Below the pieces are notes generated by a model. That model worked only from the letters and a program-made list of their open reading frames with translations. It ran no database searches and was not told the origin of the DNA. From an uncultured archaeon (GTDB lineage Archaea; Thermoproteota; Bathyarchaeia; Bathyarchaeales; Bathycorpusculaceae), in assembly GCA_963810275.1 (NCBI GenBank), contig CAWENF010000017.1, positions 1-64,000 on the forward strand: 64,000 nt of DNA, written 5' to 3'. The position numbers were made by a program, and so were the translations under genes. Numbering within the stretch: the stretch's first letter is position 1; each line of letters starts with the position of its first letter. Shown here one piece after another: positions 1 to 64,000 of this stretch.

Positions 1-182
1 TTGGGTCAGCGTATGGCAGAATAAATTGTTTATATGCGGAATTTTCCATTGCGCATCATTGAAGGTATAAACGGCGACATTTTTTAAAACTTGCCATCGC
101 ACAACCGAAAATAGTGCTCTTTAATGGTTTGGTATTTTGAATTGCAGCTGCCAGTAGTTTCCAAATTTTTACATCAAAACTT

Positions 183-449
183 CACAATCTCCACCCAACT
201 TTGGTTTCTTCAGGGGACAGTTGTCCTTTGAATTGGAAATGGAAAGCAGTGAAATCCAGCTGTGATGCATCTTTACTTTCAGCGTTGATTTGGGGGATGA
301 ACTGTAATACATGTTTGAAACTGATAGGTGTATTGAAAATCCCATATCAATTTGTCAGGGTGAGGGGGTACAAGTTTCTCCTGCATATCGGCGTCGCCTA
401 CGGTTTGAAAGCGTTCTCTTGAAATTATTTTAGATTTAGCGATTTTCAT
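183..449 (-). CDS. hypothetical protein, probably frameshifted
   Basis: ATG at 449 just downstream of Nre; a second open frame continues to ~183; no motif recognised. Confidence 0.25.
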
Positions 450-477
450 AACTTCTCGTGTGCGCCGATTAAGTTCA

Positions 478-1875
478 TTACTTGATGTTAGGCTGGAAAT
501 AATCATTAATTCTGCGTTGGAACATCGCCTTCTTGAGCAGTTCGCTTTGGAGTATCCAGCGTTGTATTGGGATTTCGAATTTGCCGCTTAAAAACTGTAG
601 TGACTGGACCAGCGTGTTGAATTTGTATGGTTTTTGACGCATGGCATTTCGAAGCGTCTCGCGTACTTGCCATACACCGATGGGCATGATGTAGCCGGGC
701 GAGCTTCGCGCAGGACGATTGCGGTGGCTTGGCGGCGTTCTTTTATAAGTTGCTCGCAGATGGCGAGTCGTGCGCTGTAGTAGCAGCCGCCAATTGACGC
801 GTATATTTTGCGTCCGTGGTTGGGTTCCCAATCCGAGTAGATGGCGACTCGGAGCCATTGGGGTTCCACACAGTGCCGGGGTACCAGGCCTCCATAGATT
901 CGTAGCTCCACTGCCCTGGAATCATCAAAATCTCAAATATATTATCTAAATAAATGGATTCATACACGCGGTACTCGTTGACTTCAGGAAAAGTCTTAAC
1001 TTTCAACATGAGATTTTTAGAGGTTGTCACATCAACTGCGGTTATCTCCATCTTGTCGGCACCAGCCGTCTTTTTCGTTCTATTCCAAAAGCACCCACAC
1101 TAAATGCTTTTTGTATTTTCGTAATCGTCACGCCTCGACTGTAAAGGTCCACTACGGCTCCTGTGGCTTTAAGGTCAGGGTCGTAGTAAGCTTTCTCTAT
1201 TTTCTGATCGTATCGTGCATTGCTAACACGGAGGTTGCCGATAGGGGCTGACGGCCCGAACGGCTGAACATCGTCGCTCAACGTTATGGATCCTCGGGGC
1301 TTCTTGGTTAGGTTGAGTTCGGTGTCTACAACTGCAGCTGCAAGGGCTAAGTCGCGGGTTTGGTCAAGGATTCTGCCAGCTTCATTCATTTTTGTTACGT
1401 TGACAAGGTGTTTACCTCGTATGAGTAGACTGCGAAAACCTACGATTTCATCCATGGATTTACCAAACCACTGCTCAGGCGAATCGTAAATGCTTGTGTC
1501 CTCATGAAGCGGCGGTACCAATGGCCCGATGTACACGTGAGGGTAGCCGATTCTTCCTATAAATATGCTGGGCGGAGAGTTACCGTCTATGTCCTCTTTA
1601 TCCATCAGTGGAACCGATTTGAGCAACGTGTTAACTTTAACCATGATTGGGCATCGTGTTTTGCCGCATAGAAATCGTGCGCCTTTACAAAGCACACAGA
1701 GGCTGTTTTGGGCGCGTGTGGTAACAACTTGCTCTTCAAGGGGGGTATTGTTGACTTTTCTTATTATGTCTTCGAGCCAGTTTTTCTGGTTTTGCCCCGT
1801 AGCGGCTGGATTTTGCGTTGTGGTCATATCTAAAAGTGTAGGATGTTGTTTTGTGTTCATATCTTTTCTGCACAT
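478..1875 (-). CDS. nreA: archaeal Nre DNA repair protein, split by ~3 frameshifts
   Basis: N-terminal CxxCKGxxxLCGKxxCP, SPPSIFIGRIGYP, RRLVPTRW/(S)ITAVD, GGCYYSARLA and MPIGVWQVRE are spread over ORFs 1042-1875, 743-1051, 588-911 and 478-858; C-terminal PIP box QRRINDYF. Confidence 0.9.
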
Positions 1876-2135
1876 GTTTAATTAAAACTCTTGTTGCATC
1901 TTCAGATTGCGGATATTTCAGTTTTTGAGACAGCCAAGACGGAAAAACCGCCTATATCAACACTTAATATTTGTGTCAATTGTGCAAGTGACCTCGATAA
2001 AGAAAGTAGCCCTAATAATCTCAGAACTAATACTAATAGCAAGCTGGCTTTTTTATTCAGATTAAGCACAGAGAGTTTTTTGGCGAGCAAACTGTTATTT
2101 AGCTGGTTGGGGCTTTGTTGTTTTGGTGCTAACAG

Positions 2136-3054
<919 letters not shown>

Positions 3055-3056
3055 AA

Positions 3057-5273
3057 CTATGTTGATTTGAAGCGGTCAAAAGTTGCGAGGTTGCTCATAG
3101 ACCCGCAGTTAGGGCACTTATGCATTGTGCCTACAAAGCTCTTTTTACAGTTGCCACAGTAGCTCAAAGCACGGTTGTATGTAAAAAACTCGCTTGCCTG
3201 ATTCTCAATTACACGTTTGGTTAAATCCATCAATGCATCAGTCTGGTATTCGTCACAGTCTAACTCAAACACGTCTAAGCTGCCCCCTGCAAGCAAGCCT
3301 TTGGTGATATGTGTTATTTCTACAGTGCCAGTCGGCGCCACCAGGGGATGTGCAGCTTTTATTGGGATACGTTTCAAGGTGGAATAGTATGGTTTGTCGC
3401 GGGTGCCAGCGAATTTGACTTTGACCACGCCGAAGCGTTCAATGTCAAGCTGTGCAAGCCGTTCGGCAGCTTCCCTGTCACCCAACATTACAGGGTATAG
3501 GCGTTTGCCGTATCTTCTGCCATTTTTATGAGTAAACGTCAACAAAGTTGATATGACCTCTGTAGCGAAGTTGTGGCTTTTCTCTGAGTTCAGGGGTTTA
3601 CCGATGAAAGTTTCAATGGCTTCACGGAACCCGGCCAAATTTACTACTCGGCTACAGTTCTCCAAGCGAAAATATGTGTCGCCGTCTGTCTTCTGCAACA
3701 AAAACGGCAGCAATGTTCTGCCAAACTGCCTAAGAGCGTTATTTTTAATGCTTAATGCGCGTGCGGCAAACTCGAAGCGTTCCTTAAGCAAATCAAAAAA
3801 TACAGTTTTGTCCCCACAGCTTTCTAGGGCGATTCTGGGCATATTGATAGCGACGCAACCCAAGCAGCCTGTTCGCAGTGTGTCTATTTCCCAATCGCCG
3901 GTCAAGTCGGCGCTGAATTTGACGCCAGAAGCTGCGAACGTTGAGTTATGGGTTTCTTTTGTGGTCAAATTGGCGAAGTAAACGTTCCCGCTTTGCAAGG
4001 CAAGTTGATGGGCTTTTCTAAGAAACTCCAAAGCCTTTGGATTTTGCAGCGAGTCTGATCGGATTTTTATGACAAGTTTGGGGTTAAGCATCGTTTTTAC
4101 TTCGCCTTCTTCAAGGCAAACATCCAAAATGAGAGATGCCAAAAGCTGGGCTTCCGCTAAGTAGTCACCGTACTTACCTACTACTTTACCCTCTGCGCCG
4201 ATGGCTTCTTTCTCCAGTAACGACTTCGAAGGATCGAAATCCAACCCTAACGTGGCATCAGCGTGCTGGTTAAGGTTTAAAATGAAAAGACGCAGGCTCT
4301 CTTTGAGCTTAACAACTTCGATGTCTCTAGCAAACGGCGAGAGGCTATAGTTAACGTAGCTGTAGGTTTGAGTGCAATCAGTTTCGCGGCTGCAATGGAG
4401 CAGCACGTTAAACGCAACAGAGAGGGCGGATTTAAAATTTATAGGAGGCGGCATAGCTGTTTGGCATGGGTCGGCAAGTCGAAAGCCGTGTTGGAAGAAG
4501 TACCGTAGATCATGGATTATTTCATTGGGCTTCATCAGCCATGTACCTAATCCGTCGATGCGTAAGTCGCCTGAGAGGTGAGCATCTGCGATATCGCGTG
4601 GGAAAACGTTTAGCAATGCATATTCGCCCAGAACGGTTTGCCCAGCCTTGTGGATAGCAGCTTCGCAGGTTAGTGTTGGGTTTTTGGATTCGATAAGTGC
4701 AGCTACTTCGCTGATTGGCAAGCCTACGCGGGTCAGTTTGTTTCTGTATTCCTCGTAACCTTTTTCGACTAAAATACAATTGACGACTTCACGGATAAGC
4801 GGCGCTGTGATATACTTGGTTTTAGATTTAATAAGACGTTTTTCGGTTTCTTTTGCCGCTTTCTGGGCGAGATCAGCCGGAACTTTTGCTTCTTTTATGA
4901 GTGAGTTGGCTATTTTGTTAGCATCAAACTCTTCCAATGTCAAATGAGAGGTGCGCACCAGCATGCCACGGGGCTTGACGGCTTTCTTTTCAACTCTGTC
5001 CGCCACGTCCAGAACCATTTTGCCAAGGTCAGTGAGGTAATACTTTTTTGCCTCCACATCCGCCTCCACCAACCCCGCCTTTAACATGAACTTAAGGTGA
5101 TAGGCAAATCTGCCTGCATCGCGGCTGGGATTCATTTTAAGCTCGTTCATGAGCTCAGTATAAGAGAGGGTGCTTTTATCGAAGAGCAAATTAAGAATTT
5201 GCAGACGCAGGGGTGATGAGACTGCTTTTAAGACTTTGACACCGCGGCTACGCATCGGCTGCTGGTTAACCAT
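3057..5273 (-). CDS. ArsR-type HTH + ATP-cone + class III ribonucleotide reductase (NrdD)-like protein, apparently catalytically degenerate
   Basis: N-terminal wHTH (LKAVSSPLRLQIL...FAYHLKFM), ATP cone (EEFDANKIANSL...APLIRE), DIADAHLSGD, DWEIDTLRTG..INMPRIA, C-terminal CxxC...CPNCG; no RxxGY motif. Confidence 0.85.
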   Translation of the reverse strand: MVNQQPMRSRGVKVLKAVSSPLRLQILNLLFDKSTLSYTELMNELKMNPSRDAGRFAYHLKFMLKAGLVEADVEAKKYYLTDLGKMVLDVADRVEKKAVKPRGMLVRTSHLTLEEFDANKIANSLIKEAKVPADLAQKAAKETEKRLIKSKTKYITAPLIREVVNCILVEKGYEEYRNKLTRVGLPISEVAALIESKNPTLTCEAAIHKAGQTVLGEYALLNVFPRDIADAHLSGDLRIDGLGTWLMKPNEIIHDLRYFFQHGFRLADPCQTAMPPPINFKSALSVAFNVLLHCSRETDCTQTYSYVNYSLSPFARDIEVVKLKESLRLFILNLNQHADATLGLDFDPSKSLLEKEAIGAEGKVVGKYGDYLAEAQLLASLILDVCLEEGEVKTMLNPKLVIKIRSDSLQNPKALEFLRKAHQLALQSGNVYFANLTTKETHNSTFAASGVKFSADLTGDWEIDTLRTGCLGCVAINMPRIALESCGDKTVFFDLLKERFEFAARALSIKNNALRQFGRTLLPFLLQKTDGDTYFRLENCSRVVNLAGFREAIETFIGKPLNSEKSHNFATEVISTLLTFTHKNGRRYGKRLYPVMLGDREAAERLAQLDIERFGVVKVKFAGTRDKPYYSTLKRIPIKAAHPLVAPTGTVEITHITKGLLAGGSLDVFELDCDEYQTDALMDLTKRVIENQASEFFTYNRALSYCGNCKKSFVGTMHKCPNCGSMSNLATFDRFKST

Positions 5274-5384
5274 GCCCTTCTCCCCTGAGCTCCCGAATTT
5301 GTTTGTAGAAGTACCTATTATTCTACTGGAGACTTTAAACCTAACGACAAAAAACAGGTTTATCCTGCTGTTTACAGTTAACCC

Positions 5385-6431
5385 TTAGCTGGGGCAGGGC
5401 TGCTGCTGGCTGATGCAGTGCAGCGTGCCAAACCCGTAGACTAAATCTTTGCAGCAAATACCAACTACTTTTCTGGTTAGAAACAACTTCTGCAAAATAG
5501 ACAGCGCCTTCTCATCATTTGGGTGGTCAAACATAGGCACCAGCACTTTGTTGTTGCCTATGTAGAAGTTGGTGTAGCTTGCTGGCAATCTGCACCCTTC
5601 TTCGTCAACAACTTTGGGCATAGGCAACTTGACGACGCTGAGAGGGTTCCCATCCTGGTCAGTGCTTTTTTGGAGCAAGTCATAGTTTTCTTTAAGCACC
5701 TCATAGTCAGCATCATCCATATCATCCTCAAAAGCGCAGACAACAGTTGTAGGGCTAACAAATCGAGCAAGGTCATCGATGTGACCGTCAGTATCATCAC
5801 CTAAGATACCTCGTTTTAGCCAGATAAAGTGGCGCGCCCCCAAAAACTCCGACAGGTACCATTCAATCTGCTCTTTTTTGAGGTCAGGATTACGGTTACT
5901 GTTAAGCAAGCACTGCTCAGTAGTAAGTAGGGTACCTTCGCCGTTGATATCTATGCTGCCACCCTCCAACACAATGCCCGGACGATAACAACGTAGCTTC
6001 ATTTTTTCGTTGATAAACGCGGGTACTTCTTTGTCTTTTAGGAGGGTTTCATATTTTTCGCCCCAGCTGTTGAAATCCCAGTGAATCATCGCCAATTCAT
6101 GCTTGTGATTGCGTACAAAGATGGGACCGTAATCGCGGAACCACACATCAGCGTAACTAAAAATGTAAAAATGTATTTTGGTAAGGTCTATGTTTGCTTC
6201 TTTGAACATTTTGGTGGCTTTCTCTTTGGTTTGCACGTCTTTCACGAAGAGATTGACATCTTCGCTTGTGTGAATTTCTTTTATTATTTGCACGTAGGTG
6301 GCTTCTACTTGATATACTCGGTCGGGGAAGGTAAAGGGGTCGTAAGGCCAAGCCAGCCAAATCGCAGTGTGCCTTTGCCACTCAGCGGGCATCTTAAAGC
6401 CCAACTCTCGGCAGCCATCAGCATTACTCAT
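5385..6431 (-). CDS. aguA: agmatine deiminase
   Basis: MPAEW, DVWFRDYGP, LEGGSI, DTDGHID, GTLHCISQQQP. Confidence 0.95.
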   Translation of the reverse strand: MSNADGCRELGFKMPAEWQRHTAIWLAWPYDPFTFPDRVYQVEATYVQIIKEIHTSEDVNLFVKDVQTKEKATKMFKEANIDLTKIHFYIFSYADVWFRDYGPIFVRNHKHELAMIHWDFNSWGEKYETLLKDKEVPAFINEKMKLRCYRPGIVLEGGSIDINGEGTLLTTEQCLLNSNRNPDLKKEQIEWYLSEFLGARHFIWLKRGILGDDTDGHIDDLARFVSPTTVVCAFEDDMDDADYEVLKENYDLLQKSTDQDGNPLSVVKLPMPKVVDEEGCRLPASYTNFYIGNNKVLVPMFDHPNDEKALSILQKLFLTRKVVGICCKDLVYGFGTLHCISQQQPCPS

Positions 6432-7326
6432 CTGTGGTTTTCTCCAGTTTTTCGGTTAGTTTTTGGTAGGTATCGGGGCGGCGGTTGCGCAGAAAACCCC
6501 AGCCGTCCTGAATCATCTTGTTCATCGCCAAGTCAACTTCGATAATAACAGTTTCCTCCCCTATGGTGTTGGCTTCCGCAAGGACCTTACCGAATGCGTC
6601 GCACACAAAGCTTCCGCCCCAGAATTGAAGTTTATCTTCCTCACCAACCCTGTTAACTGCTGCCACATGCACCCCGTTAGCGATAGCGTGGGAACGCTGC
6701 ACTGTTCGCCAAGCTTCATGCCAGTCCCCATCCGCTGACGTGTAACCTTTGACATTGCCGATAGCGGTGGGGTAAAACAGAATTTCTGCTCCCATAAGCG
6801 TGCATATGCGGGCGGCTTCGGGAAACCACTGGTCATAGCAGATAAGTACTCCAATTCTGGCTAAAGGCGTCTCAAATACTTTGAAGGACTCGTTACCTTG
6901 TTGGAAGTAGTTTTTTTCATAGAAGTAGGGGTCTTGTGGGATGTGGATTTTTCTGTATTTGCCCATGACTGCCCCGTCAGCTCCGATGACTGCGGCGGTG
7001 TTATAGAGTTTACCGTCTTCTGCTTTCTCGAAGATAGGTGCTATGATAACGACACCGTATTTTTTGGCGATAGGGCTGAAAAGTTCGATTGATGGACCTC
7101 GTATGGACTCCGCGAGAGCCGCGGCATCAACGTTTTCTTGTTGGGGGAAGTAGCGTGTGCGATACAGCTCTTGGAGGCAGATGATTTGGCCGCCAGCCTC
7201 AGCGGCTTCTTCTATTTTCTGGGCGGTTCTTTGCATGTTCGTCGCTAAATCTTCGGAGAGGGCGATCTGAATTAAAGCGATCTTAACAGTTTTTTGGGGT
7301 TTAGTGATGGCTATGGGTTTCTCCAT
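6424..7326 (-). CDS. aguB: carbon-nitrogen hydrolase, N-carbamoylputrescine amidase-like
   Basis: nitrilase triad in CLQEL, YRKIHIP and ICYDQWFPE; overlaps aguA. Confidence 0.85.
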   Translation of the reverse strand: MEKPIAITKPQKTVKIALIQIALSEDLATNMQRTAQKIEEAAEAGGQIICLQELYRTRYFPQQENVDAAALAESIRGPSIELFSPIAKKYGVVIIAPIFEKAEDGKLYNTAAVIGADGAVMGKYRKIHIPQDPYFYEKNYFQQGNESFKVFETPLARIGVLICYDQWFPEAARICTLMGAEILFYPTAIGNVKGYTSADGDWHEAWRTVQRSHAIANGVHVAAVNRVGEEDKLQFWGGSFVCDAFGKVLAEANTIGEETVIIEVDLAMNKMIQDGWGFLRNRRPDTYQKLTEKLEKTTDE

Positions 7327-7485
7327 CCCTTTTGCGTGTTAATTATTCTATAATGAGTTCGTATTAACCTTTTTTGGGCATCAACATCTAAAACCACCGC
7401 AAAAGCCGTCAACACCGTTAAAGGTAAAGAAACTATTTATTAACTAAAGACGTGGACAATACACTGTATTTCAGGGGCACACAGC

Positions 7486-8832
7486 ATGAAAGCATTCATC
7501 GTACAGTTTCCCTTCGGGGTAGCAGCCTTCGACGAAAAAAATCAACTCGTCGAAAAAGCACTGTTTCCACGCAAGCATCAAGCAGCAGCAAAAAGCCTAC
7601 TGCGCACAGAACAGGGCAAACTCTCAGACCAAGCATCCTCACTTATCACGCTTCTAAAAGCTGCAGGTTATGAGGTTTTTGTTTTCCAAAACGCAAAAGT
7701 TGCCGAGACGGCGCAACACAGGATGAAAGTAACGGTTGAAGTGGCTAAAACCACCGAATCAGCAATTTTAAATTCACACATGGCAGAAGTTGCCATACAA
7801 TCAGGCTTCGCTGCAGATCAGCAGGAACTTGATAACTGGAACCGCAACGTAACCATGGAACTTAGCAAACTGCGCATTAAAGGCGCAACGGGTAAACGCG
7901 ACTTAATCGTTTCGCAAGGCATCCAAACACTTGATAGCTTGGACCAAACTGTTAACCTCTTTATGGGGCGCTTGCGGGAATGGTATGGCGTCTACTTCCC
8001 AGAAATGGATCGCCTCGTTGAAAAACACGAAACTTATTCTCGGCTGGTCACCAATATAGGGAGCAGAGACAACTATACCGAGGAAGCCCTTGAAGCAGAA
8101 GGCATACCCAAAGACAGAGCAGTCCTCATAGCCAAGACCGCTGAAGCATCTATGGGTGCAGATATAAACGACCGCGACCTGAGTCAAATTCAAGAACTCG
8201 CTACGGATATCTCAGCCTTCTATGAGCTACGCAAATCAATGGAGGAATACGTTGATTCCACGATGGAGGAGATGGCTCCAAACATTCGCGCAGTCGCCGG
8301 AGCACTCTTAGGCGCACGCATGATATCCATTGCTGGCAGCCTGCAAAACCTTGCCATGCGCCCAGCAAGCACAATCCAAGTGTTAGGTGCAGAAAAAGCA
8401 TTATTCCGTTCACTAAAAACAGGCGCACGTCCACCCAAACACGGACTAATCTTTCAACACACACTACTACACGACGCTAAACGATGGCAAAGAGGAAAAA
8501 TTGCCCGTGTTATTGCAGGCAAACTTGCAATTGCAGCCCGAGCCGACGCCTTCGGCGAAGGACATTACATCGGCGACCAACTCAAAACCGAAATTAACAA
8601 GCGTATTGAGGAAATCCGAGAGAAATACAAAGAACCACCGCCGCCAAAAGAGCCTAAACCAAAGGAAAAACGCGATGGCTTCAGAGACGGCGACCAATTC
8701 CAAAAACGAGTGCCATTCCGCGATGGAGAACACAGACCCTACGCTCAGAAACCTCGCAGAGACGGACCACCCAAAGGCGGCAAATTCAGACACAAGCAAT
8801 GGAGAGATAAGAAACGTGGGCGTCCGAGTTAA
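7486..8832 (+). CDS. nop5: box C/D RNP protein Nop5 (Nop56/58)
   Basis: REWYGVYFPEM, PASTIQVLGAEKALFR, PKHGLIFQH; basic tail; adjacent to fibrillarin. Confidence 0.95.
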   Translation: MKAFIVQFPFGVAAFDEKNQLVEKALFPRKHQAAAKSLLRTEQGKLSDQASSLITLLKAAGYEVFVFQNAKVAETAQHRMKVTVEVAKTTESAILNSHMAEVAIQSGFAADQQELDNWNRNVTMELSKLRIKGATGKRDLIVSQGIQTLDSLDQTVNLFMGRLREWYGVYFPEMDRLVEKHETYSRLVTNIGSRDNYTEEALEAEGIPKDRAVLIAKTAEASMGADINDRDLSQIQELATDISAFYELRKSMEEYVDSTMEEMAPNIRAVAGALLGARMISIAGSLQNLAMRPASTIQVLGAEKALFRSLKTGARPPKHGLIFQHTLLHDAKRWQRGKIARVIAGKLAIAARADAFGEGHYIGDQLKTEINKRIEEIREKYKEPPPPKEPKPKEKRDGFRDGDQFQKRVPFRDGEHRPYAQKPRRDGPPKGGKFRHKQWRDKKRGRPS

Positions 8833-9517
8833 GCCAAACGACAAGTTCAAAGAGATTTATCAGGTGCTCTTGGAAGATGGCGCAAAACGTCTGGGTACCA
8901 AGAATCTTACCCCGGGCTTGAACGTTTACGGCGAACGCCTCATCAAATTCCGCGGCGGCGAGTACCGCGTGTGGGATGCTTTTCGCAGCAAGTTGGCTGG
9001 TGCGATCATTAAGGGCTTGCAAAATGTGCCCATCGAACCCGGCTACAAAGTGCTCTACTTGGGCGCTGCGTCGGGCACCACTCCGAGTCATGTCAGCGAC
9101 ATAGTCGGAGAGGCTGGCTATGTTTACTGCGTCGAATTTGCCCAGAGGTCTTTGCGCGACCTCGTCAACAACGTTGCGGCTTATCGCCCAAACATCAGCC
9201 CCATGCTCGAAGACGCACGCATGCCTGAGCGCTATGCGATTTTTATCAGCGGCAAAGTCGACACTATCTACTGCGACGTAGCCCAACCCGAACAAGCTAA
9301 GCTGCTGGCGGACAACGCAGACTTATTCTTAAAGGATAATGGCTGGGTTATGCTGGCATGTAAATCGCAAAGCATCGACGTAACAATGGCGCCTGAACTC
9401 GTTTACAGGCAGGAAGCCCGAGTACTGAAGAATCGAGGTTACGACATTAAGGAAATCGTGGAGCTAGATCCCTACGATAAATTGCACGCAATGATAGTAG
9501 CACAAAAAACTAACTGA
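8816..9517 (+). CDS. flpA: fibrillarin-like rRNA/tRNA 2'-O-methyltransferase
   Basis: WDAFRSKLA, VLYLGAASGTTPSHVSD, DVAQPEQ; GTG start at 8816 overlaps the nop5 end. Confidence 0.95.
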   Translation: MGVRVKPNDKFKEIYQVLLEDGAKRLGTKNLTPGLNVYGERLIKFRGGEYRVWDAFRSKLAGAIIKGLQNVPIEPGYKVLYLGAASGTTPSHVSDIVGEAGYVYCVEFAQRSLRDLVNNVAAYRPNISPMLEDARMPERYAIFISGKVDTIYCDVAQPEQAKLLADNADLFLKDNGWVMLACKSQSIDVTMAPELVYRQEARVLKNRGYDIKEIVELDPYDKLHAMIVAQKTN

Positions 9518-9896
9518 CAATTTTAGAGTGTAACTTTATCCTAAATTCTGTCTGTCGCCACTTATGCATGGCGAGGTTTTTAGTATTTTATCAATAGGCG
9601 TTTTGCGAAAAGAGAGAGCGCTATATAATAACAGCTGCTGAGAAACGATGCAAAATAAAAAACGTATCCGCCCTCCCCTCAACACAGCGCCCTAAACAGA
9701 GGTCTACAAACCCCGATGGCGCTTCATATCTTCCTGAGAATAAATGTTGGGTTCGATCCTTTGAAAGAAAAATCATACAGCCGCTTCCCTCCAGTTAGAC
9801 ACTTGTCTACTCATAAGACATGTGTCAATACATTTTTAAAACAGCACCACCCATTTTTTACTCGTTCACTCTAAAATCAATTAAGGACTGATTTGT

Positions 9897-11153
9897 TTGC
9901 AGATTTCTTTTTTAGGCGGAGCAAGAGAGGTCGGGAGAATAGGCATATCCGTAAAGACAGCAAAGACACAGGTAATCATTGATTACGGCGTTATGTTTGA
10001 TAATACGCCTGGGTTCCCGATGCATGTACCACCTAAGGATGTGGATGGCTTGATTTTGACCCACAGCCACCTTGACCACAGCGGTGCATTACCTATTTTT
10101 TACATAAATGACAATATTCCGCTTTTCACAAACAAACTAAACCTCGCGCTTTCTCAACTTCTCATACAGGACTTTATCCATCTCTCAAGCTACTACCTGC
10201 CTTTTGAGTATCTTGAACTAAAAACCATGATGAAAAACAACCATCACCTCGAATTTGGACAAACCATCAATTTGGGTGATATGAAAATTACCCTCGTAAA
10301 TGCTGGCCACACCCCTGGCAGCGCACAGGTCATAATCGAAGCCGAAGGCAAACGGTTCCTCTACACAGGAGACTTCAATACAGAGGAATCGAAGATGCTT
10401 GCAGGCGCCTCCATGGATTACGGGGACTTCGACGCAGTTGTAACAGAAGCAACCTATGCAGATAGCGACCACACAGAACGCAGCCTACTCGAACGCGATT
10501 TTCTGGAAGCATGTAAAGATGTTGTAGAAACCGGCGGCACCGTTTTGGTTCCCGCATTCGGGGTTGGGCGTTCACAGGAGATGGCTGCTATTTTGGCTTC
10601 AAACCACTTCGAGTATCCAATAGTGATTGATGGCATGGCGCGCGAAGCCAGCAGAATCATCATGAACTACAAAGAGTTCCTAAAAGATCCCAAAATGTTC
10701 ATGAAAGCCATGCACAGCTGCGACTGGGTTGAGGATTGGCGTGATCGGCGAAGAGCTCTCAAAAACCCCAGTGTAATCGTAACCACTGCGGGCATGCTTA
10801 AAGGCGGACCTGCAGCTTTTTACGTTTCCAAACTAGGTAAAAAAGCCATAAACGCCGTGTACCTTGTTAGCTACCAAATCCAAGGCACACCCGGCAGAGA
10901 ATTAATGGAGAAGGGCATGTGCACTATAGACGGTAAAGTAAGAAAAATCAAAGCACAGTACCGGCACTTCGACTTCAGTAGTCACTGCGGCGCTTCACAG
11001 CTAAAAGACGCTTTAGCCAAACTTGGCGGTAAACCCAAAGTTTTCGCTGTACACGGCGCTGAAGGCAACTGCGAGTTGTTTGCGGATTGGGCTAAGTCTG
11101 ACTTAGGGTTAGATGCTGTGGCGCCCCGTACTGGAGATACATACCAAATCTAA
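9897..11153 (+). CDS. MBL-fold beta-CASP ribonuclease (aCPSF2-like, no KH domains)
   Basis: GGAREVGR, HSHLDH, AGHTPG, YTGD, FSSH, AVHG. Confidence 0.9.
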   Translation: MQISFLGGAREVGRIGISVKTAKTQVIIDYGVMFDNTPGFPMHVPPKDVDGLILTHSHLDHSGALPIFYINDNIPLFTNKLNLALSQLLIQDFIHLSSYYLPFEYLELKTMMKNNHHLEFGQTINLGDMKITLVNAGHTPGSAQVIIEAEGKRFLYTGDFNTEESKMLAGASMDYGDFDAVVTEATYADSDHTERSLLERDFLEACKDVVETGGTVLVPAFGVGRSQEMAAILASNHFEYPIVIDGMAREASRIIMNYKEFLKDPKMFMKAMHSCDWVEDWRDRRRALKNPSVIVTTAGMLKGGPAAFYVSKLGKKAINAVYLVSYQIQGTPGRELMEKGMCTIDGKVRKIKAQYRHFDFSSHCGASQLKDALAKLGGKPKVFAVHGAEGNCELFADWAKSDLGLDAVAPRTGDTYQI

Positions 11154-11218
11154 TGCCACCACCGCTGGAAAGGTTATTTTGTTACCTCTTCATCTAAATG
11201 CAAGTGTGTTGGCATGAA

Positions 11219-12145
11219 ATGACACAACCTCAACCCACCCCGCAACCAGAAACAAAGGCGCCTACGACTACGGCTAAAGAAGACGATAAATTCCGCTTCG
11301 AAGCAATATACCTGTTGCCGATTCTGGCAAGTCTGATGTTTGGTTTTGTCTGCTCGGTTGTCCTTTCGCTTAAACGTGAGGAAGTCATTATTCCGCCTGT
11401 AACGCCTGTCCCAGAAGGCACACCCGGCGCACCCATAGGAAACGCCTTGTACTTTGTGGTGCTTCTCGCAATTGCAGCAACTGTGTTTTATATTCTGCTT
11501 AAACGCCGTAACAAACGCGTAATCAAAACCTTACTTGTCATAGCTATAACAACTGCATCGCTTTTGCTCTCGTTCTTTTACCTCTATTCACTTTTCCTAT
11601 ACTTTGCTCCCGAATTGGTAGACTGGGTACTTGTGTTTATGCTGGTTATAACGGTAGCCGTTGACCTTGCGATTTTCAAGTTAGGCAGCAAAACCCGCAA
11701 CGTCGCAATTATACTTCTAGGCGGCGCGTTAGGCGTATTCTTCGGCAGTGCAGTCCCCTGGTGGAGCGCCGTGGCCATCCTGATATTCCTAGCCATTTAC
11801 GACGTAATCGCCGTCTACAAAGGTCCCGTGGGTAAGATTGCGCAGTCTAGCGGCGGACTAGACGAGTTGCAGGGGCTTAGTTTCTCGTTTAAAGACATAC
11901 AGATGGGACTTGGTGACTTGGTGTTTTACTCGATGCTCATGGGGTTGATGTTTACAACCTTCAGCACCAGCCTAATCCCAGGCTTTGCTGCAGTGTTGGG
12001 TATCTTAGCTGGCTCAGTCTTGACTTTTTACATGTTAGAAAAGAAAGGTTTGTTTCCAGGTCTGCCTTTTCCAATTTTAATAGGGTTAGGCGCTGGGTTT
12101 GCTGTGGCTTTGGCACTGGGTTTGCCGGTGCCCCTTAACTTCTAA
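11219..12145 (+). CDS. presenilin-family intramembrane aspartyl protease (PSH)
   Basis: multi-TM protein with YD (AIYDVIAV), GLGD and PGLP (PAL-equivalent) motifs. Confidence 0.88.
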   Translation: MTQPQPTPQPETKAPTTTAKEDDKFRFEAIYLLPILASLMFGFVCSVVLSLKREEVIIPPVTPVPEGTPGAPIGNALYFVVLLAIAATVFYILLKRRNKRVIKTLLVIAITTASLLLSFFYLYSLFLYFAPELVDWVLVFMLVITVAVDLAIFKLGSKTRNVAIILLGGALGVFFGSAVPWWSAVAILIFLAIYDVIAVYKGPVGKIAQSSGGLDELQGLSFSFKDIQMGLGDLVFYSMLMGLMFTTFSTSLIPGFAAVLGILAGSVLTFYMLEKKGLFPGLPFPILIGLGAGFAVALALGLPVPLNF

Positions 12146-12216
12146 TGCTAACATCTGGTGAATGTTTTTGCTAAACCTTTAAAGACTCAGCAGATTACAA
12201 ATAAGCAGGGTGTTTT

Positions 12217-13053
12217 TTGGTGCAACCTAAAGTTGCGGTGGTACGAGGGGAGCGAGGTATGGAACCAGTGTTTAAAGCGCTGGATTTAGTGGATTACACA
12301 TCAGCCTTAGCAGGTTTTAGCCGAGTTTTAATTAAAGTGAATTTCATAACAACTATGACGTGGGATACGGGCGCAACAACTGACCCCATCGTAGTAGAAG
12401 CGCTGATCCAAAAACTCCAAGCGCTAGACCGCGAAATTCTCGTGGTTGAATCAGACGCATCCATGACCAACGCAGACAAAGCCTTCAAAGCCACAGGCAT
12501 GGCAGATCTCTGCGAGCGCTACAGAGTCGAACACCTTAATCTGCGTCACATAAAAGATAAAGTAAAAATAAAAATCCCAAACGGCGACGCTCTCAAAACC
12601 ATTACCGTTCCCCGAATTGTAACCGAATCCGCAGTAGTGAGCGCTGCTAAAATGAAGACTCACATGGCAACCAAAGTTACCTTAGGCATGAAAAATATGT
12701 TCGGTTTGTTGCCTGACAAACTCAAATTTAAATATCATGCCATGGGAATAAGCAAAGTCATCGTAGACATAAACACGGTGCTAAAACCGCACCTAACAGT
12801 AGTGGATGGTTTTGTTGCTATGGAAGGTAAGGGACCAACGGATGGCGCACCAGTAAAAATGGATTTAATCCTGGCTGGGCAGGACCCTGTGGCAACGGAT
12901 GCTACATGCGCTCGTATAATGGGTTTTGATCCGCATCAAATCAAGCATATTGAAGGCGCATATCAAAAAGGCGTGGGCGAAATCGATGCCATAAACGTTG
13001 TGGGCTTACGAGTTGAGGACGTAATACGTCCATTTGCATTCAAGAAAATCTAA
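12217..13053 (+). CDS. DUF362 domain protein
   Basis: IKVN, TTDP, KMKTH...TLGMKNMFG, EGKGP..G, DPVATD. Confidence 0.85.
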   Translation: MVQPKVAVVRGERGMEPVFKALDLVDYTSALAGFSRVLIKVNFITTMTWDTGATTDPIVVEALIQKLQALDREILVVESDASMTNADKAFKATGMADLCERYRVEHLNLRHIKDKVKIKIPNGDALKTITVPRIVTESAVVSAAKMKTHMATKVTLGMKNMFGLLPDKLKFKYHAMGISKVIVDINTVLKPHLTVVDGFVAMEGKGPTDGAPVKMDLILAGQDPVATDATCARIMGFDPHQIKHIEGAYQKGVGEIDAINVVGLRVEDVIRPFAFKKI

Positions 13054-13096
13054 TGTACTCTTTAATGCCGCTCATACTCTCTTTGACCTTTCAAGC

Positions 13097-14164
13097 CTAT
13101 TTTTGGTTGCTTTTTAGTTTTGTTTTTAGATTTTTAAGTGAATGTTCAACTTCTATTCTTGACAGGGCACCACATTTTATGGGGGCGTCTGGTAGCCATG
13201 GTATGTATTCCCATTTCCATATTTTTTCGTTCGTATCATGTTCTGCCATTGCGTGATTTGAAGTATTTATGAATACGACAGGGTGGTTACGATCTAAAAA
13301 GTAGTACTTCACCGAATGCTTGGGTGCAGGCGGCGGGGGTTTATCTCCGTGAATCGAGTCAGCGTTCATTTCTTCGTTGTTACTGTAAATCCCTTCAAAT
13401 ACAAATCCGTCCTCCGCACCATCTTTAGTTACCTGTATTTTAAAAGATTCCAAATCCATTACTCTTCCGTATAATAGTCGGCGGATGGCCTCATAGATTG
13501 TGTTTAGTATACCGTGTTGGCGAAGGCGTTCGTTGTTGAAAAGAATTGAGACTTCTACGATATAGGAACCGTCTTTGTTTAAGGTCCCTTTTTTGCACTG
13601 GACTTCACGTATAAAATTTTTTAGTGCATCTACACTGGGTTGGTAAACAACGGGCATCAGTTCCTGAGATTGCGCCTCAACCGATGCTTTGAGAATGCTG
13701 TCTCCCTTTACTGTTGGATGCTCTAATTCGTTAACTATTTCACGATACAGCCGATAAATTGTTGAATCTTTCATGTCTTTACCTTGCTTCGCCCACTCCC
13801 AAACCCAATGCTTATCGTCAAACTGTATAACCCACCGCTGTTTAGGACCCTCTGTTTTTTGTGGAATATTACGTCTAGCTGTGTAGCTTTCGGTTTTTGG
13901 CTCCAAAGGCTTGGTGAAAATCTCAAAGCCTAACAGGTAGCGAAGCATCACTTCTTTTTGCATGAAGCTACTGTACTTTTTTTGACTACTGCGAACAACA
14001 ATTAAGAACTTATTATCAATTGTACGTGCAAAACAAATACTACAATTATCAGAATCCCAAAGCGCCTCTTTGCCTGTCCAGCTAAACTTGCCAAAGAAAC
14101 CTACCGTCCATTTCTTTTCTTTAACAGTAAACCATAGGGTATCTTGAGTTGCTTTTTCTTCCAT
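13097..14164 (-). CDS. hypothetical protein
   Basis: 355-aa ORF with ATG start; no family recognised. Confidence 0.7.
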   Translation of the reverse strand: MEEKATQDTLWFTVKEKKWTVGFFGKFSWTGKEALWDSDNCSICFARTIDNKFLIVVRSSQKKYSSFMQKEVMLRYLLGFEIFTKPLEPKTESYTARRNIPQKTEGPKQRWVIQFDDKHWVWEWAKQGKDMKDSTIYRLYREIVNELEHPTVKGDSILKASVEAQSQELMPVVYQPSVDALKNFIREVQCKKGTLNKDGSYIVEVSILFNNERLRQHGILNTIYEAIRRLLYGRVMDLESFKIQVTKDGAEDGFVFEGIYSNNEEMNADSIHGDKPPPPAPKHSVKYYFLDRNHPVVFINTSNHAMAEHDTNEKIWKWEYIPWLPDAPIKCGALSRIEVEHSLKNLKTKLKSNQK

Positions 14165-14293
14165 GCTAAGTTATCGCTCGTGGTTACTGAACCTTAAAGA
14201 GATAGATTAATAAAAGCACTGCCAAAAGACCCGCCATATCCTTTTCTGTTCAACAGTAATTGTCAGTATGTATGAGTTGCTGTTGTAGTAAAG

Positions 14294-14570
14294 CTATACA
14301 TAACTTAGTGAAGTGCCAACCAATCTGTGTATCATGCGTTCGCTTAGTTTATCGACCAGAACGCCGAAAAGGATCGGTAAAAAAGTCGTATGTGACGCAT
14401 GTACTCCAGAAATCGTGAAAACTACTGTTGCTGCAAATATTGATGACATGGATTTTTCCTTTTTTCGCTCCTCTGTTCTTAGCGTTTTTCTGTTTGATAG
14501 TAGGGCAAGCGCCGTCAAAATGCGCTAATGACATTCATTTGTCTCCCACATTTTAGCTGAACCAGCTCTA
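14294..14570 (-). pseudogene. possible TMEM165/GDT1-family remnant
   Basis: degenerate (E)MGDK-like codons near 14545, then hydrophobic fragments ending DKLSERMIHRLVG. Confidence 0.3.
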
Positions 14571-14636
14571 ATCCGCAGTTCCCTTACACATAAGGGGAAA
14601 CATCTATTTGAAAAAGCCCATATAGTGTACTTGTGA

Positions 14637-16259
14637 TTGGAAATGAGTCAAAATCAAATGTTTTGTTACCAATGCGAACAAACAGCCAAAGGACAAGGAT
14701 GCACAGTCATGGGCGTCTGCGGCAAAAACCCCGAAGTCGCCACCCTCCAGGATCTACTAGTTTTTAAACTGCGTGAACTCAGCCAACATGCACTCCAAGC
14801 AAGGAAAACAGGCTGGCAAGACCCAAACGTTGATGCCTTCGTTGCAGAAGCGCTATTTGTTACCCTAACCAATGTGAACTTCGACCCCGAGGCTATAATA
14901 GAATACATCAAAAAAACTGTGGAACTGCACAATCAGCTCCACAACAAAGTTACCAATGCCCCCCAGCACCCACCCCTTGATGCATCAAAAGATGCACTCA
15001 TAGCGGAGGGTAAAAAGCATGGCATAAACTCGGATGAAACAGTCAACGCCGATTTACATTCTTTGCAATGGCTTCTGACTTTCGGTTTAAAAGGTGTAGC
15101 CGCCTACGCCTACCACGCGTATCTGCTAGGTAAAAAAGACCAGAAAGTCTTTGACTTCATCTACGAAGGCTTAGCTGCACCATTTGACATGAATCTTGGT
15201 GTAAACGAGTTCGTTTCGTTGGTTTTCAAATGCGGAGAAATCAACATACGTGCAATGGAACTGCTTGACGCAGGCAACACCGAACGTTATGGCCATCCCA
15301 TCCCCACTAAAGTGCCACTAGGGCACAAAAAAGGGAAAGCCATAGTCGTCTCCGGCCACGACCTAATAGACCTTGAAGAAATCCTCAAACAAACCCAAGG
15401 CAAAGACATAACAGTCTATACCCACGGCGAGATGCTGCCTACTCATGGCTACCCCGAACTCAAAAAGTACCCCAACTTCTACGGTCACTACGGAACAGCA
15501 TGGCAAAACCAGCAACGCGAATTCGCAGAGTTCCCAGGCGCCATCTTGATGACCACCAACTGCATCCAGCGACCAATGGAAAGCTACAGCAAAAACATCT
15601 TCACTGCTGGTCCAGTCGGGTTCCCAGGCGTAACCCACATAAGCGAAAAGAACTTCACGCCAGTAATTAACAAGGCGCTTGAGCTGCCAGGATTCCCAGA
15701 CGATGTTGAAGGCAAATCCGTTATGGTTGGCTTCGGACGAAACGCCGTGCTCTCGGTAGCGGACAAAGTCATCGAATCAGTGAAAGCCGGACACATCAAA
15801 CGCTTCATTCTAGTCGGCGGATGTGATGGCGCAAAACCCGGACGCAGCTACTACACTGAATTCGTTGAGAAAGCACCCCAAAACACTATAATCCTGACGT
15901 TGGCATGTGGCAAATTCCGGTTCTTTGACAAGGAACTCGGCACAATAGATGACATACCACGCCTGCTTGACATCGGACAATGTAACGACGCTTACAGCGC
16001 TGTAAAAATTGCAATGGCACTTGCCGATGCATTCAAAGTTGGGGTCAATGATCTGCCTCTCTCACTTGTCCTGTCATGGTACGAACAGAAAGCTGTAGCG
16101 ATTCTGTTGTCGCTGCTGTACTTGGGCATAAAAGACATCCGCGTCGGACCCAGTCTACCAGCATTCATAACCCCAGGCATCCTCAATGTGCTTGTTGAGA
16201 AATTCAACATCATGCCCATCAAAACCGCAGACGAAGACCTCGCAGCAATCATGAAATAA
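14637..16259 (+). CDS. hcp: hydroxylamine reductase / hybrid cluster protein
   Basis: MFCYQCEQT...C...GVCGK, SGHD, THGEM, GGCDG, GQCND, SWYEQKA. Confidence 0.97.
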   Translation: MEMSQNQMFCYQCEQTAKGQGCTVMGVCGKNPEVATLQDLLVFKLRELSQHALQARKTGWQDPNVDAFVAEALFVTLTNVNFDPEAIIEYIKKTVELHNQLHNKVTNAPQHPPLDASKDALIAEGKKHGINSDETVNADLHSLQWLLTFGLKGVAAYAYHAYLLGKKDQKVFDFIYEGLAAPFDMNLGVNEFVSLVFKCGEINIRAMELLDAGNTERYGHPIPTKVPLGHKKGKAIVVSGHDLIDLEEILKQTQGKDITVYTHGEMLPTHGYPELKKYPNFYGHYGTAWQNQQREFAEFPGAILMTTNCIQRPMESYSKNIFTAGPVGFPGVTHISEKNFTPVINKALELPGFPDDVEGKSVMVGFGRNAVLSVADKVIESVKAGHIKRFILVGGCDGAKPGRSYYTEFVEKAPQNTIILTLACGKFRFFDKELGTIDDIPRLLDIGQCNDAYSAVKIAMALADAFKVGVNDLPLSLVLSWYEQKAVAILLSLLYLGIKDIRVGPSLPAFITPGILNVLVEKFNIMPIKTADEDLAAIMK

Positions 16260-16302
16260 ACAAAAACGCCGCGTAAAAGCGGCCTATTTTCTTTTTTGTC
16301 AT

Positions 16303-16887
16303 TTATATTACGTTTTTGTTGAGTTGTTTTAATAACCATGCTATGTTTTTGCCAAGCGTCGCCATAGTTGCCAAGCCTTCCCCGTCGCCGTTTACTTCGC
16401 CTGGTGCTCTGCCGATGCCTACGTTCCAGTACATAGAACCTGGAACAATCATCTCACTGATTAGGAAGAAGTGGTTTATGGCGTCGAAAGTGGGCATAGC
16501 TCCAGTTCTGCGTACTGCCACCACGGCAGCGCCTACTTTGCGTCTGAACATGTAGTCGTTTGACATTGCGACAAATCCTGCACGGTCGATGAGAGCTTTT
16601 AGTTCCGGGGTCATCATTGAGAAGTAGGTGGGTGATCCGAGGATTATGCCGTCGGCTTCTAACATTTTCCTAATGTAGAGATTGGCGTTGTCGTTGATGA
16701 TTTTGCATTCCTTGTTTTTCAGTTTTCGGCAGGTTCCGCAGGCCGTGCAACCGTGAATGACTTGGCCACCTAGCTGGATGTACTCGGTTTCTATTCCTTC
16801 AGCTTCAAGTTCTGCCAAAACTTTGCGTATGAGTATGGCGGTATTTCCGTCTGATCTGGGGCTACCGTTGAATGCAACAACTTTCAT
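16303..16887 (-). CDS. iron-sulfur flavoprotein (flavodoxin family)
   Basis: [17 protein letters not shown]....C, GSPTYF. Confidence 0.9.
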
Positions 16888-17001
16888 CGAAAATTACCCA
16901 TTTAAAAGGGGGCGAAAAGTGATAAAAAGATAGCGGAAATGTCTTTCCCACTTTTTCCTTCGTTGCCATAAAATACGGGGTGGCTTCAATGTTTTTGTAG
17001 C

Positions 17002-17847
17002 TTAAGGTATCGGCAGCGTATTCTGCATTAGTGGGTAGCGGTCTTGGTTTTGCACATCCACCACGTAGGGAGTATCGCCTATGCCGTCCCGGTTAGCGTC
17101 GATGCCGGTGTAGTCGCTCCAGTAGTTCCCGCTGCTGCCGTTGTCCCACGAATGTGGCTCCTCATTTTCAGGGTAAGATTCGCAAAAACACCCGTTGATT
17201 TGCACAGTATTATCTACGAAGCTGTTTTGCACAATGGTTACGTCGGAGGGAATTAACTCATCTTCACCATTGAAGCCGAAAAACAAGCCTTGCTGGTTCT
17301 CTGCCAAACAGTTGCCACAGATTGTGGTGTTTGACCCCGAAAGCATAATTCCTAGGATGCTCTCGGAAACCGAATTGCCAACTACAGTGTTGTTTTGTGT
17401 CCACATGTACATGCCGATACTAAAGTTTTTGATGTTAAAGTTCTGTATGGTTACGCCTTTTACTGTTTTTGCGCCAAGGTCAATGCCGATTACGTACTCA
17501 GCGACTAAGTCGGGTGATTGCTCGGGTCCGTTGCCCACAACCCACACGTTAGCCTGCGACCCGTTGTATGCACCCATCAGGGTGTGGCCTGCTCCGTCTA
17601 ATACAATGTTACTTTTCTGTATTCTGATGGTGCCATAAACGTCGTCCGTGAAGGTATAGGTGTTGCCCGTCTGCTGGATTGGTGCGATTTGGGGCGTGAA
17701 TGTGCCGTCAGGTTGAATTACGATGTTCTGCAGGGTTTTGGACGTTTCCGTCTCTGTTTGGGGTTGAGGTTTCGCGAAGATGAATCCTACTACAACTGAA
17801 ACCACTAAAATAGCAACAATCACAACCGCGATGTGTTTTTTCTGCAT
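17002..17847 (-). CDS. membrane-anchored NosD/CASH beta-helix protein
   Basis: N-terminal TM, LDGAG, Asn-rich beta-helix repeats, GNYWSDY..D...DGIGD.PY...DRYPL. Confidence 0.85.
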   Translation of the reverse strand: MQKKHIAVVIVAILVVSVVVGFIFAKPQPQTETETSKTLQNIVIQPDGTFTPQIAPIQQTGNTYTFTDDVYGTIRIQKSNIVLDGAGHTLMGAYNGSQANVWVVGNGPEQSPDLVAEYVIGIDLGAKTVKGVTIQNFNIKNFSIGMYMWTQNNTVVGNSVSESILGIMLSGSNTTICGNCLAENQQGLFFGFNGEDELIPSDVTIVQNSFVDNTVQINGCFCESYPENEEPHSWDNGSSGNYWSDYTGIDANRDGIGDTPYVVDVQNQDRYPLMQNTLPIP

Positions 17848-17862
17848 TTGTTTTCCTCTCTT

Positions 17863-19467
17863 TTACTCCATTTTTACTGTATCTGTTTTATTTAACCAGT
17901 TTCTTGACTTAGCAACCTTGAGCCCCAACACCTTAAACTGCAGGCAGTCCTCATTGGGGCACATCTCCACGCATCGCAGACAGTAGATACATTTGGAGTC
18001 AGCAACGTCGCCGCTTTTCTTCTCATAGACGTCGGTGACTTGAGTGGGGCAGACGCGTTTGCATATTCCGCATTTAGTGCATTTCTCTTCTGCTTTGTTG
18101 AGGCGTACGCCCGATATCCACTTGAACGGCGGAAAACGGTTAAACAAAGCAATCAAGGCGCCTAACGGGCAGATTTGGCACCACGAACGCCTGAAGAAGA
18201 ACGCCGCTGCGGTGACCACCGCCAATATGATGAGGTTGGTTGAAGTCAAGTAGAAGCCTATTTCGTAGAACTGCCCGGTGGTGTTCTGCCAAAGCCAATC
18301 TGTTTTCATTAAACCTACGCTGTTTTCAGCCAGCAGACAAAGTGGCTTCATGGGGCAGACCTGGCAGAAGGGTGCGGCAAAGTAGGTGTTTATGAAACCG
18401 CCTTTTTCGCTGCCGGCGAGCAACTCTGTGGCAAACACTATGCTGAGAATGATAAGCAACGCCAATGTGATGTAGCCGAGTTGACGGAAGTGTTGGGCGA
18501 ATTTATCAGAGAGCAATCTGCGTTTGATTCTGAGTGCCTTTCGAAGCCGAGTCATCAAGTCAAGGTATAATCCAAACGGGCATACCCAGCCGCAGAAGGT
18601 TCTGCCCAAAAGGATTGCCGCAACGATTATAAACGCGAAAACCACCGCTAAACGCATTAAGCCGTCGCTCAAATAATGCAAACCCCAGCCTCCACCTGCG
18701 TCATAGAAAGGGTAAATGTAGGCTTGAATCTGCCACAACACGCAAGTTACTGTTCTGCCACAAGGGTAGTAGCAGCCAAAAAACGGCGCCGGCAACCCAT
18801 CAGGCATATCTACGCCTGCAACGTTAGTTGCAATGTCGATTTCATGCACGTTTATCGACGCTGCTGGCACAGGATAGCTATAGTGGTCGATGAATATACC
18901 AAAGAATATAACGAAAATCAATCCTATTTGAACCATGGTGCGTATAGCGGTGATTTTTCGGGTTTGATTTTTTGTTCCAAAATAAAAAATAACTGAACCA
19001 ACGCTTAGGAAAGCTGCTGTTAGACCTATGACGGAATAGTTGGGTCTGTAGTTTAAATCTACGCTTGGCGTCGGAAGGGGGGCTTGTGGGTTTTGGGGGT
19101 CGGAGACTTCGGCGAAAAGGCGGTCACATATGTGGCCATCTATCGCGAAGATATTCCAGTACCCAATCATGTCCAATTGTTGGATTACTGTGAAGTTGCC
19201 TGTTTTGGGGTCGGTTGTGGTGTACTGTTCGATGTAGGTGTAGTCGGGGCGTGTGAAGGCAATACGGACGGTTTTGTTTTCTGTTGCGGGGCACACTTGT
19301 CCGGTGATGATCACGGTTTGGTTAATGTCTATTTGGGTGTGGTCAATGTCTGCGGTTATGTGAGGACCGTAACAGCAGACGGCGGGTTCAATGCTCCACG
19401 CACTGTATAAGGTAGCAGCGATTAATATTGTCGCTACCAGCCAAAGCATTACCCGCCTAATATTCAT
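17863..19467 (-). CDS. NapH/MauN-like 4Fe-4S membrane protein with N-terminal extracellular Ig-like domain
   Basis: signal peptide; CGWVCP, CQVCP and CQICP motifs; two C-terminal CxxCxxCxxxCP ferredoxin motifs. Confidence 0.85.
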   Translation of the reverse strand: MNIRRVMLWLVATILIAATLYSAWSIEPAVCCYGPHITADIDHTQIDINQTVIITGQVCPATENKTVRIAFTRPDYTYIEQYTTTDPKTGNFTVIQQLDMIGYWNIFAIDGHICDRLFAEVSDPQNPQAPLPTPSVDLNYRPNYSVIGLTAAFLSVGSVIFYFGTKNQTRKITAIRTMVQIGLIFVIFFGIFIDHYSYPVPAASINVHEIDIATNVAGVDMPDGLPAPFFGCYYPCGRTVTCVLWQIQAYIYPFYDAGGGWGLHYLSDGLMRLAVVFAFIIVAAILLGRTFCGWVCPFGLYLDLMTRLRKALRIKRRLLSDKFAQHFRQLGYITLALLIILSIVFATELLAGSEKGGFINTYFAAPFCQVCPMKPLCLLAENSVGLMKTDWLWQNTTGQFYEIGFYLTSTNLIILAVVTAAAFFFRRSWCQICPLGALIALFNRFPPFKWISGVRLNKAEEKCTKCGICKRVCPTQVTDVYEKKSGDVADSKCIYCLRCVEMCPNEDCLQFKVLGLKVAKSRNWLNKTDTVKME

Positions 19468-19561
19468 TCACGCTCATAGCCCCAAATCTGTTTTTTTGCT
19501 TGATATATTTTTGCAGATAAACCCAATCCGTATGCAGTTTTGGCTGAGCTAAGATAAAGTG

Positions 19562-19620
19562 TTTTTTGTCAAGGTTTCTTGACCACGTTGCTTTGATGTT
19601 AGTCAAGATTTGTTGACAAT
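19562..19620. repeat. pair of GTCAA-N6-TTGAC palindromic sites
   Basis: GTCAAggtttcTTGAC at 19568-19583 and GTCAAgatttgTTGAC at 19602-19617. Confidence 0.6.
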
Positions 19621-19838
19621 CCAAAACTTCTGCGGGTTCATGCATTGTGGCTACAAGGAATTGTGAATACTTGATAACTTGCTGTTGTTATTTTTGTTTC
19701 CACCCTAATTTTTGTATTGCTAAGGTAAATTAAATGTTTTTTGGGGTTCACTTGGCTACTAAACACAGTATCAGGGAAGTATGTAAAGATAAATAGTTGA
19801 AATGCAATTTCATGTACCAATTATAGGAGAAATAAAAG

Positions 19839-20258
19839 TTGTCTGTAGCGCAAAGAAAATACTTCATAGAGGTGGCAGCGTTAGCAGATAAAACTGTCGC
19901 AGTTGTCACAACCAACGGAAAAATCTTTAACGGCACACTCACCGGCATTAACCCTGACAACCTGAGCCTTGTTTTATCAGACGCCACTGAAGCGGGAAAA
20001 CCCTTGCACCGTGTAGTCATAAACGGCAGCACCGTAGCGCATTTGTCAACCGCAGAAAAACCCTTTGACCTAAAATCGCTTGCTAGCCGCCTTGAAAAAG
20101 TTTTTCCAACCATGGTTAAACTCTACGAGGACCAAGGCTTCATCTGGGTAATGGACAAAGTCAAGTTAACCGAGAAAGGTGTTGTAGAAGGCGCAGGCCC
20201 AGCTGCTGAACGCGTCCAGAAAGTCTATGATACCTTCATGAGTGAAGCAAAAGCCTAA
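19839..20258 (+). CDS. Lsm/Sm-like RNA-binding protein with C-terminal domain (SmAP3-like)
   Basis: Sm1 (GKIFNGTLTG..NLSLVLSDA) and Sm2 (VVING) motifs plus C-terminal extension. Confidence 0.85.
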   Translation: MSVAQRKYFIEVAALADKTVAVVTTNGKIFNGTLTGINPDNLSLVLSDATEAGKPLHRVVINGSTVAHLSTAEKPFDLKSLASRLEKVFPTMVKLYEDQGFIWVMDKVKLTEKGVVEGAGPAAERVQKVYDTFMSEAKA

Positions 20259-20265
20259 AAATAGG

Positions 20266-21015
20266 TTAAATGAACCAGCGTAGTTGCTGTTCCTCTTTCT
20301 TCTTTTCTTCTGTTATGCTTCTAATTATACCGAATGATTCAAGCATCTGTTTGATTTCTGCACCAGTACTTTCTATGCTTGAAAGGTCTACGTTTAGGTT
20401 CAGATACTTCATAAGCAGAATAATGGCGTGTTCAGCTGCGTTCACATCGGGGTCCATGCCTAAGGTGTCCACCAGAAGCGAGAATCCTTTGAGGTCGCGT
20501 ATGCGTGCCATCCCGACTGTTAAACCTGCGATGCCAAATACGTGTCCAACCATCACTTTAGTGCCCAAATCCAGCGCCTGCTGCATGGTTTCGAGATCCG
20601 TTGCAGTGCTATAAATCGCTGGAATAGGCTGCACGTCTTCTTTTTTGAAGCCGCCAATCGAAATAACGAATTTACAGCCTAACTCTTGACAAATGTCAAG
20701 CACTTTACCGACTAATTCATACTGGCCAACGGTGGTGAGCGCCTGTGTGTTGCCATACCAGATGATTAGGTCGCGTTCGCCTTCGCGTTTGGCGTAATAG
20801 AGCTCGTTTATGGGGGTACGTGCGCCGCCATCTTCGGTTGTTATGGCGAAGTCTTGAAATGCCGAGGAGAAGATTTGTGCGAATCGGACGGCTTTTAGTT
20901 CTTTTATGAGATGTAGTGCGGCTATGTTGGCTACGAAGCCTATGCCGGGTAAGCCTTCGATTAGGATGGGGTCGTTGAGTTGGGGTTTGTCTGATATGTC
21001 AATTGAGCAGACCAT
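20266..21015 (-). CDS. PAC2 family proteasome assembly chaperone-like protein
   Basis: LIEGLPGIGFVANIA, IGG; ATG at 21015 preferred over 21156. Confidence 0.88.
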   Translation of the reverse strand: MVCSIDISDKPQLNDPILIEGLPGIGFVANIAALHLIKELKAVRFAQIFSSAFQDFAITTEDGGARTPINELYYAKREGERDLIIWYGNTQALTTVGQYELVGKVLDICQELGCKFVISIGGFKKEDVQPIPAIYSTATDLETMQQALDLGTKVMVGHVFGIAGLTVGMARIRDLKGFSLLVDTLGMDPDVNAAEHAIILLMKYLNLNVDLSSIESTGAEIKQMLESFGIIRSITEEKKKEEQQLRWFI

Positions 21016-21430
21016 AATGATGCACTTCTGAGGTACTAGCGCGCCTTTCGATATAAGGATGCCTAAAAAAGTGTCTGAAATCTGAAATTTTCTAAAGGCA
21101 GGATCGGCTGAGTCGGCGACGAAAACATCAAAAACAATACCATCACAAACAATCAATATGAATAGTTGGACACCACTACTGGTTCAAGCAACAACAACAT
21201 TAACAACAAGTATGAAAACCTGAACTTAACCAAGAACAGCACCAACGTAGACATAATCAACAATGTACATCTAACAGGTCTTAAGCGGGAAGAGTTTTCT
21301 CCCTCTCAAACTACATTCAACAGTAAGCTAGATACCGCTTATAACTTTTACAACCCAACACTACATATTAACAGTACAGGGCAATAAGGGTTTTTTGGGC
21401 TAACGTTTTTTATTGGGCAACTACGCTTCA

Positions 21431-23080
21431 ATGGTGGGTCTCAAATCCTTGAGCGTATTCGAAATAAAAGAAAAAGATCTGCTTGGCAGAATCGGAAAAC
21501 TAAAAACAAAAACTACAACAGTGGAAACTCCGCTGCTTTTCCCAGTCATCAACCCAGTCAGACAACCCATCTCCTGCAGGAGGCTCAAGGAAACTTTTGG
21601 CTGCCAAGGTCTCATCACCAACAGTTACATCAACAAGAAGCGGTTTGGGGAAAAAATCATCGAAGCAGGCGGATTACATGAGTTTCTGGGCTACGACGGC
21701 GCATTAATGACTGATAGCGGTGCATACCAGATTCTTGTCTACGGCGAAGTGGAAGTGTCCCAGAAAGAAATTGTGGCGTACCAAGAGGGCATTGCTACTG
21801 ATATCGCCACCATACTTGACATCCCTACTGGGTGGAAAGTAACCCGAGAACAGGCAGAGATTACAGTAGCCGAAACTCATCGGCGCGCCAAAGAATTTTT
21901 CGACCTAAAAACTCGAGACGACATCCTCTGGGTTGGTCCAGTACAGGGCGGCAGACACCTTGACCTCGTCGCCGCATCAGCTAAAGAAATGGGTGCTTTG
22001 CCATTTCAAATCCACGCGTTGGGCAGCCCAACTGAAGTCATGGAGAGCTACCGTTACGACGTCCTCGCAGACATGATACTTACCTGCCGCAAAGGTATTC
22101 CTATAGAGCGTCCGTTGCACCTGTTTGGCGCAGGACACCCCAGCATGTTTGCCTTGGCAGTTTCGCTTGGTTGTGACCTGTTCGACTCAGCCGCATATGC
22201 CCTCTACGCTAGGGAAGGACGCTATATGACTGAGAATGGCACATGGCGGCTGGAACAAATGGATTTCTTCCCTTGCAGCTGCCCCCGATGTGTCGCTGAC
22301 ACTCCTGAAGGACTACGCAGAAAAACCGCAAAAGAGCGCGAAGTATTCCTTGCCGAGCACAACCTTTACGTATGCCAAGCTGAATTGCGACGCATAAAGC
22401 AGGCTATTTCCGACGGCCGACTCTGGGAACACACCGAGATGCGCCTCCACGCCCACCCAGCCTTGCTTTCAGCATTGAAACACGTGCGTGACCACGAGGA
22501 CTTCATAGAAAAATTCAGCCCAACTGCGAAAAGCAGCGGCTTTTTCTATTTTGACTCCGTCGGCTTAGCTCGTCCAGAAATTGTCCACTACCGCAAACGC
22601 CTATCCGAGCGCTACGCGCCGCCAGCCGACGCTAAAGTGCTGTTTCTGGTGCCGCAGACCCGCAACAAACCCTTCCACAAAGCGCCTGAAATGAAGAAAA
22701 TTCGTCACTTGCTCCGCATCATTGGCGAACCCATGGCAAAACAAGTGCACGTTTGTGTTTTTGCAGCACCATTCGGCGTTACCCCGTTGGAGCTTGATGA
22801 GGTTTACCCACTTAGCCAACATGAAGTGGCTTTGCCTCTTGATGCCGAAACAGTGGCCTATGTGGCAGGGCAAACTACTGAGTACATTAAACGCGGCGGT
22901 TACAGAGGCGTCGTGTTGCTAAACGACCCTAAACTGTGGGACGAAAATGTGGTTACGGCGGCAAAGCAAGCCTGCACGGAGAAAGGCATTACATTTGATT
23001 CGGTGGATGCAAATAAGGCGGTATCTCGGGAAACGCTCAAACATCTACAAGATCAAATCACAGCAGCGCTTACGCAGTAA
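21431..23080 (+). CDS. tgtA: archaeosine tRNA-guanine(15) transglycosylase
   Basis: TDSGAYQ, HLFGAGHP, DLFDSA, CSCPRC...HNL zinc site; start uncertain (21413/21431/21449). Confidence 0.93.
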   Translation: MVGLKSLSVFEIKEKDLLGRIGKLKTKTTTVETPLLFPVINPVRQPISCRRLKETFGCQGLITNSYINKKRFGEKIIEAGGLHEFLGYDGALMTDSGAYQILVYGEVEVSQKEIVAYQEGIATDIATILDIPTGWKVTREQAEITVAETHRRAKEFFDLKTRDDILWVGPVQGGRHLDLVAASAKEMGALPFQIHALGSPTEVMESYRYDVLADMILTCRKGIPIERPLHLFGAGHPSMFALAVSLGCDLFDSAAYALYAREGRYMTENGTWRLEQMDFFPCSCPRCVADTPEGLRRKTAKEREVFLAEHNLYVCQAELRRIKQAISDGRLWEHTEMRLHAHPALLSALKHVRDHEDFIEKFSPTAKSSGFFYFDSVGLARPEIVHYRKRLSERYAPPADAKVLFLVPQTRNKPFHKAPEMKKIRHLLRIIGEPMAKQVHVCVFAAPFGVTPLELDEVYPLSQHEVALPLDAETVAYVAGQTTEYIKRGGYRGVVLLNDPKLWDENVVTAAKQACTEKGITFDSVDANKAVSRETLKHLQDQITAALTQ

Positions 23081-23144
23081 CCCTGTGTTGTCTATGTCGA
23101 ATAACCTTTTTTTACCTCCATCGCCAATTAGCACCCGTCTGGAG

Positions 23145-23753
23145 ATGAGAGAAATCCATACGTTGTACGCTGACCTACATATCCACACAGTCTACTCAGC
23201 GGACTCGCTGGTTCAACCTAAAATTTTGGTGGACCTCCTAAACGCACACCCATTCATCAAAGTCGCCGCCATCACCGACCACGACAGCATAAGAGCCAAC
23301 AAAGTCACACTTGAATTAGCCAAATCATACCCAGATATACTCATTATTCCCGGCTGCGAAATCTCCACTCCCAAAGGCGACATGCTTGTGCTGGGCACTA
23401 CAGAGTTGCCGCCTCGCCCGTGGACGCCTGAAAACGTCGCTGACTATGCCCGCCAAAACGGCGCTGTCTCAGTTGTAGCGCATCCATTCCGAACGTACGG
23501 AATGGGCGAATACGCCGCCAACCTTAAGGTAGACGCCATCGAGGTGCTTAACGGCGGCACAGGCAGGGAAGGCAACGCTGAAGCTAAAGAATTCGCTAAA
23601 GCCCGCGGATTGCCGGGTACTGCAGGCAGCGACGCACATCAGGTTTCGGAACTGTTTGCGGTGTACAACCAGATTAAGGCGGAGTTAACTGTGGACTCGG
23701 TTTTGGCAGCGATAAAAAAAGGTTTAGTCACCACAAAATCCTGCTCCATTTGA
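23145..23753 (+). CDS. PHP domain metal-dependent phosphoesterase
   Basis: DLHIHT, ITDHD, AHP, GSDAH; start uncertain. Confidence 0.9.
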   Translation: MREIHTLYADLHIHTVYSADSLVQPKILVDLLNAHPFIKVAAITDHDSIRANKVTLELAKSYPDILIIPGCEISTPKGDMLVLGTTELPPRPWTPENVADYARQNGAVSVVAHPFRTYGMGEYAANLKVDAIEVLNGGTGREGNAEAKEFAKARGLPGTAGSDAHQVSELFAVYNQIKAELTVDSVLAAIKKGLVTTKSCSI

Positions 23754-24111
23754 GCGTAACTACCACTGAATCAGTGCTTAAGCTTTGCATTCAGTAATCA
23801 ACCCTTAATGTAGCAGTTAAATGTCCAAAACCCAATTACTGCCTCAAATAAGAAAAGAAGAACCCAGTAGCTAAATAAGGAGTATGACCTCCTGAAAGTT
23901 TCTGCCTTGTTTGTATTCAATAGAAATTTTGAATAACCCTTTCGAATCGTGGAGAGAACGAAGCAAAGGTGTAAAATACAAACCAAATAGCACTTTAGGT
24001 TAGTTTGAGGAAAATCGATTGGGTTAATACGAGTAATATTGTATTTATTTAAAATTTTTCGAGGAAACCTTTATTGTGGACTTTAGGGCTTAACGCTATA
24101 GAGCTGTTCTT

Positions 24112-24348
24112 ATGTCTGTCAAAGTTGATAAAACATTAGACTGTTTAGGTCTTTATTGTCCTGAACCTGTTTTCAAAACTCGACTTGAAATTGATGAAAT
24201 GGAAGTGGGCGAAACCTTGGAAGTAACAGCCGACGACCCAGCCGCTAAAGCTGACATTGAAAATTTGGTAAAGAATTTAGGGCAAAAAATTGTTGAAAGC
24301 GTTCAAGAAGGAAATGTAACTCGAATTGTGATCGAAAAAATCAAATAA
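24112..24348 (+). CDS. tusA: TusA-family sulfur carrier
   Basis: LDCLGLYCPEP motif. Confidence 0.9.
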   Translation: MSVKVDKTLDCLGLYCPEPVFKTRLEIDEMEVGETLEVTADDPAAKADIENLVKNLGQKIVESVQEGNVTRIVIEKIK

Positions 24349-24367
24349 TCAACAGGATGTTTTTAGG

Positions 24368-25552
24368 ATGAGTTCAGATCGAAGAATTTGTATGGATTAT
24401 TCCGCAGGAAAACCAGTCGATTCAAGAGTAATCGATGAAATGTTGCCTTATATGAAGTCATCATTTGGTAACCCCTCTTCGCTTCATAATTTGGGACAGG
24501 AAGCAAAGAAGGCGTTGGAGGCCAGCAGAGAATCTATAGCTAGACTTGTCAATGCAGAAGACCCCGATTGCATAACCTTTACTTGTGGAGCAACGGAAAG
24601 CAATAACCTAGCCGTCAAAGGTGTAGCTAACCGAAAGAAAAGCCAAGGTACAAAGATTTTAACTTCCAGCGTAGAACATATGTCAATAGTTAATTCGTTC
24701 AAGTTTTTGACTAGACAGGGGTTTCAGGCGGTCTTTCTTCCAGTTGACAAATTTGGGGTGCTAGAACTAGAAAAATTAGAAAGCGAATTAGATGACAATA
24801 CTACGCTTGTTTCAATTGTTTATGCTAATAGCGAAATTGGCACCATTGAACCTATTGAGGAAATCAGTAAAATAGTGCATAAGAAGAAGGCTTATTTGCA
24901 TGTTGACGCGACAGCAGCTTGCGGTCAAATTCCAATAGATGTTCAAGCAACTAATATTGACTTACTAACTATATCAAGCAATGACATGTATGGTCCAAGA
25001 GGAGTCGGCGCTTTGTACATAAAAAAAGGAGTTACCTTGGAATCAATCATTCAAGGTGGTGGACAAGAACACGGCTTACGATCAGGAACTGAAAACGTTG
25101 AAGGTATTGTTGGTTTTGCCAAAGCTGCGGAAATTGCCCAAACCGAAATGCGTCAAAATAACGAGAAGTTAATTAAACTAAGGGATAACCTGATTAAAGG
25201 ATTGATTGACCCAATACCCTACTCATACTTGAATGGTCATCAGACTCAAAGGCTTCCGGATAACGTGTCAATTAGATTCAGCTTTGTGGAAGGAGAGTCG
25301 ATTCTACTAAGTTTAGATATCATGGGAATTTTGGCGTCTTCTGGCTCAGCATGTGCATCAAAAACTTTGCAGCCCTCGCACACTTTAATGGCTCTAGGGC
25401 TTCGAGCCGAAGAAGCTCATGGTTCACTAATGTTGACTTTAGGAAGGGAAAATACTCAAGAAGATGTGAATAGGGTTAATAGTGTTGTGCCCGATATAAT
25501 TAAGCGATTAAGAGACATGTCGCCCTTAACGCCAAAGGAGTTGAAAAACTAA
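24368..25552 (+). CDS. iscS: cysteine desulfurase (IscS/NifS type)
   Basis: GNPSS.H, ATESNN, HVDA, RSGTENV, SSGSAC; the PLP-site segment reads SSNDMYGP rather than SxHKxYGP. Confidence 0.88.
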   Translation: MSSDRRICMDYSAGKPVDSRVIDEMLPYMKSSFGNPSSLHNLGQEAKKALEASRESIARLVNAEDPDCITFTCGATESNNLAVKGVANRKKSQGTKILTSSVEHMSIVNSFKFLTRQGFQAVFLPVDKFGVLELEKLESELDDNTTLVSIVYANSEIGTIEPIEEISKIVHKKKAYLHVDATAACGQIPIDVQATNIDLLTISSNDMYGPRGVGALYIKKGVTLESIIQGGGQEHGLRSGTENVEGIVGFAKAAEIAQTEMRQNNEKLIKLRDNLIKGLIDPIPYSYLNGHQTQRLPDNVSIRFSFVEGESILLSLDIMGILASSGSACASKTLQPSHTLMALGLRAEEAHGSLMLTLGRENTQEDVNRVNSVVPDIIKRLRDMSPLTPKELKN

Positions 25553-26046
25553 TGTACACGGAAAAAGTTATGGAACATTTTAAAAATCCAAAAAATATGG
25601 GTGAAATTACTGACGCCGACGGTGTTGGTGAAGTTGGAAACCCAACATGTGGAGATATGATGACCATGTATATTAAAGTCAAGGATGACCGAATTGATGA
25701 TATAAAATTCAAAACTTATGGTTGCGGAGCAGCTATCGCCACAAGTAGCATGACTACGGAAATTGCTAAAGGAAAGACATTGGATGAAGCGATGCAGATT
25801 ACTCGTGCAAGCGTGGCTGATTCTTTGGGTGGACTTCCAAAAGTGAAAATGCACTGTTCTAATTTAGCTGCGGATGCTCTTCATGCTGCAATTGAAGATT
25901 ACAAAAGAAAAACAAAAAAATGTAAAAGTTGTATGGAAACTGGAGAAGAGCCTTGCGAGTTCGCTAATGCTACTGCTGAGATTGAAGGAAGAACAGTTAA
26001 TTTTTGTTGTCAACCTCCTGTAGATAAAGATAAACAGAAAGAATAG
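25552..26046 (+). CDS. iscU: Fe-S scaffold IscU/NifU with Cys-rich C-terminal extension
   Basis: GNPTCGD, TYGCGAAIA, KMHCSNL; extra CKSC...C...FCC tail. Confidence 0.92.
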   Translation: MYTEKVMEHFKNPKNMGEITDADGVGEVGNPTCGDMMTMYIKVKDDRIDDIKFKTYGCGAAIATSSMTTEIAKGKTLDEAMQITRASVADSLGGLPKVKMHCSNLAADALHAAIEDYKRKTKKCKSCMETGEEPCEFANATAEIEGRTVNFCCQPPVDKDKQKE

Positions 26047-26187
26047 TTGCTGGTATTCCTTTCTTTCTTTAATTTTTTAATATTCAACCATAGGATTTAT
26101 TTGGCTTTGTTGTGTTGATTGGTTTAATATCGTTTGTTATTTCTTGAATAACGTGTGATCCATTACGCTTAGGGAGGTGAAAATTTA

Positions 26188-26607
26188 ATGAGTCAAACAA
26201 AGAAAATAGCTTTAGTTGTGCAAAGTGGAACAGTCGACAAGCTTTATTGTGCCTTTATCTTAGCGTCAACTTCAGTGGCAATGGGTTGGGAAACTCACAT
26301 GTACTTTACTTTCTGGGGACTTCAAAGTTTAGTTAAAGGAGCCATGGAAAAAGCATCGTTACCTGGTGACTATAAACATCTCGAAGAAGCTATGCAAAAA
26401 AATCTTGAAAAAATGAAATACCCGACACCTTACGAGATGCTTAAGCGATTGAAACAATCTGGCTTATGTAAAATTTATGCGTGCACGCCAACAATGGAAA
26501 TGTTCGGAGTCAAAAAAGAAGACCTTGTTCCAGAAATAGACGAAATGGCTGGAGCAGCAACATTCCTAACAATAGCTGCAGACGCCGATGTACAACTCTT
26601 CATCTAA
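26188..26607 (+). CDS. DsrE/DsrF/DrsH-like protein
   Basis: YFTFWGL, IYAC, GAATFL...LFI; GGAGGTGA SD upstream. Confidence 0.88.
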   Translation: MSQTKKIALVVQSGTVDKLYCAFILASTSVAMGWETHMYFTFWGLQSLVKGAMEKASLPGDYKHLEEAMQKNLEKMKYPTPYEMLKRLKQSGLCKIYACTPTMEMFGVKKEDLVPEIDEMAGAATFLTIAADADVQLFI

Positions 26608-26752
26608 AAAAACCTCTTTTCTTCCTAATTCCCCCTTTCATTATACGCTAGGATTGGCTAAAAGTGGTAAGCGCTGCTAGGTCTACGCACAAGTGCAAAT
26701 AAGACTTAGTTTTGGTTTTGCACCAATGCTGCAATTTAGGGTTAGCGTCATT

Positions 26753-26771
26753 TGGCGCTGAGTCCCGGATT
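26753..26771 (-). mobile_element. tRNA 3'-end relic (Asp-like, G73-CCA), putative att site
   Basis: minus strand AATCCGGG-ACTCAGC-G-CCA fits T-arm 3' side + acceptor + discriminator + CCA; no 5' half present. Confidence 0.45.
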
Positions 26772-26883
26772 CTGAGTTGTTCTTGAGTCTCAGTTGTGTT
26801 TCCACCACATGAGCGCATCTGTTAAGAGAATTTTGTCTGGGTTTTCTCACCAAGCCCAGATTATTTCTTTAAGTTAATCAATT

Positions 26884-27093
26884 TTGCTTACTTATCTTGT
26901 TACCAAGGGTTTAGGCGTTAGTGAGATTGCACAGGTTATGGGTAAATCTCGTGTATCTGTGAAAGGGAAAATTTTCAATGCAGGTTTAAATTCTTTAGTT
27001 GTTGCAACCAGTGTACCATTTTTAGTTGCAACAACAATTGCAACAACAACTCCGGTTGGCCGGTTTCACCTGCTGCTTGCCCACGCATGCTAA
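26884..27093 (+). pseudogene. HTH protein fragment, provirus/MGE-like
   Basis: GLGVSEIAQVMGKSRVSVKGKI helix-turn-helix followed by a Thr-rich linker; truncated. Confidence 0.45.
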
Positions 27094-27281
27094 GATGAAT
27101 CTTGCCCACAAATTCCTCATAGTTCAGCTTGAGCATTACCTATCAAACAATCCCTTTTTTAGGCATTATCTATATAACTGTCCCAAACATGTAACTGAAA
27201 ATGTCAAGCAAGCGCTAAGGGAAAATTTGTCATGTTTTTCTTTTCAAAAAACGTTTTATCAGCTCGCCATTAATAATTACT

Positions 27282-27857
27282 TTGGTGAATGAATTGCACA
27301 ACCTTTCCTCCGAGGTTGAAAACATCATCTTTCAAGCCTTGGCGAATCCGATTAGGCGCACTATTCTTGAAATTATCAACTCAAATCCAAAAGTCTCCTA
27401 TTCAGAATTAATTTTGGAGCTACAGCTTCCCACAGGCAAATTGAACTATCATATAGAACAATTGGAAGGACTAATAGAGAAGAATTCGGAACGCCATTAC
27501 GTTTTAACTCCTTTGGGCATAAAAGCACTCAATCAATTGAATCTAATAAAACAAGAAGCCAACGCCGATGACGAGAGATACGTGAAGGCTGCAGAAAAGG
27601 CACGAAAGACTAGTCTTCAGCCAGCAGTACGCTCTTTCCTACTTGTTGGTGTAGCGTTTTCTGTATTGATTGTTTTTGTCTGGAGCTATCTTGCTTTTGT
27701 TGCGTTGACTGAAGGGGCACCAATTATTGTTTACATTTTGTTGCCATTTCTGATTGCGTTAGGCGTCGGTTTGATTTGTTCGCTTATTTACGCATTGCTA
27801 AAGTCGCCTGAGTGGGTGAGAAGATTGGAACGGAGGTTTATGGCCCAAGCTAAATGA
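27282..27857 (+). CDS. ArsR-like wHTH regulator with two C-terminal TM helices
   Basis: FQALANPIRRTIL, LNYHIEQL, YVLTPLG; two hydrophobic segments. Confidence 0.85.
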   Translation: MVNELHNLSSEVENIIFQALANPIRRTILEIINSNPKVSYSELILELQLPTGKLNYHIEQLEGLIEKNSERHYVLTPLGIKALNQLNLIKQEANADDERYVKAAEKARKTSLQPAVRSFLLVGVAFSVLIVFVWSYLAFVALTEGAPIIVYILLPFLIALGVGLICSLIYALLKSPEWVRRLERRFMAQAK

Positions 27858-28370
27858 AGCGAATGCCGGCGAATCATATGAATAATGGCGCACGCAACCA
27901 TAAGCATCAACAATCCCTTCTCAGTTATTCTCTATAGCTTAACTCCACGGCTGCAGATTTTCTATAGATGGTGCTTCTAAGTCATCAAGCCTGTCAAGAA
28001 TGTTAAAACTCATAATCCACCAAGCACCCACAAACAAGCTGAATTTGCTCTCACATTAAATCCCCCAAGGCGCAACCATTAGCTAAGTATAACATATAAA
28101 ACCAAATGAAGGAAAGACTATCAATACAGGGGAAGAAGGATGAAAGCGCTCTCTGATGTTGCTGTTGATGTACAATCACATGGTTATTTATTATTCAAAA
28201 AGAACACTGTGTTAAGTGAAGAGTTGACTTAGACGAGATGATTTCCTCTCTCTTCCTGATTTCCTTTTGTCTGCGCTTAGGCCAACCTTCTCTTTATTGC
28301 AACCACAACAACGTTTTGATCAAACATAGTTTCGATGGCGTTTTATCGCTCTGGATCGGAGACAGTTGAA

Positions 28371-28769
28371 ATGTTAAGAAAATCAGTTATTGCGATAGTA
28401 TCCGTAGTAATTATAATAGTCGCTGGCTTGGGCATATATGTCGGGTTAACTTATCCTCGAACCACAGCCAACATACCCGTTTCTTTTACAGTGGGCGCTG
28501 ACTCAAAGACTGTAGCTTTTGAGCAGCCAATCTTAGATGACAAAGCGCAGGTTATGATTTCCGTTCATAGTGGTGCAGCGTTGTGGCATGCTCAGATATC
28601 AAATGGCTCTCAAATCGTATGGGAACACACAGCAGCTCAGGGTCAGCAGCAGAGCTACCTCAGCGATTGGATAACGATACCAAGTGGGAGCTATAATTTT
28701 ACCTTCGGAACAATAGGTGGGTCACTGGATGCGACAGCTAGCATCACATCCAAAGGAGGTGTATGGTGA
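28371..28769 (+). CDS. membrane-anchored hypothetical protein
   Basis: N-terminal TM then beta-rich ectodomain. Confidence 0.7.
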   Translation: MLRKSVIAIVSVVIIIVAGLGIYVGLTYPRTTANIPVSFTVGADSKTVAFEQPILDDKAQVMISVHSGAALWHAQISNGSQIVWEHTAAQGQQQSYLSDWITIPSGSYNFTFGTIGGSLDATASITSKGGVW

Positions 28770-28771
28770 AA

Positions 28772-28939
28772 ATGCCTGTTCCTGAACCCAAATCGGATGA
28801 ATCTGAAAGGGAATACATCTCTCGATGTGAGAAATTTATGCATTAAGAAAATGATCGCAAGCCAGAGAGTGAAAAGCGTTCAAATGCCCAGATTAGTGCC
28901 ATTTGCTATTCTACTTGGCGTAAAAAAACCAAACGTTAG
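28772..28939 (+). pseudogene. phage-like mini-protein with internal stop
   Basis: MPVPEPKSDESEREYISRC...*...QISAICYSTWRK; TAA at codon 25. Confidence 0.45.
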
Positions 28940-29006
28940 TTGACTTAACTTAGTCCCGACATGGTGACTAATTGTGTATTTATTTTACCATTGAATGTTA
29001 GGAGCT

Positions 29007-29230
29007 ATGAACAATCGCAAGAAAATAGTTATCGCAATTGCAGTCGTTGCAACACTTATTGCTTCAATAATAGTCATTAGGTATCCTTCACCGCCTTGGT
29101 TCTATAATCGTTCCAGACGATTATCCATCAATTCAAGCGGCTGCAGACCATGCATTTACAGGTCAAACAATCTTTGTAAGAAGCGGTGTCTATACAGAAC
29201 AAAATATAGTCATCAATAAGCCATACCTAA
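29007..29230 (+). pseudogene. NosD/CASH protein N-terminal remnant
   Basis: alternate frame reads IIVPDDYPSIQAAADHA..GQTIFVRSGVYTE..VINKP; frameshifted and truncated. Confidence 0.6.
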
Positions 29231-29611
29231 GACGGCAACTGCAAAAACTACTACTGCAATAACTATTGGTGGAAAAGGCTCTGATTTGGGGGTTCGTCAC
29301 CAGTATTAGTTGTTGGAGGTTGCGTGGAGGTAGGTGTTGCAGATGAAGGGGGAATGCCAAATGCGGGAATCTCAAAATCGGTTATCGGGTTTACCAATGG
29401 GTGGCAGTCAATGCTTCTGCCCGTTGCCCACGAGTAAGAATCATCTACAAAGGGCGCATTCCAGATTCCCAGCCCTTCAACTTGGGTAGCGTTAGGATAT
29501 TTGATTGTGTAATTGCTCTAATAGTTCCTATCTACAAAGGGGGGCATCCGCTAAACCTACAAAAATACAAAAAGAAATGGAGGAAATTCTAGTATAAGTT
29601 AAGATTAGAAG

Positions 29612-29628
29612 TGGCGCCGCTGAAAGGA
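29612..29628 (-). mobile_element. 17-bp duplicate of tRNA-Asn 3' end (attR-like)
   Basis: TGGCGCCGCTGAAAGGA is identical to 35070-35086. Confidence 0.8.
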
Positions 29629-29699
29629 TGCACCGCGATATTGTAGAATCTATACTGGATGGAAACTGGTTTTTTCACTCATTAGCCTCTTGTTTTATC

Positions 29700-30326
29700 A
29701 ATTCCTTAAGCTGATTTGCCAACACATTAAGCTGATGATTTTCTAGCTTTGTAGCGTTATAGTGGGTTACGGCTCCTTGAGTGTATGCGTTATTTGTCAA
29801 GAGTCTCTGGGTTCATTCCCCATGCGCGAATTATCTCTTTGAGGGCTTCAACCTTGCTTGTTTGGGTTTTTGGTCTGATAGCTAATCCTGCAGAGTTGTA
29901 TTGTGCTCATATGCATAATCTTCTAGCAGGCAAACATGGTTGAACTTTGCATTTCACTAAAAAACCACTGCACCCTAAGCATAACACGTGCATCAGCGCC
30001 TTTTGGGTAGGCGGTGGCAAACCAGTTGTAGACTAAGCGTACCAGGCGGTAGCGTAAAAAATCGTGTGACTGATCAAGAACAGCATTTTCCTCATCGGTT
30101 AATCTGCTTAGTAACTGTTTGGCTGCTTGGTTTTGCTCTTCTGGGCTTGTGTCACTGTTGATTATTGCTTTTGTTTCCTGCTGGAAGGCTGATCGGATTT
30201 TTTGGGCGCCTCATGCAAGAGCTGCTCGTCCAAGTTGCCTACATGCAGCATTATATCGCCGTCTTCAGGAGGGAACTTCAAGACGTTGCGCTCTAACTCG
30301 TAGAGTTTGCGACTAAGCACATTCAT
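29700..30326 (-). pseudogene. degraded MGE-type ORF
   Basis: MNVLSRKLYELE...; continuous protein-like reading across frameshifts; coupled to 30326-30730. Confidence 0.4.
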
Positions 30327-30730
30327 CACAAGCCCCTCCCAGTTTTACGCACCTTAGAGTCATCATGCTGCTTGGGAATCAAGACGCTGTTTTTTAGCTT
30401 GTCCTCTAAAGCGATTACTCTTAGCTCAAGCTCCTCATCTTTTAGTAAAGTTCCATAGGTTGAGACGGCTGAAACCAAAACCCGCGCACACCCCTGTTTA
30501 AGACGGTCGCTGTTTCCGCCATTATGAATTTTTTTGTGAGATAAGCTTAGAACTCCGTCTAAAACTCTAAATAAGGAATTTCTACGCTCCTTTGCGGAGC
30601 GGTTTAATGACGGTTTCTTATTAGTTTCAGCCTCAGATCCACCCAAACTTCTACGCCACTTGCAGTACATCTCCAACACCACAAAGAAAAAGACAACAAG
30701 CGAGTATGCGCCTAAGACATCACAAAACAA
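30326..30730 (-). CDS. hypothetical helical protein, provirus-like
   Basis: KDEELELRVIALE coiled segment; lies inside the att-bounded interval; true start probably downstream. Confidence 0.5.
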   Translation of the reverse strand: MFCDVLGAYSLVVFFFVVLEMYCKWRRSLGGSEAETNKKPSLNRSAKERRNSLFRVLDGVLSLSHKKIHNGGNSDRLKQGCARVLVSAVSTYGTLLKDEELELRVIALEDKLKNSVLIPKQHDDSKVRKTGRGL

Positions 30731-30935
30731 GACAACAAGTAGTGTATATCGGTTTTTAGAAATAAGATTTTTGGTTTAAAGAAGGGTTTGCTGAGGCTCC
30801 TGCCAATATTTAAGGAGAAAAAGGAAAGAATGAGAGCAACACTTGCAAATGAACCATTTAGCAGAAGCCTTCTCAGTCCCAAATTATTCTCCTACTTAAA
30901 AAAAAGAAAGAGAGATTGTTTAGTTTTTTCACAGC

Positions 30936-33560
30936 TTACTTTTTGCGAAGAGCAACTATCAATATGGCGATGCCCATAATCACTATAACTGCGATTATGG
31001 CGCCTGACATGGGTAGGAAGTATTCGTCAGCCATTGATGGTGTAGGTTCAGCTGTTGGTACGGTTGTTGCAGCATTGTCCACATAGATTCCTGTTTGAGC
31101 ACTAGAAGGATAGTACGATCCTGTGCCGGTAAAGCTTGCCATAACGGTATATTCTCCTGCAACTTCTGGTGTGAAGACCATCTTGAATGCGCCGCTGATG
31201 TCAGTGGTTGTTGTGCCTACTGGGTAATAGTTACCGTTGGGGTCAACTACGCTGACTGTAACGTCAACACCGGTAGCATTTGTTGGTTTCTCTTGATCCA
31301 TGTAGACGTATTCCATCCATGCTGCCTGACTTCCATCAGACATAGCTGGAACGCCACTTGGGAACCGGAACGCCTGCTCACTTTGCGCTGTACCTGAAGA
31401 GATGTCAATGACAGTTCCTTCAACAATCACTTTATCTCCTTCCATAGAGACCTTAGGTGAAGCTGTCACGGATGTCTGGCTTGGACCTTTAGCAACTGCA
31501 TAGAGTTGATTGTCATAGTAGTTGTAGTAAACCAATGTTCCATCTGCTAGTACTGCTGTTGATAAGCCTTGTCCGCCGGTTTGTCCTGACCAGCTAAGCA
31601 TCTTGTAAATTTCAGACCCATCAGTAGCATTAATGCAGTAGATACTATAGCCTTTGTATAGTGGACTGTTTGGAGAGTGCTCATTGTTAAATGCATAGAC
31701 TTTGCCATCAGCGATAGCTCCGATAAAGATTGGCATCAAACCCCATGCTGTATCAACACCACTACTTGTATTGTTGTATTTCCAGAGGGTTTCACCTGTT
31801 AAGGTATCAATGCAGAACATTTCTCCACCAAAACCTTGAGTGTAGAGATTTCCGTATGCTGTTGTGCATCTTTGACCTGCACCTGAACCGCTGCTAAAGA
31901 ACTGCATTGGCCGGATATCTTCATGAGTTGCCCATATTTGATTTCCGTTGTCCAGGCTGTAGCCTTGATATTGCATATCTTCTGCGGTAGTTGTGGTCCA
32001 AACACGGTTTACTGGATCAAGTGGACCAAGGTTTAGTGTCATGTTGTTTGAGGGTGCATTGTATGATTTCTTCCAAAGCAGACTGCCGATGCTGCTATCT
32101 TCTAAGCTTAGTGTCCATACTTGGTATGGGCTAGCTGTGCCTCTTTCTCGTAGGACGCCTGGTGCGAGTGATGGTGTTGTTCCAAGCAAGATGTCGCCGG
32201 GTATTACATACTGTATAGTTGGGTTTTCTGATGCTAATGCGCCTGTTAAGTCTGCATTGATAGTGACGTTCCATGAGTATGCTTCGCTTGCGTCGATGAC
32301 TTTACCGACTGGTCTGTACTGTAGTGCGTTGCTTCCAGATCCTGGCGGGCTACGTGGAACATCGTCTGCTGCAGTCCAGTTCCAAAGAGATAGCCAGCCT
32401 GATTTTGCAGTATTGTCGTAGCTAAATACGTATTTGACGATTTCACCCTGGTTCGTGTATGCAGTTGTTCCTGTTGGGACACCTGTGACGTTGAATAGCC
32501 ATTTACCAGTCAACGAATCCCAAGCTATCCAAGTGGAGCCAACTGCCTGCCATAGGTAGCCGTTTGGAATTGTGCCGTGCTGGTTTGGTGATTCGTAGGT
32601 GTAGAGTTCGCCAAATGTTGGGTTAATATCTGGGTTTGTCCAAATGATTTCGCCTGTGCGCAGATCTCTACAGGTGTAGTCTCCTGCGCCTGTTGCGCCT
32701 GTGCTTACTTCGTCGCTAAGGGGTGCTTTGTAGTATAGTCTGCCGTCGATGATGAGCGCGTTTTGGAATCTGCCTTCATATGAACCGCCTGAGTAGAAAG
32801 TTGCACCGTCAATACCTGTATTGATGCCGCCAACAACTCCGCCGTCTTCAAGAGGCGCAGTCCACATGATGTGTGGGCTATCTGGTCCAATTCCGCCTGT
32901 CTGCCACAAACTCATACCAGGCTGTTGGAATGTTCCAAAGTAGTTTGCACTTGAGGCATATGAAGAACTGCCGCTGCCTAACCACTGTGAACCTATTACG
33001 TACCAGTTGAAGTCTTCGCCATAAATTGGTCTACTCCAATATTCCGTTGGAAGCGCCGAGTTAGGTGTATAGGGAACTGGGTCTGCTTGAACGGTCAAAG
33101 TTGCGGTTGCGTTTGCTGCTAAGAAGACAACACCATAGTAAGCTGCGCTGCCTCCTTCTGCTGTTGTCCAGGTGTAGTTTTGTGCTGGGTAATAGAAGTC
33201 AAATGTGTAGGTTCCTTCTTGATCAGGAGTAAATGAAGCTGATTGAACACCAGTGGTGTCTGCAATACGATCCCAAGTTTCCTTGGTCACATGTCCGTCT
33301 GGAGCTGTTATGGTTAGTTGATAATCATGTCGTCTGATGTCGTTTGCTTCTGTTGCACTAGGTAGCGGTACATCAACGATCATAGCGATGTAAGTAGTTT
33401 GACCTACACCCACTGGATTAGGTTCAACGATAAGGTAGGCAAATGATGTCATTTCGTTGGAGGATTGAGCACTAGCGATTGGCAATGAAATTACAGGAAA
33501 AGCAATGAAAAAAGCAAGAATAGCTGCAAGTATTACTTGTTTTTTATTTGTATATTTCAT
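30936..33560 (-). CDS. secreted, membrane-anchored PQQ-binding-like beta-propeller protein
   Basis: signal peptide, PNPVGVGQ, repeated TGE..W blades, ADG..Y, GPS.T, C-terminal TM + RKK. Confidence 0.88.
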   Translation of the reverse strand: MKYTNKKQVILAAILAFFIAFPVISLPIASAQSSNEMTSFAYLIVEPNPVGVGQTTYIAMIVDVPLPSATEANDIRRHDYQLTITAPDGHVTKETWDRIADTTGVQSASFTPDQEGTYTFDFYYPAQNYTWTTAEGGSAAYYGVVFLAANATATLTVQADPVPYTPNSALPTEYWSRPIYGEDFNWYVIGSQWLGSGSSSYASSANYFGTFQQPGMSLWQTGGIGPDSPHIMWTAPLEDGGVVGGINTGIDGATFYSGGSYEGRFQNALIIDGRLYYKAPLSDEVSTGATGAGDYTCRDLRTGEIIWTNPDINPTFGELYTYESPNQHGTIPNGYLWQAVGSTWIAWDSLTGKWLFNVTGVPTGTTAYTNQGEIVKYVFSYDNTAKSGWLSLWNWTAADDVPRSPPGSGSNALQYRPVGKVIDASEAYSWNVTINADLTGALASENPTIQYVIPGDILLGTTPSLAPGVLRERGTASPYQVWTLSLEDSSIGSLLWKKSYNAPSNNMTLNLGPLDPVNRVWTTTTAEDMQYQGYSLDNGNQIWATHEDIRPMQFFSSGSGAGQRCTTAYGNLYTQGFGGEMFCIDTLTGETLWKYNNTSSGVDTAWGLMPIFIGAIADGKVYAFNNEHSPNSPLYKGYSIYCINATDGSEIYKMLSWSGQTGGQGLSTAVLADGTLVYYNYYDNQLYAVAKGPSQTSVTASPKVSMEGDKVIVEGTVIDISSGTAQSEQAFRFPSGVPAMSDGSQAAWMEYVYMDQEKPTNATGVDVTVSVVDPNGNYYPVGTTTTDISGAFKMVFTPEVAGEYTVMASFTGTGSYYPSSAQTGIYVDNAATTVPTAEPTPSMADEYFLPMSGAIIAVIVIMGIAILIVALRKK

Positions 33561-33786
33561 CTGTACTTTTCTCCTTTTAAGGTACGAGCCAGTAAGAAAA
33601 ATTTGCTTTTAAGCTTTTCTTAAAATTTTATAAATAACAATAAAATAACCAAAAAAGAGGATTACTATATATGAATAAAATCGCAAAAACATAACTATAA
33701 TAGTTTAAGTTTACCGTCAGTAGATTAACGAAGCTCCATAGAAAAAATAGGCTATCAAATAACTTACAATACGATTTAAAAAAATT

Positions 33787-34759
33787 CTAAAAAGTTGATA
33801 TATATTGATGAGAAGACGGCCAAACTGAGGGGACTTTAAAAAAAGCTGATTCTACTTTTCCAACAACAGGAATTTGACTAAATTTTTCAGTTAAAGAAAA
33901 AAAAATCATATATGTCTCTAATAAACGCACAAACAAGTAAATCATAATCGCCACCACTGAACTTAACTAGATAGCTAATGTCTGGAATATTTGAAATTGT
34001 ATTCACAGCTTCAAGCAAATCATTAGTGCGTGACAGGGAAATTAGGAAGTGCACACCCGCTTTGTAGCCTATTAATTCAGGATTAATCTGAAGGCTCACT
34101 TTAATGAAATTATTAGAAACCAACCTATTATATCTCCGCTTCACAGTATCAGTAGAAGAAACAACGGCTTGTGCTATCTGGCTAAAAGTAGTACTTCCAT
34201 TCTCTCTTAGCTTATTCACTATTCTTAGGTCTAAATCATCAAATGTGGGCTGAATTGTTCCGGATGTGGATTTTTTAAATCGATGCCTTATAGAGTTTTC
34301 AGGGAGAAACTTCATAGTAAGATTTTCTGGAAAATTTCTTACGTTAGTCCAGAGAAGAGCATTTGCACCGTCAACATGACGACATTTATTAATCATTTCA
34401 GAAACATTCGCAAGCTCTTTTATGCTCTTTAACATTGTAACAGTCATAACTGTATGATTAGAACCATAAGAAATACGCGAAGCCAAACTATGATTTTTTT
34501 CCAAATAATCGAAAACTTGCTCTGCATGCTGTGGTTCAGAACGAATTAGAATAGAGGTTATACCCTGATAACCAAAAAGGGAATAATTAAACTGGATAGT
34601 CGAACCAACGATAATTCCAGCTTGCTCCATTTCGCTAAAATGCTTGGAAACCTTAGCAGTTGAAATGTTGTTAGCTTTGGCTATCGAAGTGAAATTTTTC
34701 CGCCCATCCTGAAGGAGTTCTTTGAGAACTAGAGCGTCAAGTTGATCGAGGTGTTTCAT
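33787..34759 (-). CDS. tandem Lrp/AsnC transcriptional regulator (3' end frameshifted in homopolymer)
   Basis: two LDxLD...DGR/NGS..F..IA HTH repeats; reading continues in other frames to ...QYISTF* at 33787. Confidence 0.85.
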
Positions 34760-35069
34760 TATGACCCTAACTTCTCGGTAAACTAAATGAACATAACCAA
34801 TTAATTACTATTATCTTTGACATTAACACAAGACAGCAATAAAACTAGTACCGATTTATCGCCTCTACTAAAAAGAAGCGTTCATGAGTCTAAGCTTGTG
34901 CGAATATCAACCGGGCCATTTGAAACAGCATATGCAACACATTCTTCAATGGTACGTAAATAAACGCTAAACGCAATACAGGTTCAAATTTATCAACATT
35001 TCTCAAAGGGAATAGTTTAAGGTGGGAGATATAAAAATAGAAAAAAACAGTATAGATTCGTGAATATGA

Positions 35070-35146
35070 TGGCGCCGCTGAAAGGACTCGAACCTTTGAC
35101 CTACTGATTAACAGTCAGTTGCACTACCGGGCTGTGCAACAGCGGC
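35070..35146 (-). tRNA. tRNA-Asn(GTT)
   Basis: full cloverleaf GCCGCTG...ACTGA-CTGTTAA-TCAGT...TTCGAGT...CAGCGGC-G-CCA, 77 nt. Confidence 0.97.
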
Positions 35147-35186
35147 AACCATTGTTGTGCTCTCCACCTTTGGTTTCCACGAAAGT

Positions 35187-35227
35187 ATTTAAGCATAACT
35201 CCCGCCCCCGAAAATAGTATTGAAAAA
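35187..35227 (+). repeat. 41-bp imperfect direct repeat, copy 1 (tRNA-Asn/integrase divergent promoter region)
   Basis: 35 of 41 positions match 43771-43811. Confidence 0.75.
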
Positions 35228-35274
35228 CCTACTTTGAATTCGAAAAATGTTATTTGCTTGGGAGGTGTTATCTC

Positions 35275-36659
35275 TTGAGCAAGATAACTGATAACATACT
35301 TGTCTGGCTTAAAAGTTTTCCATCATCATTAAAATGGATAAATTCAATAAAATCCAAAGAGACACTCAATATTTACAGTAAAAACTTCTATATGTACTGC
35401 AACGCCGTAAACAAAAACCCAGAGGAACTAATAGCACTTAAAATTGAAGGGCTAAAAAACGTAGCAACTACAATTGAATTTCAAGCCGAGGATCTCCTTG
35501 ACAACTTCTTGTATAACGAAAACAACCCTTTAACGATTAACATCAAATTCTCAGTACTAAACACCGTCAAGAGCTTTTATAATGCCAACAGAAGGGAACT
35601 AAACAAAGTTGGCGAAAACATCACTAGAACAGAGCCACAACGAAGAACCCCAAAAATGAAAGACATACTAGAAATGGAAGAAGCAATGACTTACCAAAGG
35701 GATAAAGCGATACTATGGTTTATTGAAAGTACATCTTGCAGAGCGGGCACTATCACCAAGTTGTACCGCAAAGACCTAAAAGCAACATCCGAATTGCTCA
35801 AAACAGCTAGGGATGAGGCGTTAGGGCAAATCACAATAGCAGCCGACGAAGATATCCAAATAGCCAAAGATGTTCCTACTACATGGTCATTGAAGCTGAA
35901 AGACTAAAAGGCGGCGGCAAAGGAAAGTACCGAGGTACAAAACAAATATGCTTTGTTCATTCACTTGCTGCAAAAAAATTAAAGCGCTACGATGAAGAAT
36001 TGAAAAAACGGGGCATAGAAATAGCGCCCGAATCCCCGATATTTGTGGCGCTATAAAGCAACCAGCACAACAAAAAAGGCGAAGGCTAACACAACTTCAA
36101 TCTATTTTTTGGGAGTCTTCAATGGCGGCATGGGGCGGTCAAGAAGGCAAAGGCTTTTCAGCCCATGATTTACGAGACGTGTTGCAGGGTGCGCTGGAGA
36201 ACGCCAATATACATGTCACGTAGCATCACCAATGTTAGCACACAAAGTCAAAGGCGTCGATAAGCATTACAGTAACCATGATATTGAAGAATTCTTGTTA
36301 GCTTTCCGCAAGGCTTTGCCTTGGCTACTACCGCATACAATTGAGCAGACTAACGCTCAGATAATTGATGAGCAAAAGCGCATAGCCCAGCTTGAAAACG
36401 ATTTAGCCTCAATGCAAAAACAGTATTCAGCACTGTTTGCAAGAACCAAGCCATTAATCGATCGTATTGATGAAATTGCAGATTTTCTTGATAAAGAGAT
36501 GAGGAAAAGTGGGCTGAAGAAGAAGTCAAACTTCAAGAGTACGAAGATGAAGAGTTGTCGCGGCTGAATGATGAATTTAAGAAAACACAAGGACCAATTG
36601 ATTGGGCTGAAGTTAGGAAAGCCAGAGCAAAATTGAGAGCAGGCAAGGACAAAAAATAG
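35275..36659 (+). pseudogene. tyrosine recombinase/integrase, multiply frameshifted
   Basis: catalytic R (STSCRAG), HDLR, LAHK and KHYS found in successive frames; GGAGGTG SD before TTG 35275; adjacent to tRNA-Asn. Confidence 0.85.
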
Positions 36660-36905
36660 GCTTCACTAGCGAACTGGGAAGCCTTCAGAAATGGACTTAG
36701 TAGTGAGGACGAAAAATCTGCTTTTGACTCAGTCATGGATTTAATTAGAAATCAAGCTTTGGCTGGAAGCAACGCATGCAATCCTATCTTGTTTGAGCCT
36801 ATGGTGATGAGTGCACTTTTAGGACAGCAAAAGCAGATTCGCACGTTGCAAAGGAAAATTGATGCTTTACTGGTTTCAACGCTTCCTATCGAGAAAGCTG
36901 AATGA
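36660..36905 (+). pseudogene. N-terminally truncated small protein resembling the PolB2-associated family (arCOG07300-like)
   Basis: WEAFRNGLSSEDEKSAFD..MD...A.AGSNA..P.LFEPMVMSALL.QQK; no start codon at the expected place. Confidence 0.5.
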
Positions 36906-36973
36906 AATATGACCACTCAATTAACGCTTTATCAAATTTTTTCTTAATGATGTTTCTATTGCACTTGAAATGT

Positions 36974-37197
36974 TTATGATTTGGATAGGATCAAGTTTCC
37001 TTTGTCTTTTTCGTCAACAACTAAATTATTCTTCTTAGCATATTCTTCCAATTCATTGTTTTTTGTGCTTTAATTTTTATGACAAAGTTTCCTCTCTCTT
37101 GTTCATGAATAGAAACCCATGATGCATCAACCAAATTAGAAGCAATTATTTCTTTTAAAAAATCAACTGATTGTTTTCTATCCAAAGCAATCAACAT
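36974..37197 (-). pseudogene. small hypothetical protein (one frameshift), paralog of 41018-41245
   Basis: DRKQSVDFLKEII...GNFVIKI...EYAKKNNLVV...LILSKS. Confidence 0.5.
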
Positions 37198-37499
37198 TCC
37201 TCATTTCAACAGATTCAATATTTAAGGTTTACTCATTTGATGTACCTTCATTTCTGATATATTCAAAAAGTAAATAAATACAGCTCTATATTAATCATTT
37301 GATTAGTAATTTTCTGGTTATTATCTCCCTAAAAAACATAGATGCCAGATGATTTTCGGGAAATTATCTATCATCAAAGCATATAAAATACCAATTTCGG
37401 AATTGTTTCTCTCTATGGATGTCAATTTCGTGAAGACCTTTGCCCCTGCGTTACAAACGACACAGATATTGAATGTTACTTGTTAGACCAAATTACCGT

Positions 37500-40220
37500 T
37501 TATTGCTTGGGAGGCAAACGCACTGCGAATTTTGTACCTTTTCCCTCGCTGCTTTCAAAAGAAACGGTTCCACCTAAGCCTTCAGTCATGCGTTTAACCA
37601 CTGCCAAACCGAACCCTTGACCTTTAGATTTAGTCGTCATCATCGGAGTAAACAACTTCGGCTTTATGCCTTCAGGAATACCAACTCCAGTATCCTTAAA
37701 GGTTATCAAAACATCACCCGTGGTCTTATCGGCATACGCATGAATCTTCAATTTACCGCCTTCGGGCATAGCCTGGACAGCGTTCAAGGTTAAATTGGCG
37801 GCTATACGCTTAAGGTAGTCAGGGTCAGCCATAATCCTTTTTGCCTCACCCTCTATGTCAACAGAAACCTTGATGTTTTTGGGAACACCGTTCCTTGATA
37901 AAATCTCATTGAAGACCGATTCTACGTCTGTTTCTTGTGCTTGTGGATTTAGCGGTCTTGCGTAGTCTTGGAGGTCGGCAACAATCTTGTTGATGTAATC
38001 TATGTTGTTTTGGATTTCGTCTAGACTTTCGAGTGCATTTGTTTTATTTTCATTTTCTGGGAGCTCTGATAGCTCGGATTTAGCTAAGAAAAGATCACCC
38101 GTTATAGCCTGTAGCGGATTACGGATGTCATGTCCAACCATACCTGCCGTAGCGCCGATAGCGGCTAAACGCTCAGCATTCTTCAGCTGTGCGGCTCTGT
38201 TGTTTGCTAGCTCTTCCATTTGATTAGCGTATTCTTCAACACGAACGGCAGACTCTTCGAGCTTAGTCTGCAACTCTATTCGCTGAGTAATATCGACATT
38301 CGACTCCAACATCTCAATAATTTTGCCATTCCCATCAAACTTTGCCAGCCAAAAACTCTGCAAAACTAACCTATCACCATTTTTGCATGTGTGGAAGATT
38401 TCGCCTGACCATTTTCCATCCAGTTTTAGCTTTTTCAGAATCGTTTCTGAGGGTAGTGGAAATTCTGTCTTTAAGAGCTCGTTGATATCTTGTCCGATGG
38501 CTTCGTTTTTAGTCAAGCCGTACAGTTTCTCTGCACCCTTACTCCAAAAAGTAATTGTGCCATCGAGCTTTCTGACAATTATGGCATCAGGACTCAAATC
38601 GATAAGCTCGGCTTGCCTTGCAACTGCTTCTTCAGCTTTTTTTCGCTCAGTAATGTCTCTAAATATTAGAACAACGCCTGTGATTTTGCCGTCTTTGTCT
38701 TTGATGGGTGCTCCACTGTCATCAATGGGAACCTCAGAGCCATCTTTTCTAACGAGAAGGGTGTGGTTAGCTAAGCCGCAAACTATTCCTTCTTTAAGAA
38801 CTCGATCAATTGGGCTTTCAACCTCTAATCGAGTCTGCTCATTTATAATTCTAAACACTGACTTTACTGGCTTAAGTGAGGTTTCAACTAGCATCCAACC
38901 AGTCAATTCCTCAGCTTTATTGTTCATAAACACAATGTTTCCTGACAAGTCAGTTGCTATGACAGCGTCACCAACACTTACCAAAGTCGTTGCCCAACGC
39001 TGCTCACTTTCCTGTAACGCCATTTCAGTGCGTTTCATGTCAGTTAAATCAATAGTTGCGCTCGCTACCCCAATTATCTTACCATTGGAATCATAAAGAG
39101 GTGACCAGGTTACATCCAAAAAGATTGGGCCAGATGACCTATTGTACCATTGCTGCTCACGTAATTCAACTCCTTCTTTTAGAACCCTGCGCTTGATAAC
39201 ATCCAAGCGTGCGGCTTCTTCGGGTGTGAAGATTTCTTTGTCTAGTTTACCTATAATTTCATTGGGCTTTGCAGTTTTTTGATTATATGCCCAAATATAC
39301 CTAAGCGTACAGTCTTGTACCGCAACTGATACTGGGGCGTTTTTCAGGGCAACACGGAACCGTTCCTCACTTAAGTGCAAAGCTTCTTCAACTTTCTTGC
39401 GTTCAGTAATATCCATAAATGCCGCAAGACAACCTCGAACATTTCCTTCATTAGTAAGAAGTGGCTTAGCGCTACCTAATATTGTCATTTTTCTTCCACT
39501 CGGCGCCAAGACCTCCAGCTCAGAGTTTTTGATTTCTTTATTTTTAAAAGCTGCCTCTTGCATAGGTAGCTCTTCAGGCTGGAGTTCTTTGCCATCCTTG
39601 AAAAATCGCCTTGTTGTATCTTTTTCTCCTCCCCTGGCTGATCCTGCGGAAACATTTTCGCCTCCTGCTGCTTCATAGAATTGGTTAGCAGTTTTATTGC
39701 CTACGATAACCTTGCATTGTGGGTCGTTAGATACCCAAATTGCGGCTGGAATTATATCCATAAGCTTTTGTAGTTCTTCTGCGCGTTGGCGGGATTGTTC
39801 TTCACTTTGTTTCAGAGCTTCTTCAGCTTTCTTGTATTCAATAGTGTCACGGCCAATTCCGACGACCACTTGCGCTTCCACTAATGGACGGAAATTCCAT
39901 GATATCCACCTGTATGAGCCGTCTTTGCAGCGGTATCTATTTTCGAAGGCAGTCGCGTTAGTGCCTGATTTGTGGGCATTAGCTTCAGCAAGGCTCCGTT
40001 CTATATCATCAGGGTGTAAAAAATCTTGAAATGACTTTGAGATTACTTCTTCTTTTTTCCAACCAAGTATTCGCTTAAAAGAGGGATTCACGAGCTTTAT
40101 TCGCAAGTCAAATCCGATAAGAATCATCATGTCTAGAGAGTTATCAAAAAATAGCTCAAGTTGTGGTCCCGTTGGTTTACTTGAATCATTAGAGCCAAGA
40201 GCACCTTTAGAGAATCCCAA
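37500..40220 (-). CDS. multi-PAS sensor histidine kinase
   Basis: several PAS/PAC repeats (HPDD, DITERKKAEE), H-box HDIRNPL, N-box NAVQAM, DTGVG, GQGFGL. Confidence 0.93.
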   Translation of the reverse strand: MGFSKGALGSNDSSKPTGPQLELFFDNSLDMMILIGFDLRIKLVNPSFKRILGWKKEEVISKSFQDFLHPDDIERSLAEANAHKSGTNATAFENRYRCKDGSYRWISWNFRPLVEAQVVVGIGRDTIEYKKAEEALKQSEEQSRQRAEELQKLMDIIPAAIWVSNDPQCKVIVGNKTANQFYEAAGGENVSAGSARGGEKDTTRRFFKDGKELQPEELPMQEAAFKNKEIKNSELEVLAPSGRKMTILGSAKPLLTNEGNVRGCLAAFMDITERKKVEEALHLSEERFRVALKNAPVSVAVQDCTLRYIWAYNQKTAKPNEIIGKLDKEIFTPEEAARLDVIKRRVLKEGVELREQQWYNRSSGPIFLDVTWSPLYDSNGKIIGVASATIDLTDMKRTEMALQESEQRWATTLVSVGDAVIATDLSGNIVFMNNKAEELTGWMLVETSLKPVKSVFRIINEQTRLEVESPIDRVLKEGIVCGLANHTLLVRKDGSEVPIDDSGAPIKDKDGKITGVVLIFRDITERKKAEEAVARQAELIDLSPDAIIVRKLDGTITFWSKGAEKLYGLTKNEAIGQDINELLKTEFPLPSETILKKLKLDGKWSGEIFHTCKNGDRLVLQSFWLAKFDGNGKIIEMLESNVDITQRIELQTKLEESAVRVEEYANQMEELANNRAAQLKNAERLAAIGATAGMVGHDIRNPLQAITGDLFLAKSELSELPENENKTNALESLDEIQNNIDYINKIVADLQDYARPLNPQAQETDVESVFNEILSRNGVPKNIKVSVDIEGEAKRIMADPDYLKRIAANLTLNAVQAMPEGGKLKIHAYADKTTGDVLITFKDTGVGIPEGIKPKLFTPMMTTKSKGQGFGLAVVKRMTEGLGGTVSFESSEGKGTKFAVRLPPKQ

Positions 40221-40602
40221 TAAAGTTTACCTTATCAGCTAAACTACTTTTTTGTAGATAAGACTTACGCCTTTTAACAGGTTTATTTTCAATCGTAGAT
40301 AACGAGTAGTCCACTCAATGTATAAGGAATTAGTTCGGTCAGAAATTTTTTCCGGAAATTTCCGGACGCACCCATGAAAGCAGACTTAGAGGTTCCGCAG
40401 ATTTAACATTTTTGGGCAAGTGGATTCTCAGTAAACGGATTTTCTGACTTTCCTTGACTGTGGCTCCGCATCCGTTGAAGTTTTCGGGCATAAGGCTTTC
40501 AATAAATTAGGGGGTATAGAGGGGGTCAGAAAAGGTCTTCAGTCTGAAAGCTAATCATCAGAACCGATAAAAACAAACAGATAATATCTGAGTTAATTGT
40601 TT

Positions 40603-40728
40603 CTATGCCACCAAATTTGTGGAAGAGTTTAGCGCCCTTTTGAGCATCTTGGCAACTTTGGCGTCACTAATTTCTGAGGAAGTAACGTTTAGTACGTCGT
40701 GTACATCGTCAGGACAAACAGAAACCAA
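40603..40728 (-). pseudogene. short remnant, possibly virion head-completion protein N-terminus
   Basis: GGGGTGA SD + TTG; VSVCPDDVHDVLNVTSSEISDAKVAKMLKRA then early stop. Confidence 0.3.
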
Positions 40729-41017
40729 GCATATCACCCCACATCAATTCAATACCTACCATTAACAGAAACAAGAAACGAAACAGCAACGGCCCCTTGA
40801 GGGAGTCGTTATTAAAATCGCAGGATTGTTTAAATATAGTAACTCAGCATCGGCAGATCTCACGCGATCAACGACAGTTAGGCCTGCCATAACCTGAATA
40901 TTAATTAAATCACCATACATTACATGATTCACAAATAAATTATTGAGACTGCTACGTGATATTTTCAGTGTACCCATATTTATGCTGTTTTTGATGTAAA
41001 TTGGGATTTAGAACGAA

Positions 41018-41245
41018 CTATAGTTTACTGATAACGCAATAGACTTTTTCTGAATCCTTTTTTATGACAAAGTTTCTTTCAGCTAAAAATTGCTTTAACG
41101 ATTCATGGTCGCAGTCTGCGTTCAATTTGATATCAAATTTGCCATGCTTGTTTTCGCACAACTCTACATAGGAGGGAGTAAACAGACTAAGCGCTAACAT
41201 TTCCTTTAGCAATACTACGGCCTCTTTTCGTAGCATGATATACAT
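41018..41245 (-). CDS. small hypothetical protein
   Basis: 75-aa ORF MLRKEAVVLLKEM...; paralog at 36974. Confidence 0.65.
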   Translation of the reverse strand: MYIMLRKEAVVLLKEMLALSLFTPSYVELCENKHGKFDIKLNADCDHESLKQFLAERNFVIKKDSEKVYCVISKL

Positions 41246-41379
41246 CCCCAGACAACTAAGCGGTTGTCAGAATATTTAATTGTTTGGGGAAGGCAATACT
41301 GCCTTTTTAGGACAAAGGAAGACTTTTATCTTATTATACCGTGTACCAATTTAGAAGATATTTTACTCTTGGTGTTTGC

Positions 41380-41505
41380 ATGGCTAAATGCCCTAACTGT
41401 GGAAAAGAAATCTCTCAAGCTACAAAGATACTTCAAAACCATGTATTTCGCATAGAAAATTTCAAATGTGATTGTGGAAACTCTTTTAGTTTATCTTTTT
41501 TTTAA
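41380..41505 (+). CDS. CPxCG zinc-finger microprotein (41 aa)
   Basis: MAKCPNCGK...FRIENFKCDCGNSF; below ORF-track cutoff; paralog at 44775. Confidence 0.65.
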   Translation: MAKCPNCGKEISQATKILQNHVFRIENFKCDCGNSFSLSFF

Positions 41506-41734
41506 GCGGGAATAGCCAATTGCTCTCTGAGAAAGCCCAAATTCGAAGTTTCGCATTCACTCGTTTAGAAAGTTGATTTGGTAAATCCGCAGAAAAAAGA
41601 AAGGAAGGTTTTAGGTGCAGATTTTTGTGATGGCGTCTTGTATGACGATTTTGGGTTCTTGCCATTTGCGGATGATATAGCCGTCGAAAAGGAAAAAGAA
41701 GGGTTGTTTGTGCGGTATAAAAGTGGAAGTGGGT

Positions 41735-41774
41735 TGGCGCCGCTGAAAGGACTCGAACCTTTGACCTACTGATT
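41735..41774 (-). mobile_element. 40-bp duplicate of tRNA-Asn 3' half (att-like)
   Basis: identical to 35070-35109; no D-arm or 5' acceptor strand. Confidence 0.9.
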
Positions 41775-41812
41775 GACAAGTCGTGGTGGATGTGACATTA
41801 ACAATTGTCAAT

Positions 41813-41836
41813 GTTCAAACCCTGCCCTCCGCACCA
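41813..41836 (+). mobile_element. tRNA-Leu-like 3'-end relic (att-like)
   Basis: GTTCAAAC-CCTGC-CCTCCGC-A-CCA = T-loop, T-stem, acceptor, A73, CCA; GCGGAGG-type acceptor is typical of archaeal Leu. Confidence 0.7.
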
Positions 41837-41845
41837 CCATGTTAA

Positions 41846-41885
41846 CTTTGTCAACGAAACGTTGACTTACCTAAGTCAAGAAACC
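41846..41885. repeat. two back-to-back dif-like sites
   Basis: CTTTGTCAA-cgaaacg-TTGACTTAC followed at once by CTAAGTCAA-gaaacc. Confidence 0.6.
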
Positions 41886-41945
41886 AGTTGTGTATTTGTA
41901 ACATTAACAAAAGTTAGATAAATTAGATAAAATAATATTGGAAAT

Positions 41946-42161
41946 ATGGCTCTAACAAAAAAATATCGTTTGTTGTCTTTACTTTCAATATCTCTGTTTG
42001 CAATTGCCATAATTGGAGGTTACATAACTTTATCCCAAGCAACAGAGGCATCAAAAGAGTTCTTTTACTTCTCATTATTCACAATAGCTGGTTCTGCAAT
42101 ACAGATATACCTATACCAAAAAGATAAACAAAAAACAGAAAAACAAAAACACGCACTTTGA
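41946..42161 (+). CDS. small two-TM membrane protein
   Basis: two hydrophobic segments and a basic tail; stop overlaps a TTGACTAA half-site. Confidence 0.7.
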   Translation: MALTKKYRLLSLLSISLFAIAIIGGYITLSQATEASKEFFYFSLFTIAGSAIQIYLYQKDKQKTEKQKHAL

Positions 42162-42189
42162 CTAAACGAATTATCAAATTCTATTCTGT

Positions 42190-42309
42190 ATGAAATCTAG
42201 TTCGCCATCTCCAAGCGTTCCAGAGCTATCTTGGTTGACTATTGTGCCTTTGCTATTATTCGGACTTTCTGTGGCTGTGATAGTTAGGTATCGAAAAACC
42301 CCCAACTAA
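42190..42309 (+). other. orphan C-terminal sorting tail (VPEL-TM-basic)
   Basis: MKSSSPSPSVPELSWLTIVPLLLFGLSVAVIVRYRKTPN*, closely matching the tail of 42897-43667. Confidence 0.7.
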
Positions 42310-42537
42310 CAAATTAAAAGGTTTTGCGGGTGATATATATCCCTAAAATTTTTATTCAACTCAATCATATAACAAATCTGTTGATTGTTAACCACTCAAT
42401 TTAATCTGCCTTGAAAGTCAATTAGCTTAGAAGAAATGTTTAATTTATTGTTGACAATACCTTAAAGATCATTAAAAGAAGATCTATATGGCTAAGTTTT
42501 TTTATTCATAGTTTAATTTGATATTGAGGACTTAGAT

Positions 42538-42825
42538 ATGCATGAGTTTAGGCAAGTCTTCTTATTGGGTTTGATAGCAGGAGTCATAGTTGAAATAGTT
42601 GGTGTTCTTGCGCTATCTAACTTTTTTAGTGGCAATCAAACACCTGCATATCTATTAGGAGGAGCGGGCTCTGTTTTTGTAGGCATATTATTTCTAGCAA
42701 AAAGTATTCCTGTGTTTATTCCAATTAAAACGCAAACAGTTTCTCCCAAAGAGTGCCCTTATTGTGGTTCCACTCAAAATGCAAATGCTACTATCTGTGA
42801 TAAATGTAGGCAACAGCTTGATTGA
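42538..42825 (+). CDS. membrane protein with C-terminal zinc ribbon
   Basis: two TMs then CPYCG...CDKC. Confidence 0.8.
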   Translation: MHEFRQVFLLGLIAGVIVEIVGVLALSNFFSGNQTPAYLLGGAGSVFVGILFLAKSIPVFIPIKTQTVSPKECPYCGSTQNANATICDKCRQQLD

Positions 42826-42896
42826 CCATTAAACAACAAATCCGGGAATGTTAGCTCCAAGTAAATTATATAACGCCAGATTGCTAAGTTTTCAGT

Positions 42897-43667
42897 ATGG
42901 ATAGATTGAGTAAGTGCTTCTGCTTATGCTTAGTTGCAATCTTAGAAGTATCTAGTTTTTTAATGATTAATTCAACTAATGCTCAGTCAATACCTAAACC
43001 ATCAGCACCAGAGTTTACTATAAAATTCCCAAATGACCAAACAATACAAATAGTAATAGAGAACCAAGCATTTACTAACAATAGTTCGGTTAATGCAATA
43101 ATCTATTACTATAGAGTTAAAGATCATAACTCGCAACAATGGTTAATAGACAAAGATTACAAACTCCAATCTGACTCTAAAACTACAACCATTACAATTC
43201 CTTCAGTTCCAGGTCCACTTTTTCCATCAATGGTTTACAGTACAATTCTTAACAATAGCACATTGTTAGATTTTCAGGTTCAAGCACAAGCTGGTTATTA
43301 CGCTGTATCAAATGTGTCAGGTGCTCCAGCTATGATTTCTCCTGCTCCTCAACAGTGGCACACAGAGATTACCTTTAATGAGTCAGCAACAAGTGATTGG
43401 AGTAGTTCAGTAACAGTTGACCTTAATGAAATGATTGTGGTAACACCAAGTGCAACTCCGAATCCTTCTCCATCAGTTCCAGAGTTATCTTGGTTCATAG
43501 TTGTACTTTTGCTTCTCTCCGTATTTGCCGTTGCTTTGGTAGTTAGACATCGAAAAACTGCTAAGTCAGGAAACGTTGACAAAGCTTATTTAAGAAGCGC
43601 GCCACGCTCTATCTTAATTCCAAACTCTGCCCTCTGTACATCTAAGGTTAAAATAGGCAAGCGTTAA
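42897..43667 (+). CDS. secreted protein with PEF-CTERM-like anchor
   Basis: signal peptide AQS, IPKPSAPEFT, SDWS, Pro/Thr linker, VPELS-TM-RHRK; read-through extension past a dif-like site. Confidence 0.8.
   Translation: MDRLSKCFCLCLVAILEVSSFLMINSTNAQSIPKPSAPEFTIKFPNDQTIQIVIENQAFTNNSSVNAIIYYYRVKDHNSQQWLIDKDYKLQSDSKTTTITIPSVPGPLFPSMVYSTILNNSTLLDFQVQAQAGYYAVSNVSGAPAMISPAPQQWHTEITFNESATSDWSSSVTVDLNEMIVVTPSATPNPSPSVPELSWFIVVLLLLSVFAVALVVRHRKTAKSGNVDKAYLRSAPRSILIPNSALCTSKVKIGKR
43561..43584 (+). repeat. dif-like site
   Basis: CTAAGTCAG-gaaacg-TTGACAAAG directly after the RHRKT codons. Confidence 0.6.
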
Positions 43668-43770
43668 ATCCACCGTTGATTTTCTCGGGTAAATTTTATA
43701 TTTGAAATGGTAACATTGAGTCGCTTGAGGAACCTGTAAATGCTTAATAGGTCTTTGCAGGGGCAAACAA

Positions 43771-43811
43771 ATTTAAGCATAACTCACGCCACTGAAAATT
43801 GTATCAAAAAA
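43771..43811 (+). repeat. 41-bp imperfect direct repeat, copy 2
   Basis: ATTTAAGCATAACTCaCGCCaCtGAAAATtGTAT matches 35187-35227. Confidence 0.75.
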
Positions 43812-44184
43812 TCAGCCGTTAAAAAGCAACGGCGGTATTCGAGAAAGTAATTGATTGCAGAGAGCAATTAGAAAAGAGGTTGGATGCGAGGGATGATTTC
43901 TCTATTTAAAAAATTAAAAATGTAAATTAGAGCGCTCATCGGTGATAAGATAATTCTGTTTTAAAGTGTATTTGTGTTGAAGACATCTACAAACCTAAAG
44001 CTAATTGCACCTTTTTATGCAATAATAAATTATTGAAATTGACGTTTAACCATTTTTATTAATAAAATTTTAAAGGTGAAAACATTTTTTTGTCAACAAA
44101 GCTCGGACGCCCACTTTACTTAATCATAAAATTTGTAACAAATAGTAAAAATAAGCGAAACTTAATGCTAATTGTGATGTAATA

Positions 44185-44418
44185 GTGAAGTTAACTAAAA
44201 AAGAGCTGCTAACACTTGGCATTATTACCTTGACTGCTTATGCTATTATGGTTTACGCGTATACACTCCCTACAACTTATTCAGATTTTAATTCTCAAGA
44301 AACGTCTAACGAGTTTAGTCAACAAGCACTTATTCCAATTGCAATAGTAATCACGTTATGTCTATATTCTGGCGTTATTAAGTTAACATCAAATAGAGAT
44401 AGACTGTTTTCTTCATAA
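44185..44418 (+). CDS. small two-TM membrane protein
   Basis: two hydrophobic segments. Confidence 0.55.
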   Translation: MKLTKKELLTLGIITLTAYAIMVYAYTLPTTYSDFNSQETSNEFSQQALIPIAIVITLCLYSGVIKLTSNRDRLFSS

Positions 44419-44774
44419 ATATTCTCCTATTTGGATCAATTTTTTACAAACTATTGATTAAATGAAGGCTATGGCACAATTTCCTTTTTAGTCATCGAAA
44501 ACTTTTTTTATTTCAATTTGGAAAGTTTGAAAAGATTTCATCTACAGAATAATTGTTCTTAATGTGTCCTGTAACAAAGTATCAGAGCCAAGATTATGTT
44601 TGAGAAGGATCATGTGATTTAATTCAACGGCATGATTTGTAAAATTATTCAAAATAGTTTTTAAAGAAGCCATAAAAGAAAATACAATAAATCATGGACG
44701 TTGCGTACATTACTTATTTTGAGTTCATAAGGCTCTTATCTAAATTTGTACATTGATGAGCTGTTGATGCAAAA

Positions 44775-44921
44775 ATGGTACATTGCCCAGTCTGCGGTAA
44801 GCTTGTAGAAAAACCATCACACAAATCAGATAATCAGTCCTTCAGAATTGAAACATATGATTGCGGAAAATGCCATCATTACTTCAAAGTAAAAGTCAAT
44901 AAACAACTGTATATTGTTTAA
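44775..44921 (+). CDS. CPxCG zinc-finger microprotein (48 aa)
   Basis: MVHCPVCGK...FRIETYDCGKCHHYF. Confidence 0.7.
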   Translation: MVHCPVCGKLVEKPSHKSDNQSFRIETYDCGKCHHYFKVKVNKQLYIV

Positions 44922-45159
44922 ACTGGGGCGCCCGTTCTATTCTCTAAAAACAACAAAGAAAGTAATACAGATAATTTGAAGAAAATTTTTTTCTCATTTT
45001 ATAGAGACCATAAACTAAGCAGAAGCACATAGTGTAGAGCTAAAAGCTGCAGCGAAGGGCACGGTTAGTGAGAGAAATCTTATTAAATATTCTGAAAAAG
45101 TTTTTGACAATAAAACAAAAAACTATTAATAAAAAAAGAAAAAGATAAGACTAAAATTT

Positions 45160-46107
<948 letters not shown>

Positions 46108-46267
46108 ATAAGAAAACACCTTTAGATACATCTATGAATTGTCATGTTCAATTTAGAAATTATTATTAGCAAATAATGCGCATAACTCTCCCAAAACTGG
46201 GGATTTATTCTCTGTAAACATTATCTTAATTTGCTCTTGGCTGCCTGTAAAAGACTACTTTTGTCTG

Positions 46268-46456
46268 ATGCTTGTATTGAATTTTTATATCGACGATCAA
46301 GTCTACTTTGTCGCGACGGCTATAGTCATCTGTTTGTCCTTTGCTGTGATGACTTTCAATTTCCTTCGAGAAAAAAGGCACATCAAAATAGCGCCAAACC
46401 GCTTTAAACGCAGAAAAACAAGCAGAAAAAAGCAACCTTCAGCTGCAGCCTTGTAA
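46268..46456 (+). CDS. small single-TM hypothetical protein
   Basis: TM plus basic tail. Confidence 0.35.
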   Translation: MLVLNFYIDDQVYFVATAIVICLSFAVMTFNFLREKRHIKIAPNRFKRRKTSRKKQPSAAAL

Positions 46457-46575
46457 TGCCTTAGCACCACAAAAAATCCCATAAAGAAAAAACCTAAACC
46501 ATGACAACCCCCGATTCGCCTTCCGTTATTCTTATAAACCTATGGCGTTATTTAGTTCTGTCACCTCAAGTTTGG

Positions 46576-46653
46576 GGGCCGGTAGCTCAGCACGGCTGGA
46601 GCGTTCGACTGATAATCGAAAGGTCGGCAGTTCAAATCCGCCTCGGCCCACCA
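46576..46653 (+). tRNA. tRNA-Ile(GAT)
   Basis: GGGCCGG...TTCGA-CTGATAA-TCGAA...TTCAAAT...TCGGCCC-A-CCA; one A-C mismatch in the T-stem. Confidence 0.95.
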
Positions 46654-46654
46654 T

Positions 46655-47713
46655 CTACTTCCCCTTTTGATATGATTTTTTGTTATCAGAAGTTTCTTCA
46701 CCTTTTTCATTCTTAGTTGAATTAGAATTTTCCCCTTTCAGAACTTCATTATCTTTAGCAGCAGCCTCCTCAGCATACTCAACATCTCCCTTAGTCACCC
46801 TTTCAATCAATTCACCTGCGCGCTGCAAAGGTTCAACTATCTTCTCTACAGATTCAGGCAAAATCCACTCCCTACGATGACCAAAATAAATCGTATAAGC
46901 TTTAGAAACCTCGGCGCCGAAAAGAACAATCTGATTTAAAACAAAGATCCAAAGCAAAATAATCAAAAGGGCACCCGCAGCACCGGCTACCGTTGTCACC
47001 ACAAAAACTTGGATATAAGTGCCAAAAATATAGTTGGCAACAGTGAACGCCACCCCAGTCACAACCGACGCCAAAGCCACATCCCTCCAATGGACCTTAA
47101 CCTGCGGAAGCATCCTATACGTAATTGCCAAAAGAAGAGTTGCAATGCAAAAAGAGGACACCACCTGAGCCACACCCAATGCTACAAACGTTAAAATCGT
47201 ATTAATTGAAAAATACTCGATTACATTAAACACGCTTCCCGCAACCGCAGTCCAAGCAATCACAATCAACCCCAAAGCTGAAATCAGGAAAAACGGCAAA
47301 ACCGTCTGTCTAACTCTTTTCCACAAAGGCTGTCCTTTTGGTAATTTTACTGCCCAAATCGAATTAATGCTAGCTCGCAGTACCGCAAACGCACCTATAG
47401 CACCAGCTATCGAGAAACCCACCACAACAATAGTAGTCCATGCCGACGTGAAAGGGGAAGCCGTATTTTCAATCAACTGGCTAAAAAGCTCTGTAACAGC
47501 AGGTCCAGCAACAGAAGATATTTGCTGCACCAAAATCTGGTTTGCTTGTGCTTCTCCAAAAAACACCCCAAAAATGGTGGATACAATAAGTAGTAGCGTG
47601 GGTAGGGGCAAAATTATAAAAAATGTCAAAGCTGCTGCACGTATTGTCGCGTTGCCTTTGAGCCATCGAGTTAACGCGTCTCGGAAAATGTAGTACAAGT
47701 CGCGTTTATTCAT
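46655..47713 (-). CDS. YihY/virulence factor BrkB family membrane protein
   Basis: AAALTFF..LPLP, SINSIW, YRMLP, G.AGAL..ILLW, FGAE. Confidence 0.88.
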   Translation of the reverse strand: MNKRDLYYIFRDALTRWLKGNATIRAAALTFFIILPLPTLLLIVSTIFGVFFGEAQANQILVQQISSVAGPAVTELFSQLIENTASPFTSAWTTIVVVGFSIAGAIGAFAVLRASINSIWAVKLPKGQPLWKRVRQTVLPFFLISALGLIVIAWTAVAGSVFNVIEYFSINTILTFVALGVAQVVSSFCIATLLLAITYRMLPQVKVHWRDVALASVVTGVAFTVANYIFGTYIQVFVVTTVAGAAGALLIILLWIFVLNQIVLFGAEVSKAYTIYFGHRREWILPESVEKIVEPLQRAGELIERVTKGDVEYAEEAAAKDNEVLKGENSNSTKNEKGEETSDNKKSYQKGK

Positions 47714-48008
47714 ATGCTACCTAGATTATCTAAGAGTTTAAACGTTTAGTTCTATGGCAGCTGAAGCGTAGCATGGTTGGGCAGTTAATACACAAAATTA
47801 AAACAACAAGGTCAATGGAGACCATTTCTTGGTCGTTTAAGTATTTGTTGTTCCTGCGGATGAAATTCCCTATAGAGTTCTAATTAAGTGGTTGTCATTT
47901 GGTATTTTGAGGTGTTTTTTCTTTTAGAACGTTTTTTTATGAACGTGAATCGTTTCTTCTCTGTGTTATCCTAGCATTTTCCCCATTATCCAGTAAGAAA
48001 AGGTCTGT

Positions 48009-48557
48009 TTACATAATGGTTAGTTTCTTTGTTTCTTTAGGTACTCGTTTTGGCAAACTAACTTCTAAAACGCCGTTGTCAAGTTTAGCTTTGGCTTCTT
48101 CGGAAATGACTTCTTCAGGCAAACTGATTTTGCGATAAAACATTTGCGAAGACCGCTCGCGGCGCAAAAAGTTTTTGCCTTCTTCGTCTTCTCTTGCGGA
48201 GCGTTTAGCACTTATAGTAACCGAGTCATCTGTTAACTCGATTTGCACGTTTTCTTTTTTGAAGCCAGGTAAATCCACGGTCAACTCGAATAATTTTCCC
48301 TTATCTTCTAAGTCAACCGAAGGCATTGCTGGTGAGATTGCAGTGCGCGCCCTCGCTTTCATCTCGCCTCCAATGCGCTTAGAAGTATCCCAGAAGTCCT
48401 CGAAGTCACGTTGAAAACTCTGCATCATCTTATTGAAGTCAGTCTCTAAATCCCAATGCAATGATGAATCCAGTTCACTTTGCGTTTTCTTGATTTCTTT
48501 GGCGGATTTTTCTTTGCCTCCATAATAGTAATCCATTTTCTTTTTTTCTTCACCCAA
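48009..48557 (-). CDS. small heat shock protein Hsp20
   Basis: alpha-crystallin domain: DLPG..KE.V, ERS..FYRKISLP, AKLDNGVLEVSLPK. Confidence 0.92.
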   Translation of the reverse strand: MGEEKKKMDYYYGGKEKSAKEIKKTQSELDSSLHWDLETDFNKMMQSFQRDFEDFWDTSKRIGGEMKARARTAISPAMPSVDLEDKGKLFELTVDLPGFKKENVQIELTDDSVTISAKRSAREDEEGKNFLRRERSSQMFYRKISLPEEVISEEAKAKLDNGVLEVSLPKRVPKETKKLTIM

Positions 48558-48637
48558 AAATGTTCACCTGCAAATATTGGCAAAATCCGTTAGTTCTAAT
48601 ATAGCTATGTGACTGTAGGGTGCTAGCAAAAAAAGTT

Positions 48638-49381
48638 TTATGGCAGCGTGTAGCCGCCATCAGACACGATAGTTTGTCCCGTGATAAAGTCAGATTCGTC
48701 GCTCGCCAGAAACAGAGCCAAATTCGCAATATCCGCTGGTTTACCCATGCGCCCCAACGGGATGCCCCTAACAATCATAGCCCTCGCCTCACTATCAGCC
48801 GGCAATGTACCGACATCAATTGGACCGGGCGCTATGGCATTTATGTTGATTTTGTGTGGTGCCATATCCAGCGCCAGCGCCCTTGTTAAGCCTGAGATTG
48901 CGCCTTTGCTAGCAGAGTAATGTGCCAAGTTGGGAAACGCCACTACAGGACCCGAAATGGAGGAGAGGTTTATTACTTTGCCGTATTTGCGATCCACCAT
49001 ACTAGGTAGGAAGGCTTTGCAGAAATGGAATACGCCATAGAGGTTTACGTGGATAACTTTGTGCCAATCTTCCTCAGTCATTTCCAAGAAGGGCTTCTGG
49101 GGGTAAATGCCTGCGTTGTTTACTAACACTTCAATTTTTTTGAATTTCTGTAGAATTTGGGTTTTGGAATTTTCTACATCTTGTTGACTGCCCACATCGC
49201 ATTTTACCGCTAATGCCTCAACTTTGAGCTGCTTGGATTTCTTTGGCTACCTCAAAAACTGTGTCCCCAAGTCGGTGACAACGACGTCTGCGCCTGCCTG
49301 CGCCAATGTTAGGGCGATTTCTTTTCCTATGCCCCGTCCAGCGCCAGTTACAACTGCTACTTTACCTTTTAAATCAAGCAT
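48638..49381 (-). CDS. SDR oxidoreductase (FabG-like), one frameshift near 49225
   Basis: [19 protein letters not shown] in an upstream frame; NNAG, YSASK, ITGQ..VSDGG. Confidence 0.88.
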
Positions 49382-49443
49382 AAAAACAACCTCAGCATTT
49401 ACTACAAAATGATTTGTATTATAATTTTGCGGATACGATAACG

Positions 49444-49686
49444 TCAGCCTAAACTAGTTCTCCCACTACTATTCATTCTTTCCATAACGTCTGGGGCGTG
49501 CGGTGCCATATCCATGAACTCTGTCAGGTCTTGTCCTGCCATGTGCCCGAGGTGTTCGCCTTCGGCCCATTGATAGGATTCCGTTACATCGTAGACTTTG
49601 CCTTTGAAGCCCACGTAAGCTGGTTTGCCACTCTTCCCGTTGAACTCCCCTAACTGTTGAATTGTGAATTTCTTGGGTTTCTCCAC
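49444..49686 (-). CDS. cytochrome b5-like heme/steroid-binding protein
   Basis: [32 protein letters not shown]; last codons probably frameshifted. Confidence 0.85.
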
Positions 49687-49853
49687 ACATTGCCACTTCC
49701 TTCTATCAATGTAGACTCGACGTAAGCAAGGTATAACATGATGTGACTAGCAAGACACAGTCACAACAGTTTAAACATTCCAAAAAATCATCAAAACAAC
49801 AACCTTAAGCAACTCAAAACGCACAGTTACTAGGAACGGCTAAGGCGAAACAC

Positions 49854-50558
49854 ATGGCGGACACACAATTAAAACCCGAACGAAAAATTCAAGTCACCAG
49901 AAACGGACCCTACTTGGTGTCAGGCGACATTCCGCTTTACCGCATGATAATCAGATGCGACGGCAAAACAAACATACCCCTTGAATGGGTAAACGCGGGC
50001 AAAATAGAAACCAAAGCAACCTATCTCCTGTGCCGATGCGGCCATAGTAAAAATAAGCCTTTCTGTGACGGCACTCACGCCAAAGTCCAATTTGACGGCA
50101 CTGAAAAACCAAACCCTCTGTCGTTTGAGCAGATGGCAAAAGCCACCGACGGTCCTAGCCTTACTCTTAAAGACGCCGAGGTACTGTGTGCCTCCGCACG
50201 GTTCTGCCATCGAGGCGGAGACATCTGGGACCAAATCCCCCACACTGATGACCCCAAAGTTAAGGAAAACTGTATCCGAAACGAACAGGATTGCCCCTCT
50301 GGCCGACTAGTCGTAGTAGACAAAGCGTCGGGTGTAGTGATTGAGCCAAAACTTGAACCGTCCATCGGGCTAGTCGAAGACCCAGCCATGAGTGTCGATG
50401 GTCCTCTGTGGGTTAGGGGTGGCATTCAATTTTACTCCGCAGAGGGTAAACCCTACGAGGTTCGCAACCGAGTAACACTTTGCAGGTGCGGCAAATCCGA
50501 AAACAAACCGTTCTGCGACAGTAGCCACTACCCTGAAGAAGACCGCGAGAAGAGATAG
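49854..50558 (+). CDS. double CDGSH iron-sulfur protein with central divergent ferredoxin domain
   Basis: LCRCGHSKNKPFCDGTH and LCRCGKSENKPFCDSSH; CASARFC...CPSG. Confidence 0.92.
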   Translation: MADTQLKPERKIQVTRNGPYLVSGDIPLYRMIIRCDGKTNIPLEWVNAGKIETKATYLLCRCGHSKNKPFCDGTHAKVQFDGTEKPNPLSFEQMAKATDGPSLTLKDAEVLCASARFCHRGGDIWDQIPHTDDPKVKENCIRNEQDCPSGRLVVVDKASGVVIEPKLEPSIGLVEDPAMSVDGPLWVRGGIQFYSAEGKPYEVRNRVTLCRCGKSENKPFCDSSHYPEEDREKR

Positions 50559-50565
50559 GTGAGAA

Positions 50566-50877
50566 ATGATGGTTAAAAACGATGTTGAAGAAGTCCAATC
50601 GCAAGTCAAAGAGAAAGATACCGCATACGTGCTTTTTTATGCTTCGTGGTGTCCGTTTTCGCGGCGGTTTTTGCCGATTTTTGAGGAATACGAAAAAACC
50701 AACCCTGACAAATGCGTGAAAGTTGTGATTGATGACAAGCCTGATGTATGCGAGGAGTATGGCATTGAATATTATCCTACGGTGCTGCTTTTCCGAAGGG
50801 GAAAAGTGCATAAACGTTTAGATTCTGAACCCCACATTGGCTTAACAAAGGCACAGCTAGAAGAGTTCACGAGTTAA
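50566..50877 (+). CDS. thioredoxin-fold protein (WCPFS, monothiol)
   Basis: FYASWCPFS, YYPTV. Confidence 0.85.
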   Translation: MMVKNDVEEVQSQVKEKDTAYVLFYASWCPFSRRFLPIFEEYEKTNPDKCVKVVIDDKPDVCEEYGIEYYPTVLLFRRGKVHKRLDSEPHIGLTKAQLEEFTS

Positions 50878-53800
50878 ACCCCCTCTTTTTTACTGCTTTG
50901 GCAAGTTCCTCTTGGTACTCCTCGTTTACCTCGCCGTGCTTGTTTAATAGTATCAAGTTGATTTTACGCCAGTCCTGACCCACGCTGCTCCATGTCGGGG
51001 CCGCCATAATGCTGTTTGTCACGTAGTCGTTCAGGGCGGGTTCGCGTTTGACTGTTCGGTTGTGCCAGTCTACGCTGATTAGGTTGCTTCTGCGCAGGTA
51101 CTGAAGGTTTCGAACCATCTGACTTGTGTTTACTGGGAACGCTATCGCATCGTGCAAGTCTTCGGATAGTGATTCGATGGAGAACTCTTCTTCGGCACGA
51201 AGAGATATTGCGGCTATCATGTCCTGCATAAGCTCGGTGGAACGGGTTACGTAGAACGCTCGTTTAGGTACCAATATCTGTTCGAGCCGGTAGGCGTTTC
51301 GCTTGTAGAAGAGTGCTTTGACTACTTCTGCGACCAAGATGTAGCTGACCAGCAAGCCAGCTAATGCGACGTAGAATTCAAGAGGCGGTGGAACAAACAG
51401 GAACACCTCGCCAAGAGGCGTGAACGGCACGAGTAGGGCAAAGGCTATGATGAGTATGCTGCTGATTACCAGGTACTTGCTGGGTTTGCTTTTCCAAAAC
51501 GGCGTCCGGCGGGTACGGATAACAAAAACCACCAGTATCTGTGAGCAGAGGGATTCGATAAACCACGCTGTCTGGAACAAGTGTTGCTGCTCTATTGTTA
51601 ACAGCGCTAAGGGTATGAGCGGAAGGAAAGCAAATAGCATCAAAAAAAACGTTAAGAAATCAAACAATGAACTGACTGGACCTAATGACATCATGAAACG
51701 TTTTATGAAACTGATATCCCAACGTTTCGGGCGCTCCACATATTCGTCGTCGACGCGGTCGGTTGTTATGGTGGATTGGCTAAAGTCGTAGAGTAAGTTG
51801 TTGAGCAGTATCTGCACGGGTAGCATAGGGAGGAAGGGAAGGAATATGGCTGCGCCTGCGACGCTAAACATGTTCCCAAAGTTGCTGCTGACTCCGAGCA
51901 TTATGTACTTCATGGTGTTGCCAAACGTCTTACGCCCTTCGAGAACTCCTTTGGCTAAGACGGTCAAATCGTTTTGGCTCAAGATGATGTCTGCTGATTC
52001 CTTAGCTACGTCAACAGCGTTGTTCACAGAGATACCGACATCGCTTGTTTTCAATGAGGGTGCATCGTTGATGCCGTCGCCCATGTAGCCTACCACGTGT
52101 CCATTCTTCTTGAGCAGGTTAATTATGCGCTCTTTCTGCACAGGATTAACGCGGCAAAACACGTTTGCTTCCTCCACAACCGCCGTGAGAGCCTCGTCAG
52201 TGATGTTGGCGATATCATTACCCACAGTTACGCTTTTGACTTCGAATCTTAGTTCCTCACAGACTTTGCGGGTGACCAACTCGTTGTCGCCAGTGAGAAT
52301 CTTGAGCTCAATGCCAGATTTGCCCAGAAGCCCTATGGATTGGCGGGCGGTCTCCTTGGGCGGGTCAAGGAATGCAACGAATCCAAGGAACACCATGTCG
52401 TTTTCGTCGTTAATCGAGTAAACGGTTTTGTCCTCTTTAAGCCGCTTATACGCCACAGCCAAAACACGCAGACCTTCGGCGCTGTAGTAGTTGTATTTCT
52501 GCCCGATTTTTTTGCGAGTTTCCTCGTTCAGATCCGAGATGATTCTTTCCAGCTCGTAGTAGGAGCAGACTTTGAGAACTTCTTCAGGTGCGCCTTTTGC
52601 GATAAAGAAGCGTTGACCGTTCTGTTCCACCGCAACGGAGACGCGACGACGGATAAAGTCAAAGGGCACCTCGTCGACTTTAAGCCATTTTGAGGTGTCG
52701 ACTTCCTTGTGTTTTAGGATGGCTTCATCAAGCGGGCTTTTAAGTCCCGTTTGGAAGTTACTGTTAAGGAAAGAATATAAGAAGACTTTTTCATCCTCAT
52801 CACCCTCCAAATTTACGTTTAGGATAAGTTTGATTTTGTTCTCGGTTAAAGTTCCTGTTTTATCAGTGCACAACACGTTCATACTGCCAAAGTTTTCGAT
52901 GGCAGAGAGCCGCTTGACTATAACGCCGTGTTTAGACATCGCCATGGCGCCGCGTGAGAGGTTTATGGTAATAATCATAGGCAGCAGTTCAGGCGTCAAA
53001 CCCACTGCCAGTGCCACGGCAAACAGCAAACCCTCAACGATGCCTGTCTCGGTTGGGTTACGTATAGAAATGACTAAGAAAACAAAAAGCACCAATAAAA
53101 AGGTGACCTGCATAATGAGATAGCCAAAGCCCTTGATGCCCCGTTCAAACTCGGTTTCCGGCGTTTTCTCTGTGAGTTTCTTGGCGATTTTTCCGTATTC
53201 AGTTGCTCCGCCTGTTTTAACGACTACGGCTTGGGCGCTTCCACTAACCACAGAGGTACCCATAAAGCAGTAGTTATTCCAGTCCACTAAAGCGCCGGGT
53301 TTATCTTTTGCTGTGATGGTGGTTTTCTCGACGGGAAACGATTCGCCTGTGAGTGAGGATTGGTTGATAAATAGGTCTTTGGCGGCGATGACTCGCGAGT
53401 CGGCAGGGGCGATGTCGCCTGCGGAGAGGTAGATGATGTCGCCGGGCACGATGTCGGGTAGTTTCACTTCCTGTTTTATGCCGTCTCGCAGCACGGTGGC
53501 GGTGGAGGTGACTTTTTGTTTGAGCAACTCAGCGGCTTTCTCTGCTTTGCTTTCCTGATAGTAGTCCAGTATGACGCTGATGAAAATAATTGTGAGGATG
53601 ATTGCAGAGTTAGCGTATTGCTCAAGTAACCCAGAGACACTACCTGCGATTAAAAGAATTATGACAAGAGGGCTTTTGAAGTGTGATAGGAACTCTTTGA
53701 TTGCTGAATGTTTGTGTTCGCGAGCAAGCTCGTTTTTACCAAAGGTTTCCAGTCTTTCTTCTGCTTCTTCAGAGCTAAGCCCGTAAACTGATGTATGGAG

Positions 53801-53920
53801 TCGGCTAAACAATTCATTAGTTGGCAGGGTTACATATTCGTCTGGGCTTGCCGCTGGCTTAATGTTGGCGGCTGATGTACCGTTTGAATAGGTTCTATCG
53901 CTGTTAGCTGCCTTTGCCAT
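50867..53920 (-). CDS. mgtA: magnesium-translocating P-type ATPase (P3B) with C-terminal extension
   Basis: TGES, TPELLP, CTDKTGT, KGAPEE, GDGINDAP, SSNFGNMFS, FQTAWFIES. Confidence 0.93.
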   Translation of the reverse strand: MAKAANSDRTYSNGTSAANIKPAASPDEYVTLPTNELFSRLHTSVYGLSSEEAEERLETFGKNELAREHKHSAIKEFLSHFKSPLVIILLIAGSVSGLLEQYANSAIILTIIFISVILDYYQESKAEKAAELLKQKVTSTATVLRDGIKQEVKLPDIVPGDIIYLSAGDIAPADSRVIAAKDLFINQSSLTGESFPVEKTTITAKDKPGALVDWNNYCFMGTSVVSGSAQAVVVKTGGATEYGKIAKKLTEKTPETEFERGIKGFGYLIMQVTFLLVLFVFLVISIRNPTETGIVEGLLFAVALAVGLTPELLPMIITINLSRGAMAMSKHGVIVKRLSAIENFGSMNVLCTDKTGTLTENKIKLILNVNLEGDEDEKVFLYSFLNSNFQTGLKSPLDEAILKHKEVDTSKWLKVDEVPFDFIRRRVSVAVEQNGQRFFIAKGAPEEVLKVCSYYELERIISDLNEETRKKIGQKYNYYSAEGLRVLAVAYKRLKEDKTVYSINDENDMVFLGFVAFLDPPKETARQSIGLLGKSGIELKILTGDNELVTRKVCEELRFEVKSVTVGNDIANITDEALTAVVEEANVFCRVNPVQKERIINLLKKNGHVVGYMGDGINDAPSLKTSDVGISVNNAVDVAKESADIILSQNDLTVLAKGVLEGRKTFGNTMKYIMLGVSSNFGNMFSVAGAAIFLPFLPMLPVQILLNNLLYDFSQSTITTDRVDDEYVERPKRWDISFIKRFMMSLGPVSSLFDFLTFFLMLFAFLPLIPLALLTIEQQHLFQTAWFIESLCSQILVVFVIRTRRTPFWKSKPSKYLVISSILIIAFALLVPFTPLGEVFLFVPPPLEFYVALAGLLVSYILVAEVVKALFYKRNAYRLEQILVPKRAFYVTRSTELMQDMIAAISLRAEEEFSIESLSEDLHDAIAFPVNTSQMVRNLQYLRRSNLISVDWHNRTVKREPALNDYVTNSIMAAPTWSSVGQDWRKINLILLNKHGEVNEEYQEELAKAVKKRGFNS

Positions 53921-54131
53921 GGCGCCTGCCTTCTTTGCGATTTACAGAAGAACCTGTTTAGCCCATTTTGGGTTTTTTCTCGCCTCTGTATTCTTTGAAA
54001 CTGAAAAAACAGCATCTGTTGGATGGTTTATTTTTTTCGGTTATAGTATATACAACTGTTTGCCTGACTGGGCATATTATAGTCTGTGCGTCTGTTTATG
54101 TGAATAAAAAAAGGGAAAACAGGGTTTGCTG

Positions 54132-54878
54132 TTACTTCCACTTGGTCAAGATTTCCTCACGCTGGAATGTTGCCTTGCTTAAATAGAACAAGCCAATATC
54201 GGCTGCCGCTAAAGCGACTGTGACTATTAGTGCCAGCAAGGTTACCGCCGAGAAAATCGCGCCAATTATCACAACTAGTATTAACGGCAATACTACTAGT
54301 CCGCCCAATTGCTGTGCAGCTCTTATGTCACTGACTCTAGAGGAAACGATTACGTTGGCCAAGATGCTCATAATGCAGGCCAAAGGCGTGATAGCGAACA
54401 TCAAAATCGCCCAGTACACGCTGGGAAACAGGTAGACGCCTATAGTGTTGTAGCTCCAAATGTCAATTATGGGTACGAAAATTGCGGTGGCTATGTAAGT
54501 GACTGCCATACAAGGCACAAACGAGGCTAAGCATTTGCCCAACAGCAACTCGCCGTCGGTGGTCGGTGTCGCCAGTAATGGCTCGAGGCTTTTCTCGATT
54601 TTCTCGCCTACAATGCTGTATGAAGCGATAATTGAAGGCAAAATGGCAGGGATGAGCACGAAGTACATAGCTGACATGCTGCCTATCTGGTAAACTGTCT
54701 GCGTAAGCTCTTCAGAAGTCAACTGGTCAACACCAGCTGTGATGCTCTGAGTGAGTATCAGAGGCATCACCACACCTAAAAGTATAGGCATACCTATAAG
54801 CGAGTAGAAAACGTACTTGTTGCGTCGGATAACGCTGAGGTCTTTTTTGGCAACTATCCATGCTTTTGAGAACCGCAT
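54132..54878 (-). CDS. ABC-2 type transporter permease
   Basis: SIVGEKIEKSLEPLLATP...LLGK; multi-TM. Confidence 0.9.
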   Translation of the reverse strand: MRFSKAWIVAKKDLSVIRRNKYVFYSLIGMPILLGVVMPLILTQSITAGVDQLTSEELTQTVYQIGSMSAMYFVLIPAILPSIIASYSIVGEKIEKSLEPLLATPTTDGELLLGKCLASFVPCMAVTYIATAIFVPIIDIWSYNTIGVYLFPSVYWAILMFAITPLACIMSILANVIVSSRVSDIRAAQQLGGLVVLPLILVVIIGAIFSAVTLLALIVTVALAAADIGLFYLSKATFQREEILTKWK

Positions 54879-55804
54879 TACGCCGAAACCTCCCGTATCA
54901 ACTTCAAATACACGTCCTCAAGCGTTGACCGAAGCTCCGTAACGTACTGCACGTTGCCGCCAGCCAACACTACCGCCCGTACCACCTGCGGATTATCTAC
55001 TTCAGGGTTTTCCAACTCCAGCAACAACTTGTTATCTGTGATCCGAACCGACTTCACGACACTAAGGTTCTGCACAGAAGACAGGACGGGGTCGGAAATT
55101 CTATCAAGGTGTACTATGGTTTTGCGACTATAGAGGCTGCGTTCCAAGTTTTTAGGCGAATCCACAGTGACTAGTTTGTTTTTGAGGATGGCTATGCGGT
55201 CGCAGAGGCGTTCAGCTTCGTTGAGGTTGTGGGTATTTAGTATGATTGTGCGTTTTTCAGCTTTGAGGTCTAAGACGAAATCTCGGACGGTTTTAGATGC
55301 TTCGGGGTCAAGGTTAGCTGTGGGTTCATCTAGAAACACGATTTGCGGGTCATGAATAAGGGCTCTTGCTATGGCGATTTTCTGTTTCATGCCTTTGCTG
55401 AAGCCTCCGACTGCATCTTCTCTGCGGCCCCAAATCCCCAAAGCCTTGAGCAATCGTTCGATGTTTTCTTTACGTGTAGCCTCAGGTACTTCGTAGAGTT
55501 GCCCATAGAAGTCAAGGTTTCGGTAAGCACTTAGACTGTCATATAAGCCGACGTTTTCGGGAAGAAAACCTATTATTTTACGTATTTTTAAAGCATCGTT
55601 GGAATTACTGATGTTATAGCCGCCGACGGTTGCTTCCCCGCTTGTTTTGCTGATGAGGCAGCAAAGCATTCGTACGGTAGTGGTTTTGCCTGCACCGTTG
55701 GGGCCAAGGAAGCCGAATACTTCGCCTTTTTCTATGTGGAGAGTGACGTTGTCTACAGCGTTTATGTTGCCGAATGTTCGAGTTAGGTTGTTTGCGTCTA
55801 TCAA
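54878..55804 (-). CDS. ABC transporter ATP-binding protein
   Basis: GPNGAGKTT, FSKGMKQK, FLDEPT, TH. Confidence 0.95.
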   Translation of the reverse strand: MIDANNLTRTFGNINAVDNVTLHIEKGEVFGFLGPNGAGKTTTVRMLCCLISKTSGEATVGGYNISNSNDALKIRKIIGFLPENVGLYDSLSAYRNLDFYGQLYEVPEATRKENIERLLKALGIWGRREDAVGGFSKGMKQKIAIARALIHDPQIVFLDEPTANLDPEASKTVRDFVLDLKAEKRTIILNTHNLNEAERLCDRIAILKNKLVTVDSPKNLERSLYSRKTIVHLDRISDPVLSSVQNLSVVKSVRITDNKLLLELENPEVDNPQVVRAVVLAGGNVQYVTELRSTLEDVYLKLIREVSA

Positions 55805-55825
55805 GGTAGTGCACCCTTTTGGTAC

Positions 55826-55855
55826 TAAATATCTAAGTAAATATTTAAATTAGAT
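55826..55855. promoter_or_regulatory. AT-rich palindrome in divergent promoter (candidate operator)
   Basis: TAAATAT-N8-ATATTTA overlapping ATCTAA...TTAGAT in the 68-bp gap between ABC operon and wHTH gene. Confidence 0.4.
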
Positions 55856-55872
55856 GCAACCGCTTTCACTTT

Positions 55873-56385
55873 ATGAAAATCGTAAAGGTTCTGGACCAAA
55901 AAACCAGTCCTATAGTCACCGACCTCACAAATCAACTAATCTTACGCGAACTCGTAATAAAAGAAAACTCAATCTCGGACCTGGCCAAAAAACTTAATCT
56001 CTCAACTCTCACAGTGTGGCGCAGAATGCAAAAACTTCAAAATGCAGAACTCATCGAGCAAACAGCCACACAAAAAGTTGGCAACATCGAAAAAAAAATA
56101 TACCGTTCTACCGCCGCATGGTTCGCCCCCCAGAATTACTTCAACTTTAAACCTAAAAACCCGTCTCTATCAGAAGCGTTTGACATTTACCAAGGCATCC
56201 AAAACAGTATGATGGCAGTCATGTCCACTTATAACGAGATACCTAAAAACGCCGACCCCACCGACTACTCCCTGTTCATAAACATGCGAGTCTTCGCCGA
56301 AGTATGCGGCAAACCTGAAGTCCATGCCAAAATTGTGACCCTAAAAGAAAAACTCAATAAATTCGATCCAGAAGAAATGCTATGA
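55873..56385 (+). CDS. ArsR-like wHTH regulator
   Basis: ILREL...SISDLAKKLNLS..TVWRRMQKL..AELIE, EKKIYR. Confidence 0.85.
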   Translation: MKIVKVLDQKTSPIVTDLTNQLILRELVIKENSISDLAKKLNLSTLTVWRRMQKLQNAELIEQTATQKVGNIEKKIYRSTAAWFAPQNYFNFKPKNPSLSEAFDIYQGIQNSMMAVMSTYNEIPKNADPTDYSLFINMRVFAEVCGKPEVHAKIVTLKEKLNKFDPEEML

Positions 56386-56386
56386 C

Positions 56387-56749
56387 TTAGGGTTTTTCGT
56401 ATTTTGAATCCTCAATTCGTTTCTTCATCAATTCTTCATCGCTGAGGTTGTTTTGAGGTTCATTATCTGACTTTGTCGGGGGATAATTGATTTCTGCTTT
56501 TGAGTAGGTATTCATGAAGCTTGTTTTCCCGCATGATGGACAATTAAGTTGCTTAAATGGACCAGCGTGTATACCTGCGAACATTCGTGAGGCGTCAAAA
56601 ACGGCACCACATTTTGGGCATTTTGCTCTCATCAAACCGGGTTTGACCAGAGCTAAGAGCCGAAAACCTACTACTGCCACAATTATTAATGTTACGATGA
56701 TTATTGCAACGTAAGGGTTATCTGTTAAGTCTGCTAGAGGCTGAGACAA
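56387..56749 (-). CDS. membrane-anchored zinc-ribbon protein
   Basis: TM, CPKCG...H.GP...CPSCG, KRIEDSKYEK. Confidence 0.8.
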   Translation of the reverse strand: MSQPLADLTDNPYVAIIIVTLIIVAVVGFRLLALVKPGLMRAKCPKCGAVFDASRMFAGIHAGPFKQLNCPSCGKTSFMNTYSKAEINYPPTKSDNEPQNNLSDEELMKKRIEDSKYEKP

Positions 56750-56758
56750 CGAATATCC

Positions 56759-57016
56759 TCAGAGTTTTTCGTATTTTGATTCCTCAATGCGTTTGCGTTC
56801 TAATTCCTCCTCAGACAACTCAGGTGCAAGATTTTCTTTTTGTTCCTGAGGCGGCCAAGTCAATGGGTCTTTAACTGAGGAGTAAATGTTTAACCAACTT
56901 CTTTTGCCGCAGGCGGGGCATTTGATATAGTGCAGTGGACCAATATGGGGTGCCATAATCGCGGAAGCTCCTGCATCAAAGACCGCTCCACATTTTTTGC
57001 ATTTAACGCGAGTCAT
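56759..57016 (-). CDS. soluble zinc-ribbon protein, paralog of 56387-56749
   Basis: CKKCG...HIGP...CPACG, KRIEESKYEK. Confidence 0.8.
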   Translation of the reverse strand: MTRVKCKKCGAVFDAGASAIMAPHIGPLHYIKCPACGKRSWLNIYSSVKDPLTWPPQEQKENLAPELSEEELERKRIEESKYEKL

Positions 57017-57129
57017 CGTAAATCAGTATTACCCTCCATACGGTCGCTATTAAAACCTTTGAAAAAACCGTCCAAAATTTTACGATGTTATGTAAACCTT
57101 TTCTATAAGAGCTACTTTGATTCTGAGAT

Positions 57130-58395
57130 ATGTCAACTCACTTGGTTTGGCAGCGAACCACCCTACCAAACGGCTTAACCGTACTCCTATATCCTCGTCA
57201 TTCAGCCAACACCTCGCAACTCTCTATAACAGTCAAATCAGGGTCAAACCAAGAACCACCAAAAGCCGCAGGCATAACACACTTCCTTGAACATATGTTG
57301 GCAGGCGGCTCCACTCAACGCATCCGGTTGTCTCGCAGCATAGAGGATACAGGCGGAGTGCTGGATTTTTATACCGACCACGAACAAGTCACCTCCACAC
57401 TCGACGTTTTACCCCAACACCTCCTAAAAGCCCTATCCATACTCAGCAGCCTGCTATTTGACGGCAACTTTGACGCAGAAAAGTTTGAGGTAGAGCGCAA
57501 AATCATCCTAAATGAACTCGCCGAGTTCGCCGACAACCCCTCCATACGAGTAGAGGAATTGTTGCTTGAGAACCTGTTCAAAAAACACTCAGTTAAGCGT
57601 CCAGTAGGCGGTTACCCCAAAACCGTTAAGAAATTAACTTTGGAGCAGTTGCATAGAGAACACCAAAATAACTACACACCAAAAAACATGATTGTGGTGC
57701 TGGCAGGCAACTACGAAGAAAAAACCAAAACTCAAATCATTAGTAATTTAGCCCGAAAAGACTGCACTGCCAACCCCAAAGGTGCAAAACGGATGCTTGA
57801 AATTGGAAAACCCAAAAGCAGAGTTGAAACCGAAAAGGGAGGCATCACTCAAACATACATCTACATAGGCGCAAGAACCGTCAACTCTGGGCACCCTGAC
57901 TCGGTGGCACTGGACATAATTGCTACGACACTTGGAGGCGGCACAACCTCCCGCTTGTTCGAATCCCTGCGAGAAAAGCACGGCATAACCTACGATGTGG
58001 GGGCTGTTCACTGCAAAGGCTCCGACTATGGCTACTTAGGTATAAATTGCGCATTGAATCACAAAAAAGTTCAAAAAGCTACTGACTTGATAACTCAAGA
58101 AATTAAGAACCTACAAACTGCTCCAGTGTCTATGGAGGAGTTAGACAGGGCTAAACAGGTTATTTTGGGCGGGGTTTTACGGGGCATGGATAACCCTAAT
58201 GACAGGTTGGAAATCCTCAACTATATGGAGATGCAGTTTGGCAGTCCAAACGCACTGGAGGATTACGTTAATAGAATAACTGCAGCAACCGGTCGGGACG
58301 TGTGTCAGGCAGCTAATCAATACTTAGACTCTGATTCCCTATGCACTGCCTTGTTGACTCCAGCGAGAAATGGGCAAAAAAATACGGTAAAATAA
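57130..58395 (+). CDS. M16 (pitrilysin/insulinase) family peptidase
   Basis: LPNGL, GITHFLEH (HxxEH), ERKIILNE, SRLFESLREKHG.TY. Confidence 0.92.
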   Translation: MSTHLVWQRTTLPNGLTVLLYPRHSANTSQLSITVKSGSNQEPPKAAGITHFLEHMLAGGSTQRIRLSRSIEDTGGVLDFYTDHEQVTSTLDVLPQHLLKALSILSSLLFDGNFDAEKFEVERKIILNELAEFADNPSIRVEELLLENLFKKHSVKRPVGGYPKTVKKLTLEQLHREHQNNYTPKNMIVVLAGNYEEKTKTQIISNLARKDCTANPKGAKRMLEIGKPKSRVETEKGGITQTYIYIGARTVNSGHPDSVALDIIATTLGGGTTSRLFESLREKHGITYDVGAVHCKGSDYGYLGINCALNHKKVQKATDLITQEIKNLQTAPVSMEELDRAKQVILGGVLRGMDNPNDRLEILNYMEMQFGSPNALEDYVNRITAATGRDVCQAANQYLDSDSLCTALLTPARNGQKNTVK

Positions 58396-58694
58396 TTTTT
58401 TTCAACATAAAACAGCAGGGAGAGGTGCCGCTTGGAGAGGTATCTGCTGCCATCTAAGGATATTTGTTAATGCACAAAGTAACCTAAGCATCACATGAAT
58501 TATTGGAAAAACAGAACTTTGTAAAATGGCAACATTATTGCCTGCCAATCTATGCAGTTTTCAGCTAAATGTTACTTTGGAAACTGAGGAGAAAAAAAGT
58601 TTGTGGCAGCCGCCAGTCATTCACAATCACTTGATTTGTGATTGCCTCATGTAGACACTTATATTTAAAAGACAATCCGTTGCACTGTTTTCTT

Positions 58695-58856
58695 ATGAAA
58701 GACAAAAAACGTGGGCAAATAACAGTGGAAGAAAAAAAGAAGAACCGAGAAATCATTTCTGAGCAGGGCAAAGAAGTTGAGGTTCCAACGCATACCAGCG
58801 AGGAAAGAAAGAAGGCGCTAGAACAAACCGGCGAAGACGCCACACAAGGCTGGTAG
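58695..58856 (+). CDS. small charged hypothetical protein
   Basis: MKDKKRG...ATQGW, 53 aa. Confidence 0.45.
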   Translation: MKDKKRGQITVEEKKKNREIISEQGKEVEVPTHTSEERKKALEQTGEDATQGW

Positions 58857-59019
58857 GCACAAAGGGAAGCATCTCGATTAGAGAAGAGAAAAACATACAC
58901 ATCGGACAACCTATAATCAATTAAATATTTGTCTATAGATTTGACGGTAAATTCTTTACCAAAACTCTGCTTCCAATTCATTTAAGGAATATCAATATTC
59001 GAAAAGATAGTTGAGAGTG

Positions 59020-59570
59020 AACTAAATTATCGTGATTTCTATGAAAGTTTTGGGAAAGCATTCATAGCTACCGACTAGGAACTTAACGTTATTCATTTGA
59101 ATAAGACTGCTAAAGATGTACAACCGTAAAAGTAATCGATGCATTAGGAAAAAAGGTTTATGACTTTTTGCCTGAAATGTTATCGGTTAATATTATACCA
59201 TACTTTGAAGCGCTACATAATAAACAGACCGTCCGCTTTACGATGAAAATGGTTGGCATAAAGACCAAGAAATAATCAATTTTTGGGATATCAACCTACC
59301 CCGCAACTCAAGGCATACTAATTATTTTCGAGGACAAAACCGAGGAAGAGCAGACTAGAAGGTTATCAGCAATCCGTCAGGCCGCAGGTATAGTTGATCA
59401 TGACATTCATAATCCACTTCAAGCTATGATAAGTAACTTGTATTTACTCAAAGATTTTGGTTACGCCTATGTTGACTGCCAAATCCAAAGGACAAGGCCT
59501 TGGTTTAGCGGTTGATAAACGGCTAGTTGAAGACCAAGGGGAACTATTAGCTTTTAGAACCAAATGAAAT
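59020..59570 (+). pseudogene. degraded PAS histidine kinase
   Basis: fragments AFIATD*ELNVIH.NK, RLSAI.QAAGIV.HDI.NPLQA, PML.AKSKGQGLGLAV.KRLVE with stops and an internal deletion. Confidence 0.8.
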
Positions 59571-59780
59571 AAGAAAGCTTAAAGGTATTGTATGTGGCTA
59601 TTGCTATTCGTTAAGTCAATGGTTTAGGTTCATTTCAGGGCATGCATGCGTTTCTCTTTAAAGAAAAAAAGTGTTTTCCATTGACATCTCCACTCAGCAC
59701 GGGATTAACTTTTCATCCTTTGGGCTACCCACAAAGCACTTAAGCGTAAAAACCAAAAGAAAGCGTAAGAGGTTCAAGCT

Positions 59781-59984
59781 TTGAGTGAAGAAGAGCAGTA
59801 CATTGAGGTATTGGCTAACGCAACTGAAGGACTAACAATAGAGTCATTTATTGAGCTTATGACAACGGCAGCCATCATCAATCTAGCTTACAAGAAGCTT
59901 TTTCCTGATTCAACTAGCGACCGAACCTATGAAGATATGTGGGAAAACATAAAGAAAGTAACAAATGAAAAAACTGGCAATTAA
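59781..59984 (+). CDS. hypothetical protein
   Basis: 67-aa ORF with TTG start and upstream GAGG. Confidence 0.5.
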   Translation: MSEEEQYIEVLANATEGLTIESFIELMTTAAIINLAYKKLFPDSTSDRTYEDMWENIKKVTNEKTGN

Positions 59985-60358
59985 TATTAGTTCAAAATTA
60001 ACCTGTATCTCAGTATCTGCTGCAGTATCGTGCAGAGGTGTGTCATTAGTTCTTGGCATCGTTTGCAGTGCCTATTGAAAATATGAGAGAGGATTTCGTT
60101 TTAAGATAAACTCTGACGGCGAGTTGATTGTGTTTTAGTCTGAAGCAAGCAGGGGTATCTTCGTCTTAATTCTTGCCGAGTTTACGAATACTATTTTGCC
60201 TTCTTGTATAGTAATAAACTTAAGAGAATTCTTTTCATTGAACATAAAATTGTTCCACTTAACTAATTGATTTGGGGTTTGACTTTATAAAAGGTGAATT
60301 GAATGATGGGGAAAAATCTTCAAGAAAAGGATGTAGTTATAATAGATTATCTTTTCAG

Positions 60359-61489
60359 TTACGGAATTATTTCGGCGCCGTTATACTTCAAGTAGTCAAA
60401 ATTCGATAGCCCAACCCTACCTTCAGATATTAACCTCTTTATCCGCGGTATTTCTCGTTCAACTGAATGGATTAGCTCCCGCACAGTAAAGCAGACTTTG
60501 CCATAGGCTTCGTCAGTCCAGCGTTTAGCAATGTTGGTGTAGAGACATCTTCCGCCGCACATACCCAAAATGTCGCATGCAGAGCAGGGCTTTTGATCCA
60601 CAAACATTTTTTTAAGTTTAAGGGGATCAGAATCTTTAATATGTCCTAGATAGTAGGCTTTCATGCCCCACATGGTTGGGCAGGGCAAGATGTAGCCATC
60701 GGTTTGGATGGAGTAGTTTATCCACCCGCTACCACACCGCATAAGCACGTCTTTTTCGCTATGCAGAAGTGAATGGGCAATACCCAAAATCGGGTACAAC
60801 TTCAGCACGTCGCCTTTTTGCTCAATTCGGTCAACCCAGAGCTTAACAAGCTTATCGACACCGGGGATATAGCTGTTTTTAGTCCACTCTTCAAAGTTGC
60901 GGCGCTGGTAGTCGTTGCCCCAGAACCCCGCGTTTAGCTGCCAATGAATAGATGTAAACGAGAAGTCAGGGTTGGATAGGAGGTAACGTGTTTGTTTTTC
61001 TATGTCGGTTTCCTCCATGATAGTCATGCGGGCAATTAGTTCTCCACTGTAGCCGTTTTGCTTGATGCGCTTTATGTTTTCCATGACTTTTTTGTAGGTA
61101 CCTTCGCCGCGGTAATAGTCTGTTAAGGCTTCTTCACCGTCCAGAGAGACTAGAATTGTGTGGAAGCGGTTTACGTAGCTTTGCTCGAGTTGGTCAAGGA
61201 GTAGCCCGTTGGTTTGAATCATGTAATGCTTAGGGAATACATGGTCCATTATTCTGCACAGTGTGTCTACCTGTGTTAGTGGTTCGCCGCCGTAGAAGGT
61301 TAAAACGCAGTCGGGGTCTTTTTTGCAGAAGTCTTCCAGTTCCTCCACGTTGTAGTTGAGGATGCGGGGGAGATTGTAATCTATTTCGATGTCGTCTCCA
61401 AAGTCTTCGTCGAAGTCGTCTAGGGTTTCACCAAAGCAGTACTTGCATTGGAGGTTGCAGTTGCTTGTGAGTATCACATGGAAGAACAT
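60359..61489 (-). CDS. radical SAM/SPASM protein (TIGR04084-like)
   Basis: CNLQCKYC, FYGGEP, QTNG, CGSG, CP, CSAC...CGGRC; ends EIIP. Confidence 0.9.
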   Translation of the reverse strand: MFFHVILTSNCNLQCKYCFGETLDDFDEDFGDDIEIDYNLPRILNYNVEELEDFCKKDPDCVLTFYGGEPLTQVDTLCRIMDHVFPKHYMIQTNGLLLDQLEQSYVNRFHTILVSLDGEEALTDYYRGEGTYKKVMENIKRIKQNGYSGELIARMTIMEETDIEKQTRYLLSNPDFSFTSIHWQLNAGFWGNDYQRRNFEEWTKNSYIPGVDKLVKLWVDRIEQKGDVLKLYPILGIAHSLLHSEKDVLMRCGSGWINYSIQTDGYILPCPTMWGMKAYYLGHIKDSDPLKLKKMFVDQKPCSACDILGMCGGRCLYTNIAKRWTDEAYGKVCFTVRELIHSVEREIPRIKRLISEGRVGLSNFDYLKYNGAEIIP

Positions 61490-62010
61490 AGCTTACTCAT
61501 AAATTGGTGTTACTTAATAGTATTATTGCCTGCGGGTTAGTGAATAAAATACAAAATAGTAACCGCTTGGATGTGAATTTGTTTTGAGTAGGATGACAGA
61601 CGCTATCTTACCTTTACCTTAAGCGGTTCATTTCAGGCAAACGTTAGCTAAATAGTCTAAAAAGCGTTCATATTATAGAAGTTTATACTCTTCGCCTAAA
61701 GCAGTATTGCCGATGAGAAGAACCAAGATGAATTACTTTACTAAAAAACTAACCTTGATTGAAATTAATAAGAAAAAAGTGGTTAGTTTGTGGATTAATT
61801 CAGTGTGTAACGACCCATTTGTCTTATGGCTTTCAGCCTATTGGGTGGTTTTGTTACTATCGCTAAACAGGAATATTTTGATTTTAAAATATGGATGAAA
61901 TCTCTACTTAACAGTAGGTTCAATGCTTTCCTCTGCCGATTGCCAAGAGATTTAATTTCACCCTCGAGTTTTCTATGTAATTTCTGAATTCAAAGCCCTT
62001 TAAGTATCCA

Positions 62011-62616
62011 TTATGTGGGAAGATAGGGGATAACAGCGATTACGCCATTTATAATGAATTGAACAGCTATAGCAAGTACAATAATAGCCATCAAAGTACT
62101 CAACACATGTAAACCTTCATGACCTAAAATCTTGAGAAGTTTAGGAGAATAAAGCATACCAAAAAAGGAGACGGTTACCCCAATGACAATTGCCAAAAAA
62201 ACAAGACCTACCTCAACTAAATTAGTTGTTTCTGAAAACAGCAGTATTACAGTAGTAATTGTACCTACGCCGGCTGTTAGAGGAAAAGCCAAAGGAATAA
62301 TTGAAACATCCTCTCGTTCAGATGTGTAGACTTTTTTCTCTGAGAGCATCTTCAGAGCAAAAGAGACTAAGAGGATGCCTCCAGCTATTTGAAAGGAGTA
62401 AACTTCAAGATTGAATACTTGGAAAATTAGTTGCCCTGTGATTGCGAAGAAAATTAGTACTAGAAGCGATATTTTCATAGCTTTTGAGGCGATTTTTCGT
62501 TGTGCTTTAGGGTCTATGTCTTCTGTTAGGCTCGAGAAGACAGCTATGGTGCTGATTGGATTCATTACAGCAACGATTGATGAAATAGCAACAAGAGCAA
62601 ATTCAAAAGGTTCCAA
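62011..62616 (-). CDS. MarC family membrane protein
   Basis: MNPIS, FQIAGGILL, PLAFPLTAG.G, AVQFI. Confidence 0.9.
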   Translation of the reverse strand: MEPFEFALVAISSIVAVMNPISTIAVFSSLTEDIDPKAQRKIASKAMKISLLVLIFFAITGQLIFQVFNLEVYSFQIAGGILLVSFALKMLSEKKVYTSEREDVSIIPLAFPLTAGVGTITTVILLFSETTNLVEVGLVFLAIVIGVTVSFFGMLYSPKLLKILGHEGLHVLSTLMAIIVLAIAVQFIINGVIAVIPYLPT

Positions 62617-63215
62617 GTTTTTTGCCTGTTATTGGATTAGGCAATTTGTTGATATAAAGATTTACAGCCAAGTTAGTGTTAAGACTATTCTGATTTCCAT
62701 CGATCGATTCAATAATATAAAGTTGGAAAATGTGCAAAACCAAGGTAGTAAAAACGTGGGTTTGAGTCTGAAATAAACTTGGCACAGGTTCAAACCATGT
62801 CTCGTTACAATCCTCCGTTTAGCATAGTTTTCCTAATAGAAATTGGTATTCTAAGTCAATTCTTATGATCTCAATTAAATCACCAATTTATTTAAATCAC
62901 ACATAAAACGCATAATTTCATAGACGACGATTTTTGAAGTATTTTAGTTGTCTTGCTCTTTAGGAAGCTCAACCTAATCCCACCCATCAGAAAATGCCAT
63001 TGCAATATTAGTGAGGACAAAGAACCAATTGAAAATGTGAAGCCAATAACAAAGGATGAAATATATACAAAGGCTGCTAACGAACTGCAACAAGAGCAAA
63101 AACCTTTACGCACCAGAAAAATCTAAAATCAGATCGTCACACTTTATTTTTAAGGTACTCACTGTAATAGATGCACATCTAAAAAACTAAGTTAAAAAAA
63201 GAGAAGTAATTTAGG

Positions 63216-63632
63216 CTATTTTGGTATTAGAACTTTGTCGATTATGTGAATTACTCCATTATCCGCTTTTACATCGGCAGCAGTAATGTTTGCATCATTA
63301 ATTTTAACAGAACTATGAAGATGCCATTTTGCAGCATCAACCTTGACGTCTTGACCTTGAAGAGTTGTCAAATTCTTATGTTGTACAACATCAGATGCTG
63401 GTACAGCTCCCTCGATAACATGGTATTTTAGAATTTCAGTTAATTTCGGTATATCCTTGAGCAGACCTTCAACTGTTCCAGAAGGCAATTTTGCGAATGC
63501 ATCATCTGTTGGAGCAAAGACAGTATATGGACCCTTAGTGTTTAGAGTTTCAACCAATCCTGCAGCTTGAGTTGCAGCCACTAGCGTTTTAAAATTGCCG
63601 GCAGCAATAGCTGTATCACAAATTCCTCCCAT
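63216..63632 (-). CDS. fasciclin domain protein
   Basis: FKTLVAA, TVFAPTDDAF, ILKYHV, NGVIHIIDKVL; GAGGTGA SD. Confidence 0.93.
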   Translation of the reverse strand: MGGICDTAIAAGNFKTLVAATQAAGLVETLNTKGPYTVFAPTDDAFAKLPSGTVEGLLKDIPKLTEILKYHVIEGAVPASDVVQHKNLTTLQGQDVKVDAAKWHLHSSVKINDANITAADVKADNGVIHIIDKVLIPK

Positions 63633-64000
63633 TAACTATTCACCTCCTCAAAAAGTAGTTTCATAGCACTATAAAATGTTAATAAAGTCAAGTATAAGCT
63701 TTGTCGTCAGTTCAAGTTTTAAATATCGATTTTTTGGCTGCATTTTTTTATAACTATCAATATCTTATTGCAAAATTGATATTACCTGAGTAAGCTTAGA
63801 TTGTTTAAAGAAAGATAGAATCAAGAAAGGCAAGTTTGAAGAACAACTATTAGAACTATATCTGCCAAACAAAATTGTTCCACCAGAATACATAAAAGAT
63901 GTCGTAGAAGAAGCGAACAAGGATTTTCCAAATTTAGATTTTGATTATGAATTACCCCATAAATGGCCATCTAGTGAGTACCAAGAAAAATATGAGGAAC

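Follow-up and report, generated by a model that had tools for sequence, protein, structure and literature searches.

A degenerate class III ribonucleotide reductase joined to an ArsR-type winged helix: a candidate nucleotide-responsive regulator of Bathyarchaeia and ammonia-oxidising archaea

Enzyme folds have been converted into sensors of transcription regulators in the MocR/GabR proteins, which fuse a GntR-type winged helix-turn-helix (wHTH) to an aminotransferase-fold domain; here a large dimeric enzyme fold, with its catalysis lost or reduced, serves as ligand sensor and dimerisation scaffold. ArsR/SmtB metalloregulators, another wHTH group, have Cys-based metal sites. Class III ribonucleotide reductases (RNRs; NrdD), such as those of T4, E. 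coli, T. maritima, P. copri and S. thermophilus, combine a ten-stranded barrel with an N-terminal ATP-cone, a helical dimer interface and a C-terminal Cys4 Zn ribbon. For PcNrdD, PMC11226230 describes substrate binding by an HxHD motif and an NxN flap, together with oligomerisation mediated by dATP-bound cones, and PMC12662201 reports that ATP and dATP reposition NrdD cones. In real NrdDs the cone shifts caused by these two nucleotides are large, and dATP makes the cones pair with each other. NrdR, a bacterial repressor of about 150 aa encoded beside RNR genes, consists of a Zn ribbon and an ATP-cone, and a nucleotide-dependent change of its oligomeric state or conformation controls DNA binding (PMC9110341 and 10.1101/2024.05.27.596032); the former attributes it to most bacteria and to some archaea only.

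Regulation of RNR genes in most archaea is largely unexplored, a question that the protein family described here could address. We know of no wHTH regulator derived from an RNR, and a literature search of the main text of open-access papers returned no published account of a wHTH-NrdD fusion or of a dead NrdD. Term look-up in PMC9669993, PMC11226230, PMC5906684, PMC9531940 and PMC4390871 likewise gave no description of either.

The gene considered here, P0001, lies in a 64,000-nt stretch of DNA from an uncultured archaeon (the window). As in the original prediction, it is an intact ORF of 738 aa with wHTH, ATP-cone, NrdD barrel and Zn site; the ORF listing and translation place it on the minus strand, which corrects the strand given earlier. 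The features of the locus are as follows.

3057..5273 (-), whole gene P0001: wHTH, ATP-cone, apparently dead NrdD barrel and Zn ribbon (ORF translation, Pfam, AF2)
4980..5252 (-), ArsR-type wHTH, residues 8-98 (HTH_5, DUF7347, orthologue conservation)
4734..4961 (-), ATP-cone, residues 105-180 (PF03477, column conservation)
3189..4673 (-), NrdD-like alpha/beta barrel with degenerate active site, residues 201-695 (alignments, fold search)
3057..3188 (-), Cys4 Zn ribbon and vestigial glycyl-radical loop (alignment, conserved endings, independent contigs)
5311..5348 (-), conserved promoter block, candidate operator (alignment of 27 sequences, the window and 26 orthologous loci)
2136..3054 (+), pyrB (aspartate carbamoyltransferase), convergent neighbour (TIGR00670 matches both pieces)

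Pfam assigns residues 20-70 to HTH_5/ArsR (31.9 bits, cut-off 22), 14-89 to DUF7347 (30.4 bits), 105-176 to the ATP-cone PF03477 (31.0 bits, cut-off 25.8) and 202-731 to NRDD PF13597 (188.9 bits, cut-off 26.2). The AF2 model has a mean pLDDT of 89.1, with low confidence in the linker at residues 99-102, and a PDB fold search with this model returned class III RNRs as all of its top 34 matches (Foldseek E 4e-25); the best solved relatives of the wHTH are HlyU-type ArsR proteins (E 0.007-0.03). P0001 is a clear homologue of NrdD at the level of fold, and it shares with the enzyme the barrel, the N-terminal ATP-cone, the helical dimer interface and the Zn ribbon. Unlike NrdD, however, it bears an extra wHTH at its N-terminus, occurs in genomes that lack a real NrdD, and scores 211.5 bits against the NCBIfam NrdD equivalog TIGR02487, under the cut-off of 326.35.

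Relative to NrdD, P0001 also lacks the glycyl-radical Gly, the thiyl Cys, the second active-site Cys, the HxHD motif and the NxN flap. Catalytic positions were mapped by MAFFT local-pair alignment of P0001 with E. coli NrdD and phage T6 NrdD, for which we take T4 residues C79, C290, N311 and G580 to be the reference; T6 NrdD has all four residues at those numbers. In this alignment, C79 is replaced by E251 (KPNEII; window 4521-4523), the thiyl C290 by V451 (AASGVKF, opposite MGCR; window 3921-3923) and N311 by C470 (GCLGC); RIDG stands where HxHD, the triphosphate motif, is expected, and a deletion has removed the NxN flap. At the C-terminus, DRFKST of the final TFDRFKST aligns with RRxCGY, so that S737 (window 3063-3065) matches the Gly and T738, the last residue before the stop, matches the Tyr. 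The Zn ligands C706, C709, C720 and C723 are retained. A phmmer comparison with PDB 9d3x agrees, aligning AASGVKFS with APMGCRSF and KPNEII with MTNCCL. Mapping the Gly and Cys sites against known NrdDs, a check advised in the original prediction, thus finds E251, V451 and S737 at the catalytic positions, and both alignments bear out its reading of ASGVK at the finger loop and KPNE at the upstream Cys position. Its statement on the C-terminus holds for the lost Gly, but a remnant of the glycyl loop persists and breaks off precisely at the G-Y position; the loss of the HxHD motif and NxN flap lies beyond its list.

These losses extend through the family. Across a 104-row alignment, Cys occupies the C79 column in 7/7 real NrdDs as opposed to 3 of the 97 other rows, with corresponding figures of 7/7 and 6/97 for an intact HxH(D/N) and 7/7 and 3/97 for the N.N flap. 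Because the automatic alignment shifts the real NrdDs by 1-2 columns, its column counts for C290 and G580 are unreliable, and these two positions were read instead from motif windows and the small local-pair alignment. Within the seven-residue finger-loop window, 13 of 96 non-canonical representatives have a Cys somewhere, and a GCR-type string is found only in P0132. The four Zn-ligand cysteines are the only invariant Cys of the family (79-row alignment), and the protein is under purifying selection. Together, the loss of five catalytic or substrate-binding features, the restriction of invariant Cys to the Zn ribbon and the purifying selection strongly support the view, first proposed in the original prediction, that P0001 is a pseudo-enzyme. 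It would descend from a class III RNR of archaea and have no catalysis of its own.

Most of the conservation falls in the wHTH and cone and little in the barrel. Among 12 close orthologues (67-77% identical overall), identity is 93% in the wHTH, 88% in the cone and 63% in the barrel, and over 74 family rows the columns conserved to at least 90% number 24 of 76 in the cone, 11 of 91 in the wHTH and 16 of 495 in the barrel. A putative recognition helix lies around DAGRFAYHLKF, and G54, F56, Y58 and H59 of the wHTH are each at least 97% conserved in the same 74 rows. P0001 has the winged-helix fold and HTH_5 signature of the ArsR/SmtB proteins; its translation, however, has no Cys in residues 1-100, so ArsR-type Cys-based metal sites cannot be present, and the metalloregulator model NF033788 scores 32.7, below its threshold of 55. 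The wHTH thus appears to have an ArsR-family fold without making P0001 a metal sensor, and the sensor is presumably the cone. Nucleotide contacts named for the EcRNR and StNrdD cones in PMC12662201 (hairpin Lys/Arg, Ile22, His59/Gln79 and a helix-4 Lys) align with the invariant R107, I121 and R161 and with R177/R182 of P0001. The cone hairpin reads VRTS in place of the canonical KR(D/N)G, with Thr at the place of the second basic residue, a variant also seen in the cones of neighbouring real NrdDs; since one of the two canonical basic residues is lost, the ligand could differ from ATP/dATP.

A homodimer model of residues 200-695 scored 0.45, with 0.00 for the best of three controls, thereby passing a mark attained by 20 of 30 proteins whose solved structures are one-chain pairs and by 1 of 23 solved as single chains; because NrdD dimers have already been solved, this pass may reflect likeness to them. 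The runs agree in at least 97% of contacts, the partner pLDDT is at least 80, and the modelled interface is formed by helices 201-215, 279-297 and 325-337. The model suggests that P0001 dimerises.

A query comprising the wHTH and cone matches 199 of the 301 genomes sampled from the phylum, nearly always once, and 83 of the 122 genera, so that roughly two in three of these genomes hold the family as a single copy; the gene is present in 40 of 41 Nitrosopumilaceae-type genomes. HTH-bearing forms have one origin, constituting a single clade (51 rows, SH-like support 99, FastTree only) beside the archaeal real NrdDs. A related-locus search with P0153 as query found nothing.

The genes that follow P0001 relatives differ between lineages. 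In Nitrosopumilaceae-type loci, a class II RNR on the same strand lies downstream at a distance of about 200-440 nt in 29 of 30 cases, the thirtieth being cut by a contig end; this RNR is the B12-dependent NrdJ (TIGR02504, 727.8 bits), and in 4/4 genomes of this type there is no second PF13597 match that would mark a real NrdD, only the class II RNR. Four Bathyarchaeia (G183, G204, G252 and G109), selected because a second match adjoined the gene, carry a real nrdD (RITGY; TIGR02487 520.5 bits in G183) directly downstream, with pyrB and pyrI beyond it in three of the four. Across 20 loci chosen only for family diversity, an RNR is directly downstream in 4 and pyrB or pyrI is nearby in 12; three 8-kb ammonia-oxidiser loci have no pyrB among their ORFs with a length of 150 aa or more.

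In the present lineage no RNR gene adjoins P0001 and only pyrB is still adjacent: a real nrdD is absent beside the gene here and in the 26 close-family loci reaching far enough upstream, and the earlier observation that no NrdG activase stands beside P0001 holds. A canonical nrdR-nrdD-nrdG operon, which the original prediction advised looking for elsewhere in the genome, is found on contig C4 (NrdG TIGR02495 170.2 bits, NrdR TIGR00244 155 bits), with its nrdD split. Immediately downstream of P0001, tail-to-tail, pyrB occurs in 27/27 close-family loci, and its stop lies 2 nt from that of the P0001 ORF; this convergent arrangement means that the two genes cannot share a transcript. In the window, pyrB is split over two frames by one extra base near 2621, which is absent from all three DNA runs covering the position, and its two pieces are in frame at orthologous loci. 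In run X13, an RNA library, one contig of 151 nt matches window 5132-5282 without a difference and spans the start codon, a weak hint of transcription because contigs give neither ends nor strand, with DNA carry-over possible.

Upstream of P0001, the conserved promoter block consists of the BRE/TATA element GTTTAAA followed by CAGTgGAATwATAGGTAg, 57-63 nt before the ATG. A genome-wide search with 13-14-mers allowing 1-2 mismatches and with spaced direct repeats gave scattered matches and no convincing second copy. Promoter conservation is no evidence of an operator, since that of pyrB is similarly strong, and no motif is common to the P0001, pyrB and nrdR promoters. Conserved blocks are also present in 29-30 Nitrosopumilaceae loci, both upstream of the gene and in the intergenic region before nrdJ; these two sets share no motif, and the intergenic footprints have no clear motif in common with the P0001 promoter.

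Probably, on the combined evidence of architecture, conservation and gene order, P0001 is a dimeric, ATP/dATP-responsive transcription regulator of dNTP and pyrimidine synthesis genes that arose from a dead NrdD; its DNA binding, ligand, operator, targets and direction of regulation are points that we infer. The NrdD-like body would dimerise through the same N-terminal helices as real NrdD, giving each particle two N-terminal ArsR-type wHTH domains, each joined to its ATP-cone by a short flexible linker. Movements of the cones on ATP or dATP binding would pair or separate the two wHTH domains, and operator binding would be switched on or off accordingly. The regulator would act on its own promoter and on the RNR gene that was its ancestral downstream neighbour, which is nrdD (class III) for Bathyarchaeia and nrdJ (class II) for ammonia oxidisers, and possibly on pyrBI as well. 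The conservation of wHTH and cone and the synteny with RNR and pyrB/pyrI genes indirectly favour the nucleotide-sensing regulator foreseen in the original prediction, and the operator searches speak against it. Also against the regulator reading are the loss of RNR adjacency in the present lineage, where the one remaining neighbour, pyrB, is convergent, and the low frequency of RNR adjacency (4/20) in the family-diverse sample, and, since this genome has its own NrdR beside the real nrdD, a second RNR regulator looks redundant here.

An alternative would confine such regulation to pyrBI or to nucleotide metabolism in general, with RNR adjacency a relic of tandem duplication. It draws on the constancy of the pyrB neighbour (27/27 close-family loci) and on the greater frequency of pyrB or pyrI than of RNR genes near the family-diverse loci (12/20 against 4/20), but the tail-to-tail order leaves no common promoter, the P0001 and pyrB promoters have no motif in common, and the three ammonia-oxidiser loci show no pyrB among their ORFs of 150 aa or more while a class II RNR comes next in 29/29 assessable loci. 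Because the class II RNR is not the paralogue from which the gene duplicated, the linkage in ammonia oxidisers is not a duplication relic, and we regard this alternative as unlikely. Quite unlikely, too, is a non-catalytic RNR partner, be it a subunit with an allosteric or regulatory role or the second chain of a heterodimer with real NrdD, with the wHTH in a secondary role. Its appeal lies in the NrdD dimer-interface helices kept in the homodimer model, the position directly upstream of a real nrdD in several Bathyarchaeia, the VRTS cone common to both proteins and the place of the family beside those NrdDs in the tree. However, real nrdD adjoins the gene neither here nor in the 26 close-family loci reaching far enough upstream, a purely protein-binding role leaves unexplained why close orthologues differ least in the wHTH (93% identity), and 4/4 Nitrosopumilaceae-type genomes carry the protein with only a class II RNR, which is of a different subunit type. 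This last point disfavours a regulatory partner of real NrdD, the other option of the original prediction, as a general role.

Residual chemistry is harder still to accommodate. A cryptic enzyme turning over nucleotides by another route, for instance with the Cys pair in GCLGC, would be in keeping with a barrel that retains its fold, its NxPR, RLAxLD and GG motifs and the Zn site, with the Cys that P0001 has at the N311 position, and with the RxxGY-like string that follows the Zn ribbon in the distant members P0146 and P0177. Yet C470 is not conserved (its column reads N in 20, V in 16, I in 14 and C in 8 of 97 rows), no Cys outside the Zn ribbon is invariant, the substrate-binding HxHD and NxN flap are gone, P0146 and P0177 have no finger-loop Cys, and sequence change has been far quicker in the barrel than in the wHTH and cone; we consider such an enzyme highly improbable. 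That P0001 might be an nrdD truncated by assembly error, or a decaying pseudogene, is suggested by the one-base error in the adjacent pyrB and the split nrdD on contig C4 of the same assembly. The 3' end is, however, reproduced exactly by independent contigs of DNA run X2 (3004-3163 and 3135-3366; 0 differences and 0 gaps against the window), and a scan of the minus-strand frames of window 2600-3200 found no R..G[YF] in any frame, in line with the earlier statement that no frame offers RxxGY ahead of the pyrB stop. Among 120 homologues listed (67-99% identity), all have the same four domains and nearly all are 734-739 aa long, with three longer, so the fusion is kept by orthologues; the 40 commonest 12-residue endings, which account for 104 of 121 homologues, all have the form (F/V)(D/N)R(F/Y)xxx with no Gly. 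An RxxGY C-terminus, which would have contradicted the original prediction, is thus found neither in the independent contigs nor in these endings. The contigs, the shared architecture of the orthologues and the single-copy distribution in 199/301 genomes refute an artefact or pseudogene, which we rate as negligible.

In the preferred regulator reading, P0001 would follow a logic analogous to that of NrdR, with which its family shares an ATP-cone, a DNA-binding module and a location beside RNR genes. The two are homologous in the cone only: P0001 has no TIGR00244 match, an ArsR-type wHTH takes the place of the Zn ribbon as its DNA-binding module, and it carries in addition a 500-residue body of an apparently dead enzyme. 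P0001 may therefore work like NrdR but is not a member of that family. From MocR/GabR it differs in enzyme fold, wHTH family and ligand class. More tentatively, and with somewhat less than even confidence, dNTP supply in ammonia-oxidising Thaumarchaeota and Bathyarchaeia may be controlled by this fossil enzyme as a master regulator, an independent archaeal invention of the NrdR principle. The ATP-cone, possibly with a relic specificity site at the dimer interface, would read the ATP/dATP (or dNTP) pool, and the motions by which the cone controls catalysis in real NrdDs would carry the wHTH pair on or off the operators of RNR genes. If true, this would explain why a gene for an 'anaerobic reductase' is kept in obligate aerobes.

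The Nitrosopumilaceae are globally abundant nitrifiers in which the gene lies directly upstream of their only RNR. Were P0001 a regulator, it would make the control of replication and dNTP pools in these archaea open to testing, and would be a clear case of an enzyme turned transcription factor with its allosteric sensor kept. Database names for the homologues are either 'anaerobic ribonucleoside-triphosphate reductase' or 'ArsR family regulator'; the former wrongly implies anaerobic dNTP synthesis when the metabolism of aerobic ammonia oxidisers and of Bathyarchaeia is reconstructed.

The wHTH-NrdD-like gene is an intact open reading frame, and its 738-residue product, P0001, matches four Pfam models:

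Window 3057..5273, minus strand: wHTH-NrdD-like ORF, intact, 738 codons
Residues 14-89: DUF7347 (Pfam)
Residues 20-70: HTH_5, ArsR-type (Pfam, 31.9 bits)
Residues 105-176: ATP-cone (Pfam, 31.0 bits)
Residues 202-731: NRDD (Pfam, 188.9 bits)

The NrdD equivalog TIGR02487 (NCBIfam) scores 211.5 bits on P0001, under its cut-off of 326.35. An AlphaFold2 model computed from a 79-row alignment has a mean pLDDT of 89.1 and a pTM of 0.79, with disorder confined to residues 1-6 and to the wHTH/cone linker (residues 99-102). The best 34 PDB fold matches of this model are class III ribonucleotide reductases (RNRs) throughout, including those of S. thermophilus (9d3x, E 4e-25), P. copri, T. maritima and phage T4; class Ia RNRs come next.

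Catalytic positions were located by local-pair alignment with E. coli NrdD and phage T6 NrdD; the T6 enzyme has Cys79, Cys290, Asn311 and Gly580 under the T4 numbers. Glu251 of P0001 (in KPNEII) lies opposite C79, Val451 (in AASGVKF) opposite the thiyl C290 and Cys470 opposite N311, and all four Zn ligands are retained. The tail, ...TFDRFKST, aligns with ...RRxCGY such that Ser737 falls on the glycine and Thr738 on the tyrosine, directly before the stop codon. The finger-loop and C79 pairings were found independently with phmmer against PDB chain 9d3x. Excerpts of a study of P. copri NrdD (PMC11226230) name an HxHD triphosphate motif and an NxN flap as substrate-binding elements; in P0001, RIDG stands where HxHD is expected, and the flap segment is deleted. 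The minus strand of window 2600-3200 has no R..G[YF] string in any of its frames, in line with the original prediction of a dead class III RNR that lacks RxxGY in every frame. Judged from its sequence, the catalytic apparatus of P0001 is gone.

The neighboring pyrB gene (plus strand, window 2136-3054) is read in two frames, 2136-2672 and 2647-3054, with a break near 2621. All three DNA runs covering pyrB there have one base fewer at position 2621, and pyrB is in frame in orthologous loci; the split is thus an assembly indel rather than a pseudogene, and the assembly does contain indel errors. Such an artefact is ruled out for the truncated end of the wHTH-NrdD-like gene: contigs from an independent DNA sequencing run, spanning 3004-3163 and 3135-3366, match the window exactly across the gene's 3' end, and the homologues share both domains and endings. 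All 120 listed homologues (67-99% identity) have the same four Pfam domains, nearly all are 734-739 aa long (three are longer), and the 40 commonest endings, which account for 104 of 121 sequences, read ...(F/V)(D/N)R(F/Y)xxx, with Gly in none. Orthologues keep the fusion together with the Gly-less ending. Elsewhere in the window, an NreA-like DNA repair protein at 1042-1875 (minus strand; NF041387 97.5 bits, well under cut-off) is overlapped by an ORF at 743-1051 (region 478-1875, minus strand), a possible continuation in another frame and possibly another indel.

Searching 1.84 billion cluster representatives gave 1592 hits with E<=1e-3, of which 296 reached E<=1e-30. From the best 150 we took the 101 with lengths of 560-830 aa and aligned them together with P0001 and the NrdDs of E. 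coli and T6. Five of the 101 are real NrdDs, with MGCR or MCCR and RITGY, and none of these five has the wHTH. Of the 97 non-canonical rows, which include P0001, 82 have residues in the wHTH columns; the remaining 15 are N-terminal fragments or HTH-less cone-and-barrel forms.

Catalytic features in the alignment (real NrdDs; other rows)
Cys in the C79 column: 7/7; 3/97
HxH(D/N) intact: 7/7; 6/97
N.N flap present: 7/7; 3/97

There are counter-examples: P0132 keeps a GCR-like finger loop without RxxGY, and P0146 and P0177 carry an RxxGY-like string past the Zn ribbon without the finger-loop Cys. In the 79-row alignment the only invariant cysteines of the family are Zn ligands. Deeper members have a longer C-terminal domain with Ala or Ser in place of the glycine, and the P0001 subfamily is cut at that very point. 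Ten clusters bear the source names Bathyarchaeota or Thaumarchaeota/Nitrososphaerota, and are labeled 'ArsR family transcriptional regulator', 'anaerobic ribonucleoside-triphosphate reductase' or hypothetical protein.

In a 72-row FastTree phylogeny, a quick method for which long-branch and composition warnings were raised, all 51 HTH-bearing forms fall in one clade (SH-like support 99), beside archaeal real NrdDs that include those encoded adjacent to HTH-bearing genes. Further wHTH-less NrdD-like proteins lack the finger-loop Cys (P0241, P0210, P0215, P0242, P0236, P0261 and P0264), and one such gene lies directly downstream of an HTH-bearing form in another genome (locus L050, G004:C5, 2177-4084, minus strand). 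Because two wHTH-less, Cys-less groups nest among real NrdDs in the tree, their placement suggests an independent loss of catalysis.

Conservation by region (identity to P0001 in 12 close orthologues; columns at least 90% conserved in 74 family rows)
wHTH: 93%; 11/91
ATP-cone: 88%; 24/76
Barrel: 63%; 16/495

R107, I121 and R161 are among the conserved cone residues; aligned with the E. coli NrdD cone, they lie opposite the hairpin basic residue, the Ile sensing the 2'-OH and the helix-3 ribose contact that passages of PMC12662201 describe for the EcRNR and StNrdD cones. The cone hairpin reads VRTS, with Thr at the second basic position. Real NrdDs encoded beside wHTH-NrdD-like genes share this VRTS cone, indicating that it was inherited from a working enzyme.

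PF13597 matches two loci in the source genome. One is the wHTH-NrdD-like gene; the other, on contig C4, is a real nrdD in an nrdR-nrdD-nrdG operon (L001 699-3963; NrdR 155 bits, TIGR00244; NrdG 170.2 bits, TIGR02495), so that a canonical nrdD/nrdG pair does exist elsewhere in the genome. The cone of the C4 nrdD is of the canonical KRD type, its product carries MCCRL and RVVGY, and a putative frameshift divides the gene into two overlapping ORFs (568 and 165 aa). This genome, which is 92.6% complete, yielded no RNR of class I or class II. The KRD cone is unlike the VRTS cone of archaeal NrdDs adjoining family members in other genomes, and the NrdR-linked nrdD may have replaced an ancestral one.

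Across 27 Bathyarchaeia-type loci of close relatives, pyrB lies directly downstream of the wHTH-NrdD-like gene in all (convergent in 26), and an agmatine deiminase and N-carbamoylputrescine amidase pair lies upstream in 13; in the window this polyamine-synthesis pair occupies 5385-7326 (minus strand). Two loci with typical Bathyarchaeia synteny (L014, L025) come from MAGs titled Methanocella sp. and Limnocylindrales bacterium, and are probably mis-binned contigs. Three genomes from other Bathyarchaeia families (G183, G204, G252) have the order wHTH-NrdD-like gene, real nrdD, convergent pyrB, pyrI, and in G109 the contig ends after the real nrdD; these four form a biased sample, since they were picked for an adjacent second match. 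In 20 loci selected solely to represent different families, an RNR is directly downstream in four (class III in three, class II in one), pyrB or pyrI is nearby in 12, and none of the three was found in eight, several of which have short flanks.

Of the Nitrosopumilaceae-type genomes, where relatives of the query bear the titles Nitrosotenuis, Nitrosopumilus and Nitrosopelagicus, 40 of 41 carry the gene, as do 36/36 of high quality. The four genomes tested each have one class II RNR and no other NrdD homologue. At 29 of 30 loci the start of that RNR, NrdJ (TIGR02504, 727.8 bits), lies some 200-440 nt downstream of the wHTH-NrdD-like gene and on its strand; the thirtieth locus is cut by a contig end. 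At L051-L053 and L056-L085, a small conserved Zn-ribbon ORF with two CxxC pairs directly precedes the wHTH-NrdD-like gene, and the region upstream of nrdJ contains conserved blocks, GGTGTnAAA..TTGAnC followed by TTATA. A phylum-wide survey with the wHTH and cone (P0001 residues 1-200) matched 199 of 301 genomes (168/263 high-quality) and 83 of 122 genera, nearly always once per genome; matches were absent from seven families (f13, f21, f22, f26, f27, f28 and f29).

A homodimer model of P0001 residues 200-695 passed its controls, scoring 0.45 against 0.00 for the best of the three. Among proteins solved as a pair of one chain, 20 of 30 reach the mark, and among those solved as a single chain, 1 of 23; the pass may mirror likeness to solved dimers, since NrdD dimers are among them. 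Contact agreement between runs was at least 97% and partner pLDDT at least 80, with interface helices at 201-215, 279-297 and 325-337.

The simplest reading joining these facts is a tandem duplication of an archaeal nrdD, in which the upstream copy would have gained the wHTH and lost catalysis while keeping the allosteric cone and dimeric body, and would since have been linked to whatever RNR each lineage uses. In real NrdDs, according to excerpts of PMC12662201, cone positions differ markedly with ATP and dATP; dATP pairs the cones (PMC12662201 and PMC11226230, both in excerpt). In P0001 a six-residue flexible linker joins the wHTH to each cone, so cone movements in the dimer would set the spacing of two DNA-reading heads. 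We infer that the protein would bind operators in a nucleotide-dependent manner at its own and RNR promoters, possibly also at pyr promoters, with NrdR as its functional analogue. The pseudo-enzyme part of the original prediction stands on the lost catalytic residues; its nucleotide-sensing regulator part is what we infer here. Against the regulator count the atypical cone, the presence of NrdR in the source genome, RNR adjacency in just 4/20 loci of the unbiased sample, the convergent orientation of pyrB, and the failure to find an operator at its own, pyrB or nrdR promoters in the source genome or at Nitrosopumilaceae-type loci, together with the fact that the sole hint of expression is one 151-nt contig from an RNA library.

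Dead enzyme scaffolds bearing a wHTH are a known design, and control of RNR genes by an ATP-cone regulator is a known logic; combining both, with an RNR as scaffold, appears to be new, and neither a wHTH-NrdD fusion nor a dead NrdD turned up in the main texts of the non-subscription papers searched. The source genome also encodes two other ATP-cone ORFs, one on contig C5 (27601-27768, minus strand; open frame of about 136 aa, cone N-terminal) and one on contig C7 (6548-6760, minus strand; predicted membrane protein of about 370 aa, cone C-terminal).
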